From the NCBI RefSeq assembly GCF_013167455.1, contig NZ_CP038328.1: a stretch of DNA of 64,000 bases, one strand, 5' to 3'. The translations under genes were made by a program, and so were the position numbers. How positions within the stretch are numbered: position 1 is the first letter of the stretch; each line of letters opens with the position of its first letter. The DNA comes from Escherichia coli O157:H7. Its GTDB lineage: Bacteria > Pseudomonadota > Gammaproteobacteria > Enterobacterales > Enterobacteriaceae. Of the stretch, positions 1-64,000 are shown in pieces. Under the pieces are notes generated by a model, which was not told the origin of the DNA, made no database searches, and saw nothing but the letters and a program-made list of their open reading frames with translations.

Positions 1-1
1 G

Positions 2-151
2 TTTCAACGGCGAGTACATGCGCAGGTGATGGATTATCTAACAAATGGCATTCCGGAACGCCCGGCACGTTTCATTAAAGCACTACAAAATTATTATCAC
101 ACGCCGGAACTTACGGCGGAACAGTTCCCGTGGCCGGAAGCGCTCAACTGA
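2..151 (+). CDS. epmC: 3' end of an upstream gene (partial, 5' truncated by window edge); position matches epmC/yfcM, which precedes yfcL in K-12
   Basis: Open frame from the window edge to TGA at 149-151, 33 bp upstream of yfcL, same strand. Assignment rests on synteny only. Confidence 0.5.
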   Translation, partial: FQRRVHAQVMDYLTNGIPERPARFIKALQNYYHTPELTAEQFPWPEALN

Positions 152-184
152 AGCCAGCGCCACGTTTTACAATGAGGAAAGAAG

Positions 185-463
185 ATGATCGCGGAGTTTG
201 AATCACGCATTCTGGCATTAATCGACGGTATGGTTGACCATGCCAGTGATGATGAGTTGTTTGCCAGTGGGTATTTGCGTGGCCACCTTACATTAGCCAT
301 CGCAGAACTGGAAAGTGGTGATGACCACTCCGCTCAGGCGGTGCATACGACCGTTAGCCAGAGTCTGGAAAAAGCCATTGGTGCTGGTGAATTGTCGCCG
401 CGTGACCAGGCGCTGGTGACCGATATGTGGGAAAACCTGTTTCAGCAGGCGTCACAGCAGTAA
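185..463 (+). CDS. yfcL: Small conserved protein YfcL (92 aa)
   Basis: 92-aa track ORF; position next to mnmC matches K-12 order. Confidence 0.85.
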
Positions 464-469
464 GTTGCG

Positions 470-574
<105 letters not shown>

Positions 575-583
575 GAGAGCAGA

Positions 584-2656
<2,073 letters not shown>

Positions 2657-2663
2657 CTATTAA

Positions 2664-2682
2664 TTGGCTGATCGGACTTGTT
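2664..2682 (+). promoter_or_regulatory. FadR-type operator upstream of fabB
   Basis: ttggctgatcggacttgtt resembles the FadR consensus TGGTCNGACC core; lies about 70-85 bp upstream of the fabB ATG. Confidence 0.6.
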
Positions 2683-2684
2683 CG

Positions 2685-2700
2685 GCGTACAAGTGTACGC
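2685..2700 (+). promoter_or_regulatory. FabR-type palindromic operator upstream of fabB
   Basis: Perfect inverted repeat gcgtaca-ag-tgtacgc immediately downstream of the FadR-like site. Confidence 0.6.
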
Positions 2701-2748
2701 TATTGTGCATTCGAAACTTACTCTATGTGCGACTTACAGAGGTATTGA

Positions 2749-3969
2749 ATGAAACGTGCAGTGATTACTGGCCTGGGCATTGTTTCCAGCATCGGTAATA
2801 ACCAGCAGGAAGTCCTGGCATCTCTGCGTGAAGGACGTTCAGGGATCACTTTCTCTCAGGAGCTGAAGGATTCCGGCATGCGTAGCCACGTCTGGGGCAA
2901 CGTAAAACTGGATACCACTGGCCTCATTGACCGCAAAGTTGTGCGCTTTATGAGCGACGCATCCATTTATGCATTCCTTTCTATGGAGCAGGCAATCGCA
3001 GATGCGGGCCTCTCTCCGGAAGCTTACCAGAATAATCCGCGTGTTGGCCTGATTGCAGGTTCTGGCGGCGGTTCCCCGCGTTTCCAGGTGTTCGGCGCTG
3101 ACGCAATGCGCGGCCCGCGCGGCCTGAAAGCGGTTGGCCCGTATGTGGTCACCAAAGCGATGGCATCCGGCGTTTCTGCCTGCCTCGCCACGCCGTTTAA
3201 AATTCATGGCGTTAACTACTCCATCAGCTCCGCGTGTGCGACTTCCGCACACTGTATCGGTAACGCAGTAGAGCAGATCCAACTGGGCAAACAGGACATC
3301 GTGTTTGCTGGCGGCGGCGAAGAGCTGTGCTGGGAAATGGCTTGCGAATTCGACGCAATGGGTGCGCTGTCTACTAAATACAACGACACCCCGGAAAAAG
3401 CCTCCCGTACTTACGATGCTCACCGTGACGGTTTCGTTATCGCTGGCGGCGGCGGTATGGTGGTGGTTGAAGAGCTGGAACACGCGCTGGCGCGTGGTGC
3501 TCACATCTATGCTGAAATCGTTGGCTACGGCGCAACGTCTGATGGCGCAGACATGGTTGCTCCCTCTGGCGAAGGCGCAGTACGTTGTATGCAGATGGCG
3601 ATGCATGGCGTTGATACCCCAATCGATTACCTGAACTCCCACGGCACTTCGACTCCGGTTGGCGACGTGAAAGAGCTGGCAGCTATCCGTGAAGTGTTCG
3701 GCGATAAGAGCCCGGCGATTTCTGCAACCAAAGCCATGACCGGTCACTCTCTGGGCGCTGCTGGCGTACAGGAAGCTATCTACTCTCTGCTGATGCTGGA
3801 ACACGGCTTTATCGCCCCGAGCATCAACATTGAAGAGCTGGACGAGCAGGCTGCGGGTCTGAACATCGTGACCGAAACGACCGATCGCGAACTGACCACT
3901 GTTATGTCTAACAGCTTCGGCTTCGGCGGCACCAACGCCACGCTGGTAATGCGCAAGCTGAAAGATTAA
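2749..3969 (+). CDS. fabB: 3-oxoacyl-ACP synthase I (KAS I)
   Basis: 406 aa; active-site region [14 protein letters not shown] and C-terminal [13 protein letters not shown] typical of KAS enzymes. Confidence 0.97.
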
Positions 3970-3976
3970 TTCGCAG

Positions 3977-4045
3977 TAGGCCGGAGTAGGTCGGATAAGA
4001 CGCGCCAGCGTCGCATCCGACGTTACGCGCCAATGCGGCCTCCGG
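3977..4045. repeat. REP-like element downstream of fabB
   Basis: gtaggccggagtaggtcggataagacgcgccagcgtcgcatccgac, a REP-family motif. Confidence 0.6.
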
Positions 4046-4054
4046 CACTAACGC

Positions 4055-4082
4055 AAAAGGGAACCTGATGGTTCCCTTTTTC
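4055..4082 (+). terminator. Rho-independent terminator of fabB
   Basis: agggaacc-tgat-ggttccct stem-loop followed by ttttt. Confidence 0.8.
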
Positions 4083-4240
4083 ACATCATTGACAATCGCC
4101 GCCAGTTCCAGGCAAACTCCCCGCTTTGTCGATTTCCTTCTGAAAAGACGTACGCGTTAAATCCTGCCAACGCACTGTAACCCTGAAACCAGAGAGATGA
4201 GACGGGGATACTCCTCGCCTTGCGCTGCATTCTGGAGTAA

Positions 4241-6414
<2,174 letters not shown>

Positions 6415-6512
6415 TACGTATCCTTATACCTGAAATCTTCGCAAGTATGCCTGGCCGCGAGATTATGGCACACTTGTCCGGTTAACTCTCGTCTCATACA
6501 GGTAACACAAAC

Positions 6513-7649
6513 GTGAAAATCCTTGTTGATGAAAATATGCCTTATGCCCGCGACTTATTTAGCCGTTTGGGTGAGGTGATCGCGGTTCCCGGGCGTCCAA
6601 TCCCCGTCGCTCAACTGGCAGACGCGGATGCGCTGATGGTGCGTTCGGTCACGAAAGTGAATGAATCTTTGCTGGCAGGAAAACCCATTAAATTTGTTGG
6701 CACTGCCACTGCGGGGACCGACCATGTCGATGAAGCATGGTTGAAGCAGGCGGGAATTGGTTTTTCCGCTGCACCTGGCTGTAATGCGATTGCGGTGGTG
6801 GAATATGTTTTCTCCTCCCTGCTGATGCTTGCCGAACGCGATGGATTTTCACTGCACGAGCGTACCGTGGGGATCGTAGGCGTTGGTAACGTTGGTCGGC
6901 GTTTACAGGCACGACTGGAAGCGTTAGGGATTAAAACCTTACTTTGCGATCCGCCTCGCGCCGACTGTGGGGATGAGGGTGATTTCCGCTCGCTGGATGA
7001 GTTAGTCCAGCGCGCGGATATTCTGACTTTCCATACGCCACTCTTCAAAGACGGGCCGTACAAAACGCTGCATCTGGCGGATGAAAAACTGATCCGTAGC
7101 CTGAAGCCCGGAGCGATTCTGATTAACGCCTGCCGTGGCGCAGTCGTCGATAATACCGCGCTGCTGACCTGCCTGAATGAAGGCCAGAAGTTAAGCGTAG
7201 TGCTGGATGTCTGGGAAGGCGAACCGGAACTAAATGTGGAATTGCTGACAAAAGTGGATATCGGCACGCCGCATATTGCAGGCTATACCCTGGAAGGTAA
7301 AGCACGCGGTACTACGCAAGTGTTTGAAGCCTATAGCAAGTTTATTGGGCATGAACAGCACGTTGCGCTGGATACATTACTGCCTGCGCCAGAGTTTGGT
7401 CGCATTACTCTGCATGGACCGCTCGATCAACCGACGCTGAAAAGGCTGGTGCATTTGGTGTATGATGTGCGCCGCGATGACGCACCGCTGCGTAAAGTCG
7501 CCGGGATACCGGGTGAGTTCGATAAACTGCGCAAAAACTATCTTGAGCGCCGTGAATGGTCATCTCTGTATGTAATTTGTGATGACGCCAGTGCGGCATC
7601 ATTGCTGTGTAAACTGGGTTTTAACGCCGTTCATCATCCGGCACGTTAA
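6513..7649 (+). CDS. pdxB: Erythronate-4-phosphate dehydrogenase
   Basis: 378 aa; D-2-hydroxyacid dehydrogenase NAD-binding motif [12 protein letters not shown]. Confidence 0.95.
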
Positions 7650-7714
7650 TCTCTTCTTCATGCTCTCTGCTATAACATTGGCAGGGAGCTTTGCTATTTC
7701 TGGAGTAAACCACC

Positions 7715-8728
7715 ATGTCTGAAGGCTGGAACATTGCCGTCCTGGGCACAACTGGCGCTGTGGGCGAAGCCCTGCTTGAAACGCTGGCTGAACGTCAGTT
7801 CCCGGTTGGGGAAATTTATGCACTGGCACGTAACGAAAGCGCAGGCGAACAATTGCGCTTTGGTGGTAAGACAATCACCGTGCAGGATGCTGCTGAATTC
7901 GACTGGACGCAGGCGCAGCTGGCATTTTTTGTCGCAGGCAAAGAAGCTACCGCAGCCTGGGTTGAAGAAGCGACCAACTCAGGTTGCCTGGTGATCGACA
8001 GCAGCGGATTGTTTGCTCTTGAACCCGACGTACCGCTGGTGGTGCCGGAAGTAAACCCGTTTGTACTGACCGATTACCGCAACCGGAATGTCATCGCCGT
8101 ACCAGACAGTCTGACCAGCCAGCTGCTGGCGGCACTGAAACCGTTAATCGATCAGGGCGGTTTGTCGCGTATCAGTGTTACCAGCCTGATTTCAGCCTCC
8201 GCCCAGGGCAAAAAAGCGGTCGATGCGTTAGCGGGGCAGAGTGCGAAATTGCTCAACGGCATTCCGATTGACGAAGAAGATTTCTTCGGGCGTCAGCTCG
8301 CGTTCAACATGCTGCCGTTACTGCCGGATAGCGAAGGTAGCGTGCGTGAAGAACGTCGTATCGTTGACGAAGTACGCAAAATCCTGCAGGACGAAGGACT
8401 GATGATTTCGGCAAGCGTCGTCCAGGCACCGGTATTCTACGGTCATGCCCAGATGGTCAACTTTGAAGCTCTGCGTCCACTGGCAGCAGAAGAAGCGCGT
8501 GATGCGTTTGTTCAAGGGGAAGATATTGTGCTCTCTGAAGAGAACGAATTCCCAACTCAGGTAGGTGATGCTTCGGGTACGCCGCATCTTTCTGTTGGCT
8601 GCGTGCGTAATGACTACGGTATGCCGGAGCAAGTCCAGTTCTGGTCGGTGGCCGATAACGTTCGCTTTGGCGGCGCGCTGATGGCAGTAAAAATCGCCGA
8701 GAAACTGGTGCAGGAGTATCTGTACTAA
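7715..8728 (+). CDS. usg: USG-1 protein (aspartate-semialdehyde dehydrogenase paralog)
   Basis: 337 aa; N-terminal Rossmann motif [13 protein letters not shown]; co-directional with truA. Confidence 0.93.
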
Positions 8729-9540
8729 TGTCCGACCAGCAACAACCGCCAGTTTATAAAATTGCGCTGGGCATTGAGTACGACGGCAGTAAGTATTACG
8801 GCTGGCAACGGCAGAATGAAGTCCGCAGTGTGCAGGAGAAGCTGGAAAAGGCGCTCTCCCAGGTGGCGAACGAACCCATCACCGTCTTCTGCGCCGGGCG
8901 TACTGACGCAGGGGTACACGGTACCGGGCAGGTTGTGCATTTCGAAACTACCGCGCAGCGCAAAGACGCTGCGTGGACGTTGGGCGTAAATGCGAATTTA
9001 CCTGGTGACATCGCCGTGCGTTGGGTTAAAGCTGTACCTGATGATTTTCATGCCCGATTTAGCGCCACGGCTCGCCGTTATCGCTACATCATCTACAATC
9101 ATCGGCTGCGCCCGGCGGTACTGAGTAAAGGGGTAACCCATTTTTACGAACCGCTGGACGCTGAACGGATGCATCGGGCTGCGCAGTGCTTGCTGGGCGA
9201 GAATGATTTCACCTCGTTCCGTGCGGTGCAGTGCCAGTCCCGAACCCCGTGGCGCAACGTTATGCATATTAATGTCACGCGTCACGGTCCTTATGTGGTG
9301 GTTGATATCAAAGCGAATGCCTTTGTACATCATATGGTCAGGAATATTGTCGGCAGCCTGATGGAAGTCGGTGCCCACAACCAGCCGGAGAGCTGGATAG
9401 CAGAGTTGCTGGCGGCAAAGGACAGAACGCTGGCGGCAGCAACGGCAAAAGCGGAAGGGCTGTATCTGGTCGCGGTGGATTACCCTGACCGGTATGATCT
9501 TCCAAAACCGCCAATGGGCCCGCTATTTCTGGCGGACTAA
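8728..9540 (+). CDS. truA: tRNA pseudouridine(38-40) synthase TruA
   Basis: 270 aa; catalytic-Asp region [19 protein letters not shown]; start abuts the usg stop. Confidence 0.95.
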
Positions 9541-9622
9541 CGAGAATAATGCTCGGAACATTTCAGGCTGTAGCCAACGTAGTTACAGCCTGAAAGATGA
9601 CGAGTACAAGGCATAGGCAAAT

Positions 9623-10282
9623 ATGGACCTGATTTATTTCCTCATCGATTTTATCCTGCACATTGACGTGCATCTGGCAGAGCTGGTCGCGGAGTACGGC
9701 GTTTGGGTTTATGCCATTTTGTTCTTAATTTTGTTCTGTGAAACCGGTCTGGTGGTAACGCCGTTTTTACCGGGTGATTCATTGCTGTTTGTTGCCGGAG
9801 CGTTGGCATCACTGGAAACCAACGATCTCAACGTCCATATGATGGTGGTGCTGATGCTGATCGCCGCGATTGTGGGTGACGCGGTCAATTACACTATCGG
9901 GCGCTTGTTCGGTGAAAAGTTATTCAGTAATCCCAATTCGAAAATTTTCCGTCGCAGTTATCTCGATAAAACCCATCAGTTTTATGAGAAACATGGCGGC
10001 AAAACGATTATTCTCGCCCGTTTTGTGCCGATCGTCAGAACGTTCGCCCCGTTTGTTGCGGGAATGGGCCACATGTCGTACCGTCATTTCGCTGCTTATA
10101 ACGTGATCGGCGCACTGTTGTGGGTACTGCTTTTTACCTACGCAGGCTATTTCTTCGGTACAATCCCGATGGTTCAGGATAACCTTAAGCTGCTGATCGT
10201 CGGGATTATTGTGGTTTCTATTTTGCCGGGCGTCATCGAAATAATCCGTCACAAACGCGCTGCGGCACGCGCCGCAAAATAA
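9623..10282 (+). CDS. dedA: DedA-family inner membrane protein
   Basis: 219 aa, multi-TM. Confidence 0.92.
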
Positions 10283-10353
10283 AAAGTAACTCCGCGGTTC
10301 GACCACTTTTTTATCCAAAGTTTCGGGCTGTTATGTTTTAATGTGCAACATTC

Positions 10354-10437
10354 ATGGTCTGTTGGGGGCAAAAATGGCATTATGCGTCCCCAAAGATAAA
10401 ACTGGCATCGAACCAGGTTCAGACAGAAAGGTCCCTA
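10354..10437 (+). promoter_or_regulatory. accD 5' leader (in-frame extension of the track ORF, probably untranslated)
   Basis: Track ORF begins 84 nt upstream of the MSWIERIK start; AccD is reported to bind its own mRNA leader. Confidence 0.4.
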
Positions 10438-11352
10438 ATGAGCTGGATTGAACGAATTAAAAGCAACATTACTCCCACCCGCAAGGCGAGCATTCCTGAA
10501 GGGGTGTGGACTAAGTGTGATAGCTGCGGTCAGGTTTTATACCGCGCTGAGCTGGAACGTAATCTTGAGGTCTGTCCGAAGTGTGACCATCACATGCGTA
10601 TGACAGCGCGTAATCGCCTGCATAGCCTGTTAGATGAAGGAAGCCTTGTGGAGCTGGGTAGCGAGCTTGAGCCGAAAGATGTGCTGAAGTTTCGTGACTC
10701 CAAGAAGTATAAAGACCGTCTGGCATCTGCGCAGAAAGAAACCGGCGAAAAAGATGCGCTGGTGGTGATGAAAGGCACTCTGTATGGAATGCCGGTTGTC
10801 GCTGCGGCATTCGAGTTCGCCTTTATGGGCGGTTCAATGGGGTCTGTTGTGGGTGCACGTTTCGTGCGTGCCGTTGAGCAGGCGCTGGAAGATAACTGCC
10901 CGCTGATCTGCTTCTCCGCCTCTGGTGGCGCACGTATGCAGGAAGCACTGATGTCGCTGATGCAGATGGCGAAAACCTCTGCGGCACTGGCAAAAATGCA
11001 GGAGCGCGGCTTGCCGTACATCTCCGTGCTGACCGACCCGACGATGGGCGGTGTTTCTGCAAGTTTCGCCATGCTGGGCGATCTCAACATCGCTGAACCG
11101 AAAGCGTTAATCGGCTTTGCCGGTCCGCGTGTTATCGAACAGACCGTTCGCGAAAAACTGCCGCCAGGATTCCAGCGCAGTGAATTCCTGATCGAGAAAG
11201 GCGCGATCGACATGATCGTCCGTCGTCCGGAAATGCGCCTGAAACTGGCGAGCATTCTGGCGAAGTTGATGAATCTGCCAGCGCCGAATCCTGAAGCGCC
11301 GCGTGAAGGCGTAGTGGTACCCCCGGTACCGGATCAGGAACCTGAGGCCTGA
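10438..11352 (+). CDS. accD: Acetyl-CoA carboxylase carboxyltransferase beta subunit
   Basis: 304 aa from ATG 10438; N-terminal C4 zinc finger [26 protein letters not shown]. Confidence 0.96.
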
Positions 11353-11362
11353 TAACTGATAA

Positions 11363-11389
11363 GGGCAGGGCCACTGGCTCTGCCCTTTT
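11363..11389 (+). terminator. Intrinsic terminator after accD
   Basis: gggcag...ctgccc stem followed by tttt. Confidence 0.6.
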
Positions 11390-11421
11390 GCTATTCTCAC
11401 CGTAACGAATCAGCGGATACC

Positions 11422-12690
11422 ATGATTATCAAACGCACTCCTCAAGCCGCGTCGCCTCTGGCTTCGTGGCTTTCTTATCTGGAAAACCTGCACAGTAAAA
11501 CTATCGATCTCGGCCTTGAGCGCGTGAGCCAGGTCGCGGCGCGTCTTGGCGTTCTGAAACCAGCGCCATTTGTGTTTACCGTTGCGGGTACGAATGGCAA
11601 AGGCACCACCTGCCGTACGCTGGAGTCGATTCTGATGGCGGCAGGGTACAAAGTGGGCGTCTACAGTTCGCCTCATCTGGTGTGTTATACCGAGCGCGTA
11701 CGTGTGCAGGGTCAGGAATTGCCGGAATCGGCCCACACCGCCTCTTTTGCGGAGATTGAATCGGCACGCGGTGATATTTCCCTGACCTATTTCGAGTACG
11801 GTACGCTGTCGGCGTTGTGGCTGTTCAAACAGGCACAACTTGACGTGGTGATTCTGGAAGTAGGGCTGGGCGGTCGTCTGGACGCAACCAATATTGTCGA
11901 CGCCGATGTCGCGGTAGTAACCAGTATTGCGCTGGATCATACCGACTGGCTGGGGCCAGATCGCGAAAGTATTGGTCGCGAGAAAGCAGGCATCTTTCGC
12001 AGCGAAAAACCGGCAATTGTCGGTGAGCCGGAAATGCCTTCTACCATTGCTGATGTGGCGCAGGAAAAAGGTGCACTGTTACAACGTCGGGGCGTTGAGT
12101 GGAACTATTCCGTCACCGATCATGACTGGGCGTTTAGCGATGCTCACGGCACGCTGGAAAACCTGCCGTTGCCGCTTGTCCCGCAACCGAATGCCGCAAC
12201 GGCGCTGGCGGCACTGCGTGCCAGCGGGCTGGAGGTCAGTGAAAATGCCATTCGCGACGGGATTGCCAGCGCAATTTTGCCGGGACGTTTCCAGATTGTG
12301 AGCGAGTCGCCACGCGTTATTTTTGATGTCGCGCATAATCCACATGCGGCGGAATATCTCACCGGGCGTATGAAAACGCTACCGAAAAACGGGCGCGTGC
12401 TGGCGGTTATCGGTATGCTACATGATAAAGATATTGCCGGAACTCTGGCCTGGTTGAAAAGCGTGGTTGATGACTGGTATTGTGCGCCACTGGAAGGGCC
12501 GCGCGGTGCCACGGCAGAACAACTGCTTGAGCATTTGGGTAACGGCAAATCATTTGATAGCGTTGCGCAGGCATGGGATGCCGCAATGGCGGACGCTAAA
12601 GCGGAAGACACCGTGCTGGTGTGTGGTTCGTTCCACACGGTCGCACATGTCATGGAAGTGATTGACGCGAGGAGAAGCGGTGGCAAGTAA
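11422..12690 (+). CDS. folC: Dihydrofolate synthase / folylpolyglutamate synthase
   Basis: 422 aa; Mur-ligase-family P-loop TVAGTNGKGTT. Confidence 0.96.
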   Translation: MIIKRTPQAASPLASWLSYLENLHSKTIDLGLERVSQVAARLGVLKPAPFVFTVAGTNGKGTTCRTLESILMAAGYKVGVYSSPHLVCYTERVRVQGQELPESAHTASFAEIESARGDISLTYFEYGTLSALWLFKQAQLDVVILEVGLGGRLDATNIVDADVAVVTSIALDHTDWLGPDRESIGREKAGIFRSEKPAIVGEPEMPSTIADVAQEKGALLQRRGVEWNYSVTDHDWAFSDAHGTLENLPLPLVPQPNAATALAALRASGLEVSENAIRDGIASAILPGRFQIVSESPRVIFDVAHNPHAAEYLTGRMKTLPKNGRVLAVIGMLHDKDIAGTLAWLKSVVDDWYCAPLEGPRGATAEQLLEHLGNGKSFDSVAQAWDAAMADAKAEDTVLVCGSFHTVAHVMEVIDARRSGGK

Positions 12691-13342
12691 GTTTCAGAAT
12701 CGGTTAGTGGGCACGATCGTGCTGGTGGCGCTGGGGGTGATTGTACTTCCAGGGCTGCTGGACGGGCAGAAAAAACATTATCAGGATGAGTTTGCGGCTA
12801 TCCCGCTGGTGCCAAAAGCGGGCGATCGCGATGAGCCTGATATGATGCCAGCCGCCACCCAGGCGTTGCCGACGCAACCGCCGGAAGGCGCAGCGGAAGA
12901 GGTGCGGGCAGGTGATGCCGCAGCACCGTCGCTCGATCCGGCCACTATTGCAGCCAATAACACCGAGTTTGAACCGGAACCTGCACCGGTCGTCCCACCG
13001 AAGCCGAAACCGGTGGAGCCGCCTAAGCCGAAGGTTGAAGCACCACCTGCGCCGAAGCCAGAACCGAAGCCGGTCGTGGAAGAAAAAGCAGCGCCAACGG
13101 GTAAAGCCTATGTTGTGCAACTGGGCGCGCTGAAAAATGCCGATAAAGTGAATGAGATTGTCGGTAAGCTGCGCGGTGCCGGTTATCGGGTTTATACGTC
13201 GCCATCCACGCCAGTGCAGGGTAAAATTACCCGTATTCTGGTTGGGCCGGATGCCTCGAAAGATAAGCTGAAAGGTTCGCTGGGTGAGTTGAAGCAACTT
13301 TCTGGCTTAAGTGGCGTGGTAATGGGCTATACGCCGAATTAA
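12680..13342 (+). CDS. dedD: Cell division protein DedD (SPOR domain)
   Basis: Likely GTG start at 12680 (220 aa, VASKFQNRLVG..), overlapping the folC 3' end by 11 bp; N-terminal TM helix, Pro/Lys-rich linker, C-terminal SPOR-like domain. Confidence 0.9.
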   Translation: MASKFQNRLVGTIVLVALGVIVLPGLLDGQKKHYQDEFAAIPLVPKAGDRDEPDMMPAATQALPTQPPEGAAEEVRAGDAAAPSLDPATIAANNTEFEPEPAPVVPPKPKPVEPPKPKVEAPPAPKPEPKPVVEEKAAPTGKAYVVQLGALKNADKVNEIVGKLRGAGYRVYTSPSTPVQGKITRILVGPDASKDKLKGSLGELKQLSGLSGVVMGYTPN

Positions 13343-13350
13343 TACGGTCT

Positions 13351-13714
<364 letters not shown>

Positions 13715-13744
13715 TGTCCGATGCCGCAAAGGCATAAAAAGTCG

Positions 13745-13785
13745 ATGGCGTTGAATATTTTTTCAGCGCCATTTTTATTGATGCG
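13745..13785 (+). terminator. Terminator-like imperfect hairpin with T-run downstream of dedD and the REP array
   Basis: atggcgttgaa ... ttcagcgccat (one mismatch) followed by ttttatt. Confidence 0.4.
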
Positions 13786-13801
13786 CGGGAAGGAAATCCC
13801 T

Positions 13802-13817
13802 ACGCAAACGTTTTCTT
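13802..13817 (+). promoter_or_regulatory. PurR operator (PUR box) in the cvpA-purF promoter
   Basis: acgcaaacgttttctt matches PUR box consensus ACGCAAACGTTTNCNT; a tagaat -10-like hexamer follows at 13825-13830. Confidence 0.8.
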
Positions 13818-13873
13818 TTTCTGTTAGAATGCGCCCCGAACAGGATGACAGGGCGTAAAATCGTGGGACACAT

Positions 13874-14362
13874 ATGGTCTGGATTGATTACGCCATAATC
13901 GCGGTGATTGCTTTTTCCTCTCTGGTTAGCCTGATCCGCGGCTTTGTTCGTGAAGCGTTATCGCTGGTGACATGGGGTTGTGCTTTCTTTGTTGCCAGTC
14001 ATTACTACACTTACCTGTCAGTCTGGTTTACGGGCTTTGAAGACGAACTGGTTCGAAATGGGATTGCCATCGCGGTCCTGTTTATCGCCACCCTGATCGT
14101 TGGCGCTATCGTGAACTTCGTGATAGGCCTGCTGGTGGAGAAAACGGGGTTGTCAGGCACCGATCGGGTGCTGGGCGTCTGTTTCGGTGCATTGCGCGGT
14201 GTGTTGATTGTTGCTGCTATTCTCTTCTTTCTCGACTCCTTTACCGGGGTGTCGAAAAGCGAAGACTGGAGTAAATCACAACTGATTCCGCAGTTCAGTT
14301 TTATCATCAGATGGTTTTTTGATTATCTGCAAAGCTCGTCAAGTTTCTTGCCCAGAGCGTAA
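13874..14362 (+). CDS. cvpA: Colicin V production membrane protein CvpA
   Basis: 162 aa, multi-TM; immediately upstream of purF. Confidence 0.93.
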   Translation: MVWIDYAIIAVIAFSSLVSLIRGFVREALSLVTWGCAFFVASHYYTYLSVWFTGFEDELVRNGIAIAVLFIATLIVGAIVNFVIGLLVEKTGLSGTDRVLGVCFGALRGVLIVAAILFFLDSFTGVSKSEDWSKSQLIPQFSFIIRWFFDYLQSSSSFLPRA

Positions 14363-14398
14363 GTGCTCTGAGATGTGGCTTAACGAGGAAAAAGACGT

Positions 14399-15916
14399 AT
14401 GTGCGGTATTGTCGGTATCGCCGGTGTTATGCCGGTTAACCAGTCGATTTATGATGCCTTAACGGTGCTTCAGCATCGCGGTCAGGATGCCGCCGGCATC
14501 ATCACCATAGATGCCAATAACTGCTTCCGTTTGCGTAAAGCGAACGGGCTGGTGAGCGATGTATTTGAAGCTCGCCATATGCAGCGTTTGCAGGGCAATA
14601 TGGGCATTGGTCATGTGCGTTACCCTACGGCTGGCAGCTCCAGCGCCTCTGAAGCGCAGCCGTTTTACGTTAACTCTCCGTATGGCATTACGCTTGCCCA
14701 CAACGGCAATCTGACCAACGCTCACGAGTTGCGTAAAAAACTGTTTGAAGAAAAACGCCGCCACATCAACACCACTTCCGACTCGGAAATTCTGCTTAAT
14801 ATCTTCGCCAGCGAGCTGGACAACTTCCGCCACTACCCGCTTGAAGCCGACAACATTTTCGCCGCCATCGCTGCTACAAACCGCTTAATCCGCGGCGCGT
14901 ATGCCTGTGTGGCGATGATTATCGGCCACGGTATGGTTGCTTTCCGCGATCCAAACGGTATTCGTCCGCTGGTTCTGGGAAAACGTGATATTGACGAGAA
15001 CCGCACAGAATATATGGTCGCTTCCGAAAGCGTTGCGCTCGATACACTGGGCTTTGATTTCCTGCGTGACGTCGCGCCTGGCGAAGCGATTTACATCACT
15101 GAAGAAGGGCAGTTGTTTACCCGTCAATGTGCTGACAATCCGGTCAGCAATCCGTGCCTGTTTGAGTATGTATACTTTGCTCGCCCGGACTCGTTCATCG
15201 ACAAAATTTCCGTTTACAGCGCGCGTGTGAATATGGGCACGAAGCTGGGCGAGAAAATTGCCCGCGAATGGGAAGATCTGGATATCGACGTGGTGATCCC
15301 GATCCCGGAAACCTCGTGTGATATCGCGCTGGAAATTGCTCGTATTCTGGGCAAACCGTACCGCCAGGGCTTCGTTAAAAACCGCTATGTTGGCCGCACC
15401 TTCATCATGCCGGGTCAGCAGCTGCGTCGTAAGTCCGTGCGCCGTAAACTGAACGCCAACCGCGCCGAGTTCCGCGATAAAAACGTCCTGCTGGTCGACG
15501 ACTCTATCGTCCGTGGCACCACTTCTGAGCAGATTATCGAGATGGCACGCGAAGCCGGAGCGAAGAAAGTGTACCTCGCTTCTGCGGCACCGGAAATTCG
15601 CTTCCCGAACGTTTATGGTATTGATATGCCGAGCGCCACGGAACTGATCGCTCACGGTCGCGAAGTAGATGAAATTCGCCAGATCATCGGTGCTGACGGG
15701 TTGATTTTCCAGGATCTGAACGATCTGATCGAAGCCGTTCGCGCTGAAAACCCGGATATCCAGCAGTTTGAATGCTCGGTGTTCAACGGCGTCTACGTCA
15801 CCAAAGATGTTGATCAGGGCTACCTCGATTTCCTCGATACTTTACGTAATGACGACGCCAAAGCAGTGCAACGTCAGAACGAAGTGGAAAATCTCGAAAT
15901 GCATAACGAAGGATGA
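14399..15916 (+). CDS. purF: Amidophosphoribosyltransferase (glutamine PRPP amidotransferase)
   Basis: 505 aa; N-terminal MCGIVGI with catalytic Cys1 of Ntn amidotransferases; PRPP-binding region [13 protein letters not shown]. Confidence 0.97.
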
Positions 15917-15926
15917 TGCCTTCGCT

Positions 15927-15949
15927 CAGGGTGCCGGTCTGGCACCCTG
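15927..15949 (+). other. GC-rich stem-loop between purF and ubiX with no U-tract (possible mRNA stabiliser or processing site)
   Basis: cagggtgcc-ggtct-ggcaccctg. Confidence 0.4.
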
Positions 15950-16010
15950 ACTTGCAACTCCCGCCGAAATCCTGCAAAGTCTGCCTGCAAGTCTGACAGG
16001 GCAACTATTT

Positions 16011-16580
16011 ATGAAACGACTTATTGTGGGCATCAGCGGTGCCAGCGGCGCGATTTATGGTGTGCGCTTATTACAGGTTCTGCGCGATGTCACAGATATC
16101 GAAACGCATCTGGTAATGAGCCAGGCGGCGCGCCAGACCTTATCCCTCGAAACGGATTTTTCCCTGCGCGAAGTGCAGGCATTAGCTGATGTCACGCATG
16201 ATGCGCGCGATATTGCCGCCAGCATCTCTTCCGGTTCTTTCCAGACACTGGGGATGGTGATTTTACCCTGTTCAATCAAAACCCTGTCCGGCATTGTCCA
16301 TAGCTATACTGATGGCTTACTGACCCGTGCGGCAGATGTGGTGCTGAAAGAGCGTCGCCCACTGGTGCTCTGCGTGCGTGAAACACCATTGCACTTAGGC
16401 CATCTGCGTTTAATGACGCAGGCAGCAGAAATCGGTGCGGTGATTATGCCTCCCGTTCCGGCGTTTTATCATCGCCCGCAATCCCTTGATGATGTGATAA
16501 ATCAGACGGTTAATCGTGTTCTTGACCAGTTTGCGATAACCCTTCCTGAAGATCTCTTTGCCCGCTGGCAGGGCGCATAA
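16011..16580 (+). CDS. ubiX: Flavin prenyltransferase UbiX
   Basis: 189 aa; flavoprotein fold with N-terminal GISGASGAIYG. Confidence 0.95.
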   Translation: MKRLIVGISGASGAIYGVRLLQVLRDVTDIETHLVMSQAARQTLSLETDFSLREVQALADVTHDARDIAASISSGSFQTLGMVILPCSIKTLSGIVHSYTDGLLTRAADVVLKERRPLVLCVRETPLHLGHLRLMTQAAEIGAVIMPPVPAFYHRPQSLDDVINQTVNRVLDQFAITLPEDLFARWQGA

Positions 16581-16588
16581 CTCCGCTG

Positions 16589-16613
16589 TTGCCCTGTTTC
16601 AGGGCAATTTTGC
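16589..16613 (+). terminator. Intrinsic terminator after ubiX
   Basis: ttgccctg-tttc-agggcaa followed by ttttg. Confidence 0.7.
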
Positions 16614-16761
16614 AACCGCGATCAAATCCTCGACATTTTGTTTCTGCCATTCAATCGAAACGCTGCGATTCAACCGCTATACCTGCTATCTTCAACTTTA
16701 GGACAATAATGCAACGTCTTATTAACATATTTAACGTTGAATGTTACTGTTGTCGTCAAGA

Positions 16762-16777
16762 TGGCATAAGACCTGCA
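16762..16777 (+). promoter_or_regulatory. Sigma-54 (-24/-12) promoter upstream of argT
   Basis: tGGcataagacctGCat fits the GG-N10-GC spacing; about 70 bp upstream of the argT ATG. Confidence 0.7.
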
Positions 16778-16845
16778 TGAACAAGCCTGCAAACACACAA
16801 CACAATACACAACATAAAAAAGCCATTTTCACTTGAGGGTTATGT

Positions 16846-17628
16846 ATGAAGAAGTCGATTCTCGCTCTGTCTTTGTTAGTCGGTATTTCCGCAGCGGCTT
16901 CCAGCTATGCGGCATTGCCGGAGACGGTACGTATCGGAACCGATACCACCTATGCACCGTTCTCGTCGAAAGATGCCAAAGGTGACTTTGTCGGCTTTGA
17001 TATCGATCTCGGTAACGAGATGTGCAAACGGATGCAGGTGAAATGTACCTGGGTTGCCAGTGACTTTGACGCGCTGATCCCCTCACTGAAAGCGAAAAAA
17101 ATCGACGCCATTATTTCGTCGCTTTCCATTACCGATAAACGTCAGCAGGAGATTGCCTTCTCCGACAAGCTGTACGCCGCAGATTCCCGTCTGATTGCCG
17201 CCAAAGGTTCGCCGATTCAGCCAACGCTGGACTCACTGAAAGGTAAACATGTTGGTGTGCTGCAGGGATCAACCCAGGAAGCTTACGCTAACGAGACCTG
17301 GCGTAGCAAAGGTGTGGATGTGGTGGCCTATGCCAACCAGGATTTGGTCTATTCCGATCTGGCTGCAGGACGTCTGGATGCTGCACTGCAGGATGAAGTT
17401 GCTGCCAGCGAAGGATTCCTCAAGCAACCTGCTGGTAAAGATTTCGCCTTTGCTGGCTCATCAGTAAAAGACAAAAAATACTTCGGTGATGGCACCGGTG
17501 TAGGGCTACGTAAAGATGATGCTGAACTGACGGCTGCCTTCAATAAGGCGCTTGGCGAGCTGCGTCAGGACGGCACCTACGACAAGATGGCGAAAAAGTA
17601 TTTTGACTTTAATGTCTACGGTGACTGA
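16846..17628 (+). CDS. argT: Lysine/arginine/ornithine-binding periplasmic protein
   Basis: 260 aa with signal peptide; close paralog of the adjacent hisJ. Confidence 0.95.
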
Positions 17629-17848
17629 TACGTCGCAGGGAAGCTGTACCTGATGGAATGATCATCATGGTGCACGCCAGGTTTGTTGCACTATCGTGGT
17701 GCATTGAAATGCATACTTAAGCATTTTTAATGAAAAATAATACGTCTAACGGGGCGGGATATTTTGCCTTGATGGTCAATTTTATGGCACGATAAGTGTA
17801 ACAAACCTGTAAATATTCCCTATAAAAAGACTGTCAGTTGAGGACATT

Positions 17849-18631
17849 ATGAAAAAACTGGTGCTATCGCTCTCTCTGGTTCTGGCCTTCTCCAGCGCAA
17901 CTGCGGCATTTGCTGCGATTCCGCAAAACATCCGCATCGGTACCGACCCGACCTATGCGCCATTTGAATCAAAAAATTCACAAGGCGAACTGGTTGGCTT
18001 CGATATCGATCTGGCAAAGGAATTATGCAAACGCATCAATACGCAATGTACGTTTGTCGAAAATCCGCTGGATGCGTTAATCCCGTCCTTAAAAGCGAAG
18101 AAGATTGACGCCATCATGTCATCGCTTTCCATTACGGAAAAACGTCAGCAAGAAATAGCCTTCACCGACAAACTGTACGCTGCCGATTCTCGTCTGGTGG
18201 TGGCGAAAAATTCTGACATTCAGCCGACAGTCGAGTCGCTGAAAGGCAAACGGGTAGGCGTATTGCAGGGCACTACCCAGGAGACGTTCGGTAATGAACA
18301 TTGGGCACCAAAAGGCATTGAAATCGTCTCGTATCAGGGGCAGGACAACATTTATTCTGACCTGACTGCCGGACGTATTGATGCCGCGTTCCAGGATGAG
18401 GTCGCTGCCAGCGAAGGTTTCCTCAAACAACCTGTCGGTAAAGATTACAAATTCGGTGGCCCGTCTGTTAAAGATGAAAAACTGTTTGGCGTAGGGACCG
18501 GCATGGGCCTGCGTAAAGAAGATAACGAACTGCGCGAGGCACTGAACAAAGCCTTTGCCGAAATGCGCGCTGACGGTACTTACGAGAAATTAGCGAAAAA
18601 GTACTTCGATTTTGATGTTTATGGTGGTTAA
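17849..18631 (+). CDS. hisJ: Histidine-binding periplasmic protein
   Basis: 260 aa, signal peptide [22 protein letters not shown]; followed by hisQMP. Confidence 0.95.
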
Positions 18632-18655
18632 TCGCCATCGGTGAAAGAAAGCCCG

Positions 18656-18679
18656 CTCCCTTCGGGTAACCGGAGGGAG
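18656..18679 (+). other. hisJ-hisQ intercistronic stem-loop
   Basis: ctcccttcgg-gtaa-ccggagggag (one G-U pair), no U-tract. Confidence 0.6.
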
Positions 18680-18720
18680 ACAAGAGGCGGTAATTCACCA
18701 CACACGACAGGACAGGCAGC

Positions 18721-19407
18721 ATGTTGTATGGGTTTTCAGGTGTTATTTTACAGGGTGCGCTCGTCACGCTGGAGCTGGCTATCAGCTCTGTAGTGCTCGC
18801 TGTAATCATCGGTTTAATTGGCGCTGGCGGTAAGCTCTCGCAAAATCGGCTTTCGGGGCTGATTTTCGAAGGGTACACCACGCTGATTCGTGGCGTGCCG
18901 GACTTAGTGTTGATGCTGCTGATTTTCTACGGTTTGCAGATTGCGCTAAACACGGTGACGGAGGCGATGGGCGTCGGGCAGATTGATATCGATCCGATGG
19001 TCGCTGGTATTATCACTCTCGGTTTTATCTACGGTGCTTATTTTACCGAAACGTTCCGTGGTGCTTTTATGGCAGTGCCGAAAGGACATATAGAGGCGGC
19101 GAGGGCGTTCGGTTTTACTCGTGGGCAAGTGTTTCGGCGGATCATGTTTCCGGCGATGATGCGTTACGCCCTGCCAGGCATTGGCAACAACTGGCAGGTG
19201 ATCCTCAAATCTACCGCACTGGTTTCGTTACTCGGCCTGGAAGATGTGGTCAAAGCCACGCAGCTGGCAGGCAAAAGTACCTGGGAACCGTTCTATTTCG
19301 CTATCGTCTGTGGCGTGATTTACCTGGTTTTCACCACCGTTTCCAATGGTGTGCTGCTGTTCCTTGAGCGCCGCTACTCTGTGGGTGTGAAGAGGGCTGA
19401 CCTGTGA
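18721..19407 (+). CDS. hisQ: Histidine ABC transporter permease HisQ
   Basis: 228 aa, multi-TM permease. Confidence 0.95.
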   Translation: MLYGFSGVILQGALVTLELAISSVVLAVIIGLIGAGGKLSQNRLSGLIFEGYTTLIRGVPDLVLMLLIFYGLQIALNTVTEAMGVGQIDIDPMVAGIITLGFIYGAYFTETFRGAFMAVPKGHIEAARAFGFTRGQVFRRIMFPAMMRYALPGIGNNWQVILKSTALVSLLGLEDVVKATQLAGKSTWEPFYFAIVCGVIYLVFTTVSNGVLLFLERRYSVGVKRADL

Positions 19408-20120
19408 TCGAAATCTTACATGAATACTGGAAACCGCTGCTGTGGACCGACGGTTATCGCTTTACTGGTGTGGCGATCACTCTGTGGCTGCTTATTTTGT
19501 CGGTAGTGATAGGCGGAGTCCTGGCGCTGTTTCTGGCGATTGGTCGTGTCTCCAGTAATAAATACATCCAGTTTCCAATCTGGTTATTTACCTATATTTT
19601 TCGCGGTACGCCGCTGTATGTTCAGTTGCTGGTGTTCTATTCCGGCATGTATACGCTGGAGATTGTTAAGGGGACCGAGTTTCTTAACGCCTTTTTCCGC
19701 AGTGGCCTGAACTGTACCGTGCTGGCGCTGACGCTTAACACCTGCGCTTACACTACCGAGATTTTTGCTGGGGCAATCCGTTCGGTGCCGCATGGGGAAA
19801 TTGAAGCCGCCAGAGCCTATGGCTTCTCGACTTTTAAAATGTATCGCTGCATTATTTTGCCTTCTGCGCTGCGTATTGCGTTACCGGCATACAGCAACGA
19901 AGTGATCCTGATGCTGCACTCTACTGCGTTGGCATTTACTGCCACGGTGCCGGATCTGCTGAAAATAGCCCGCGATATTAACGCCGCCACGTATCAACCT
20001 TTTACCGCCTTCGGCATTGCCGCGGTGCTCTATTTAATCATCTCTTATGTCCTGATCAGCCTCTTTCGCAGAGCGGAAAAACGCTGGTTGCAGCATGTGA
20101 AACCTTCTTCAACGCACTGA
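19404..20120 (+). CDS. hisM: Histidine ABC transporter permease HisM
   Basis: 238 aa; overlaps hisQ stop by 4 bp. Confidence 0.95.
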
Positions 20121-20127
20121 GAATACG

Positions 20128-20901
20128 ATGTCCGAGAATAAATTAAACGTTATCGATTTGCACAAACGCTATGGCGAACACGAAGTGCTGAAAGGGGTGT
20201 CACTGCAAGCGAATGCCGGAGATGTAATAAGCATCATCGGATCGTCGGGATCGGGGAAAAGTACCTTTCTGCGCTGCATTAACTTCCTCGAAAAACCGAG
20301 TGAAGGGTCGATCGTGGTCAATGGCCAGACGATCAATCTGGTGCGCGACAAAGACGGTCAACTCAAAGTCGCCGATAAAAATCAACTGCGCTTACTGCGC
20401 ACACGCCTGACGATGGTATTCCAGCACTTCAATCTCTGGAGCCATATGACGGTGCTGGAAAACGTCATGGAAGCGCCGATTCAGGTGTTGGGCCTGAGCA
20501 AGCAGGAAGCGCGCGAGCGGGCGGTGAAGTATCTGGCAAAAGTCGGGATAGACGAACGTGCGCAGGGGAAATACCCGGTGCACCTGTCCGGTGGTCAGCA
20601 ACAGCGTGTTTCCATAGCGCGGGCGCTGGCAATGGAACCGGAAGTTCTGTTGTTTGATGAACCGACATCGGCCCTTGACCCAGAGCTGGTGGGTGAAGTG
20701 CTGCGCATTATGCAGCAGCTGGCGGAAGAGGGAAAAACGATGGTGGTGGTGACCCACGAAATGGGCTTTGCTCGCCATGTATCTACTCACGTCATTTTCC
20801 TCCATCAGGGGAAAATAGAGGAAGAAGGCGCGCCGGAGCAGTTATTTGGCAACCCGCAAAGCCCTCGTCTGCAACAGTTCCTTAAAGGTTCGCTGAAATA
20901 A
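20128..20901 (+). CDS. hisP: Histidine ABC transporter ATP-binding protein HisP
   Basis: 257 aa; Walker [13 protein letters not shown] signature LSGGQQQRV, Walker [12 protein letters not shown]. Confidence 0.97.
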
Positions 20902-20907
20902 TTGCCT

Positions 20908-20937
20908 CTCCGGTGGCTAACGCTGCCGGAGTATTTT
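20908..20937 (+). terminator. Intrinsic terminator after hisP
   Basis: ctccgg...ccggag stem followed by tatttt. Confidence 0.65.
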
Positions 20938-21097
20938 CAAGGGGAATTTGCGAGTCAGCTTCCGCTGAAATGTAAAAGTTGCAGTCCGCTAAAAATACTT
21001 CTGAATTCGCTGTCCAAAGATAAAAACTGCCTGCTGCATTGGGTGTTAATCGTGGTTATTGTCGCGTCATCTTAAATTTGAGGGGTGACGGAACGCC

Positions 21098-21988
21098 ATG
21101 ACAATATCGACAACTTCCACGCCGCATGATGCGGTATTTAAATCTTTTTTACGCCATCCAGACACCGCGCGGGATTTTATTGATATTCATCTTCCCGCGC
21201 CGCTGCGCAAACTGTGTGATTTAACGACGCTTAAACTGGAACCAAACAGTTTTATTGATGAAGACCTGCGGCAATATTATTCCGACCTCTTGTGGTCTGT
21301 GAAAACGCAGGAGGGAGTGGGTTATCTTTATGTAGTGATAGAGCACCAAAGTAAGCCGGAAGAATTAATGGCTTTTCGCATGATGCGTTATTCCATTGCG
21401 GCAATGCAAAACCATCTTGATGTGGGCTATAAAGAGCTTCCATTGGTGATCCCGATGCTGTTTTATCATGGTTGCAGAAGTCCTTATCCTTATTCACTCT
21501 GCTGGCTTGATGAATTTGCCGAGCCTGCGATTGCCCGTAAAATATATTCATCGGCTTTTCCGTTGGTGGATATTACCGTGGTGCCGGATGACGAGATTAT
21601 GCAACATCGTAAAATGGCGCTGTTGGAGTTAATTCAGAAACATATTCGTCAGCGCGATCTGTTGGGATTAGTCGACCAAATTGTTTCGCTGCTAGTTACA
21701 GGGAACACTAATGACAGACAGCTAAAAGCCCTGTTTAATTATGTATTACAAACGGGAGATGCCCAGCGTTTCCGTGCATTTATTGGTGAGATAACAGAAC
21801 GCGCACCACAAGAAAAGGAGAAACTGATGACCATTGCTGACAGATTACGTGAAGAAGGCGCAATGCAGGGCAAACACGAAGAAGCTCTGCGTATTGCTCA
21901 GGAGATGCTGGAAAAAGGATTTGACCACGAAGTCATCCTGACGCTGACCCGACTTTCACCAGACGATCTTATCGCGCAAAGCCACTAA
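21098..21988 (+). CDS. rpnB: Recombination-promoting nuclease RpnB (Rpn/YhgA-like, transposase_31 PD-(D/E)XK family)
   Basis: 296 aa; N-terminal HDAVFKSFL typical of Rpn/YhgA-like proteins; visibly AT-rich coding sequence. Confidence 0.85.
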
Positions 21989-22035
21989 CCCTGTAACACC
22001 GGGAGTTAACTGGCGGATGTTTGCAGTAAACCACA

Positions 22036-22929
22036 TCAGCGAACGACATCCGCCAGCGCCTCTTCTAAATCGTACCAGCGAAACGCAAAACCCGCTTCTT
22101 CCAGCCGTTTAGGCAGCGCGCGTTGTCCACCTAATACCAGTACTGAAGATTCGCCCATTAACAGCCGAATGGCGGTTGCGGGGACGCGCAAAATAGCCGG
22201 GCGATGCAGCGCATGACCGAGCGCATGGGCAAATTGTTCATTGCGTATCGGGTAGGGCGAAACCATATTAAATGGCCCGCGCAGCTCGTTATCCAGCAGC
22301 CAGAGAATGCCGTTGACCATATCATCGATATGAATCCAGGCCAGATACTGCCGACCGGAACCAATCGGCCCGCCCAGGCCAAGACGAAACGGCGGCAGCA
22401 TTTTACCGAGAATACCGCCATCCGGTGCCAGCACTACGCCGGTACGCAGCAGGCACACTCGCGTTTTGTCACTTTGCGCCCGACAGGCAATTTCTTCCCA
22501 GCGGGCGCAGAGTTTATGGGTAAATTTGTTATGCGGCGGTTCCTCTTCGGTAACCACCACTTCACCTAAGTCGCCATAATAGCCCGTTGCCGAGCCGGAA
22601 ATGAGTACCGACGGTGGCGTGTCGCTGGCATTAATCAAATCGACCAGTTTTTGCGTGATATTCCAGCGGCTTTGGCAGAGACGCTCTTTTTGCTCGTGAG
22701 TCCAACGTTTATCAGCAATCGGTTCTCCGGCCAGGTTGATTACCGCATCAATGCCGTTGAGGTTGCTTTGATCGGCAAGCCCTTGCCATAGTGTCACCCG
22801 AGGGCCGAGAACGGAACTGGCTTTCTGCGGGTTACGCGTCATTACCGTGATTTGATGGCCCAGCTCCAGCAAACGTGGAATCAAATGGCGACCAATTAAT
22901 CCCGTCCCTCCGGTGATCACTATGTTCAT
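22036..22929 (-). CDS. yfcH: Epimerase-family NAD-binding protein YfcH
   Basis: 297 aa; N-terminal Rossmann motif [12 protein letters not shown]. Confidence 0.92.
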
Positions 22930-22949
22930 GCAGCCTCCCGATATGGCGG

Positions 22950-23312
22950 TTAACGCTGCCAGCTTAAGGTCATGGATACCGAATCGGCGTAGCGCAGCGC
23001 GTGCAGTTTATCGATCTCCACTTCAGCATACGTCACCCAGTGATGTTCACGTGCGATATCGAGCACATCCTGAGTTAATTTTTCCAGCAAAGAGAAACGG
23101 TTATTCTCTACATGCTGAATAATGTTTTTCGTTACGGTGCGATAATTCAGCGCATCGTTGATATCTTCGCTAGTGCGCGCTTTATCGGCGGGGTAGTGGA
23201 TCGTCACATTGATAACAATATCCTGACGGTTGTTAATTTCTTCTTCCTTAATTCCGATAAATGTACGTAAACGAAGGTTCTTTATACGAATAATAGCGGC
23301 AGGTTGTGCCAT
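22950..23312 (-). CDS. folX: Dihydroneopterin triphosphate 2'-epimerase
   Basis: 120 aa; FolB/FolX fold size, start [21 protein letters not shown]. Confidence 0.93.
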
Positions 23313-23368
23313 TGCAGGTTCTCCGTTGTTTTACTTAGGATGAAATAATACACGAGAACCTGTTTCTG

Positions 23369-24845
<1,477 letters not shown>

Positions 24846-24848
24846 TGA

Positions 24849-25403
24849 GTGATGAAACTGATGTTTGCATCGGACATTCATGGGTCGTTACCGGCGACGG
24901 AACGTGTTCTGGAGTTGTTTGCCCAAAGCGGTGCCCAGTGGCTGGTGATCCTTGGCGACGTGTTGAATCACGGCCCGCGTAATGCTTTACCGGAGGGTTA
25001 CGCGCCAGCCAAAGTCGCTGAACGGCTTAATGAAGTGGCACATAAGGTTATCGCTGTGCGCGGCAACTGCGACAGCGAAGTGGATCAAATGCTGCTGCAT
25101 TTCCCGATAACCGCGCCGTGGCAACAGGTATTACTGGAAAAACAACGTCTGTTTTTGACGCATGGTCATCTTTTTGGCCCGGAAAATCTGCCTGCTTTAA
25201 ACCAGAACGATGTGCTGGTTTACGGTCATACCCATCTGCCAGTAGCAGAACAGCGGGGGGAGATTTTCCACTTCAACCCCGGCTCGGTGAGTATTCCGAA
25301 AGGCGGTAATCCGGCGAGTTATGGCATGCTGGATAATGACGTACTTAGTGTAATCGCACTCAATGATCAAAGTATCATTGCGCAGGTCGCGATTAATCCG
25401 TAA
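24849..25403 (+). CDS. yfcE: Mn-dependent phosphodiesterase YfcE (calcineurin-like metallophosphoesterase)
   Basis: 184 aa; metallophosphoesterase motifs DIHGS, GDVLNHGPRN, GNCD, THGH, GHTH. Confidence 0.93.
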   Translation: MMKLMFASDIHGSLPATERVLELFAQSGAQWLVILGDVLNHGPRNALPEGYAPAKVAERLNEVAHKVIAVRGNCDSEVDQMLLHFPITAPWQQVLLEKQRLFLTHGHLFGPENLPALNQNDVLVYGHTHLPVAEQRGEIFHFNPGSVSIPKGGNPASYGMLDNDVLSVIALNDQSIIAQVAINP

Positions 25404-25460
25404 TTTACCCACAACTCAAAATGCGCCGTAAGAGCGCCAGAAAAAGAAGGTTTCCTGATA

Positions 25461-26003
25461 ATGGAACAGCGTCGTTTGGCAAGTACTGAATGGGTGGATA
25501 TTGTCAATGAAGAGAACGAAGTCATTGCACAAGCCAGCCGGGAGCAAATGCGGGCACAGTGTCTGCGTCATCGTGCAACTTACATCGTCGTGCATGATGG
25601 CATGGGCAAAATTCTGGTCCAGCGTCGTACCGAGACAAAAGACTTTTTACCCGGCATGTTAGATGCGACCGCTGGCGGTGTAGTCCAGGCCGATGAGCAA
25701 CTGCTGGAATCCGCGCGTCGCGAAGCGGAAGAAGAGTTGGGCATTGCCGGTGTCCCCTTTGCCGAGCACGGGCAGTTCTATTTCGAAGATAAAAATTGCC
25801 GTGTCTGGGGCGCATTGTTCAGCTGCGTCTCTCACGGTCCCTTCGCCCTACAGGAAGATGAAGTCAGTGAAGTTTGCTGGCTGACGCCGGAAGAAATCAC
25901 CGCACGCTGCGATGAGTTCACTCCAGACTCGCTGAAAGCGCTAGCGTTGTGGATGAAGCGCAATGCCAAAAATGAAGCCGTAGAGACTGAAACGGCAGAA
26001 TGA
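25461..26003 (+). CDS. yfcD: Nudix hydrolase YfcD
   Basis: 180 aa; Nudix box [24 protein letters not shown]. Confidence 0.93.
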
Positions 26004-26035
26004 AAAAAGAGCCGCAATTGCGGCTCTTAACATTT
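26003..26035. terminator. Bidirectional terminator between convergent yfcD and yfcC
   Basis: agagccgc-aatt-gcggctct perfect hairpin flanked by aaaaa upstream and ttttt downstream. Confidence 0.75.
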
Positions 26036-27556
26036 TTAGTGGTAGCCCATCAACTGAGCGCCGATCACCACGACGCTGGACATAATAAACAGCAGTCCAA
26101 GCAGGGTCGCGCCCACCTTCAGCCAGTTACGGAAGTCCACCCGGCAAACACCGAGCGTCGCCATTAACGAAGCTGAGGTCGGGTAAATGATGTGACTGAA
26201 GCCATCACCAAACTGGAAAGCCAGCACGGTAACCTGACGGTTAACACCGACCAGATCGCCAAGCGGTGCCAGTAACGGCATGGTTAACGCCGCCTGACCA
26301 GAACCGGACGTCACGAAGAAATTAAATACCGCCTGGAAGAGCAACATAAACCAGGCCGCGACCGCGTTGTCCAGACCGCTAATGGCATTGGCAATGCTGT
26401 TGAGGATAGTATTTAACACGCTGGCATCACCCGCTTCACCATTACCGACCAGCAGCAAAATCCCTTTGGCGAAACCCACCAGCAGGGCAGGGGCGATCAT
26501 CATTCGCGCCCCTTCGGTGAAGGATGAAGCCATGGTATTAACCGTCATACCGTTAAGGCGGAAAACAACGCCGATGATGCCAATCACCAGACCCATGGTG
26601 AAGAACTGGCTGGCAATTTCTGGAATAAACCAGGCATTAACGATCACGCCCCAAATCACCCAGACCATTACGGCGGTCAGGACAATCAATACCAGCCAGT
26701 CACCAAAGGTAAACGGACGTTGTTCAACATCCGCCTGCTTTTCACGAAAGAAGCGGTCGGACTCATGCACGCGTGACAGAAGAGGATTCTTTTTCACTCG
26801 TGAGGCGTACACCATGGTAAAGATCAGGCCAATCAGAGTGGCGATAACCCACACCACGATGCGCAACCCGGAGCCAGAAAGCACCGGAACGCCGGCAATC
26901 CCCTGAGCAACGACCACACAAAACGGGTTCATCCACGAACTGGCAAAACCGATTTGCGTGGCAATATAGGTCACCAGGACGGTGGTAATACTGTCATAGC
27001 CCAGCCGGACCATTAGCGGTGCGATGATAATGGCAAAGGCGACGGCCTCTTCCCCCATACCAAATACCGCGCCGCCAAGTGAAAACAGAATAAACAGCGC
27101 AGGAATAAAGAGAATTTCATTCCCACGGGTATGGCGAATAAGCGCCAGGATACCGTTATCAATGGTTCCTGTACGCATCACAATGCCAAACGCGCCGCCA
27201 ATCACCAGCATAAACATGATGATGCCAACGGCTGTCCCGTATTTCGATCCTGAGGTTAACCCTTCAAACGGGAAGTTCATCAGGCCCGGGCGTTCATCGC
27301 CCGTCGTGAACAGCTGTACGCGGTGATACTCAGGTTCGCCTGCTTCGTTAGTCAGAAGGCGAAATGAGTGTGGATCTACGACTTTGCGTGTTTTTGTTTG
27401 ACCATCAACCTGATACTGCACTTCCTGACTGTCAAACATCCCCACCGGAACTACCCAGGTGGCAAGGCTGGTTAAAATAGCAACAAAAAAGATAATCACC
27501 AACGTATCGGGCATTGCCCATCTTCTTGTTGGTTTGGATTCAGTGATTGCGGACAT
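26036..27556 (-). CDS. yfcC: Putative inner membrane transporter YfcC (C4-dicarboxylate anaerobic carrier-like)
   Basis: Track ORF 513 aa; likely start at the ATG giving 506 aa (MSAITESKPTRRW..); polytopic membrane protein. Confidence 0.9.
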   Translation of the reverse strand: MSAITESKPTRRWAMPDTLVIIFFVAILTSLATWVVPVGMFDSQEVQYQVDGQTKTRKVVDPHSFRLLTNEAGEPEYHRVQLFTTGDERPGLMNFPFEGLTSGSKYGTAVGIIMFMLVIGGAFGIVMRTGTIDNGILALIRHTRGNEILFIPALFILFSLGGAVFGMGEEAVAFAIIIAPLMVRLGYDSITTVLVTYIATQIGFASSWMNPFCVVVAQGIAGVPVLSGSGLRIVVWVIATLIGLIFTMVYASRVKKNPLLSRVHESDRFFREKQADVEQRPFTFGDWLVLIVLTAVMVWVIWGVIVNAWFIPEIASQFFTMGLVIGIIGVVFRLNGMTVNTMASSFTEGARMMIAPALLVGFAKGILLLVGNGEAGDASVLNTILNSIANAISGLDNAVAAWFMLLFQAVFNFFVTSGSGQAALTMPLLAPLGDLVGVNRQVTVLAFQFGDGFSHIIYPTSASLMATLGVCRVDFRNWLKVGATLLGLLFIMSSVVVIGAQLMGYH

Positions 27557-27745
27557 AGCGCAAATATTCCCTTGCACAAAACAAAGTGGTAAGTATGCAA
27601 AGTGAGATGGCGCAATTCATTGATGCAGCGCAGTTAAGCAAGATAATCAGAAAGGATTAATGCAAATTAAGAGAATAAAAAACCGGAAATAGTGACTATT
27701 TCCGGTTCAGATATCCGCAGCGCAAAGCTGCGGATGATGACGAGG

Positions 27746-29890
27746 TTACTGCTGCTGTGCAGACTGAATCGCAGTCAGCGCGATGGTGTAGACGATATCG
27801 TCAACCAGTGCGCCACGGGACAGGTCGTTAACCGGCTTGCGCATACCCTGCAGCATCGGCCCGATGGAGATCAGGTCGGCAGAACGCTGTACCGCTTTGT
27901 AGGTGGTGTTACCGGTGTTCAGATCCGGGAAGATGAACACGGTAGCGCGACCTGCAACCGGAGAGTTCGGCGCTTTGGATTTCGCAACGTCAGCCATTAC
28001 CGCAGCGTCGTACTGCAGCGGACCGTCGATCATCAGGTCAGGACGTTTTTCCTGCGCCAGACGAGTTGCTTCGCGAACTTTTTCTACGTCGCTACCTGCA
28101 CCAGAAGTACCGGTAGAGTAGGAGAGCATAGCAACGCGCGGTTCGATACCGAAGGCTGCAGCGGAATCAGCGGACTGAATCGCGATTTCTGCCAGCTGTT
28201 CTGCGGTCGGATCCGGGTTGATCGCACAGTCACCGTAAACGTAAACCTGTTCCGGCAGCAGCATGAAGAACACGGAAGATACCAGGGAGCTGCCCGGTGC
28301 AGTTTTGATCAGCTGCAGCGGCGGACGGATGGTGTTTGCGGTAGTGTGAACAGCACCGGAAACCAGACCATCAACTTCATCCTGTTCCAGCATCAGCGTA
28401 CCGAGCACCACGTTGTCTTCCAGCTGTTCGCGGGCAACGGTTTCGGTCATGCCTTTGTTCTTACGCAGCTCGACCAGACGACCAACATAGCTTTCGCGAA
28501 CCACTTCTGGATCAACGATTTCAATGCCTGCACCCAGTTCTACACCCTGAGACGCTGCAACACGGTTGATCTCTGCCGGATTACCCAGCAGTACGCAAGT
28601 TGCGATACCACGTTCAGCACAGATAGCGGCTGCTTTAACGGTACGCGGTTCGTCACCTTCCGGCAGTACGATACGTTTGCCCGCTTTGCGCGCAAGTTCA
28701 GTCAGCTGATAACGGAACGCTGGCGGAGACAGACGACGGCTGCGCTCAGAAGTGGCAGTCAGAGAATCGATCCAGTCAGCGTTGATGTAGTTAGCAACGT
28801 ATTCCTGAACTTTCTCGATACGCTCGTGATCGTCAACTGGAACTTCCAGGTTGAAGCTCTGCAGGCTCAGAGAAGTCTGCCAGGTGTTGGTGTTCACCAT
28901 AAATACCGGCAGGCCGGTAGCGAAAGCACGTTCGCACAGTTTAGAAATGCGCGCGTCCATTTCGTAGCCGCCAGTCAGCAGCAGGGCACCGATTTCTACG
29001 CCGTTCATGGCAGCCAGGCAAGCGGCAACCAGCACGTCAGGACGGTCTGCGGAAGTCACCAGCAGAGAACCGGCACGGAAGTGCTCCAGCATGTGCGGAA
29101 TGCTGCGTGCGCAGAAAGTGACGGATTTAACGCGGCGAGTATTGATGTCGCCTTCGTTGATGATGGTCGCATTCAGGTGGCGAGCCATATCGATCGCACG
29201 AGTCGCGATCAGGTCAAAGCTCCACGGCACAGCGCCGAGAACCGGCAGCGGGCTGGATTCTTGCAGCTTCGCCGGATCAACATTGTTTACTTTAGCTTTG
29301 GAAGAGTCGTCGAAAATCTCGGACAGATCCGGGCGAGTACGACCCTGTTCATCAACCGGTGCGTTCAGTTTGTTAACGATAACGCCGGTGATGTTGGTGT
29401 TTTTGGCACCGCCGAAGCTGTTGCGGGTCAGTTCGATACGCTCTTTCAGCTGTTCCGGGGTGTCAGTGCCCTGAGACATAACGAAGACGATTTCCGCATT
29501 CAGCGTTTTAGCGATTTCGTAGTTCAGAGACTGGGCAAATTGGTGCTTACGTGTCGGGACCAGACCTTCAACCAGAACGACTTCAGCGTCTTTGGTGTTA
29601 GCGTGGTAGTTTGCGACGATCTCTTCCATCAGCACATCTTTCTGATTGCTGGAAAGCAGACCTTCAACGTAGCTCATTTTCAGCGGTTCAGCGGCCGTCG
29701 TGGTGGAAGAGTTCGCACGCACGATAGTCGTAGTCTGATCGGGCGCATCGCCACCGGTACGCGGCTGAGCGATAGGTTTGAAAACGCTCAGACGAACGCC
29801 TTTGCGTTCCATTGCACGGATCACGCCAAGGCTGACGCTGGTCAGACCGACGCTGGTTCCGGTAGGGATCAGCATAATAATACGGGACAC
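27746..29890 (-). CDS. pta: Phosphate acetyltransferase
   Basis: 714 aa; three-domain Pta architecture; adjacent to ackA. Confidence 0.97.
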
Positions 29891-29936
29891 GGTTTATCCT
29901 CTTTCGTTACCGCCGATTTGGCGGGTTACAAAACAG

Positions 29937-29959
29937 CACCGCCAGCTGAGCTGGCGGTG
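29937..29959 (-). other. ackA-pta intercistronic hairpin
   Basis: caccgccagc-tgag-ctggcggtg in the 74-bp ackA-pta gap. Confidence 0.5.
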
Positions 29960-29964
29960 TGAAA

Positions 29965-31167
29965 TCAGGCAGTCAGGCGGCTCGCGTCTTGCGCGATAAC
30001 CAGTTCTTCGTTGGTTGGGATAACCACCGCAGGACGGGTACCTTCTTTGTTGATGAAACCAGATTTGCCGAAACGTGCAGCCAGATTGCGTTCATGATCA
30101 ACTTCAAAGCCCAGCACGCCCAGTTTGCCCAGAGACAGTTCACGGACCATCGCGGCATTTTCACCGATACCACCGGTGAATACAACAGCGTCCAGACGAC
30201 CATCCATCAGCGCAGTGTAGGCACCGATGTATTTCGCCAGGCGGTGGCAGTAAACGTCCATTGCGCGCTTCGCGTCTTCTTTCGTCGCGTAGTTGTCTTC
30301 AACATAGCGGCAGTCGCTGGTCACTTCGGTCAGACCCAGCAGGCCAGACTCTTTGGTCAGCAGTTTGTTGATTGCGTCAACGCTCATGCCCAGGGTGTCG
30401 TGCAGGTGGAAGATGATCGCCGGATCGATATCACCAGAACGGGTACCCATGACCAGACCTTCCAGCGGGGTCAGGCCCATAGAGGTGTCAACGCATTTAC
30501 CGTTGCGGATAGCAGAAACGGAACCACCGTTGCCCAGGTGGCAGGTGATGATGTTCAGTTCTTCTACCGGTTTGTTCAGCATTTTTGCCGCTTCCTGGGT
30601 TACATAGAAGTGGCTGGTGCCGTGCGCGCCGTAACGACGGATGCCGTGCTCTTTGTACAGGTTGTACGGCAGGGCGTAGAGGTAAGACTCTTCCGGCATA
30701 GTCTGGTGGAACGCGGTGTCAAATACAGCAACGTTTTTGTCTTTCAGCTGTGGGAAAGATTTCAGAGCTTCTTCGATACCGATCAGGTGAGCCGGGTTGT
30801 GCAGCGGTGCAAAAGAAGCTGCATCTTTGATACCCTGAATAACAGACTCATCGATCACTACGGAGCTGGTATACTTTTCGCCGCCGTGTACGATACGGTG
30901 ACCGATAGCAGTCAGCTGCGCAGACAGTTCTGGTTTTTGTGCCAGAATAGTATTAACGATAAAGTTGAGCGCTTCGCTGTGAGCGGCGCCTGCACCTAAA
31001 GCCGCTTCCTGTTTATTGCCGTCCATTTTCCATTTGATACGTGCTTCGGGCAGGTGGAAACATTCGGCTAAACCAGAAAGGTACTCTTCACCATTTACTG
31101 CATCGATGATGGCAAATTTCAGTGAAGAACTACCGCAGTTCAGAACCAGTACTAACTTACTCGACAT
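29965..31167 (-). CDS. ackA: Acetate kinase
   Basis: 400 aa; N-terminal [16 protein letters not shown] (ASKHA superfamily). Confidence 0.97.
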
Positions 31168-31504
31168 GGAAGTACCTATAATTGATACGTGGCTAAAAAA
31201 ACGTCAGGGAGCCATAGAGCGTAGCGCATGATGACACCGACATTTATGATTAACATCATGCACTGCAAATTTTTTTTGCATGATGGAAGAAATATCTTGA
31301 GTCTATGCCATTTTGCGTAATTTTCAGCCAATGGCATAATGTATATGAATTTGACGACTCAATGAATATGTACTACTTAGGCCTTCAGGCTGCTAAAGGA
31401 TACCTGATAGTGGGTATGGAAGACAAAATGTTTTGAACGTTGTCCCGCTGAGTTGTGAATTTGCACAAATTTTTGAATCTTTATATGTGAAGTTGAGGTG
31501 AAGC

Positions 31505-31960
31505 ATGTCAACGCCGGATAATCGTTCTGTTAATTTTTTTAGCTTGTTTCGCCGGGGACAGCATTACTCAAAGACGTGGCCGCTGGAAAAACGCCTTGCC
31601 CCGGTCTTTGTCGAAAATCGCGTTATCAAGATGACGCGTTATGCGATCCGTTTTATGCCGCCGATCGCCGTATTTACTCTCTGCTGGCAGATTGCCCTGG
31701 GCGGTCAGCTTGGGCCGGCAGTTGCCACTGCCCTGTTCGCCTTAAGTTTACCCATGCAGGGATTGTGGTGGCTGGGCAAGCGTTCTGTCACGCCATTACC
31801 CCCTGCAATCCTCAACTGGTTTTATGAAGTTCGCGGTAAATTGCAGGAGTCTGGACAGGTGTTGGCACCCGTTGAAGGCAAGCCTGATTACCAGGCATTA
31901 GCTGACACGCTTAAGCGTGCCTTCAAACAACTGGATAAAACTTTCCTTGATGATTTGTAA
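31505..31960 (+). CDS. yfbV: UPF0208 inner membrane protein YfbV
   Basis: 151 aa, two TM segments. Confidence 0.9.
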
Positions 31961-31964
31961 TTGA

Positions 31965-32537
<573 letters not shown>

Positions 32538-32547
32538 GGAGGCCCGC

Positions 32548-33198
32548 GTGCGGTGCAAAGGTTTTCTGTTTGATCTTGATGGAACGCTGGTGGATTCCCT
32601 GCCTGCGGTAGAACGGGCGTGGAGCAACTGGGCCAGACGTCATGGGTTAGCGCCGGAAGAGGTGCTGGCTTTCATTCACGGTAAACAGGCGATCACCTCT
32701 CTGCGCCATTTTATGGCGGGCAAATCCGAGGCTGATATTGCCGCCGAGTTTACGCGTTTGGAGCAAATCGAGGCCACGGAAACCGAAGGTATTACCGCGC
32801 TTCCGGGGGCAATCGCCTTACTCAATCATTTGAATAAAGCAGGTATTCCGTGGGCCATTGTGACTTCTGGCTCCATGCCGGTAGCGCGAGCGCGCCATAA
32901 AATAGCGGGGCTTCCCGCACCAGAGGTGTTTGTAACCGCTGAGCGAGTGAAGCGCGGAAAACCAGAACCTGATGCGTATCTGTTAGGCGCGCAGCTGCTG
33001 GGGCTTGCGCCGCAGGAGTGTGTGGTGGTGGAAGATGCTCCCGCTGGCGTGCTTTCTGGCCTGGCGGCGGGTTGCCATGTCATTGCGGTTAACGCTCCGG
33101 CAGATACCCCGCGCCTGAATGAGGTCGATTTGGTCCTCCACAGTCTGGAGCAAATTACTGTGACCAAACAGCCAAATGGCGATGTTATTATTCAGTGA
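32548..33198 (+). CDS. hxpA: HAD-family hexitol/sugar phosphatase HxpA (YfbT)
   Basis: 216 aa; HAD motif I FDLDGTLVDS. Confidence 0.92.
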   Translation: MRCKGFLFDLDGTLVDSLPAVERAWSNWARRHGLAPEEVLAFIHGKQAITSLRHFMAGKSEADIAAEFTRLEQIEATETEGITALPGAIALLNHLNKAGIPWAIVTSGSMPVARARHKIAGLPAPEVFVTAERVKRGKPEPDAYLLGAQLLGLAPQECVVVEDAPAGVLSGLAAGCHVIAVNAPADTPRLNEVDLVLHSLEQITVTKQPNGDVIIQ

Positions 33199-33216
33199 AA
33201 CACCTGATCATGATTT

Positions 33217-33242
33217 AGCCCCGTCTCGTCGGGGCTTTTTTA
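33217..33242 (+). terminator. Intrinsic terminator after hxpA
   Basis: agccccg-tctcgt-cggggct followed by tttttt. Confidence 0.8.
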
Positions 33243-33284
33243 TGGCAGAATCAAGTCATCCCCCTCAATTAACAAGGATAAGTT

Positions 33285-35117
33285 GTGAACGGTGAATTGA
33301 TTTGGGTTCTTTCATTACTGGCCGTTGCCATCGTCTTGTTTGCGACGGGCAGAGTGCGTATGGATGCGGTCGCTTTGTTTGTTATTGTCGCGTTTGCATT
33401 AAGCGGAACGCTGACAGTCCCAGAAGTATTTTCTGGCTTTTCTGATCCTAACGTTGTCCTGATTGCCGCCTTGTTTATTATTGGCGATGGTTTGGTCCGT
33501 ACCGGTGTTGCCACCGTAATGGGAACATGGCTGGTCAAAGTTGCGGGCAACAGTGAAATCAAAATGTTGGTTTTGTTGATGCTGACCGTCGCGGGGCTTG
33601 GCGCGTTTATGAGTTCAACCGGCGTTGTCGCTATCTTTATTCCCGTGGTGTTAAGCGTTGCCATGCGTATGCAAACTTCGCCGTCACGTCTGATGATGCC
33701 GTTAAGTTTTGCCGGGCTGATTAGCGGCATGATGACGCTGGTGGCGACGCCGCCGAACCTGGTAGTCAACAGTGAATTGCTGCGTGAAGGCTATCACGGC
33801 TTCAGTTTCTTTAGCGTAACACCTATTGGCCTGGTCGTGCTGGTGCTGGGTATTTTGTATATGTTAGTGATGCGTTTCATGCTGAAAGGGGATACCCAGA
33901 CCCCGCAGCGCGAAGGCTGGACGCGTCGAACCTTTCGCGATCTTATCCGTGAATATCGACTGACCGGGCGTGCGCGACGTCTGGCTATTCGCCCCGGATC
34001 GCCAATGATTGGTCAACGGCTGGATGATCTCAAATTACGTGAGCGTTATGGCGCTAACGTCATCGGTGTTGAACGCTGGCGGCGTTTTCGTCGCGTTATC
34101 GTGAACGTTAATGGGGTTTCTGAATTTCGCGCGCGTGACGTTTTGCTTATTGATATGTCTGCGGCTGATGTCGATCTCCGGCAATTTTGTAGTGAGCAAT
34201 TGCTGGAGCCGATGGTACTGCGCGGCGAGTATTTTTCTGACCAGGCCCTTGATGTGGGCATGGCAGAGATTTCATTAATTCCTGAGTCAGAACTGATTGG
34301 TAAATCGGTGCGCGAAATTGGTTTTCGTACCCGCTACGGACTGAATGTGGTGGGGCTAAAGCGCAATGGCGTGGCGCTGGAAGGTTCGCTGGCGGATGAG
34401 CCTCTGCTGCTGGGCGATATCATCCTGGTTGTGGGTAACTGGAAACTGATCGGTATGCTGGCCAAACAGGGCCGCGACTTCGTAGCGCTGAACTTACCGG
34501 AAGAGGTGAGTGAAGCATCGCCCGCGCACAGCCAGGCACCCCATGCCATTTTCTGTCTGGTGCTAATGGTGGCGTTAATGCTGACAGATGAAATTCCTAA
34601 TCCTGTTGCCGCTATCATCGCCTGCCTGCTGATGGGGAAATTCCGCTGTATAGATGCTGAAAGCGCCTATAAATCCATTCACTGGCCGAGCATTATTTTG
34701 ATCGTTGGGATGATGCCGTTTGCTGTGGCATTACAGAAAACGGGAGGTGTCGCGCTGGCGGTGAAAGGGCTGATGGACATTGGCGGTGGTTACGGGCCAC
34801 ATATGATGCTGGGTTGTTTGTTTGTCTTGTCGGCGGTTATTGGGCTATTTATCTCTAATACCGCGACGGCGGTGTTGATGGCTCCGATTGCGCTGGCTGC
34901 TGCCAAAACGATGGGGGTGTCGCCTTATCCATTCGCGATGGTCGTGGCGATGGCAGCATCCGCCGCCTTTATGACACCGGTTTCTTCACCTGTTAACACA
35001 TTGGTTTTAGGTCCGGGAAATTACAGCTTCAGTGACTTTGTGAAGCTGGGGGTACCGTTCACCATTATCGTGATGGCGGTTTGTGTGGTGATGATCCCGA
35101 TGCTGTTTCCGTTTTGA
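33285..35117 (+). CDS. yfbS: Putative anion transporter YfbS (membrane domains flanking a soluble TrkA-C-like regulatory region)
   Basis: 610 aa; hydrophobic N- and C-terminal halves with a central soluble segment. Confidence 0.9.
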
Positions 35118-35120
35118 CAA

Positions 35121-35165
35121 GAGCCTGATGTCGCATCCGGCGCTTATTGCCTGATGCGACGCAGA
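35121..35165. repeat. REP-like element between yfbS and yfbR
   Basis: gcctgatgtcgcatccggcgcttattgcctgatgcgacgc. Confidence 0.55.
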
Positions 35166-35175
35166 CTCCAGCTGC

Positions 35176-35775
35176 TTACAGCGGTGAATCCTGGCTAATC
35201 TCATCGAGCGAAAGATGGAAGCTGGGAACAAATACTTCCATGAAGTAGTCCATCTCCTGGCTGCGGCGCGCTTCAAGCGTCGCTTCCAGTCGCGTTTTTG
35301 CCAGCAAGAATTCATTATTTCCCGCCGCGAGTTCTTCCAGACATTTCAGATATGCACACAGTGCATCTGCCTGTTTCACCAGCGATTTTTCTTCATCGCT
35401 ATATGCATGCTCGTCAATTAACGGCGCAAAGATATCCCGCAGCTCTTCCGGAACCATATCGACCAGTTTTTGCTGAGCGATTTTTTCAATAGCCTTGTAC
35501 TCCTGAGCGATTTGCGAATTGAAGTATTTCACCGGAGTAGGGAGATCGCCGGTGAGCACTTCTGAGGCATCGTGGTACATCGCCAGTAAAGCGATACGTT
35601 CGGCGTTGACATTACCGCCAAATTTCCGATTTTTGATAGCTGCCAGCGCATGGGCGACCATCGCTACCTGCAAACTGTGTTCGGACACATTTTCCGTCCG
35701 CACGTTGCGCATGAGCGGCCAGCGGTTAATGAGTTTCAGGCGGGAGAGATGGGCAAAAAAATGGCTCTGTTTCAT
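35176..35775 (-). CDS. yfbR: 5'-deoxynucleotidase YfbR (HD domain)
   Basis: 199 aa; HD motif residues in [10 protein letters not shown] and YHDASE. Confidence 0.93.
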
Positions 35776-35822
35776 AGTGACCTTACGTATGATGACATCA
35801 TCAGGTCATTGTGGCGGGATAA

Positions 35823-35849
35823 CACTGCCGGATGCAATCTCCGGCAGTG
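35823..35849. other. Perfect 10-bp stem hairpin downstream of alaA
   Basis: cactgccgga-tgcaatc-tccggcagtg; no clear U-tract on either strand. Confidence 0.45.
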
Positions 35850-35858
35850 AAATTAAGA

Positions 35859-37076
35859 TTACAGCTGATGATAACCAGAAAGGAAACGCGCGAACTTGCT
35901 CAACGACAGCTCGATATCATCGACACGCGGTAGCGTGACAATGCGGAAGTGATCCGGCCACGGCCAGTTGAATGCCGTCCCTTGCACCAACAGAACTTTT
36001 TCCTGCAACAGGAAATCCAGCACCATTTTCTGATCGTCGTGAATGTTAAAGCGTTTGGCGTCGATTTTCGGGAACATGTACAGCGCACCACAAGGTTTCA
36101 CGCAGGAAACGCCCGGAATATCGTTGATCAATTCCCACGCGCGGTTACGCTGCTCATAAAGACGACCGCCAGGGGTAATAAATTCACTGATGCTCTGATA
36201 ACCACCCAGCGCGGTCTGAATGGCGTGTTGCGCAGGAACGTTAGCACACAGGCGCATTGAAGCCAGCATTTCCAGACCTTCGATGTAGCCTTTGGCGTGT
36301 TTTTTCGGCCCGTTCAACACCATCCACCCCTGACGGAAGCCTGCAACGCGGTACGTTTTCGACAGTCCATTAAAGGTAATGGTCAGCAGGTCAGGTGCCA
36401 GCGGCGCAATTGAGTGATGCTCAGCGTCGTCGTAGAGAATTTTGTCATAAATTTCATCGGCGAAGATAATGAGATTATGCTGACGTGCAATCTCCACAAT
36501 CTCCATTAAAAGCTCTTTGGAATATACCGCGCCGGTTGGGTTATTTGGGTTGATAATAACGATCCCACGCGTACGAGGCGTAATTTTAGCGCGAATATCA
36601 TCGAGGTCCGGGAACCAGTCAGAGGATTCATCGCAAAGATAATGCACCGCTTTACCGCTGGAAAGCGAAACCGCCGCGGTCCATAGTGGGTAATCTGGTG
36701 CAGGAACCAACATTTCGTCCCCGCTGTTCAGCAATGCCTGCATTGCCTGAACGATAAGCTCCGATACACCATTGCCGATGTAAATATCTTCCACGGTAAC
36801 ATCACGCATGCCACGAGCCTGATAGTGCTGCATGATGGCTTTACGCGCGGAGTAAAGACCTTTGGAATCGCAATACCCTTGAGCGGTAGGCAGGTTGCGT
36901 ATCACGTCAACGAGGATTTCATCTGGCGCGTCAAAACCGAACGGGGCTGGGTTGCCGATGTTCAGTTTCAGTACCTTGTTACCTTCTTCTTCCAGGCGTT
37001 TTGCTTCTTTCAGCACCGGACCACGGATGTCATAACAGACATTCTCTAATTTGCTGGATTTTTCAATGGGGGACAT
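35859..37076 (-). CDS. alaA: Glutamate-pyruvate aminotransferase AlaA (YfbQ)
   Basis: 405 aa; class I aminotransferase with PLP-lysine region NGLSKTYRVAGFRQGW. Confidence 0.95.
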   Translation of the reverse strand: MSPIEKSSKLENVCYDIRGPVLKEAKRLEEEGNKVLKLNIGNPAPFGFDAPDEILVDVIRNLPTAQGYCDSKGLYSARKAIMQHYQARGMRDVTVEDIYIGNGVSELIVQAMQALLNSGDEMLVPAPDYPLWTAAVSLSSGKAVHYLCDESSDWFPDLDDIRAKITPRTRGIVIINPNNPTGAVYSKELLMEIVEIARQHNLIIFADEIYDKILYDDAEHHSIAPLAPDLLTITFNGLSKTYRVAGFRQGWMVLNGPKKHAKGYIEGLEMLASMRLCANVPAQHAIQTALGGYQSISEFITPGGRLYEQRNRAWELINDIPGVSCVKPCGALYMFPKIDAKRFNIHDDQKMVLDFLLQEKVLLVQGTAFNWPWPDHFRIVTLPRVDDIELSLSKFARFLSGYHQL

Positions 37077-37992
37077 GAATCTTGACCTTTTTTGCTGTTA
37101 TCGCCACTCCCTGCCGTGGAAGTCAGCTTAGAACAATGTACTCCCCCAGGACGGTGTTTTGAAGGTCTGCAGAATAAGATTTTGCCAGAGGGGAAGGCTC
37201 GATTGTGCTGTTAATAACTTAATAATGACAAAATAATGAGGTGCATATGCTTTACATGCAATGTTATATAGTGAATTGTTCTGATTCTTAATTGTAAGTC
37301 TGGTTTTTTTATCTGTAAGATAATTGTGTGAAAATGCCTCATTTAAGAATTCACTAATGAAACGCGATGATGATATTTCCGCATTACGGAGAGTTTAACA
37401 GCGTGATGATTTCCGAGGTGTCGCAATGGGGGCAAGGTGTGAAACTATTGTTAAGCGGAATTAATGAATGAGGATGATGCTAATTAATTATTATTTAATA
37501 TTCAAAAAGGTTTTGATGTGCTTATTAATAATAGAAGATTACTTTGCCTAACATAACATAACTTTGCATCAGATAATTCGCAATGACCCTTATAAATAAA
37601 AGGTTTTTGGGGTAAAATGCTCGCATAAATGACGGATCCCTGCTCTTGATGCCGCCTCACCATTGCTGTTTGTACGTGTTCGCGTATGACCAGCGATGCT
37701 GCACGAGAGTGGAACAAGGACTCACATTTACATTTATACAAACACGCGCATGTCATAAATAGAAAAGAGTGAGTAACTTAATAGATATGCGATCCCTGAA
37801 GATATATTCTGTGATCTACTTCAGGCATTATAACGGAACAATGTGAGTCGCTTTTTTAGTGCAACTCATATGCATTTTTACTTTCGTCCGGGTTCCGGAT
37901 GAAACTGCCAGGGAGGCACATTACAAATGGAATTGCTTGTTTGTGTGTGCACAGCATTAACCAGCTCAGTATGAGCCGCCAGTAAGTGATAA

Positions 37993-38934
<942 letters not shown>

Positions 38935-38979
38935 TCGACGGACGATAGATAATTCCTGAGACAATAGTGTAAAAAACGA

Positions 38980-39017
38980 GCCGCTGGGGGTGTTTTAAAC
39001 CCCAGCGGCTTTTTTTT
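38980..39017 (+). terminator. Intrinsic terminator after lrhA
   Basis: gccgctgggg-tgttttaaa-ccccagcggc followed by T8. Confidence 0.85.
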
Positions 39018-39564
39018 AGTAAAGAACCTTCTTCACATCGTGCAGAACGTACAAAACTGTTCATTTTTCAATCACCAGAGATTCACGCCCCGTACGCACA
39101 AATAATCGCCTGAAAAAAATCACCTGCTACAATGATGTTAAAAAATACGTAAATTTGTTGCTGCGTTTTTGTTATGGAATGACAAAAGCGTGTCACAGAT
39201 CAAGAAAATACTCTCTTTTGGGGGGAGGAATCGACACAAATTCCTGTCAAAATAGACCCGTATTTTTTCCATTGCTTCACAACGGACACGATTCAACAAC
39301 ATCTAATTATCCTGGAGTCGTCAAGGATCTGGGGTGAAAGGGCATTAAATGCTAATGGTGTTGATATTATGTAAACTAATGTGAAGAAACTTTTGTTAAA
39401 GTTGACAAAAGGTTATAGAAAGGAGTAAAAGACCACATCAATTAGCTGTATAAAAGAATTTCTACAGTGATTGTAAGGTTTTTTTTATTCCTCCCCATGA
39501 ATCGATGTGGCGTCCATCTGCCGTGAAGAGCAGTGAATCTGGCGCTACTTTTGATGAGTAAGCA

Positions 39565-40008
39565 ATGAGTATGTCAACATCCACTGAAGTCATCGCTCAT
39601 CACTGGGCATTCGCTATCTTTCTTATCGTTGCCATTGGCCTATGTTGCCTGATGCTGGTAGGCGGTTGGTTTTTAGGCGGTCGCGCACGCGCGAGGTCGA
39701 AAAACGTGCCGTTTGAATCCGGTATCGACTCGGTCGGCTCCGCCCGCTTACGCCTGTCCGCCAAGTTTTATCTGGTGGCCATGTTCTTCGTTATCTTCGA
39801 CGTTGAAGCGCTGTATCTGTTCGCATGGTCAACCTCTATCCGCGAAAGCGGCTGGGTAGGCTTTGTGGAAGCTGCAATTTTTATTTTTGTGTTACTGGCA
39901 GGTCTGGTTTATCTGGTGCGTATTGGCGCGCTGGACTGGACGCCCGCGCGTTCACGCCGCGAGCGTATGAACCCGGAAACGAACAGTATCGCTAATCGTC
40001 AACGCTAA
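39565..40008 (+). CDS. nuoA: NADH:quinone oxidoreductase subunit A
   Basis: 147 aa, three TM helices; first gene of a 13-gene nuo cluster. Confidence 0.96.
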
Positions 40009-40023
40009 CCGCGAGGCATTAAG

Positions 40024-40686
40024 ATGGATTATACGCTCACCCGCATAGATCCCAACGGTGAGAACGACCGTTACCCCCTGCAAAAGCAGGAGATCGTAAC
40101 CGACCCTCTGGAGCAAGAAGTTAACAAAAACGTGTTTATGGGCAAGCTCAATGACATGGTTAACTGGGGTCGTAAAAACTCAATTTGGCCGTATAACTTC
40201 GGTCTTTCCTGCTGTTACGTTGAGATGGTGACTTCGTTTACCGCGGTGCATGACGTGGCGCGTTTTGGCGCAGAAGTATTGCGTGCTTCGCCGCGTCAGG
40301 CTGACCTGATGGTGGTTGCAGGAACCTGCTTTACCAAAATGGCACCGGTTATTCAGCGTCTGTATGACCAGATGCTGGAACCAAAATGGGTTATCTCAAT
40401 GGGTGCCTGTGCCAACTCTGGTGGTATGTACGATATTTATTCCGTTGTGCAGGGCGTCGATAAATTCATCCCGGTTGATGTGTATATCCCGGGCTGCCCG
40501 CCGCGTCCTGAAGCGTACATGCAGGCACTGATGCTGTTGCAGGAATCTATCGGCAAAGAACGTCGTCCGCTCTCCTGGGTGGTTGGCGATCAGGGCGTTT
40601 ATCGCGCCAATATGCAATCAGAGCGCGAACGCAAGCGCGGTGAACGCATTGCCGTAACCAACCTGCGTACACCTGACGAGATTTAA
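40024..40686 (+). CDS. nuoB: NADH:quinone oxidoreductase subunit B (N2 Fe-S cluster)
   Basis: 220 aa; cluster-ligand motifs CCYVEM and GCPP. Confidence 0.97.
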
Positions 40687-40779
40687 TTTGCGCCTGTCGG
40701 CAAAGGGATTTTTCTTCGCTTATTCCTAAATCTATTTCGCGAAGCTTGCTGCGCCGACAGTCACCACGGACCATTTGCA

Positions 40780-42582
40780 ATGGTGAACAATATGACCGAC
40801 TTAACCGCGCAAGAACCCGCCTGGCAGACCCGCGATCATCTTGATGATCCGGTAATTGGCGAACTGCGCAACCGTTTTGGGCCGGATGCCTTTACTGTTC
40901 AGGCGACTCGCACCGGGGTTCCCGTTGTGTGGATCAAGCGTGAACAATTACTGGAAGTTGGCGATTTCTTAAAGAAACTGCCGAAACCTTACGTCATGCT
41001 GTTTGACTTACACGGCATGGACGAACGTCTGCGCACGCACCGCGAAGGGTTACCTGCCGCGGATTTTTCCGTTTTCTACCATCTGATTTCTATCGATCGT
41101 AACCGCGACATCATGCTGAAGGTGGCGCTGGCAGAAAACGACCTGCACGTACCGACCTTCACCAAACTGTTCCCGAACGCTAACTGGTATGAGCGTGAAA
41201 CCTGGGATCTGTTTGGCATTACATTCGACGGTCACCCGAACCTGCGCCGCATCATGATGCCGCAAACCTGGAAAGGTCACCCGCTGCGTAAAGATTACCC
41301 GGCGCGCGCTACCGAATTCTCGCCGTTTGAGCTGACCAAAGCCAAACAGGATCTGGAGATGGAAGCCCTGACCTTCAAACCGGAAGAGTGGGGGATGAAG
41401 CGCGGCACCGAAAACGAGGACTTCATGTTCCTCAACCTCGGTCCGAACCACCCGTCGGCGCACGGTGCTTTCCGTATCGTTTTGCAGCTCGACGGCGAAG
41501 AGATTGTCGACTGCGTACCAGACATCGGCTACCACCACCGTGGTGCGGAGAAAATGGGCGAACGCCAGTCCTGGCACAGCTACATTCCGTATACCGACCG
41601 TATCGAATACCTCGGCGGCTGCGTTAACGAAATGCCTTACGTGCTGGCGGTAGAGAAACTGGCCGGGATCACCGTGCCGGCTCGCGTTAACGTCATTCGC
41701 GTAATGCTCTCCGAACTGTTCCGCATCAACAGCCACCTGCTGTATATCTCGACCTTTATTCAGGACGTCGGCGCAATGACGCCCGTGTTCTTCGCCTTTA
41801 CCGATCGTCAGAAAATTTACGATCTGGTGGAAGCGATCACGGGTTTCCGTATGCACCCGGCGTGGTTCCGTATTGGCGGCGTAGCGCACGACCTGCCGCG
41901 CGGCTGGGATCGCCTGCTGCGTGAGTTCCTCGACTGGATGCCGAAACGTCTGGCGTCTTACGAGAAAGCGGCGCTGCAAAATACCATTCTGAAAGGTCGT
42001 TCCCAGGGCGTTGCCGCCTATGGCGCGAAAGAGGCGCTGGAGTGGGGCACCACTGGCGCGGGCCTGCGTGCTACCGGGATCGACTTCGACGTGCGTAAGG
42101 CGCGTCCTTATTCTGGCTATGAAAACTTCGACTTTGAAATCCCGGTTGGTGGTGGTGTTTCTGACTGCTACACCCGCGTAATGCTTAAAGTGGAAGAGCT
42201 GCGCCAGAGTCTGCGCATTCTTGAGCAGTGCCTCAACAACATGCCGGAAGGCCCGTTCAAAGCGGATCACCCGCTGACCACGCCGCCGCCGAAAGAGCGC
42301 ACGCTGCAACATATCGAAACCCTGATCACCCACTTCCTGCAAGTGTCGTGGGGGCCGGTGATGCCTGCCAATGAATCCTTCCAGATGATTGAGGCGACCA
42401 AAGGGATCAACAGTTACTACCTGACCAGCGACGGTAGCACCATGAGTTATCGCACTCGTATCCGCACGCCGAGTTATGCGCATTTGCAGCAAATTCCGGC
42501 GGCGATCCGCGGCAGCCTGGTGTCTGACCTGATTGTTTATCTGGGCAGTATCGATTTTGTTATGTCAGATGTGGACCGCTAA
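40780..42582 (+). CDS. nuoC: NADH:quinone oxidoreductase fused subunit C/D
   Basis: 600-aa single ORF covering NuoC-like and NuoD-like halves; an alternative ATG at 40792 has the better Shine-Dalgarno spacing. Confidence 0.95.
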
Positions 42583-42584
42583 TT

Positions 42585-43085
42585 ATGCACGAGAATCAAC
42601 AACCACAAACCGAGGCTTTTGAGCTGAGTGCGGCAGAGCGTGAAGCGATCGAGCACGAGATGCACCACTACGAAGACCCGCGTGCGGCGTCCATTGAAGC
42701 GCTGAAAATCGTTCAGAAGCAGCGTGGCTGGGTGCCGGATGGTGCGATCCACGCGATCGCCGATGTGCTGGGTATTCCGGCAAGCGACGTCGAAGGCGTG
42801 GCAACGTTCTACAGCCAGATCTTCCGCCAGCCGGTTGGCCGCCATGTGATCCGTTATTGCGACAGCGTGGTCTGTCATATCAATGGGTATCAGGGTATTC
42901 AGGCGGCGCTCGAGAAAAAGCTGAACATCAAACCAGGGCAAACGACATTTGATGGCCGCTTTACGCTGCTGCCAACTTGCTGCCTGGGGAACTGTGATAA
43001 AGGGCCAAACATGATGATCGATGAGGACACTCACGCGAATCTGACCCCGGAAGCGATCCCTGAACTGCTGGAGCGGTATAAATGA
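42585..43085 (+). CDS. nuoE: NADH:quinone oxidoreductase subunit E (2Fe-2S)
   Basis: 166 aa; thioredoxin-like 2Fe-2S cysteines in YCDSVVCH and [12 protein letters not shown]. Confidence 0.96.
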
Positions 43086-44419
43086 AAAACATTATCCGTA
43101 CTCCCGAAACGCATCCGCTGACCTGGCGTCTGCGCGATGACAAACAGCCAGTGTGGCTGGACGAATACCGCAGCAAAAACGGTTACGAAGGGGCGCGTAA
43201 GGCGCTGACCGGGCTGTCTCCGGACGAAATCGTTAATCAGGTAAAAGACGCTGGTCTGAAAGGGCGCGGCGGCGCGGGCTTTTCGACTGGCTTGAAGTGG
43301 AGCCTGATGCCGAAAGACGAATCCATGAACATCCGTTACCTGCTGTGTAACGCCGATGAAATGGAGCCGGGCACCTATAAAGACCGCCTGTTGATGGAGC
43401 AACTGCCGCACCTGCTGGTGGAAGGTATGCTCATCTCCGCGTTTGCGCTGAAAGCTTACCGTGGCTACATCTTCCTGCGTGGCGAATATATTGAAGCGGC
43501 AGTAAATCTGCGCCGCGCCATTGCCGAAGCGACTGAAGCGGGATTGCTTGGCAAAAACATTATGGGAACAGGTTTCGACTTCGAACTGTTCGTCCATACC
43601 GGGGCAGGGCGCTACATCTGCGGGGAAGAAACAGCGTTAATCAACTCCCTGGAAGGGCGTCGTGCTAACCCACGCTCGAAACCCCCCTTCCCGGCAACCT
43701 CCGGCGTATGGGGCAAACCGACCTGTGTCAACAACGTCGAAACCCTGTGTAACGTTCCGGCGATCCTCGCTAACGGCGTGGAGTGGTATCAGAACATCTC
43801 GAAAAGTAAAGATGCTGGCACCAAGCTGATGGGCTTCTCCGGTCGGGTGAAAAATCCGGGACTGTGGGAACTGCCGTTCGGCACCACCGCACGCGAGATC
43901 CTCGAAGATTACGCCGGTGGTATGCGTGACGGTCTGAAATTCAAAGCCTGGCAGCCAGGCGGCGCGGGCACCGACTTCCTGACCGAAGCGCACCTTGACC
44001 TGCCGATGGAATTCGAAAGTATCGGTAAAGCGGGCAGCCGTCTGGGTACGGCGCTGGCGATGGCGGTTGACCATGAAATCAACATGGTGTCGCTGGTGCG
44101 TAACCTGGAAGAGTTTTTCGCCCGTGAGTCCTGCGGCTGGTGTACGCCGTGCCGCGACGGTCTGCCGTGGAGCGTGAAAATTCTGCGTGCGCTGGAGCGT
44201 GGCGAAGGTCAGCCGGGCGATATCGAAACACTTGAGCAACTGTGTCGATTCTTAGGCCCGGGTAAAACTTTCTGTGCCCACGCACCTGGTGCTGTGGAGC
44301 CGTTACAGAGCGCCATCAAATATTTCCGCGAAGAATTTGAGGCGGGGATCAAACAGCCGTTCAGCAATACCCATTTGATTAATGGGATTCAGCCGAACCT
44401 GCTGAAAGAGCGCTGGTAA
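43082..44419 (+). CDS. nuoF: NADH:quinone oxidoreductase subunit F (NADH/FMN-binding)
   Basis: 445 aa; glycine-rich [11 protein letters not shown]-terminal 4Fe-4S cysteines [12 protein letters not shown]. Confidence 0.97.
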
Positions 44420-44471
44420 CCGAATTTCGATTAACGCTCAGTCTCTGACTGAGAAAACTGGAAGCATGCTA

Positions 44472-47198
44472 ATGGCTACAATTCATGTAGACGGCAAAGA
44501 ATACGAGGTCAACGGAGCGGACAACCTGCTGGAAGCTTGTCTGTCTCTGGGCCTTGATATTCCTTACTTTTGCTGGCATCCGGCGCTGGGAAGCGTCGGT
44601 GCTTGCCGCCAGTGTGCGGTGAAGCAATACCAAAACGCGGAAGACACGCGTGGTCGCCTGGTGATGTCCTGTATGACACCGGCTTCCGATGGCACCTTTA
44701 TTTCCATTGACGACGAAGAAGCGAAACAGTTCCGTGAAAGTGTGGTCGAGTGGTTAATGACCAACCACCCGCACGACTGTCCGGTATGTGAAGAAGGCGG
44801 TAACTGCCATCTTCAGGATATGACCGTGATGACCGGACACAGCTTCCGTCGCTACCGTTTCACCAAACGTACCCACCGTAATCAGGATTTGGGGCCGTTC
44901 ATCTCTCACGAAATGAACCGCTGCATCGCCTGCTACCGCTGCGTGCGTTACTACAAAGATTACGCTGACGGTACAGATCTGGGCGTTTATGGCGCGCATG
45001 ACAACGTCTACTTCGGTCGCCCGGAAGACGGCACGCTGGAAAGCGAATTTTCCGGTAACCTGGTCGAAATTTGCCCGACCGGCGTATTTACCGACAAAAC
45101 GCACTCCGAGCGTTACAACCGTAAATGGGATATGCAGTTTGCGCCGAGCATCTGCCAGCAATGTTCCATCGGCTGTAACATCAGCCCCGGCGAGCGTTAT
45201 GGCGAACTGCGTCGTATCGAAAACCGTTACAACGGTACGGTAAACCACTACTTCCTCTGCGACCGTGGTCGTTTCGGTTACGGTTACGTCAACCTGAAAG
45301 ATCGTCCGCGTCAGCCAGTACAGCGTCGTGGCGATGATTTCATTACCCTCAACGCCGAACAGGCAATGCAGGGCGCGGCAGATATTCTGCGTCAGTCGAA
45401 GAAAGTGATCGGTATTGGTTCTCCGCGTGCCAGCGTGGAAAGCAACTTTGCGCTGCGTGAACTGGTGGGCGAAGAAAACTTCTACACCGGTATCGCTCAC
45501 GGTGAGCAGGAACGTCTGCAACTGGCGCTGAAAGTGCTGCGTGAAGGCGGCATTTATACTCCGGCTCTGCGCGAAATCGAATCTTACGATGCGGTACTGG
45601 TGCTGGGCGAAGACGTTACCCAGACCGGCGCGCGCGTCGCGCTGGCAGTGCGCCAGGCGGTGAAAGGTAAAGCGCGCGAAATGGCGGCAGCACAGAAAGT
45701 GGCTGACTGGCAGATTGCGGCAATCCTCAATATCGGTCAACGTGCTAAGCATCCGCTGTTTGTTACCAACGTTGATGACACCCGTCTGGATGATATCGCG
45801 GCGTGGACTTACCGCGCACCGGTTGAAGATCAGGCGCGTTTAGGTTTTGCCATCGCCCATGCGCTGGATAACTCTGCGCCAGCGGTTGACGGTATTGAAC
45901 CTGAGCTGCAAAGCAAAATCGACGTCATCGTGCAGGCACTGGCGGGTGCGAAGAAACCGTTGATTATCTCCGGGACGAACGCCGGTAGCTTAGAGGTGAT
46001 TCAGGCTGCGGCTAACGTCGCGAAAGCCCTGAAAGGTCGCGGCGCTGACGTCGGTATCACCATGATTGCCCGTTCCGTCAACAGCATGGGGTTGGGCATT
46101 ATGGGCGGTGGATCGCTTGAAGAAGCGTTAACCGAACTGGAAACCGGACGCGCCGACGCGGTGGTGGTGCTGGAAAACGATCTGCATCGTCACGCTTCTG
46201 CTACCCGCGTGAATGCTGCGCTGGCTAAAGCGCCGCTGGTGATGGTGGTTGACCATCAACGCACAGCGATCATGGAAAACGCCCATCTGGTGCTTTCCGC
46301 TGCCAGCTTTGCTGAAAGCGACGGTACGGTAATTAATAATGAAGGTCGCGCCCAACGTTTCTTCCAGGTTTACGATCCGGCTTATTACGACAGCAAAACT
46401 GTCATGCTGGAAAGTTGGCGCTGGCTGCACTCGCTGCACAGCACCTTGCTGAGCCGTGAAGTGGACTGGACGCAGCTCGACCATGTAATTGACGCTGTTG
46501 TGGCGAAAATCCCGGAACTGGCGGGTATCAAAGATGCTGCGCCAGATGCGACATTCCGTATTCGTGGGCAGAAACTGGCCCGTGAACCGCACCGTTACAG
46601 CGGTCGTACCGCCATGCGCGCCAATATCAGCGTTCATGAGCCGCGTCAGCCGCAGGATATTGACACCATGTTCACCTTCTCGATGGAAGGTAACAACCAG
46701 CCGACCGCGCACCGTTCGCAAGTGCCGTTTGCCTGGGCTCCGGGCTGGAACTCCCCGCAGGCGTGGAACAAATTCCAGGACGAAGTGGGCGGCAAACTGC
46801 GCTTTGGCGATCCGGGTGTGCGTCTGTTTGAAACCAGCGAAAATGGTCTGGATTACTTCACCAGCGTACCGGCACGCTTCCAGCCGCAGGACGGGAAATG
46901 GCGTATCGCGCCGTACTACCACCTGTTTGGCAGCGATGAATTGTCACAGCGTGCTCCGGTCTTCCAGTGTCGTATGCCGCAGCCGTACATCAAACTCAAC
47001 CCAGCGGATGCCGCGAAGTTGGGTGTAAACGCAGGTACACGCGTCTCCTTTAGTTACGATGGCAACACGGTCACTCTGCCGGTTGAAATCGCTGAAGGGC
47101 TGACGGCAGGGCAGGTGGGCTTGCCGATGGGTATGTCCGGCATTGCTCCGGTGCTGGCTGGCGCGCATCTTGAGGATCTCAAGGAGGCACAACAATGA
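44472..47198 (+). CDS. nuoG: NADH:quinone oxidoreductase subunit G
   Basis: 908 aa from ATG 44472 (track ORF starts 6 nt earlier, but that ATG is too close to the ggaag SD); N-terminal 2Fe-2[16 protein letters not shown] and multiple 4Fe-4S motifs. Confidence 0.97.
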
Positions 47199-48172
47199 GT
47201 TGGATATCACCGGAACTGATTGAGATCCTGCTGACCATCCTCAAAGCGGTGGTGATCCTGCTGGTGGTTGTCACCTGCGGGGCATTCATGAGCTTTGGCG
47301 AACGTCGCCTGCTGGGTCTGTTCCAGAACCGTTACGGACCTAACCGTGTTGGCTGGGGTGGTTCGCTCCAGCTGGTTGCGGACATGATCAAAATGTTCTT
47401 TAAAGAAGACTGGATCCCGAAATTCTCGGATCGCGTCATCTTTACCCTGGCACCGATGATTGCCTTTACCTCGCTGCTGCTGGCCTTTGCGATTGTGCCA
47501 GTCAGTCCGGGTTGGGTGGTTGCCGACCTGAACATCGGGATTTTGTTCTTCCTGATGATGGCCGGTCTGGCGGTTTACGCGGTGCTGTTTGCGGGCTGGT
47601 CAAGTAACAACAAATACTCGCTGCTCGGTGCGATGCGTGCTTCTGCGCAGACCCTGAGCTACGAAGTGTTCCTCGGGCTTTCCCTGATGGGCGTGGTGGC
47701 GCAGGCCGGTTCATTCAACATGACCGACATCGTCAACAGCCAGGCGCATGTGTGGAACGTCATCCCGCAATTCTTTGGTTTTATTACCTTTGCCATCGCG
47801 GGCGTGGCGGTGTGTCACCGTCACCCGTTTGACCAGCCGGAAGCCGAGCAGGAACTGGCGGATGGTTACCACATTGAATATTCCGGTATGAAGTTCGGTC
47901 TGTTCTTCGTGGGTGAGTACATCGGGATTGTGACCATCTCTGCATTGATGGTGACGCTGTTCTTCGGTGGCTGGCAAGGCCCGTTGTTACCGCCATTCAT
48001 CTGGTTCGCGCTGAAAACCGCGTTCTTTATGATGATGTTCATTTTGATTCGTGCGTCGTTACCGCGTCCGCGTTATGACCAGGTAATGTCCTTCGGCTGG
48101 AAAATCTGCCTGCCGCTGACGCTGATCAACTTGCTGGTAACGGCGGCTGTCATTCTCTGGCAGGCGCAATAA
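47195..48172 (+). CDS. nuoH: NADH:quinone oxidoreductase subunit H
   Basis: 325 aa polytopic membrane protein; overlaps nuoG stop by 4 bp. Confidence 0.96.
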
Positions 48173-48186
48173 GGGGCAATAAGACC

Positions 48187-48729
48187 ATGACCTTAAAAGA
48201 ATTGTTAGTAGGTTTCGGCACCCAGGTTCGTAGTATCTGGATGATCGGCCTGCACGCGTTCGCCAAACGCGAAACGCGAATGTACCCGGAAGAGCCGGTC
48301 TATCTGCCGCCCCGTTATCGTGGTCGTATCGTTCTGACCCGCGACCCGGACGGCGAAGAGCGTTGCGTAGCCTGTAACCTCTGCGCGGTAGCCTGCCCGG
48401 TCGGCTGTATCTCGCTGCAAAAAGCAGAAACCAAAGACGGTCGCTGGTATCCGGAATTTTTCCGCATCAACTTCTCACGCTGCATTTTCTGTGGTTTGTG
48501 CGAAGAAGCCTGTCCGACCACGGCGATTCAGTTAACCCCGGATTTCGAAATGGGGGAATACAAGCGCCAGGATCTGGTTTACGAGAAAGAGGATCTGCTG
48601 ATCTCCGGTCCGGGCAAATACCCGGAGTATAACTTCTACCGGATGGCAGGTATGGCAATCGACGGCAAAGATAAGGGCGAAGCAGAGAACGAAGCCAAGC
48701 CTATCGACGTCAAGAGCCTGTTACCGTAA
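48187..48729 (+). CDS. nuoI: NADH:quinone oxidoreductase subunit I (2 x 4Fe-4S ferredoxin)
   Basis: 180 aa; [12 protein letters not shown] and [12 protein letters not shown]. Confidence 0.97.
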
Positions 48730-48740
48730 GGAGAGGGGCA

Positions 48741-49295
48741 ATGGAGTTCGCTTTTTATATCTGTGGCCTGATAGCCATACTTGCGACCTTGCGAGTGATC
48801 ACCCATACCAATCCGGTACACGCACTGCTGTACCTGATTATTTCGCTGCTGGCGATTTCCGGGGTGTTCTTCTCACTAGGCGCTTACTTCGCCGGTGCGC
48901 TGGAAATTATCGTCTACGCGGGTGCCATTATGGTGCTGTTCGTGTTCGTGGTGATGATGCTCAACCTGGGCGGTTCAGAAATCGAACAAGAACGCCAGTG
49001 GCTGAAACCGCAGGTGTGGATTGGTCCGGCAATTTTGTCAGCCATCATGTTGGTGGTGATTGTTTACGCCATTCTCGGTGTTAACGATCAAGGTATCGAC
49101 GGTACGCCAATCAGTGCTAAAGCAGTGGGTATTACGCTGTTCGGGCCTTACGTACTGGCGGTGGAACTGGCTTCTATGCTGCTGCTCGCGGGTCTGGTTG
49201 TGGCCTTCCACGTCGGTCGTGAAGAGCGTGCGGGTGAAGTGCTGAGCAATCGTAAAGACGACAGCGCGAAAAGAAAAACGGAGGAGCACGCATGA
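48741..49295 (+). CDS. nuoJ: NADH:quinone oxidoreductase subunit J
   Basis: 184 aa membrane protein. Confidence 0.95.
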
Positions 49296-49594
49296 TCCCC
49301 TTACAACATGGACTGATCCTCGCGGCAATCTTATTCGTTCTTGGCTTAACCGGTCTGGTTATCCGTCGCAATCTGCTGTTTATGCTGATTGGTCTGGAAA
49401 TCATGATTAACGCTTCCGCGCTGGCCTTTGTGGTCGCCGGAAGTTACTGGGGCCAGACCGACGGTCAGGTGATGTACATTCTCGCCATCAGCCTCGCGGC
49501 GGCAGAAGCGAGTATCGGCCTTGCGCTGCTGCTGCAACTTCACCGTCGTCGCCAGAACCTGAACATCGATTCAGTAAGTGAGATGCGCGGATGA
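49292..49594 (+). CDS. nuoK: NADH:quinone oxidoreductase subunit K
   Basis: 100 aa, three TM helices; 4-bp overlaps with nuoJ and nuoL. Confidence 0.95.
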
Positions 49595-51432
49595 ACATGC
49601 TTGCCTTAACCATTATTTTGCCATTGATTGGCTTCGTCCTGCTGGCGTTCTCCCGTGGGCGCTGGTCTGAAAACGTCTCGGCGATCGTCGGCGTTGGCTC
49701 TGTGGGCCTGGCGGCGCTGGTAACTGCCTTTATTGGCGTTGACTTCTTCGCTAACGGCGAGCAGGCATACAGCCAGCCGCTGTGGACGTGGATGTCGGTA
49801 GGCGACTTTAACATCGGTTTTAACCTGGTGCTGGACGGCCTGTCGCTGACCATGCTCTCGGTGGTCACTGGTGTGGGTTTCCTTATTCACATGTACGCCT
49901 CCTGGTATATGCGCGGTGAAGAGGGCTACTCTCGCTTCTTCGCTTACACCAACCTGTTTATCGCCAGCATGGTGGTTCTGGTGCTTGCCGACAACCTGCT
50001 GCTGATGTACCTCGGCTGGGAAGGCGTGGGCCTGTGCTCCTATCTGCTGATCGGGTTCTATTACACCGATCCGAAGAATGGCGCAGCGGCAATGAAAGCG
50101 TTCGTCGTGACCCGTGTGGGTGACGTGTTCCTCGCTTTCGCGCTGTTCATTCTTTACAACGAACTGGGCACCCTGAACTTCCGCGAAATGGTGGAACTGG
50201 CACCAGCGCACTTTGCTGACGGCAATAACATGCTGATGTGGGCGACGCTGATGCTGCTGGGCGGTGCGGTCGGTAAATCTGCGCAGTTGCCGTTGCAGAC
50301 ATGGCTTGCCGACGCGATGGCGGGCCCGACGCCTGTCTCCGCGCTGATCCACGCCGCAACGATGGTAACCGCGGGTGTCTACCTGATCGCCCGTACCCAC
50401 GGCCTGTTCCTGATGACGCCGGAAGTTCTGCATCTGGTGGGCATTGTTGGGGCGGTTACGCTGCTGCTGGCCGGTTTTGCCGCGCTGGTACAGACCGACA
50501 TCAAACGTGTTCTCGCTTACTCTACCATGAGCCAGATTGGCTACATGTTCCTCGCGCTTGGCGTGCAGGCATGGGATGCGGCGATTTTTCACTTGATGAC
50601 CCACGCGTTCTTTAAAGCGCTGCTGTTCCTGGCATCCGGTTCCGTCATTCTCGCCTGCCATCACGAACAGAACATCTTCAAGATGGGCGGTCTGCGTAAA
50701 TCTATTCCGCTGGTTTATCTCTGCTTCCTGGTGGGCGGCGCAGCACTGTCGGCACTGCCGCTAGTCACTGCGGGCTTCTTCAGTAAGGATGAGATCCTCG
50801 CGGGTGCGATGGCGAATGGTCATATCAATCTGATGGTGGCAGGTCTGGTCGGTGCGTTTATGACCTCGCTCTACACCTTCCGTATGATTTTCATCGTCTT
50901 CCACGGAAAAGAACAAATTCACGCTCACGCCGTGAAAGGGGTAACTCACAGCCTGCCGCTGATTGTGCTGCTGATCCTTTCCACCTTCGTTGGCGCACTG
51001 ATTGTACCGCCGCTGCAGGGCGTGCTTCCGCAAACGACGGAACTGGCGCACGGCAGCATGTTGACCCTGGAAATTACCTCTGGCGTGGTCGCGGTGGTCG
51101 GCATTCTGCTGGCAGCCTGGCTGTGGCTGGGTAAACGTACTCTGGTGACCTCCATCGCCAACAGTGCGCCGGGCCGTCTGCTGGGCACCTGGTGGTACAA
51201 CGCCTGGGGCTTTGACTGGCTGTACGACAAAGTGTTCGTCAAGCCGTTCCTGGGTATTGCCTGGTTGCTGAAACGCGATCCGCTGAACTCAATGATGAAC
51301 ATCCCGGCTGTCCTTTCCCGCTTTGCAGGTAAAGGCCTGCTGTTAAGCGAGAACGGTTATCTGCGCTGGTATGTGGCATCCATGAGCATCGGTGCGGTCG
51401 TGGTGCTGGCACTGTTGATGGTACTGCGTTGA
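49591..51432 (+). CDS. nuoL: NADH:quinone oxidoreductase subunit L (antiporter-like)
   Basis: 613 aa; Mrp-antiporter-like polytopic protein. Confidence 0.96.
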
Positions 51433-51662
51433 GTTGTTGGCTGAGTGAATATACCCGGCGTTGCGCCGGGTCTGTGAACTAAGAATAAATTTTAGGTAAC
51501 TGTTCCTGAAGTACAGGCGTCATCGGCGAAGTCAGACCGGATACCGCCAGCGCACAGCAACCGGAGCGTACTTAAGTACGTGAGGATTGCGAGCACTGCC
51601 GGGATTCGGGCTGGCGAGTGAGATAGCCTGAGCAGGAGTAAATATAAGGGACATACTTAGCT

Positions 51663-53192
51663 ATGTTATTACCCTGGTTAATACTAATCCCCTTTATCGG
51701 CGGCTTCCTGTGCTGGCAGACCGAACGCTTTGGCGTCAAGGTGCCGCGCTGGATCGCGCTGATCACCATGGGATTGACGCTGGCGCTGTCGCTGCAACTG
51801 TGGTTGCAGGGCGGTTATTCACTGACGCAATCCGCCGGAATTCCGCAGTGGCAGTCTGAATTCGACATGCCGTGGATCCCGCGTTTTGGTATCTCTATCC
51901 ATCTCGCCATTGACGGGCTGTCGCTGCTGATGGTCGTGCTGACCGGTCTGCTCGGTGTGCTGGCGGTACTCTGTTCGTGGAAAGAGATCGAAAAATATCA
52001 GGGCTTCTTCCACCTCAACCTGATGTGGATCCTGGGCGGCGTTATCGGCGTGTTCCTTGCCATCGACATGTTCCTGTTCTTCTTCTTCTGGGAAATGATG
52101 CTGGTGCCGATGTACTTCCTGATCGCACTGTGGGGGCATAAAGCCTCTGATGGTAAAACGCGTATCACGGCGGCAACCAAGTTCTTCATTTACACCCAGG
52201 CGAGTGGTCTGGTGATGTTGATCGCCATCCTGGCGCTGGTTTTTGTTCACTACAATGCGACCGGCGTCTGGACCTTCAACTATGAAGAGCTGCTGAATAC
52301 GCCAATGTCCAGTGGTGTGGAATATCTGTTGATGCTGGGCTTCTTCATCGCGTTTGCGGTGAAAATGCCGGTGGTTCCGCTGCATGGCTGGCTGCCGGAT
52401 GCGCACTCACAGGCACCGACCGCCGGTTCCGTGGACCTCGCGGGGATCTTGCTGAAAACCGCCGCTTACGGTCTGCTGCGTTTCTCCCTACCGCTGTTCC
52501 CAAACGCGTCGGCAGAGTTCGCGCCAATCGCCATGTGGCTGGGTGTTATCGGCATCTTCTACGGTGCGTGGATGGCCTTCGCCCAGACCGATATCAAACG
52601 TCTGATCGCCTACACCTCGGTTTCCCACATGGGCTTCGTACTGATTGCTATCTACACCGGCAGCCAGTTGGCCTACCAGGGCGCGGTAATCCAGATGATT
52701 GCGCACGGCTTGTCAGCGGCGGGTCTGTTTATTCTTTGTGGTCAGCTTTATGAACGTATCCATACCCGCGACATGCGCATGATGGGCGGTCTGTGGAGCA
52801 AGATGAAATGGCTGCCAGCCTTGTCACTGTTCTTTGCGGTGGCAACGCTCGGGATGCCAGGCACCGGTAACTTCGTCGGCGAATTTATGATTCTGTTCGG
52901 CAGCTTCCAGGTTGTCCCGGTGATTACCGTTATCTCTACCTTTGGGCTGGTCTTTGCATCTGTTTATTCGCTGGCGATGTTACATCGCGCTTACTTCGGT
53001 AAAGCGAAAAGCCAGATTGCCAGCCAGGAACTGCCAGGGATGTCGCTGCGTGAGCTGTTTATGATCCTGTTGCTGGTGGTGCTGCTGGTACTGCTGGGCT
53101 TCTATCCGCAGCCGATTCTGGATACCTCGCACTCCGCGATTGGCAATATCCAGCAGTGGTTTGTTAATTCCGTTACTACTACAAGGCCGTAA
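51663..53192 (+). CDS. nuoM: NADH:quinone oxidoreductase subunit M (antiporter-like)
   Basis: 509 aa. Confidence 0.96.
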   Translation: MLLPWLILIPFIGGFLCWQTERFGVKVPRWIALITMGLTLALSLQLWLQGGYSLTQSAGIPQWQSEFDMPWIPRFGISIHLAIDGLSLLMVVLTGLLGVLAVLCSWKEIEKYQGFFHLNLMWILGGVIGVFLAIDMFLFFFFWEMMLVPMYFLIALWGHKASDGKTRITAATKFFIYTQASGLVMLIAILALVFVHYNATGVWTFNYEELLNTPMSSGVEYLLMLGFFIAFAVKMPVVPLHGWLPDAHSQAPTAGSVDLAGILLKTAAYGLLRFSLPLFPNASAEFAPIAMWLGVIGIFYGAWMAFAQTDIKRLIAYTSVSHMGFVLIAIYTGSQLAYQGAVIQMIAHGLSAAGLFILCGQLYERIHTRDMRMMGGLWSKMKWLPALSLFFAVATLGMPGTGNFVGEFMILFGSFQVVPVITVISTFGLVFASVYSLAMLHRAYFGKAKSQIASQELPGMSLRELFMILLLVVLLVLLGFYPQPILDTSHSAIGNIQQWFVNSVTTTRP

Positions 53193-53198
53193 ATCGCC

Positions 53199-64000: not shown

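Follow-up and report, generated by a model that had tools for sequence, protein, structure and literature searches.

nuoCD, a fused NuoC-NuoD gene in the nuo operon of Escherichia coli O157:H7

The nuo operon and the nuoCD reading frame

The window (the whole 64,000-nucleotide stretch of DNA that was analysed) is 100% identical to E. coli O157:H7 chromosomes, and it is because of this identity, not because of the gene fusion described here, that the organism was assigned to O157:H7. A nuo operon of 13 genes occupies positions 39565..54656 on the plus strand. It was delineated from the open reading frame (ORF) list and the RefSeq annotation of the identical O157:H7 region, L001, whose coordinates were converted to window positions by adding 26599. 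nuoA (39565-40008) and nuoB (40024-40686) are followed by nuoCD (40780/40792-42582), nuoE (42585-43085), nuoF (43082-44419), nuoG (44472-47198), nuoH (47195-48172), nuoI (48187-48729), nuoJ (48741-49295), nuoK (49292-49594), nuoL (49591-51432), nuoM (51663-53192) and nuoN (53199-54656), all on the plus strand. The RefSeq gene order is nuoA, B, C (equivalent to C/D), E, F, G, H, I, J, K, L, M, N with one C/D gene, which agrees with the count of 13 rather than 14 genes given in the initial annotation.

One ORF spans 40780..42582 (+), with an ATG start, 600 sense codons, no internal stop and a terminal TAA. The closest in-frame stop on the 5′ side is the TAA of nuoB at 40684. By a hand estimate that assumes uniform codons, the chance of an open frame of 600 codons is about (61/64)^600 = 3e-13. 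The initial annotation had described an uninterrupted frame over NuoC-like and NuoD-like halves and had named beforehand a stop codon or frameshift between them as its refuter; translation of 40780..42582 contains neither, and the ORF listing, the translation and both expected Pfam domains (see below) confirm the single frame. RefSeq annotates this maximal ORF under the gene name nuoC as WP_000247872.1, ‘NADH-quinone oxidoreductase subunit C/D’. On the opposite strand a 480-aa ORF (41050..42492, −) was treated as a shadow ORF; a Pfam search with it returned no match.

The translated protein scored 1216.2 bits against the NCBIfam equivalog for subunit C/D, NF008728, passing the curated cut-off of 840 bits over the full length (residues 3-600 on profile positions 2-598 of 598). 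It combines an N-terminal Complex1_30kDa and a C-terminal Complex1_49kDa domain in one polypeptide, its gene is flanked by nuoB and nuoE, neither the ORF map nor RefSeq shows a nuoD apart from it, and all three quinone-site residues (His224, Tyr273 and Asp325 in UniProt numbering) are present. E. coli NuoCD (UniProt P33599) is represented by PDB entries 7P61, 7NYR, 7Z7S and 7AWT and is the same gene at the same operon position. The BL21-type chain 7p61_C matches over residues 1-600 with 599 of 600 identical, the single difference being D301A in ORF numbering. The window protein thus has Ala at UniProt residue 297 where 7p61_C has Asp, an allele common to the 100%-identical O157:H7 genomes; K-12 NuoCD additionally has V and F where the window allele has I and Y, near residues 557 and 562. 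Together these data identify the feature, with a probability of about 97%, as nuoCD of E. coli O157:H7, which encodes NuoC and NuoD as one fused subunit of complex I (NDH-1), the proton-pumping NADH:quinone oxidoreductase. Because the window protein is 599/600 identical to the experimentally characterised NuoCD, it would be expected to serve the same function in complex I.

That E. coli fuses NuoC with NuoD and has 13 nuo genes was reported decades ago, and several cryo-EM structures show the fused chain. A contrary reading takes the single ORF for an artefact of sequencing or assembly that hides a truly separate nuoC and nuoD in a 14-gene operon. Most bacteria do keep the two genes apart, as in the metagenomic operon L082, and 14 genes were reportedly listed when the E. 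coli nuo sequence first appeared. Such an artefact is exceedingly improbable, given that the same open frame is found in 5423 complete E. coli genomes and 79 other species and that the fused polypeptide is seen directly by cryo-EM. The nuoCD DNA is present as a single copy in 5423 of 5426 complete E. coli genomes.

The formate hydrogenlyase large subunits HycE and HyfG are paralogous fusions of a NuoC-like N-domain and a NuoD-like C-domain (PMC7050243), and they carry a [NiFe] site in place of the quinone site of NuoCD. Owing to this shared layout, and to a match of 7z0s_E to the window protein, the ORF might be taken for a hydrogenase-type paralogue rather than a complex I subunit. That assignment is next to inconceivable: 7z0s_E aligns over residues 113-496 only (E 2e-38), whereas the full-length match to NuoCD has E = 0; the NF008728 cut-off is passed; and the gene sits between nuoB and nuoE. 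No hydrogenase model was found among the NCBIfam matches, and the context is nuo, not formate hydrogenlyase. NuoBCD triple fusions (NF009808) have the same C-D junction, and two of them (P0122, P0127) consist of Oxidored_q6, Complex1_30kDa and Complex1_49kDa. The window protein scored 708 bits against this model, below the cut-off of 1156, and covered only profile positions 220-791; nuoB is a separate gene here.

Translation start and the nuoB-nuoCD spacer

A scan of a genome collection provided the best 80 loci (Enterobacterales, unclassified MAGs and one Marinomonas) on which the start-codon, linker and spacer analyses were based. The 600 codons stated in the initial annotation are those of the maximal ORF and of the RefSeq/PGAP model, but the comparative evidence favours a shorter gene. 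Translation most likely begins at the second ATG, 40792, which would give a coding sequence of 596 codons plus stop (40792..42582, +; MTDLTAQ..., the UniProt numbering). This ATG aligns with the start in other genera. In Pantoea, Mixta, Dickeya, Yersinia, Pectobacterium, Proteus, Edwardsiella and others, its equivalent is the sole available start, an in-frame stop lying 1-5 codons upstream. A putative Shine-Dalgarno element, TGGTGA (40781..40786, +), precedes it and overlaps the annotated ATG at 40780; nearly all of the best 80 species loci have the motif (T/A)GGTGA 5-8 nt 5′ of the shared ATG. The calculated anti-Shine-Dalgarno duplex has −7.6 kcal/mol for the start at 40792.

Translation from the annotated ATG at 40780, to yield the 600-residue MVNNMTD... 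protein alone or beside the 596-residue form, is improbable, although several observations speak for it. It is the first ATG in the ORF and the RefSeq/PGAP choice, the 600-residue form was deposited in PDB entries 7p61 and 9taj, at least 1000 contigs record exactly this 600-aa sequence, and ATG-GTG is kept in every sampled species of Enterobacteriaceae sensu stricto. Against it, anti-Shine-Dalgarno pairing is weak (−3.2 kcal/mol), and codons 3-4 vary non-synonymously (NN, NI, KN, NT, RT, RI, RN), whereas codons past 40792 vary mostly at third positions. In the Erwiniaceae Pantoea and Mixta, ATGGTGA is kept in another frame, with a TAA after it, and it therefore appears to act like a ribosome-binding site. 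The protein has 596 residues in UniProt and in most papers, among them PMC8357420 (Table 2) and PMC7050243, and the residue numbers in PMC11627005 are given ‘according to UniProt’; the same allele is annotated as 596 aa on 392 contigs. The cryo-EM model of NuoCD starts at residue 9 (PMC8357420), and the N-terminus is therefore not visible there. For this heavily mutagenised protein, two residue numberings offset by four thus coexist, one in RefSeq/PGAP and some PDB entries (600 aa), the other in UniProt and most papers (596 aa).

The spacer between nuoB and nuoCD contains a candidate structured RNA (40694..40786, +) with a conserved, covarying fold in the Enterobacteriaceae. A three-tier hairpin at 40694-40760 is built from an outer stem (CUGUCGGC/GCCGACAG), a middle stem and an inner stem (40714-40719/40739-40744) that closes a 19-nt A/U-rich loop. 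In a second small hairpin, UCACCA (40761-40766) pairs with the UGGUGA ribosome-binding site of nuoCD (40781-40786). The same fold was found in every sampled Enterobacteriaceae species, leaving out the individual folds of L005, L006, L014 and L074, whose sequences were cut short at a TCACTA in the loop, and is specific to that family. When the fold of one species was projected onto the MAFFT spacer alignment, 91.9% of cells were paired, compared with 28-44% for slid partners. Nine pairs had double-sided changes, against 0 of 500 shuffles. RNAalifold on the MAFFT spacer alignment did not recover the outer and middle stems, because of indel misalignment.

Searches of Rfam gave no match to the spacer RNA at E<=10, and a literature search found no description of an RNA in the nuoB-nuoCD spacer. 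A dispersed repeat of the REP or ERIC kind does not fit, as exactly one copy per genome was present in 5423 genomes and the window holds a single model match; nor does a terminator or promoter, with no consensus sites within 40500-40900. We tentatively suggest that this uncatalogued, Enterobacteriaceae-specific RNA might control nuoCD expression, the UCACCA helix occluding UGGUGA, and that the ATG at 40780 could be a part of the structure rather than a start; the odds are somewhat against this proposal. Such an RNA, absent from Rfam, may tune NuoCD translation and offers a small lead.

Domains, quinone site and linker

The NuoC domain (30-kDa, Nqo5, NDUFS3) comprises ORF residues 50-178 (40927..41313, +) and was delimited by Pfam Complex1_30kDa (PF00329; residues 50-178, E 9.5e-43), TIGR01961 and alignments to the free NuoC proteins 8e9g_C, 8qby_C and that of L082. 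The NuoD domain (49-kDa, Nqo4, NDUFS2), ORF residues 215-600 (41422..42579, +), is recognised by TIGR01962 (589 bits at residues 215-600), by Complex1_49kDa (PF00346; residues 329-600, E 2.5e-104) and by alignments to free NuoD, ND7 and Nqo4. Alignment against unfused proteins, proposed in the initial annotation as a check, supports the two-domain assignment: the N-terminal half aligns onto the free NuoC of Mycobacterium and Paracoccus, and the C-terminal half end to end onto free NuoD/Nqo4/ND7. The separate subunits of Thermus (Nqo5/Nqo4), Paracoccus, Mycobacterium, mitochondria (NDUFS3/NDUFS2) and L082 are homologous domains that align end to end and keep the quinone-site residues, but they are encoded by two genes.

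Three residues of the NuoD domain have described roles in binding the quinone headgroup and in proton relay (PMC11627005). His224 (ORF His228; codon 41461..41463, +) and Tyr273 (ORF Tyr277; codon 41608..41610, +) are headgroup ligands (PMC11627005). They correspond to Thermus Nqo4 His38 and Tyr87, respectively, by a 190-residue offset from NuoCD to Thermus chain 2fug_4, which places ORF His228 on Nqo4 residue 38. Asp325 (ORF Asp329; codon 41764..41766, +) is the ion-pair partner of His224 (PMC11627005), and its column, D329, is invariant in alignment A1. His220, His224 and Tyr273 are invariant in 80 of 80 species among the best 80 loci.

The C-D linker, UniProt residues 173-211 (ORF 177-215; 41308..41424, +), is exactly 39 residues long with zero indels in all 80 species of the best 80 loci. 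Its mean identity in that set is 86%, equal to that of the NuoC domain. A 35-residue C-D linker was described by cryo-EM, with an α-helix at residues 180-194 that touches NuoB (PMC8357420). NuoCD would be placed in the connecting (Q) module of the complex I peripheral arm. There, the NuoD domain together with NuoB, the carrier of Fe-S cluster N2, would form the quinone-reduction cavity, and the NuoC domain, which lacks a cofactor, would act as an assembly scaffold. The rigidly conserved 39-residue linker, with its NuoB-packing helix, connects the two domains.

Origin, value and distribution of the fusion

The metagenomic operon L082 served as the unfused comparator, and its nuoC and nuoD share a GTGA, a 4-nt overlap of stop and start. 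Its NuoC core ends at residue 156 of 231 and its NuoD core begins at residue 24 of 407, so that the free tails are longer (75 residues after the NuoC core and 23 before the NuoD core) than the ~41 residues between the E. coli cores. The ancestral state may have been such a pair of adjacent genes, translationally coupled through the 4-nt overlap. We infer that nuoC and nuoD fused by loss of the stop/start junction, which would have produced one frame and guaranteed 1:1 stoichiometry and co-assembly.

A further reading holds that the fusion is a frozen accident that arose neutrally in the clade E lineage and gives neither a selective nor a mechanistic advantage over separate subunits. Unfused enzymes function well in most organisms, and formate hydrogenlyase withstands splitting of the paralogous HycE, which NuoCD reportedly does not (PMC7050243). 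Deleting or splitting off the NuoC domain abolished complex I activity (PMC7050243), which speaks against neutrality; this sole splitting experiment cut at residues 169/170, within the C domain as later defined by structure (1-172), plasmid complementation of the split strain was partial, and polar effects on the operon were not excluded by its authors (PMC7050243), caveats that leave the neutral reading some room. The linker argues further against a neutral accident, being fixed in length, conserved like the NuoC domain and in helical contact with NuoB (PMC8357420), as does the persistence of fused forms down to 32-47% identity and their further evolution into B/C/D fusions. On balance a neutral origin is rather unlikely.

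The initial annotation had called the fusion lineage-typical, and a complete fused frame is indeed present in 79 of 80 Enterobacterales species loci, the 80th ending at the edge of its sequence. Its use as support for an enterobacterial assignment holds only in part: all sampled Enterobacterales are fused, but the fusion is also found in Pseudomonas, Marinomonas, Aquifex and others and is a weak marker. Aquifex aeolicus NuoCD2 (PDB 7q5y_B) is a fused C/D polypeptide of 586 aa (PMC1959517) from a distant phylum, with remote similarity to the window protein (E 1.7e-100, match from residue 96), and the fusion is therefore not enterobacteria-specific. Fused forms were also found in an ‘Acetobacteraceae bacterium’ and are described in Bacteroides fragilis (PMC7050243). 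The distant fused representatives in a protein-cluster look-up included one member from Candidatus Eisenbacteria and some with B/C/D labels.

A fused NuoCD characterises clade E complex I. All enteric bacteria in the data set of Spero et al. (2015; PMC4453560) fall within clade E of the tree of 14 concatenated subunits; the clade includes Pseudomonas as well as copies that alpha-, beta- and delta-proteobacteria and Bacteroidetes gained by horizontal transfer (PMC4453560). Three features of this clade are found in the window operon: NuoCD is fused; NuoG is long (RefSeq, 908 aa; maximal ORF, 910 aa), the clade E average being 894 aa (PMC4453560); and the N7 motif CXXCXXXC-(X)27-C is present in NuoG, whose translation reads CQQCSIGC, 27 residues, C. 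In a 2025 survey, D was fused to C, or to both B and C, in 1374 species (bioRxiv 10.1101/2025.03.13.643058). The fusion is thus not diagnostic for enterobacteria, and published counts put a C/D or B/C/D fusion in roughly one quarter of the species that have a complete complex I.

A single reading frame for NuoC and NuoD

The nuoCD gene (RefSeq name nuoC; window 40780–42582, + strand) is listed as one open reading frame composed of ATG, 600 sense codons and TAA. Re-translation from the DNA gave zero internal stops, and the closest in-frame stop upstream is the nuoB TAA at 40684; by a hand estimate assuming uniform codons, the chance of a 600-codon open frame is ∼3e-13. Pfam placed Complex1_30kDa (NuoC) at residues 50–178 (E 9.5e-43) and Complex1_49kDa (NuoD) at residues 329–600 (E 2.5e-104) of the 600-residue protein. 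The NCBIfam equivalog for the fused subunit C/D, NF008728, covers residues 3–600 at 1216 bits (cut-off 840), and TIGR01962 (NuoD) spans residues 215–600. The uninterrupted frame through both halves described in the initial annotation is borne out by the ORF listing, the re-translation and Pfam, and neither the DNA nor the translation contains a stop or frameshift between them. A B/C/D triple fusion was rejected as the identity, the corresponding NCBIfam model scoring 708 bits, below its cut-off of 1156. Over residues 1–600, the protein differs at one position from the NuoCD chain of the solved E. coli complex I (7p61_C).

At the DNA level the match to E. coli O157:H7 chromosomes is 100%, and the sequence is present in exactly one copy in 5423 of the 5426 complete E. 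coli genomes. RefSeq lists lrhA followed by nuoA, B, C (product 'subunit C/D'), E, F, G, H, I, J, K, L, M and N, in agreement with the ORF map, so that the proposed count of 13 nuo genes stands.

Both halves align to free homologues when compared with unfused proteins, as had been proposed. The N-terminal part aligns with free NuoC from Mycobacterium smegmatis (8e9g_C, E 1.4e-25) and Paracoccus (8qby_C) and with Thermus Nqo5 (2fug_5). The C-terminal part gives end-to-end alignments to the free NuoD homologues Thermus Nqo4 (residues 24–409 of 409), Polytomella ND7 (13–395 of 395) and mitochondrial NDUFS2. An unfused metagenomic operon (L082), reached via the 407-residue NuoD homologue P0197, has the order nuoA-B-C-D-E-F-G; in contrast to E. 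coli, its nuoC (1205–1900) and nuoD (1897–3120) are separate genes in different frames that overlap by GTGA. E. coli residues 25–170 correspond to residues 11–156 of the 231-residue L082 NuoC, and residues 212–596 to residues 24–407 of the 407-residue NuoD; thus where L082 has ∼98 residues in free tails, E. coli has ∼41. Loss of the stop/start overlap would be a simple route to the fusion.

Several other features were recorded. A 480-residue antisense ORF (41050–42492, − strand) lies wholly within nuoCD; Pfam gave nothing for it at E≤0.01, and it is taken to be a shadow ORF of this codon-biased gene. The 90%-identity cluster of NuoCD (P0002) also lists 364-residue D-alanine--D-alanine ligase sequences, which looks like a clustering artefact. 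Downstream of yfbM, RefSeq annotates a frameshifted hypothetical-protein pseudogene at ∼55329–55946 (− strand; 28730–29347 in L001, the identical O157:H7 region), followed by an ElaD/SseL-family deubiquitinase gene.

Choice of the start codon

Three start candidates are in frame: ATG 40780, GTG 40783 and ATG 40792. The 600-codon length initially given matches the maximal ORF and the PGAP model, but ATG 40792, which yields 596 codons, is favoured; on comparative sequence grounds it would be the main or only start with a probability of about 0.8. For 40792 the upstream 20 nt are predicted to pair with the 16S 3′ end at −7.6 kcal/mol, versus −3.2 for 40780. In the protein alignment of NuoCD homologues, sequences from other genera begin at the Met matching ORF residue 5, and MVNN is confined to Escherichia and Citrobacter sequences. 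An in-frame stop lies 1–5 codons 5′ of this shared Met in Pantoea, Mixta, Dickeya, Yersinia, Pectobacterium, Proteus, Edwardsiella, Hafnia psychrotolerans and Thorsellia, where the shared Met is the sole possible start. Nearly every species has a TGGTGA motif 5–8 nt 5′ of the shared ATG. In Erwiniaceae the identical ATGGTGA lies out of frame with a TAA after it, which argues that it is conserved as a ribosome-binding site and not as codons. Within Enterobacteriaceae, 'codons' 3–4 vary non-synonymously (NN, NI, KN, NT, RT, RI, RN), and changes 3′ of 40792 are mostly at third positions.

Both forms are in use. The exact allele is annotated as 600 residues on at least 1000 contigs and as 596 on 392, and both lengths are present in the PDB. 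UniProt and most papers use the 596-residue form (e.g. PMC8357420, PMC7050243, PMC11627005); some papers count residues by the 600 form, an example being E138, E140 and D143 of the NuoC domain in PMC7050243, which agree with ORF numbering in the alignment. In the same alignment, the Citrobacter koseri protein P0114 ('bifunctional ... C/D', 582 residues) contains scrambled stretches typical of frameshift errors. The nuoG start is also ambiguous, with a maximal ORF from 44466 (910 residues, MLMATIH...) and a start at 44472 (908 residues) in RefSeq and the cryo-EM paper.

Conserved sites, linker and spread of the fusion

ORF residue 213 pairs with Thermus Nqo4 chain residue 23; by this offset, ORF His228 and Tyr277 fall on Nqo4 His38 and Tyr87 (UniProt H224 and Y273). 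With D325 they have been described as ligands of the quinone headgroup and as the proton relay (PMC11627005). Neither H224 nor Y273 varies in 80/80 species, and the D325 column is invariant in the protein alignment of NuoCD homologues.

Codon GCT at 41680–41682 encodes Ala at UniProt residue 297 (ORF 301); of the other 79 aligned species, 47 carry Asp at this position and 32 carry Glu. Asp is also the residue of K-12 and BL21, and Ala that of the 100%-identical O157:H7 genomes, an allele present on at least 1000 contigs in public data. Non-acidic residues occur here in a Morganella morganii protein and more distant homologues, so Ala297 is probably tolerated.

The cryo-EM paper lists a 596-residue NuoCD, modelled from residue 9, with a C domain (1–172), a D domain (212–596), and a 35-residue linker whose helix 180–194 touches NuoB (PMC8357420). 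In the 80-species alignment the linker is 39 residues long in 80/80 species, and it shares with the NuoC domain a mean identity of 0.86 to the window residue (NuoD domain 0.93). By these measures the linker behaves as a structured element rather than a passive tether. NADH oxidase activity fell to 1–4% and assembly was abolished when the NuoC domain was deleted or the gene was split at residues 169/170; complementation of the split was partial, and polar effects were not excluded by the authors (PMC7050243). Because the cut also falls within the structurally defined C domain, a need for covalent NuoC–NuoD linkage is suggested, not proven.

Among the best 80 loci from a one-genome-per-species collection, ORF residues 1 or 5 to 600 were matched in a single frame in all 80, with a complete open frame in 79; the last (L080) runs off the end of the stored DNA. 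These loci include Escherichia, Enterobacter, Citrobacter, Raoultella, Serratia, Yersinia, Pantoea, Erwinia, Dickeya, Photorhabdus, Proteus, Providencia and Edwardsiella, among others, as well as Marinomonas and a few unclassified MAGs. The fusion is therefore lineage-typical, as first described. It is also consistent with an enterobacterial origin but discriminates only weakly, since it occurs in clade E copies, Aquifex and Bacteroides as well. The fused complex I clade E includes all enterics and Pseudomonas, together with copies gained by horizontal transfer in Alpha-, Beta- and Deltaproteobacteria and Bacteroidetes; other gammaproteobacteria (Legionella, Coxiella, Francisella) have unfused clade B enzymes (PMC4453560). 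Further clade E traits present in the window are a 908-residue NuoG and, in its translation, the N7 motif CQQCSIGC-(27)-C. Fused C/D is found in Aquifex aeolicus (chain 7q5y_B; PMC1959517) and Bacteroides fragilis (PMC7050243). An exhaustive search of 50%-identity representatives gave 20,906 relatives; ∼28 of the best 150 give one continuous alignment that starts inside the NuoC domain and runs to the end of NuoD, at only 32–47% identity, and two more are ∼770–800-residue proteins. Pfam detected C+D domains in seven of the distant fused relatives and B+C+D in both larger proteins; one cluster of distant fused relatives includes a Candidatus Eisenbacteria member. A 2025 survey reports D fused to C or to B+C in 1374 species (bioRxiv 10.1101/2025.03.13.643058). 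The organism is assigned by DNA identity, not by the fusion. The initial observation is confirmed and its interpretation supported with two refinements: the gene probably has 596 codons, and the fusion, which is already known and ordinary, is not enterobacteria-specific.

RNA structure in the nuoB–nuoCD spacer

Neighbouring nuo genes mostly overlap or lie ≤15 nt apart. The spacer from nuoB to 40792 is 105 nt in the window, 76–234 nt across Enterobacterales and 43 nt in Marinomonas, compared with 10 nt in the unfused L082. A three-tier RNA hairpin is predicted by folding and covariation at 40694–40760 (+ strand), and folding predicts a second helix on the same strand pairing UCACCA (40761–40766) with the Shine-Dalgarno sequence UGGUGA (40781–40786).

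The single-sequence z-score of the E. coli fold is only −1.5, and folding gave the same architecture in each Enterobacteriaceae species although the middle-stem sequences differ. Covariation was assessed by projecting one member's fold onto a 26-species MAFFT alignment that had been built independently of any structure. Paired cells amounted to 91.9%, a measure somewhat inflated by taking the structure from an aligned member, versus 28–44% with partners slid by 1–3 columns. Double-sided changes affected nine pairs and 25 cells (either count reached in 0/500 shuffles), and the covariation score was 0.188 versus 0.110. In the middle helix, five of the six pairs showed changes on both sides. Frequent G-U pairs point to an RNA on the sense strand. 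The helix sequestering the ribosome-binding site is almost invariant, so covariation neither supports nor contradicts it.

A covariance model found one copy in the window (40684–40794, 94 bits) and matched 29/29 Enterobacteriaceae loci, three of them outside the seed, with no match in loci of other families. Each of 5423 E. coli genomes has one copy of the spacer. It contains no terminator or promoter consensus and had no Rfam match at E≤10, and a literature search found no description of its structure.

The nuoF–nuoG spacer of the same operon carries the nuoG RNA motif (RF01748; 44422–44464, + strand; 50.3 bits, gathering score 33), a known candidate cis-regulatory hairpin (PMC2864571). The nuoL–nuoM spacer (51433–51662), at 230 nt unusually long for a tightly packed operon, contains a 7-bp hairpin (ACCCGGC-GTTGC-GCCGGGT, 51453–51471) 20 nt 3′ of the nuoL stop and had no Rfam match at the gathering threshold. 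Three tandem Rfam matches to naRNA4 (RF02564, nucleoid-associated/REP-type; 72–83 bits) lie at 13405–13475, 13496–13566 and 13587–13657 (+ strand).

The nuoB–nuoCD hairpin described here is limited to Enterobacteriaceae sensu stricto; the remaining families of Enterobacterales carry different hairpins at this site. This spacer structure is the sole mildly new item of the analysis; in these bacteria it may serve translational tuning, mRNA processing or mRNA stability.

Follow-up and report, generated by a model that had tools for sequence, protein, structure and literature searches.

An intact dispersed palindromic repeat in the long nuoL-nuoM spacer of Escherichia coli O157:H7

Introduction

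What fills the gap of 230 bp that separates nuoL from nuoM in an operon whose genes otherwise lie close together or overlap? A preliminary description, made from the letters of the 64-kb stretch of Escherichia coli O157:H7 DNA analysed here (the window, in which all positions are counted), had noted a GC-rich hairpin and a palindrome in the gap and had suggested an RNA processing or stabilising element, an internal promoter or a decayed repeat. The results presented below show that the gap is made up of a small hairpin, a linker and a palindromic repeat, an intact member of a dispersed, MITE-like family. The spacer is long because this copy occupies the nuoL-nuoM junction, and an odd feature of the operon is thereby explained by an ordinary class of object, the palindromic intergenic repeat.

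Results and Discussion

The nuoL-nuoM spacer and its parts

The list of open reading frames and the sequence itself confirm a spacer of 230 bp at 51433-51662, inside a packed operon as first described, and the region is 100% identical to E. coli O157:H7 records that carry the same annotation. The other gaps measure 15 bp (nuoA-nuoB), 93 bp (nuoB-nuoC), 2 bp (nuoC-nuoE), 46 bp (nuoF-nuoG), 14 bp (nuoH-nuoI), 11 bp (nuoI-nuoJ) and 6 bp (nuoM-nuoN), and the remaining nuo junctions are overlaps. The nuoL-nuoM junction is the clear outlier: apart from nuoB-nuoC, no gap elsewhere in the operon exceeds 46 bp. The earlier statement that nuo genes overlap or lie less than 50 bp apart holds for most junctions but not for nuoB-nuoC, which at 40687-40779 is the second-longest gap of the operon.

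As shown in Table 1, four parts can be told apart in the spacer. A small hairpin follows nuoL; next come an A/U-rich linker and the repeat, which folds as a long hairpin, and last the ribosome-binding site of nuoM. The complete spacer was predicted to fold at -89.1 kcal/mol (z -4.6), far better than its shuffles, and the stem-loop after nuoL at -19.6 kcal/mol (z -4.45). The perfect 14-bp palindrome CGTACTTAAGTACG lies at exactly 51567-51580, where it had been placed, and the GC-rich hairpin CCCGGCG-TTG-CGCCGGG is present as well, although at 51454-51470 and not at 51463-51481, an offset of about 9 nt upstream. Each is mildly unusual, a 14-bp palindrome being found in 1.3% of shuffled spacers and a perfect hairpin with a 7-bp stem in 5.2%. 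The 64-kb window holds five perfect 14-bp palindromes including this one; the four others are at 26011, 31906, 57295 and 62672.

Table 1. Features of the nuoL-nuoM junction (window positions)
Feature	Position	Strand	Basis or remarks
nuoL coding sequence	49591-51432	+	Stop codon TGA at 51430-51432; ORF list; nuoL in the identical annotated O157:H7 record
Stem-loop after nuoL	51441-51483	+	Core CCCGGCG (51454-51460), TTG, CGCCGGG (51464-51470); no U-tract after it
A/U-rich linker between both hairpins, …TAAGAATAAATTTTAGGTAAC…	51484-51502	+	Unpaired or weakly paired in predicted folds
Full RNA hairpin, about 135 nt, outer arms TTCCTG / CAGGAG	51503-51638	+	Fold
Left TGA direct repeat	51507-51509		Sequence
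Imperfect-palindromic dispersed repeat, 119 bp, enteric "type A" short form	51510-51628	+	BLAST and covariance model
Sub-threshold sX9 (RF02228) match	51525-51581	-	16.0 bits, E 4.8; gathering score 44
Conserved core CAGCGCnnAGnnACC-GGA-GCGTAC-loop-GTACGT-GA-GGATnnCGAGCACTG	51548-51598	+	Alignments of family copies, pair counts
Right TGA direct repeat	51629-51631		Sequence
Shine-Dalgarno-like AAGGGA of nuoM	51646-51651	+	11 nt before the ATG, 8 nt past the hairpin base
nuoM coding sequence	51663-53192	+	ORF list; annotation in the identical O157:H7 record

Structure prediction, proposed earlier as a check on the spacer, revealed a feature that had gone unseen, the hairpin of about 135 nt that extends over 51503-51638. 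On the mRNA strand it folds at -61.2 kcal/mol (z -4.98), and none of 200 shuffles was as good; the opposite strand yields -53.0 kcal/mol (z -3.37), the mRNA sense being better by 8 kcal/mol. Unlike the two smaller features, this hairpin and its membership of a repeat family (see below) go far beyond what chance would give. The conserved core contains purine-rich internal loops and an apical stem-loop at 51566-51581. The palindrome is the tip of this long hairpin, namely the apical stem (GCGTAC/GTACGT) with its TTAA loop; the apical loop of other family members is not self-complementary. The terminal arms are short in the window and lie outside the TGA repeats, and they may be either diverged ends of the element or part of a target hairpin that was there before.

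An internal promoter for nuoMN, or a terminator or attenuator past nuoL, would be one way to account for a long gap with a GC-rich hairpin directly after nuoL. That hairpin, however, is followed by TCTGTGAAC, and consensus scans detected neither a sigma-70-like site on the plus strand of the spacer nor a hairpin with a T-run (an intrinsic terminator) in 51433-51662. Complex I, moreover, requires all 13 nuo genes in fixed stoichiometry. The internal promoter of the preliminary description is left unsupported, and we regard control of this kind, whether by promoter, terminator or attenuator, as very improbable.

A repeat family with a covarying hairpin

Essentially every E. coli genome has copies of the 119-bp repeat, with an identity of 77-80%, at pheM-pheS, qseE-qseG and pyrH-frr, and a fourth E. 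coli locus is cysP-ucpA. When 5426 complete E. coli genomes were compared by BLAST, positions 82-199 of the spacer matched elsewhere in 5425 of them, with a median of 4 detectable places per genome (4-6). The data that bear on a replication-strand bias are few: in E. coli, three of four copies share a strand, and Citrobacter R56 points the other way.

When one genome per species was scanned with the core pattern, at least 120 loci were found in several phyla. The matches listed come from many Enterobacterales, from Aeromonas and Silvimonas, from the Burkholderiales Polaromonas, Rhodoferax, Paucibacter, Hylemonella and Herbaspirillum, from one Scalindua genome and from Chlorobi with many copies each. 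They fall into an enteric subtype, called "type A", and a second one, "type B"; both have the core AGnnACC-GGA-GCGTAC-loop-GTACGT-GA-GGATnnCGAGCA in common and adopt the same rod-like fold. A covariance model, referred to hereafter as R1, was built from 122 copies, including those that score with the sX9 model discussed below. R1 matches the window at 51507-51638 with 111.6 bits (E 2e-29), its sole match in the 64 kb. Of the three options raised at first, a decayed repeat comes nearest: it was right as to the repeat but not as to the decay, since at this score the copy is an intact, full-length member of the family.

Pairing in the 122 copies, all taken from the matches listed, was compared with two controls. 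Standard pairs made up 84.6% of the total, compared to 67.5% in shuffled alignments and 22-35% when partners were slid; changes on both sides of a pair numbered 1009 cells against 368 in shuffles, and the covariation score was 0.44 against 0.15, which points to selection on the structure. The invariance of the apical stem in these copies is forced by the exact search pattern, which inflates the apparent conservation of the core. Copies found by the covariance model do contain compensatory variants of that stem (GTGTAC/GTACAT and GTGTGC/GCACAT). Coding potential was considered for two minus-strand ORFs of 34 and 40 aa and rejected: a conserved frame is ruled out by the length of the apical loop, which differs across the family (4 to 8 nt). 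The repeat is thus dispersed, multi-copy and short, without a conserved reading frame, and the nuoL-nuoM element is very probably a member of a family of dispersed palindromic repeats.

The setting of the copies is not random with respect to strand. Among the matches listed, the minus strand lies within 40 nt past a stop codon in 50 cases and the plus strand in 11 (p 5e-7). In 23 other copies among these matches it is the plus strand that precedes a start codon by no more than 40 nt, and the nuoL-nuoM copy is of this kind. Several arrangements were seen once or a few times. Pantoea stewartii (L021, 6530-6818) carries two tandem copies, 124 bp apart, that have the junction arm in common. A Chlorobiales MAG (L045, 7900-11700) has three copies, two of them oriented alike and each placed immediately behind one of two successive genes (one sirtuin-like, the other an ORF of 271 aa); the copies adjoin a protein with a TIR-like N-terminus, in a layout that recalls a cassette array. 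Two further variants from Chlorobium MAG loci (L025, 7889-7996, and L028, 3399-3506) are 108 nt long and have the apical core replaced by CTCTCCTATCC, so the arms of the element are able to persist without the core. An association with phages was considered and dropped when the 21 viral or prophage contigs of IMG/VR concerned (L131-L151) proved to be two loci repeated across related contigs, with ordinary type-A copies. In Bacillus halodurans, the 5' exon common to four group IIC intron copies (primer Bh5'NGS1) contains …CAGACCGGAGCGTACAC (PMC1702495). This sequence resembles the core of the element, and it is a possibility, judged from the likeness of these few letters, that the family occurs in Firmicutes and serves there as a target hairpin for introns.

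Relation to sX9 and to other known repeats

An Rfam scan of the window returned no family that reached threshold on the element. The sole Rfam relative of the repeat family is sX9 (RF02228), a Xanthomonas sRNA that corresponds to the strand opposite to the nuo mRNA. Type-B copies from Burkholderiales match sX9 on their minus strand with up to 47.2 bits (Hylemonella, L113), above the gathering score of 44, and other relatives score 37.6 bits (L105) and 30.4 bits (L054). The window copy stays below the gathering score (Table 1); it belongs to the divergent enteric subtype and has different arms. The homology is bridged by intermediates: R1, with the sX9-scoring copies included, matches the window at the high score given above, and both subtypes fold alike. 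The sX9 model is limited to 76 nt, and its consensus corresponds, in reverse complement, to the apical hairpin together with a single arm. Both sX9 and the present family are multi-copy and very widespread.

sX9 was identified as a 75-nt RNA, verified by Northern blot, for which no start site was mapped, and its reads were fewer after enrichment for primary transcripts than without treatment (PMC3300014). The read distribution suggests that sX9 is a processing product. The original account presents a stand-alone RNA whose conservation is confined to two Xanthomonas species (PMC3300014; Schmidtke et al. 2012), not a palindromic mobile repeat. sX9 is one of the most often annotated sRNA families, with no known function (PMC9029176), and was reported to be non-disruptable in a transposon screen of X. 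citri. The present analysis links this Rfam family to an old, functionless repeat class of E. coli and shows that the family covaries, is MITE-like and extends over several phyla.

The enteric copies are probably the repeat called RSA in older surveys of E. coli. In the surveys of Bachellier and colleagues, RSA is about 152 bp long and has about 6 copies in K-12. The enteric long form, 145 bp with two 3-bp flanks, at 4-6 places per genome, resembles it in size and number; the nuoL-nuoM copy, a short form absent from K-12, does not. A search of the literature for the RSA reference sequence and for the nuoL-nuoM intergenic region found nothing usable.

The ERIC repeats (IRU, RU-1) are similar in that they are imperfect palindromes of about 120-130 bp, transcribed from intergenic sites, MITE-like and with a conserved central core. 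They are unlike the element in sequence, and the element is flanked by a 3-bp TNA whereas the flanking repeat of ERIC is TA. An identity with ERIC, guessed from the central ACTTAAGTA, was rejected because there is no significant similarity to the 127-bp consensus. Only word matches of 7-10 nt (E >= 0.02) were found to the consensus (PMC2759123, Table 1a), and the global identity of 0.58-0.59 equals that of shuffles (0.55-0.59). Neither YPAL/RU-2 nor RU-3 (a BIME) has significant similarity to the element at the level of the consensus. ERIC repeats in yersiniae alter the expression of neighbouring genes through RNA hairpins (PMC2267715).

The element is three times longer than REP/BIME sequences and unrelated to them. 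A REP is present in the K-12 spacer (score 17, the best shuffle reaching 12) and, upstream of the element, in Citrobacter spacers; the spacer of the window has none, its scores (9-10) being within the range of shuffles (maximum 12-13). REPs are the classic intercistronic hairpins that stabilise mRNA. Elsewhere in the window, three tandem matches to naRNA4 (CssrE, a REP-derived RNA associated with the nucleoid) at 13405-13657 on the plus strand (72-83 bits, spaced by about 91 bp) represent a REP/BIME cluster. The nuo operon itself has a second conserved intercistronic RNA structure, the nuoG motif (RF01748), at the nuoF-nuoG junction (44422-44464, plus strand, 50.3 bits), but this is a 43-nt, single-copy cis-regulatory motif of unrelated sequence.

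Two groups of look-alikes were discarded. The strings AGUACGUGAGGA and ACCGGAG recall AGUACGAGAGGACCGGAG of the sarcin-ricin loop of 23S rRNA, yet BLAST against an rrn operon gave only chance-level matches (E >= 0.16). Kink-turns, C/D boxes, loop E, the RfaH ops site and CsrA sites each show a partial resemblance by eye, and none fits the covarying pairs.

Hallmarks of a mobile element

The enteric long form ends in GAGCCTATCCCA…TGGGATAGGCTC, which are clear terminal inverted repeats. Its flanks are identical (TTA/TTA or TAA/TAA) in 10 of 16 enteric copies and are inverted in none. Inverted flanks are what a simple extension of the palindrome would give. Flanks of TCA/TCA were found in 2 of 5 copies from Burkholderiales, and the boundaries of the element are ambiguous in Chlorobi. 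The window copy is a short form without outer arms of the GAGCCTATCCCA type; it is flanked by TGA/TGA, as are the copies in Citrobacter, MAG CTSoil_132 and Ca. Pantoea deserta. The fetched loci, with 1.1 Mb of flanks searched for terminal-repeat pairs around an ORF, contained no cognate transposase and no full-length parent.

These hallmarks invite the reading that the copy is a selfish remnant, a non-autonomous mobile repeat in a permissive spot, harmless to its host and with a hairpin and core that serve its own mobility. Direct-repeat flanks, an allele that lacks the element (described below) and many dispersed copies in both orientations are what this reading predicts, but the lack of a transposase or parent in the 1.1 Mb of flanks tells against it.

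Conservation of the nuoL-nuoM copy

Among the matches listed, the element is found at the same site and in the same orientation in at least nine other genomes, 29-32 nt before nuoM: Enterobacter sp. Bisph1, two Citrobacter youngae, a Citrobacter MAG, MAG CTSoil_132, three Pantoea species and Winslowiella iniecta. This sample was drawn with the exact core pattern, which leaves empty or degraded sites under-sampled. The nearest relatives of nuoL-nuoM copies, among the matches listed, are other nuoL-nuoM copies.

Identity to the window copy is 0.77-0.96 for the element, compared to 0.59-0.81 for third codon positions of nuoM and 0.46-0.65 for the rest of the spacer. In 10 orthologs among the matches listed, paired positions comprised 360 Watson-Crick, 27 G.U and 7 A.C cells (p 8e-4); full compensation was seen in several columns. 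The outer arms covary among species as well (GGTCCG/CCGGAC, TTGTC/GGACAA and ACCCCGT/ACGGGG). The 34 nt from the element to the start of nuoM are 100% identical in three Citrobacter genomes. We conclude that the nuoL-nuoM copy, shared in site and orientation with Citrobacter, Enterobacter, Pantoea and Winslowiella, is old and that purifying selection maintains it as a hairpin. It is a rare case of an insertion that can be traced as an ortholog across bacterial families and that evolves under constraint. A neutral insert should decay, and yet this one is more conserved than synonymous sites at family-level divergence; together with the compensatory double substitutions and the 27:7 excess of G.U over A.C on the transcribed strand, this weighs against a selfish remnant.

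The rest of the spacer retains its plan more than its sequence. A hairpin or a REP stands at the position after nuoL in all ten other spacers compared, with a different sequence in each. At the position of the linker, other species and the K-12 allele have an A/T-rich stretch with a motif like AAGAAT…TTTTAG. The order of hairpin or REP, A/U-rich linker, long hairpin and ribosome-binding site recurs in all spacers compared.

Two alleles in E. coli

The 230-bp allele is present in 724 of 5426 E. coli genomes (13%), always at 99% identity or more, and the other 87% have a spacer of 163 bp. Conservation of the spacer, suggested earlier as a check, thus has two answers: as a whole it is not conserved, being replaced in most E. 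coli genomes, but the element within it is conserved across genera. The 163-bp spacer holds the REP, upstream of the place of the missing element, and K-12-type loci have no R1 match. The K-12 allele reads …GTTGAAAATCCGGTCC-TGA-CGGGACTTTTACAAGG…, with a single flanking TGA where filled sites have TGA/TGA. The flanks in the K-12 spacer are homologous to the spacers of Enterobacter and Citrobacter, with one TGA at the site of the element (GGTCC-TGA-CGGGAC). The K-12-type allele is best read as derived, the element having been lost through excision or because the stretch between the TGA repeats was deleted; loss is favoured over a site that was never occupied because filled sites are spread so widely in the taxonomy.

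Loss from 87% of E. coli genomes, with flanking genes 98-99% identical to K-12 and no sign of compensation, is again what would be expected of a harmless remnant. Taken with the evidence of selection in other genera, we consider the selfish reading unlikely.

The window is close to K-12 in nuoL (98.9%) and nuoM (97.6%), and both genes are 86-92% identical to Citrobacter. The element and the 34 nt before nuoM, on the other hand, are 95-100% identical to C. youngae. The polymorphism is therefore sharply local, and from these identities it would either be of long standing or stem from the import of a short segment.

Possible role of the nuoL-nuoM copy

Our preferred reading is that the gap holds an intact repeat that acts as part of a processing or stability module in the nuo mRNA, and to this reading as a whole we give a probability of about 0.55. 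The mechanism, an intercistronic hairpin for mRNA processing or stability, is the more tentative part of it. The element would be transcribed within the nuo mRNA and fold into the hairpin of about 135 nt, and the upstream hairpin, the linker and the element hairpin would together make up the module. The linker (51484-51502) may be inferred from its sequence to be a candidate entry site for RNase E. Cleavage there would release a nuoA-L segment with a protective hairpin at its 3' end, and the same cut would leave a nuoMN segment whose 5' hairpin shields the message and insulates the ribosome-binding site of nuoM. The 23 copies ahead of start codons and the recurrent order of parts in the spacers compared are in keeping with such a module, and the hairpins of REP and ERIC repeats and the apparently processed sX9 provide precedents. 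RNase III cleavage in intergenic hairpins can either stabilise or destabilise E. coli transcripts (PMC5371410). The RNase III site near pheM reported in the same study was considered and rejected, as it maps upstream of pheM and not in the pheM-pheS copy of the repeat.

Of the options raised in the preliminary description, an RNA processing or stabilising element is a plausible one in view of the covariation of the stem, the compensatory changes, the G.U bias and a conservation that exceeds that of synonymous sites. Three findings stand against the module. Because 87% of E. coli genomes do without the element, any function must be dispensable, or else the REP and the small hairpin that is left take its place. 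The conservation of the unpaired core is stronger than a generic barrier to exonucleases needs. Finally, the commoner context of the family among the matches listed is the opposite strand after stop codons (50 versus 11).

The last two points direct attention to the core itself. It might be a dedicated motif, bound or processed by a specific, widely conserved partner such as a protein or a nuclease, and it may also be the precursor of an sX9-like sRNA, and the nuoL-nuoM copy would then act through this candidate partner, possibly by way of an antisense transcript. Its unpaired nucleotides are near-invariant across phyla while the stems covary, it combines tandem internal loops of the G-A type with a fixed apical stem, and the unpaired columns of the family are 74% purine on one strand, the plus strand as oriented here. 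The orientation bias at stop codons points the same way, as does sX9, a Northern-verified and highly prevalent RNA that resisted disruption in X. citri. A promoter-like site on the minus strand (51669-51641: ATAACA, 17 nt, TATATT) points into the element and would start antisense transcription at its right end, in the sense of sX9; this match, however, is 9/12, with 0.5 such matches expected by chance. The invariance of the core is also partly imposed by the search pattern, the Chlorobium variants exist without it, and the strand present in the nuo mRNA is not that of sX9 but the other one. We know of no partner of the conserved core, and we consider a dedicated motif improbable as the explanation of this copy.

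A bolder version would make the core a functional RNA or single-stranded DNA module that is carried across phyla on MITE-like vehicles with lineage-specific ends and recognised by a conserved candidate factor. sX9 would be one processed product of it, and the nuoL-nuoM copy would have been domesticated to tune the distal subunits of complex I. We think it improbable too; if it were true, the dimorphism of element and REP in E. coli would represent a natural functional replacement.

E. coli offers a natural pair of alleles, one with the element (13%) and one with a REP and a single TGA (87%), in which the effect of a hairpin on a long, stoichiometric operon is directly testable. Two patches of nuoM (51663-51762 and about 52260-52560) are 94-96% identical to K-12, compared to 98-100% elsewhere in nuoH-nuoN; the first, which covers the first 100 nt of the gene, adjoins the polymorphic spacer, and to judge by their identity both may mark short recombination tracts.
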